Below the pieces are notes generated by a model. That model ran no database searches and was not told the origin of the DNA. It saw only the letters and a program-made list of their open reading frames with translations. From assembly GCA_000004985.1 (NCBI GenBank), contig GG739049.1: a stretch of DNA of 4,009 bases, one strand, 5' to 3'. Source of the DNA: Naegleria gruberi. Taxonomy: Eukaryota. This document shows positions 1 to 4,009 of the stretch, one piece after another. The position numbers and the translations under genes are program-made. Position 1 is the stretch's first letter, and each line of letters opens with the position of its first letter.

Positions 1-177
1 TTGTAGAATTACATTATTATTTTTACATGTATCAATTTCATCATCACATTGTTGAATCATTTTTTTAAAGAATGTGAATTATCAGTAAACTTGAATTAAT
101 TGACCAATTCCTAATATTTAAAATAAATCATCAGGTTATATATGAATTCAACATCTCTATAATTAACAAATTAATAA

Positions 178-183
178 TTTATT
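178..183 (-). terminator. Putative poly(A) signal (AATAAA on the minus strand) about 80 nt downstream of the RRM/RGG gene stop
   Basis: Plus-strand 'tttatt' at 178-183 lies in a very AT-rich 3' flank. This is weak evidence, because AT-rich DNA contains many such hexamers. Confidence 0.3.
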
Positions 184-259
184 CTAGAAGTAGAAAAATT
201 CAAAAACATCTTTGAATGAAAACAAACTACTCCTCCACAGCTGTCTCAATATACAAATC

Positions 260-910
260 TTATCTTCTTCTTTGAGTCATGCCACCTCTTCTGCCACCTC
301 TGCCACCTCTTCCACCTCTACCACCTCTTGTAGCAATAGCACCACGTGTAGTTCTTTGTGGTCCCTTTGGTTGTTTATTCTTTGTTGCTTCTTCTTGTAA
401 ACCTTGAATACCAGCCTTTGCAATTCTAACTTTAGTATTATTAATAATATTCTTATTTTGATGTTGTAATCTCATTGCTAATTGTACTGAATCTGGATGA
501 GCAAATTCAACAAATGCATAAGTTTGAGATTGGAATGATTCAACAGTTTTATGTTTCAATAAGTGAACATTTAAAATGACACCACATCTATTTTGATAGA
601 ATAATCTTTTAACTTGTTGACTTGTAACTGTACCTGGTAATGGTGTAATATAAATGGTACGATCTTGTTTCTCTGGATCTTTAACTTCAACTAATTTAGC
701 CAAATCAAAATCAATTGATCTATCTTTACAACTATTTAATAAAAGTGAAATATCAGATCTTTTAGCAACTGTTAAATAATTACCAGCTAATGCTAAATAA
801 GAAACAGATGATTGTGGATTTTCTTGTGTAATGGCAGTTGCTAATGCTAAACCTGCCTTATCATTAATATGATTATGTTTCAATCCAACTCTCTTTAATG
901 TTGTAATAAA
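260..910 (-). CDS. RNA-binding protein, partial: 5' end lost in the assembly gap. It has one RRM domain and a C-terminal RGG/RG box. The RRM resembles La/LARP-family RRM1. The stop codon is at 260-262, and the reading frame stays open upstream of the track's TTG 'start' at 881-883, continuing to the gap edge at 910.
   Basis: The minus-strand ORF is 207 aa plus an open frame upstream (…FITTLKRVGL-KHNHIND…). RNP-2-like 'RTIYITPLPG' and RNP-1-like 'QTYAFVEFA' are spaced as in canonical RRMs. 'VKRLFYQNRCGVILNV' matches the usual 'LxxxFxxFGxIxxV' helix1/β2 pattern. The C-terminus is 'TRGGRGGRGGRGGRRGG'. The ORF track's start at 883 is a TTG and is not a real N-terminus; I translated upstream and found no stop before the N run. 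Confidence 0.75.
   Translation of the reverse strand, partial: FITTLKRVGLKHNHINDKAGLALATAITQENPQSSVSYLALAGNYLTVAKRSDISLLLNSCKDRSIDFDLAKLVEVKDPEKQDRTIYITPLPGTVTSQQVKRLFYQNRCGVILNVHLLKHKTVESFQSQTYAFVEFAHPDSVQLAMRLQHQNKNIINNTKVRIAKAGIQGLQEEATKNKQPKGPQRTTRGAIATRGGRGGRGGRGGRRGGMTQRRR
281..328 (-). repeat. Imperfect 9-bp tandem repeat (plus-strand unit gccacctct, minus-strand unit aga-ggt-ggN) that encodes the (RGG)n box
   Basis: Read directly from the sequence: gccacctct | tct | gccacctct | gccacctct | tccacctct | accacctct. The reverse complement aga ggt ggc/gga/ggt gives R-G-G five times, with one extra R codon. Confidence 0.85.
416..661 (-). other. RRM (RNA recognition motif) domain, approximately aa 75-156 of the 207-aa ORF
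   Basis: RNP-2 'IYITPL' and RNP-1 'TYAFVEF' are seen directly in the translation. 'RTIYITPLPGTVTSQQVKRLFYQNRCGVILNVHL' resembles my recollection of human LARP7 RRM1 '[32 protein letters not shown]'; that comparison is from memory and was not computed. Confidence 0.7.
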
Positions 911-1164
911 NNNNNNNNNNNNNNNNNNNNNNNNNNNNNNNNNNNNNNNNNNNNNNNNNNNNNNNNNNNNNNNNNNNNNNNNNNNNNNNNNNNNNNNNNN
1001 NNNNNNNNNNNNNNNNNNNNNNNNNNNNNNNNNNNNNNNNNNNNNNNNNNNNNNNNNNNNNNNNNNNNNNNNNNNNNNNNNNNNNNNNNNNNNNNNNNNN
1101 NNNNNNNNNNNNNNNNNNNNNNNNNNNNNNNNNNNNNNNNNNNNNNNNNNNNNNNNNNNNNNNN
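911..1164. other. Assembly gap (254 N) interrupting the RRM/RGG gene
   Basis: A run of 254 'n'. The open reading frames on the two sides of the gap are not in the same phase, as expected for a gap of arbitrary size. Confidence 0.95.
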
Positions 1165-1209
1165 TCTGATAGAAGTTGAGAAAGAAGCAATAAACAGTCT
1201 ACTTGTTAG

Positions 1210-1231
1210 AATCTATTTTGCAATCTATTTT
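1210..1231. repeat. Short direct repeat 'aatctatttt' x2 (1210-1219 and 1222-1231) just upstream (minus-strand sense) of the gap-interrupted gene
   Basis: Seen directly in the sequence. Its function is unknown. It could be a promoter or UTR element, or a chance repeat in AT-rich DNA. Confidence 0.3.
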
Positions 1232-2307
1232 ATAAGTATTTTAGATTACTTTTCCATAAATTCTTAGTCTCTTCTAATCAAATCAAATTGTCTTGTAATT
1301 GATTTAGCTTTTGAATTTGGGTTTCATCAACAAAGATTGTTGCGATGAAAATTAGAGATTTATAAAATAATAAAGTCCTTAATCCAATAATGTGATAAAT
1401 GTTGCTTTATGGTGTAATTTCAGCTTCAGATGTATAAATATTTTTCAACAAATAATTTGTGGTGCTTAGGTTTCATGTTCAAGTTCAAATGGAAATTGGT
1501 TTAGATGAATGAGAATGGTCGTTTACAAATCTAAGATTCACACTCGTGAAATGTCAAAGAATCAATATTTGGTTGATGATATTTAAGTATTCTAAATACT
1601 ACTATCTTATATATAGTGTTTGTACAAAATCATAAACATGTAATCTCGTTATGTGGAATGCTAAGTATATCCGATATGACATACCTGTCTTGGAGTATTT
1701 GATGGTAACTTCTTCTTATATACGCCGCGTTTCCAATAATGACATTATATGATCAATTTGTTTGGTTGATAGTAGAAACACCATCAATTTGTCTATTCAA
1801 AGCTGATTTAACTAAACCTACAGCCCTGAAAAGTTAGCCAAATATTCAAAGTTAATATCATCAAGGAAAGCATATCAATGTTAATAACGCACACCGAAAA
1901 CTTTGAGTAGCAATAGTACACTTTCGCTAATTAAATAGGAATCATTGACGTTATATTATAACCTAAGTACACAAATAAAACACTATCCGACGCGGGTAAA
2001 GATGCAAATCGTCAGGTAACATATTAAATTTCCGTTATAACAATAGAACGGATTAACCTATTATGTTAAGTGAATGTTACACCTAAAAGTGATCTAACTA
2101 AATAGTTATTTAACAGACAAATACGTACCTATTTACTTAACCAACAATTTGGTTCTCAAGACGTATGGCTTGATTTATAATTTTGTTCAGTACCTAAATT
2201 ATAGTGAATTCCTTGCCAATTTTTGTTCTCTTCGTACATTAGCTTCTCAAAGTAATGAATTGAGATGCGAACTTGATAAGGAATTGGACTTAATTGAACG
2301 AAACAAT

Positions 2308-2493
2308 ATGAGTGGCATTCAAGATATTTTCGAATTCATTGGAAAAGCAAGTGAAATAATTTTTGAGCACTTTATTATAAATTTGAACAACAAATCAAAC
2401 AAAAAAGAAGACAAATTATTAATCACCGTGAGTAGCGCTAGTGGAAAATCTCTTTTACAAATAGAAAAACATACAGGTGGTGAAAGTTGGTGA
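2308..2493 (+). CDS. Hypothetical short ORF (61 aa from the first ATG). The track ORF 2149-2493 begins at a TTG. This is a doubtful gene and may be a pseudogene or TE relic.
   Basis: The ORF is MSGIQDIFEFIGKASEIIFEHFIINLNNKSNKKEDKLLITVSSASGKSLLQIEKHTGGESW. Its codon usage (ggc, gtg, agc, gag, cac) is atypical for the strongly AT3-biased neighbouring genes. I recognise no domain. Confidence 0.2.
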   Translation: MSGIQDIFEFIGKASEIIFEHFIINLNNKSNKKEDKLLITVSSASGKSLLQIEKHTGGESW

Positions 2494-2627
2494 ATATGAT
2501 GAAAGTTACTTTTATACCTCAAAAAAAACCAAGTTCTAGCCCAATGTCAATCAATAATCTTCACAATTTGTGACGAGTATTAGAAATTCAAAAGAGCTGC
2601 TGAACTTAATACAGAACTATATAATTA

Positions 2628-2633
2628 TTTATT
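2628..2633 (-). terminator. Putative poly(A) signal (AATAAA on the minus strand) about 30 nt downstream of the TDP2-like gene stop
   Basis: Plus-strand 'tttatt' at 2628-2633. The stop codon (tga on the minus strand) is at 2662-2664. Confidence 0.35.
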
Positions 2634-2661
2634 TACATATTTTACTTTAATATTAAACTAA

Positions 2662-3918
2662 TCATTCAATATTATAAATTTCAGAATATAAACCAAAATG
2701 ATCACTCATACATGTATAATCCAAACTAAAAGATTGTTTTAATTTTAATTGATCTTGTTCATTTAAAATTAATTTTTCATTTCCAATAATTTTAATTTCT
2801 TTTGGAATATAATTTTTAGAATTTAATAAAATTCTATCTAATCTTTGACCTTTTCTATTATTTTGATATAAAAATGTTTTACCTTCTATATTTGGATATA
2901 AATAATACCAAATATCTTTATAATCTTTATAATTACCTGTTAATAATTGATCATTTTCAATTGAAGATGAATCAAAATTAAAATCACCCATTAACATTTT
3001 AATTTCTGTATTTGGATATTGATTATAAATAGAATAAATTTCATTTAATTGTACATGTCTTCTTTCTTTAGATGATAATGATTCTAAATGTACTGTTCCA
3101 ATTATAGCATAGGTTGGTATTAATTTTTCTAATTCTTCAATATTACTATTAATATCATTATTATTAATAGAATTTAAATATTTTAAATAAATATCTAAAT
3201 TTGGTATATTTTTAGCAAAAGTACAATTAATTAAACATCTACCCATTCTAGTTGTTAATTTATTAATTTTAATATCTAAAATAGGTAAATTTTTTTTAAT
3301 TAAAATCATAACACCATATGGATCAATAGAATTACCATCTATATCAGATATAATATAATTATTTTTAATAAAATCATTTTTAGTAATAAAATCAATTACA
3401 TATAAAGGTATTACTTCTTGTAAACATATAATATCTACATTTAAATTTTTAAATACATTTAATTGTTCTGTATATCTTTGATCTTGTAATATATTTGCAA
3501 ACCATGTATTTAATGTTATTATTTTTAATTCTTTAGGAAATTCAATCATTTCATTATATATATTTTTAATTATATTTTCATTATTATTTAAATTATTTAA
3601 ATTATTTTCAATTCTAATCCATGAATTGTTATTATTACAATAAATAAATTTTCTATTAAATAATTTTGATTTTTCATCTTGTTCATTTCTTAAGGCTTGT
3701 TCATATCTTTCTTTAAAATCAACTACATGTTGATTGGTTGGTTTTTTTAATTTTGATTTAATTGAATTTAATTCATTACCATTTATATTTGATATAAAAT
3801 TATTTATAAAAGTATTATTATTATTATTAGTGGTATTAGTACTAGTATTATTTACTACTAATGGTTGTTGTTGCAGTGGTGGAGGAGGTGGAACATTTGA
3901 TGATGATGAATTGATCAT
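2662..3918 (-). CDS. Tyrosyl-DNA phosphodiesterase 2 (TDP2/TTRAP)-like Mg2+-dependent phosphodiesterase of the endonuclease/exonuclease/phosphatase (EEP) superfamily. It is 418 aa with an ATG at 3916-3918 and a stop at 2662-2664.
   Basis: All EEP catalytic motifs are present in the canonical order. They are 'KIITLNTWF' (metal-binding Asn, aa ~137), 'DIICLQEV' (catalytic Glu, aa ~168), 'GTVHLESL…ERRHVQL' (the TDP2-characteristic HLES motif), 'MLMGDFNFD' (GDxN Asp, aa ~312), 'RLDRILLN' (compare TDP2 'RFDRIFFR') and C-terminal 'MSDHFGL' (catalytic His, aa ~407; compare TDP2 'SDHWGL'). The ATG is real and is preceded on the coding strand by A9. Confidence 0.85.
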   Translation of the reverse strand: MINSSSSNVPPPPPLQQQPLVVNNTSTNTTNNNNNTFINNFISNINGNELNSIKSKLKKPTNQHVVDFKERYEQALRNEQDEKSKLFNRKFIYCNNNNSWIRIENNLNNLNNNENIIKNIYNEMIEFPKELKIITLNTWFANILQDQRYTEQLNVFKNLNVDIICLQEVIPLYVIDFITKNDFIKNNYIISDIDGNSIDPYGVMILIKKNLPILDIKINKLTTRMGRCLINCTFAKNIPNLDIYLKYLNSINNNDINSNIEELEKLIPTYAIIGTVHLESLSSKERRHVQLNEIYSIYNQYPNTEIKMLMGDFNFDSSSIENDQLLTGNYKDYKDIWYYLYPNIEGKTFLYQNNRKGQRLDRILLNSKNYIPKEIKIIGNEKLILNEQDQLKLKQSFSLDYTCMSDHFGLYSEIYNIE

Positions 3919-3927
3919 TTTTTTTTG
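3919..3927 (-). promoter_or_regulatory. A9 tract immediately 5' of the TDP2-like ATG, a dictyostelid-style translation-initiation context
   Basis: Plus-strand T9 at 3919-3927 abuts the 'cat' at 3916-3918. Confidence 0.4.
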
Positions 3928-4009
3928 ATTTAGTTGTCAAGTAGTTATGAATTGGTAAGAGTTCATTTGTTCTATTTTCTTTGAATGAACTTTGAACTTG
4001 TAATATTCA

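What the first reader, a model, noticed from the sequence alone, without database searches (positions are those of the whole stretch)
260..1215. An RRM+RGG RNA-binding gene is cut by the assembly gap and may be a La-module (LARP-type) protein
The RRM is unambiguous, and the C-terminal RGG box implies an arginine-methylated RNA-binding tail. The RRM's β1-α1-β2 segment ('RTIYITPLPGTVTSQQVKRLFYQNRCGVILNV') resembles La/LARP7-type RRM1 more than generic hnRNP RRMs; I am comparing to sequence from memory. The ~75 aa preceding the RRM run 'KHNHINDKAGLALATAITQENPQSSVSYLALAGNYLTVAKRSDISLLLNSCKDRSIDFDLAKLVEVKD'. They show weak resemblance to the C-terminal half of a La motif (…LTxD…hhxxL…S…hDhDLxxxhxxKx). 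Immediately right of the gap, in another frame of the minus strand, 'RLFIASFSTSIR' (1165-1200) recalls the La-motif 'L[IV]ASFxR' signature. However, this is only 4 codons downstream of an in-frame stop (1213-1215). It would therefore need an intron, for which a candidate 'gtaatc…caag' of only about 50 nt exists, and the spacing to the RRM looks too long. So the La-motif call is only a hypothesis. The true N-terminal exon(s) and promoter are unresolved because of the 254-N gap.
Basis: partly seen in the sequence, partly recalled or inferred. Interest (0 to 1): 0.5.

Follow-up and report, generated by a model that had tools for sequence, protein, structure and literature searches.

The report
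Tail of a giant E2–LRR–RRM protein
The RRM and RGG gene fragment is real, but it is not a La or LARP protein: it is the last ~216 residues of a large, unstudied protist protein family that joins a ubiquitin-conjugating (E2) domain, a ribonuclease-inhibitor-type leucine-rich-repeat array and a C-terminal RNA-binding domain.

Summary
A minus-strand ORF (260-910) runs open into a 254-N gap (911-1164). It encodes a canonical RRM (Pfam RRM_1, E 7e-8) and an RGG tail.

The La-module interpretation is not supported. The ~80 residues before the RRM are the last two repeats and cap of a ribonuclease-inhibitor (RI)-type leucine-rich-repeat solenoid. A family profile hits ribonuclease inhibitor at 6e-25. 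The AlphaFold2 model shows strand-helix repeats about 30 residues apart. None of 27 homologues hits La.

'RLFIASFSTSIR' (1165-1200) is a chance 4-residue match with no ORF behind it.

An exhaustive profile search found 47 proteins with the same LRR-tail, linker and RRM block. Most carry it at the C-terminus of ~1,300-1,450 aa proteins with an N-terminal E2 (UQ_con) domain. Named sources are Acrasis, Percolomonas, Naegleria, Anaeramoeba, Vannella and a ciliate.

The closest relative (58% identity) has one uninterrupted 864-codon ORF upstream of the same C-terminus. So about 1,100 codons are missing from the window. Nothing right of the gap encodes them, which means the gap is undersized, the scaffold is misjoined, or the gene is truncated.

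The gene is a new member of an uncharacterised family. Interest is moderate to low.

The parts
716..910 (-). The last two RI-type leucine-rich repeats (aa 1-65: ...TLKRVGLKHNHINDKAGLALATAI... / VSYLALAGNYLTVAKRSDISLLLNSC...). The ORF is open into the gap.
   Evidence: LRR_6 matches aa 3-24, weakly in the window alone (12.5 bits). The same position is significant in homologues (P0001 6.5e-5; 11 of 27 members). The family profile hits ribonuclease inhibitor at 5.8e-25 over profile positions 2-80. The AF2 model has strands 7-9, 38-40 and 67-69 alternating with helices 17-30 and 48-59. The LRR asparagine N44 is invariant.
662..715 (-). Conserved LRR cap and linker (aa 66-83: IDFDLAKLVEVKDPEKQD) joining the solenoid to the RRM.
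   Evidence: The stretch aligns without gaps in 47 family members as one block with the LRR tail and the RRM. D69 is nearly invariant. AF2 predicts short helices at 71-77 and 79-83.
413..661 (-). Canonical RRM (aa 84-166), with RNP2 IYITPL and RNP1 YAFVEF, followed by a conserved (R/K)AG motif.
   Evidence: Pfam RRM_1 at E 7.4e-8, 32.6 bits against a cut-off of 20.7. AF2 gives b1 85-91, a1 97-106, b2 112-121, b3 128-136, a2 139-150 and b4 162-165 at pLDDT above 90. Foldseek finds PABPN1, RBM23, CstF-64, SF3b49 and RBM7 RRMs at prob 1.0. G110, F136 and S141 are invariant in 27 sequences.
329..412 (-). Low-confidence basic spacer (aa 167-194) with one short helix (171-177).
   Evidence: AF2 pLDDT is 48-67 here. 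The stretch is not conserved across the family.
281..328 (-). RGG box: RGGRGGRGGRGGRRGG (aa 195-210).
   Evidence: Read directly from the sequence. Comparable RGG tails occur only in close relatives (P0001, P0002, P0003, P0013). Most family members end right after the RRM.
260..280 (-). C-terminal MTQRRR and the TAA stop (260-262).
911..1164 (.). Run of 254 N that cuts off the gene's 5' part. By homology about 1,100 codons are missing.
   Evidence: The family HMM matches the window only at HMM positions 1125-1297. The closest relative, L003, has an uninterrupted 864-codon ORF ending in the same C-terminus.

Best explanation
Window 260-910 (minus strand) is the 3' end of a gene for a large multidomain protein of an uncharacterised protist family. 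The family architecture is: N-terminal ubiquitin-conjugating (E2, UQ_con) domain, a ~550-aa conserved middle region with no Pfam match, a long ribonuclease-inhibitor-type LRR solenoid, a short conserved linker, and a C-terminal RRM. In this lineage an RGG box follows the RRM.

Shown here: the window encodes the last two LRRs, the linker, a canonical RRM and the RGG tail. This block is homologous over its whole length to the C-termini of the ~1,300-1,450-aa proteins.

Inferred: the missing ~1,100 codons, including the E2 domain, lie in or beyond the assembly gap. That would make the gap undersized or the scaffold misjoined.

Inferred mechanism: the E2 domain carries ubiquitin on its catalytic Cys. 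The HPN motif and the Cys are retained in both heterolobosean members examined (Acrasis, Percolomonas). The LRR solenoid would act as a protein-binding platform. The RRM and RGG tail would tether the enzyme to RNA or RNPs, or make it RNA-responsive. This would be an E2 with its own substrate-recognition region, analogous in logic to UBE2O or BIRC6 (a comparison from my own knowledge, not tested here). It is not a La or LARP protein.
For: - Homology. A profile of the window and two relatives, searched against 1.84 billion representative proteins, gave 329 hits at E<=1e-10. Of the retrieved proteins, 47 match the LRR tail, linker and RRM as one contiguous stretch, mostly at the extreme C-terminus of 1,200-1,550-aa proteins.
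- Architecture. Of 15 family proteins of 1,200-1,553 aa scanned, 13 have UQ_con at or above Pfam's cut-off at the N-terminus and one more just below it. LRR_6 arrays are found in most and RRM_1 in about half at E<=0.001.
- Match to the window. A full-length family HMM matches the six-frame window only at 263-910(-), at E 3.4e-58, HMM positions 1125-1297.
- Close relatives. L003 (58% identity) has one 864-codon ORF with the middle region, LRR_6 (1.3e-32), RRM_1 and RGG. L005 (51% identity) is collinear with Acrasis P0008 aa 20-1309, including the E2 domain.
- LRR nature.
- E2 residues. The HPN motif and catalytic Cys were aligned against UBE2D2 (sequence recalled from memory). The P0008 E2 domain matches UBE2A/B and UBE2D in the PDB at about 1e-25.
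Against: - The E2 and most of the LRR array are not visible in the window.
- The sequence right of the gap (1165-2660) has no coding similarity to the family.
- An unrelated complete gene sits at 2662-3918. The scaffold as written therefore cannot hold a 1,300-codon gene.
- The Naegleria gruberi model (576 aa) lacks the E2 domain, and the E2 domain is undetectable at the Willaertia locus. A shorter form is therefore possible.
- Four family members have lost the catalytic Cys.
- No experimental data exist for any member. The RNA-linked ubiquitination mechanism is inference from domain content only.
Confidence: 0.82

Rival explanations
1. La-module or LARP-type protein: a La motif immediately upstream of the RRM, partly hidden in the gap, with 'RLFIASF' as its signature.
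For: LARP7 RRM1 appears among weak PDB sequence hits (E 0.024). The human La N-terminal domains appear at Foldseek rank 19. The 4-residue string IASF occurs at 1180-1191.
Against: No La hit in the window protein at E<=1, in 0 of 27 homologues, or in any longer homologue scanned. The pre-RRM residues are RI-type LRRs. Generic RRMs score better than LARP7. 'RLFIASF' follows a stop, and the proposed intron adds only 4 codons. [IV]ASF occurs in 12% of shuffled windows. In orthologues the residues upstream of 'TTLKR' are further LRRs.
Confidence: 0.01
2. A shorter LRR-RRM-RGG protein with no E2 domain. It would have arisen by gene fission or as a 5'-truncated paralogue or pseudogene, so that the scaffold and its ~254-bp gap are roughly correct.
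For: Nothing right of the gap resembles the family. The N. gruberi model XP_002670450.1 starts at a Met inside the LRR array (576 aa). The E2 domain is undetectable at the Willaertia locus, which also looks rearranged.
Against: 254 bp could add at most about 85 codons, roughly three more LRRs. No promoter-proximal exon or start codon can be linked to the ORF. The closest relatives (L003, L005, L008, L009) are long, uninterrupted and collinear with full-length proteins. Short gene models in draft protist genomes are commonly truncation artefacts (my own experience, not tested here). The ORF fragment is intact and well conserved, which argues against decay.
Confidence: 0.14
3. A generic hnRNP or nucleolin-like RRM-RGG protein whose N-terminal part only coincidentally resembles LRRs.
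For: The RRM and RGG pairing is common in hnRNP-like proteins (my own knowledge, not tested here). The LRR_6 hit in the window alone is below threshold (12.5 bits).
Against: The LRR tail, linker and RRM block is conserved as a unit in 47 proteins. The profile-level LRR evidence is overwhelming. Most family members lack the RGG tail.
Confidence: 0.02

Closest known systems
Uncharacterised E2-LRR-RRM proteins of protists: Acrasis kona KAL0483244.1 ('ubiquitin conjugating enzyme E2', 1,325 aa), Percolomonas EP00818_P008525 (1,320 aa), Anaeramoeba ignava KAJ5071803.1 ('leucine rich repeat family protein', 1,343 aa) and Naegleria gruberi XP_002670450.1 ('predicted protein', 576-aa model)
   Same: The window's 216 aa align end to end with their C-termini (39-47% identity by tblastn, 50% to N. 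gruberi). They share the last LRRs, the FDLxKLVEVKD linker, the RNP1 motif YAFVEFAH and the (R/K)AG motif.
   Different: The window carries an RGG box that the four named proteins lack, although some close relatives have one. The window lacks the upstream ~1,100 residues, which are lost in the gap or absent. None of these proteins has been studied, so they give a family but no function.
Ribonuclease inhibitor (RNH1), NLR and RanGAP-type leucine-rich repeats (Pfam LRR_6; LRR_TMOD-LMOD PF27087)
   Same: Strand-helix repeats about 30 residues apart with the LxxLxLxxNxI pattern and a conserved Asn. The family profile hits RNH1 at 5.8e-25.
   Different: Those proteins are not fused to an RRM or an E2 domain. 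The window shows only the last two repeats and the cap.
Canonical single RRMs (PABPN1, SF3B4 RRM1, RBM7, CstF-64)
   Same: The same fold and RNP1/RNP2 aromatic residues. Foldseek prob 1.0, TM 0.8 normalised on the target. Sequence E down to 6e-4.
   Different: About 20-30% identity only. The sequence context (packed after an LRR solenoid, with a conserved PLP after strand b1 and an RAG motif after b4) is specific to this family.
La module of genuine La and LARP proteins (La motif PF05383 plus RRM1)
   Same: Only that an RRM is present and that some structured domain precedes it.
   Different: The preceding domain is an LRR, not a winged-helix La motif. There is no PF05383 signal anywhere in the family, and the RRM has no special affinity to La or LARP7 RRM1.
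Large E2 or E2/E3-hybrid enzymes (UBE2O, BIRC6/BRUCE). This comparison rests on my own knowledge and was not tested here.
   Same: The logic of a UBC domain embedded in a very large polypeptide that brings its own substrate-binding regions.
   Different: The domain order differs (the E2 is at the N-terminus here). The accessory domains differ (LRR and RRM instead of CR domains or BIR). No homology was detected outside the UBC fold.

Membership tests
La module / LARP | La motif (Pfam PF05383, winged helix) directly N-terminal to RRM1 | tested here: not met
   No PF05383 hit at E<=1 in the window protein. None in 0 of 27 aligned homologues at E<=1. None in 18 longer homologues at E<=0.001, nor in the L003 864-aa ORF at E<=0.01. 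The window's N-terminal 85 aa retrieve no La chain from the PDB at E<=10. AF2 shows beta-alpha LRR repeats, not a winged helix.
La module / LARP | RRM specifically related to La or LARP7 RRM1 | tested here: not met
   LARP7 scores E 0.024 and 0.074, against SF3B4 at 5.8e-4 and Sxl, Hsh49 and RBM7 at 1e-3 to 5e-3. By Foldseek, PABPN1 is best (1.4e-6) and La 2vod_A is rank 19 with rmsd 12.6 A over 176 columns.
   RLFIASFSTSIR is 4 codons after a stop. Removing the proposed 48-nt intron gives ...D*EFMENRLFIASF. Only IASF matches, and [IV]ASF is seen in 12% of shuffles.
E2-LRR-RRM protist family (unnamed) | Contiguous LRR tail, FDLxKLVEVKD-type linker and RRM block matching the family's C-terminus | tested here: met
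   hmmsearch of the full-length family HMM against the six-frame window: E 3.4e-58, HMM positions 1125-1297. tblastn of P0008, P0156, P0021 and P0019 gives 39-47% identity over about 170-180 aa, and P0013 gives 32%. Alignment A2.
E2-LRR-RRM protist family (unnamed) | Long RI-type LRR array upstream | tested here: inconclusive
   Only the last two repeats are present before the N run. The ORF is open into the gap. Orthologues have the array. Nothing LRR-like lies right of the gap.
E2-LRR-RRM protist family (unnamed) | N-terminal UBC (UQ_con) domain with HPN motif and catalytic Cys | not testable with these tools
   That part of the gene is not in the window. It is present in L005 (51% identity relative; collinear with P0008 aa 20-422) and in Acrasis and Percolomonas. 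It is absent from the N. gruberi model.
RRM (Pfam PF00076) | Score above the Pfam gathering threshold, beta-alpha-beta-beta-alpha-beta fold, and RNP1/RNP2 aromatic residues | tested here: met
   32.6 bits against 20.7. AF2 secondary structure at pLDDT above 90. IYITPL and YAFVEF read from the sequence.
RI-type LRR (Pfam LRR_6) | Strand-helix repeats with the LxxLxLxxNxI consensus, each of roughly 28-29 residues (textbook figure, my own knowledge) | tested here: met
   The window alone is below threshold (12.5 bits against 23.4). The family profile over the same columns hits RNH1 at 5.8e-25. AF2 places strands at 7-9, 38-40 and 67-69, with helices between them. N44 is invariant.
RGG/RG box | Three or more closely spaced RGG triplets in a disordered tail | tested here: met
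   RGGRGGRGGRGGRRGG at aa 195-210. pLDDT is below 50 to 67. Arginine methylation itself is not testable here.

The most novel reading that the evidence does not exclude
The E2-LRR-RRM proteins could be an ancient, undescribed class of RNA-tethered or RNA-regulated ubiquitin-conjugating enzymes. They are found here in Discoba, Metamonada, Amoebozoa and ciliates. I identified no animal, fungal or plant member, but most hits are unnamed, so absence was not tested. In this reading the C-terminal RRM (and in this lineage the RGG tail) directs an N-terminal active E2 to RNP substrates held by the LRR solenoid. The window would be the RNA-binding end of such an enzyme.
Probability: 0.3. Interest if true: 0.6.

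Novelty: new member of a known kind. Interest (0 to 1): 0.33.

Why it matters
For this scan, the result corrects an attractive but wrong annotation (a La/LARP protein). It also flags a scaffold problem: about 3.3 kb of coding sequence cannot fit in a 254-N gap.

More broadly, it draws attention to a conserved fusion of a probably active E2 enzyme with an LRR solenoid and an RNA-binding domain. I found no description of it in three full-text literature searches. If the RRM really directs ubiquitin conjugation to RNPs, this family would be a compact natural example of RNA-linked ubiquitination outside the model organisms. None of that can be shown from this window, which holds only the C-terminal fragment.

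Tried and rejected
- La/LARP: tested at the Pfam, PDB-sequence and fold levels and rejected.
- Upstream exon right of the gap: tblastn with five full-length homologues and a --max hmmsearch of the family HMM on all six-frame fragments found nothing. The proposed GT...AG intron was spliced in silico and gives no ORF.
The trimmed query returned only P0001. The exhaustive profile search was what opened the family.
- Exact look-ups: neither the window's 418-aa neighbour protein nor N. gruberi P0009 is on record in the contig index. The source organism therefore stays unidentified. The nearest sequences are heterolobosean: Willaertia at 72% aa and 73% nt identity over the LRR tail.
- Locus scan: the search for related loci with the 27-sequence alignment failed because no conserved stretch was found. 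It was redone with A1.
- Region 1165-2660: no phage match, no tRNA, and only a sub-threshold SNORD28 hit (24 bits against 50, E 0.84). I treat that hit as chance. The repeats found are only AT-rich low complexity.
- Willaertia locus L001: it could not serve as a model for the full gene. It lacks both the E2 and the RRM, and it is fused to a mitochondrial ND2-like fragment.
- Literature: three full-text searches found no description of an E2-LRR-RRM architecture. That is absence within that library only.
Full report
**1. The observation**

The window is AT-rich, with GC of about 15-35%. On the minus strand a reading frame is open from base 910, the last base before a run of exactly 254 N (911-1164), down to a TAA stop at 260-262. 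It gives 216 residues.

Residues 86-151 pass Pfam RRM_1 at 32.6 bits against a cut-off of 20.7 (E 7.4e-8). RNP2 (IYITPL) and RNP1 (YAFVEF) are canonical. The tail reads RGGRGGRGGRGGRRGG (window 281-328).

Right of the gap, 'RLFIASFSTSIR' is a correct translation of 1165-1200 in another minus frame, four codons after a stop at 1213-1215.

**2. What precedes the RRM**

It is not a La motif. The only non-RRM Pfam signal in the window protein is a weak LRR_6 match at aa 3-24. The sequence fits the ribonuclease-inhibitor (RI)-type repeat LxxLxLxxNxIxxxGaxaLaxaL twice: TLKRVGLKHNHINDKAGLALATAI and VSYLALAGNYLTVAKRSDISLLLNSC.

Homologues confirm this:
- P0001 has LRR_6 at the same position (6.5e-5), and the Willaertia magna model P0004 has a whole LRR_6 array ending in ...CFDLAKLVEVKD.
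- A 27-sequence family alignment (A2) searched as a profile against PDB sequences hits ribonuclease inhibitor at 5.8e-25 over profile positions 2-80. NOD2, NLRPs, LRRC34, DRC5 and RanGAP follow.
- The window's first 85 residues alone retrieve only LRR proteins, and no La chain even at E<=10.
- An AlphaFold2 model built on A2 has mean pLDDT 83, and above 90 through both domains. It shows strands 7-9, 38-40 and 67-69 alternating with helices 17-30 and 48-59. Two short linker helices and a textbook RRM follow.

La (PF05383) is hit by 0 of 27 family members at E<=1. It is also absent from all longer homologues scanned.

**3. The RRM is generic, not La-type**

By sequence, the best solved relatives are SF3B4 RRM1 (5.8e-4), Sxl, Hsh49 and RBM7. 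LARP7 RRM1 appears only at 0.024.

By fold, PABPN1 is best (1.4e-6, TM 0.80 on the target). The La N-terminal domains (2vod) come at rank 19 with rmsd 12.6 A over 176 columns, so only the RRM half superposes.

**4. The 'RLFIASF' lead**

[IV]ASF occurs at least once in 12% of shuffled versions of the window.

Removing the proposed 48-nt GTAATC...CAAG intron (1249-1202) yields ...RRD\*EFMENRLFIASFSTSIR. That is four more codons and then another stop. From my own knowledge of the La motif, a substantial stretch of residues must lie upstream of this element, and there is nowhere to encode it.

A full-length family HMM and five full-length homologues find nothing anywhere right of the gap.

**5. 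What the gene is**

A profile of the window and two relatives (A1) was run against 1.84 billion representative proteins. It returned 329 hits at E<=1e-10.

Of the retrieved proteins, 47 match the LRR tail, linker and RRM as one contiguous stretch. Most carry it at the very C-terminus of proteins of 1,200-1,550 residues.

I scanned 15 family proteins of 1,200-1,553 aa against Pfam. Of these, 13 have an N-terminal UQ_con (E2) domain at or above Pfam's cut-off (E 1e-14 to 1e-29), and one more falls just below it. LRR_6 arrays are found in most and the C-terminal RRM_1 in about half at E<=0.001. About 550 residues in between match no Pfam family.

Named members:

| Organism | Accession | Source's name for it |
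|---|---|---|
| Acrasis kona | KAL0483244.1 | ubiquitin conjugating enzyme E2 |
| Percolomonas | EP00818_P008525 | none given |
| Naegleria gruberi | XP_002670450.1 (576-aa model starting inside the LRRs) | predicted protein |
| Anaeramoeba ignava | KAJ5071803.1 | leucine rich repeat family protein |
| Vannella | MMETSP transcript | none given |
| Furgasonia (ciliate) | EukProt EP01016 | none given |

The E2 domain of the Acrasis protein matches UBE2A/B and UBE2D at about 1e-25. The HPN motif and the catalytic Cys are kept in both heterolobosean members and several others. The Cys is replaced in four (P0019, P0020, P0021, P0110, aligned against a UBE2D2 sequence recalled from memory).

**6. 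The closest relatives show what the gap hides**

A scan of metagenome contigs returned L003 (JAESGV010001680.1), which is 58% identical to the window. Its same C-terminus, RGG included, ends one uninterrupted 864-codon ORF that runs off the contig. That ORF aligns with Acrasis residues 444-1313 and carries LRR_6 (1.3e-32) and RRM_1.

L005 (51% identity) is collinear with Acrasis residues 20-1309, including the E2 domain. L008 and L009 are full length as well.

By homology, then, about 1,100 codons (roughly 3.3 kb) should lie upstream of base 910. No introns are seen in L003. A 254-base gap cannot hold them. Bases 1165-2660 have no related coding potential, and 2662-3918 is a separate complete gene. 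Either the gap size is wrong, the scaffold is misjoined, or this copy is truncated. I put the last option at about 0.14.

**7. How it probably works**

Shown: a canonical, strongly conserved RRM (G110, F136 and S141 invariant; E135 and A145 at least 90% conserved) packed directly after an RI-type LRR solenoid, with a disordered RGG box behind it.

Inferred from the family architecture: the full protein is an E2 with built-in recognition modules. The UBC domain would carry ubiquitin. The LRR solenoid would bind protein partners or substrates. The RRM and RGG tail would bring the enzyme to RNA or RNPs, or make it respond to RNA.

The logic resembles large E2 or E2/E3 hybrids such as UBE2O or BIRC6. 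That comparison comes from my own knowledge, and no homology beyond the UBC fold was seen. No member has been studied, and I found no paper describing this architecture. I give this mechanism roughly 0.3-0.4.

The RGG tail is lineage-specific. Most members stop just after the RRM.

**8. Verdict**

The La/LARP interpretation is rejected. The gene is the C-terminal fragment of a member of an uncharacterised E2-LRR-RRM family that is widespread among protists.

That makes it a new member of a family already present, unnamed, in public databases. It is of moderate to low interest for this window. The family itself is a reasonable target for anyone interested in RNA-linked ubiquitination.

Noticed in passing
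window 2662-3918 (-): A complete 418-aa ORF with an Exo_endo_phos (endonuclease/exonuclease/phosphatase) domain at aa 135-367 (E 6.6e-13). It has an Asn/Pro-rich low-complexity N-terminus. It is much more AT-rich (GC 15-21%) than the RRM gene (GC 28-35%). It has no PDB sequence match at E<=0.01 and is not on record in the contig index.
   Followed up: partly
window 1165-2660: About 1.5 kb with no ORF over 114 aa, no similarity to the E2-LRR-RRM family, no tRNA and no phage match. The only Rfam signal is a sub-threshold SNORD28 hit at 1425-1494 (24 bits against 50, E 0.84), probably chance. The 114-aa + strand ORF (2149-2493) has no credible Pfam hit. It is unclear whether this stretch truly adjoins the RRM gene.
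   Followed up: partly
L001 (Willaertia magna JBEGDK010000151.1) 2383-2925 and 5290-5661: The Willaertia orthologous locus looks chimeric or decayed. An ND2-like fragment (Proton_antipo_M, 2.8e-17) is fused in frame to the family's middle region. There is a frame shift near 5290-5340. The published model P0004 ends just after ...VEVKD, with extremely AT-rich DNA and no RRM in the next 6 kb. This could be a NUMT insertion, a pseudogene or an assembly chimera.
   Followed up: partly
L003 and L004 (JAESGV010001680.1 and JAESGV010001200.1): Two contigs of one assembly carry the same C-terminal LRR-RRM-RGG sequence (both 58% identical to the window; the L003 C-terminus reads the same as P0001, which is encoded on the L004 contig). 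Both genes are cut by a contig end. This could be alleles, a recent duplication or an assembly redundancy.
   Followed up: no
Family members P0019, P0020, P0021 (Anaeramoeba) and P0110, E2 domain: The catalytic cysteine of the UBC domain is replaced (VITVP, TVSMS, RISIP, TVKLD), while both heterolobosean members and several others keep HPN...C. Part of the family may therefore be pseudo-E2 (UEV-like).
   Followed up: partly
Family middle region (e.g. P0008 aa 170-720): About 550 conserved residues between the E2 and the LRR array match no Pfam family at E<=0.001. They include a conserved GHxPPxxPWP motif and a CF(Y/H)T(R/K)...LG(Y/V)G... block just after the UBC domain. This may be an undescribed domain.
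   Followed up: no
L002 835-1407 (-): In the closest relative, the next gene downstream of the E2-LRR-RRM gene is a convergent 190-aa ORF with a weak RRM_1 hit. The window has only 259 bp beyond the stop, so synteny could not be checked.
   Followed up: no
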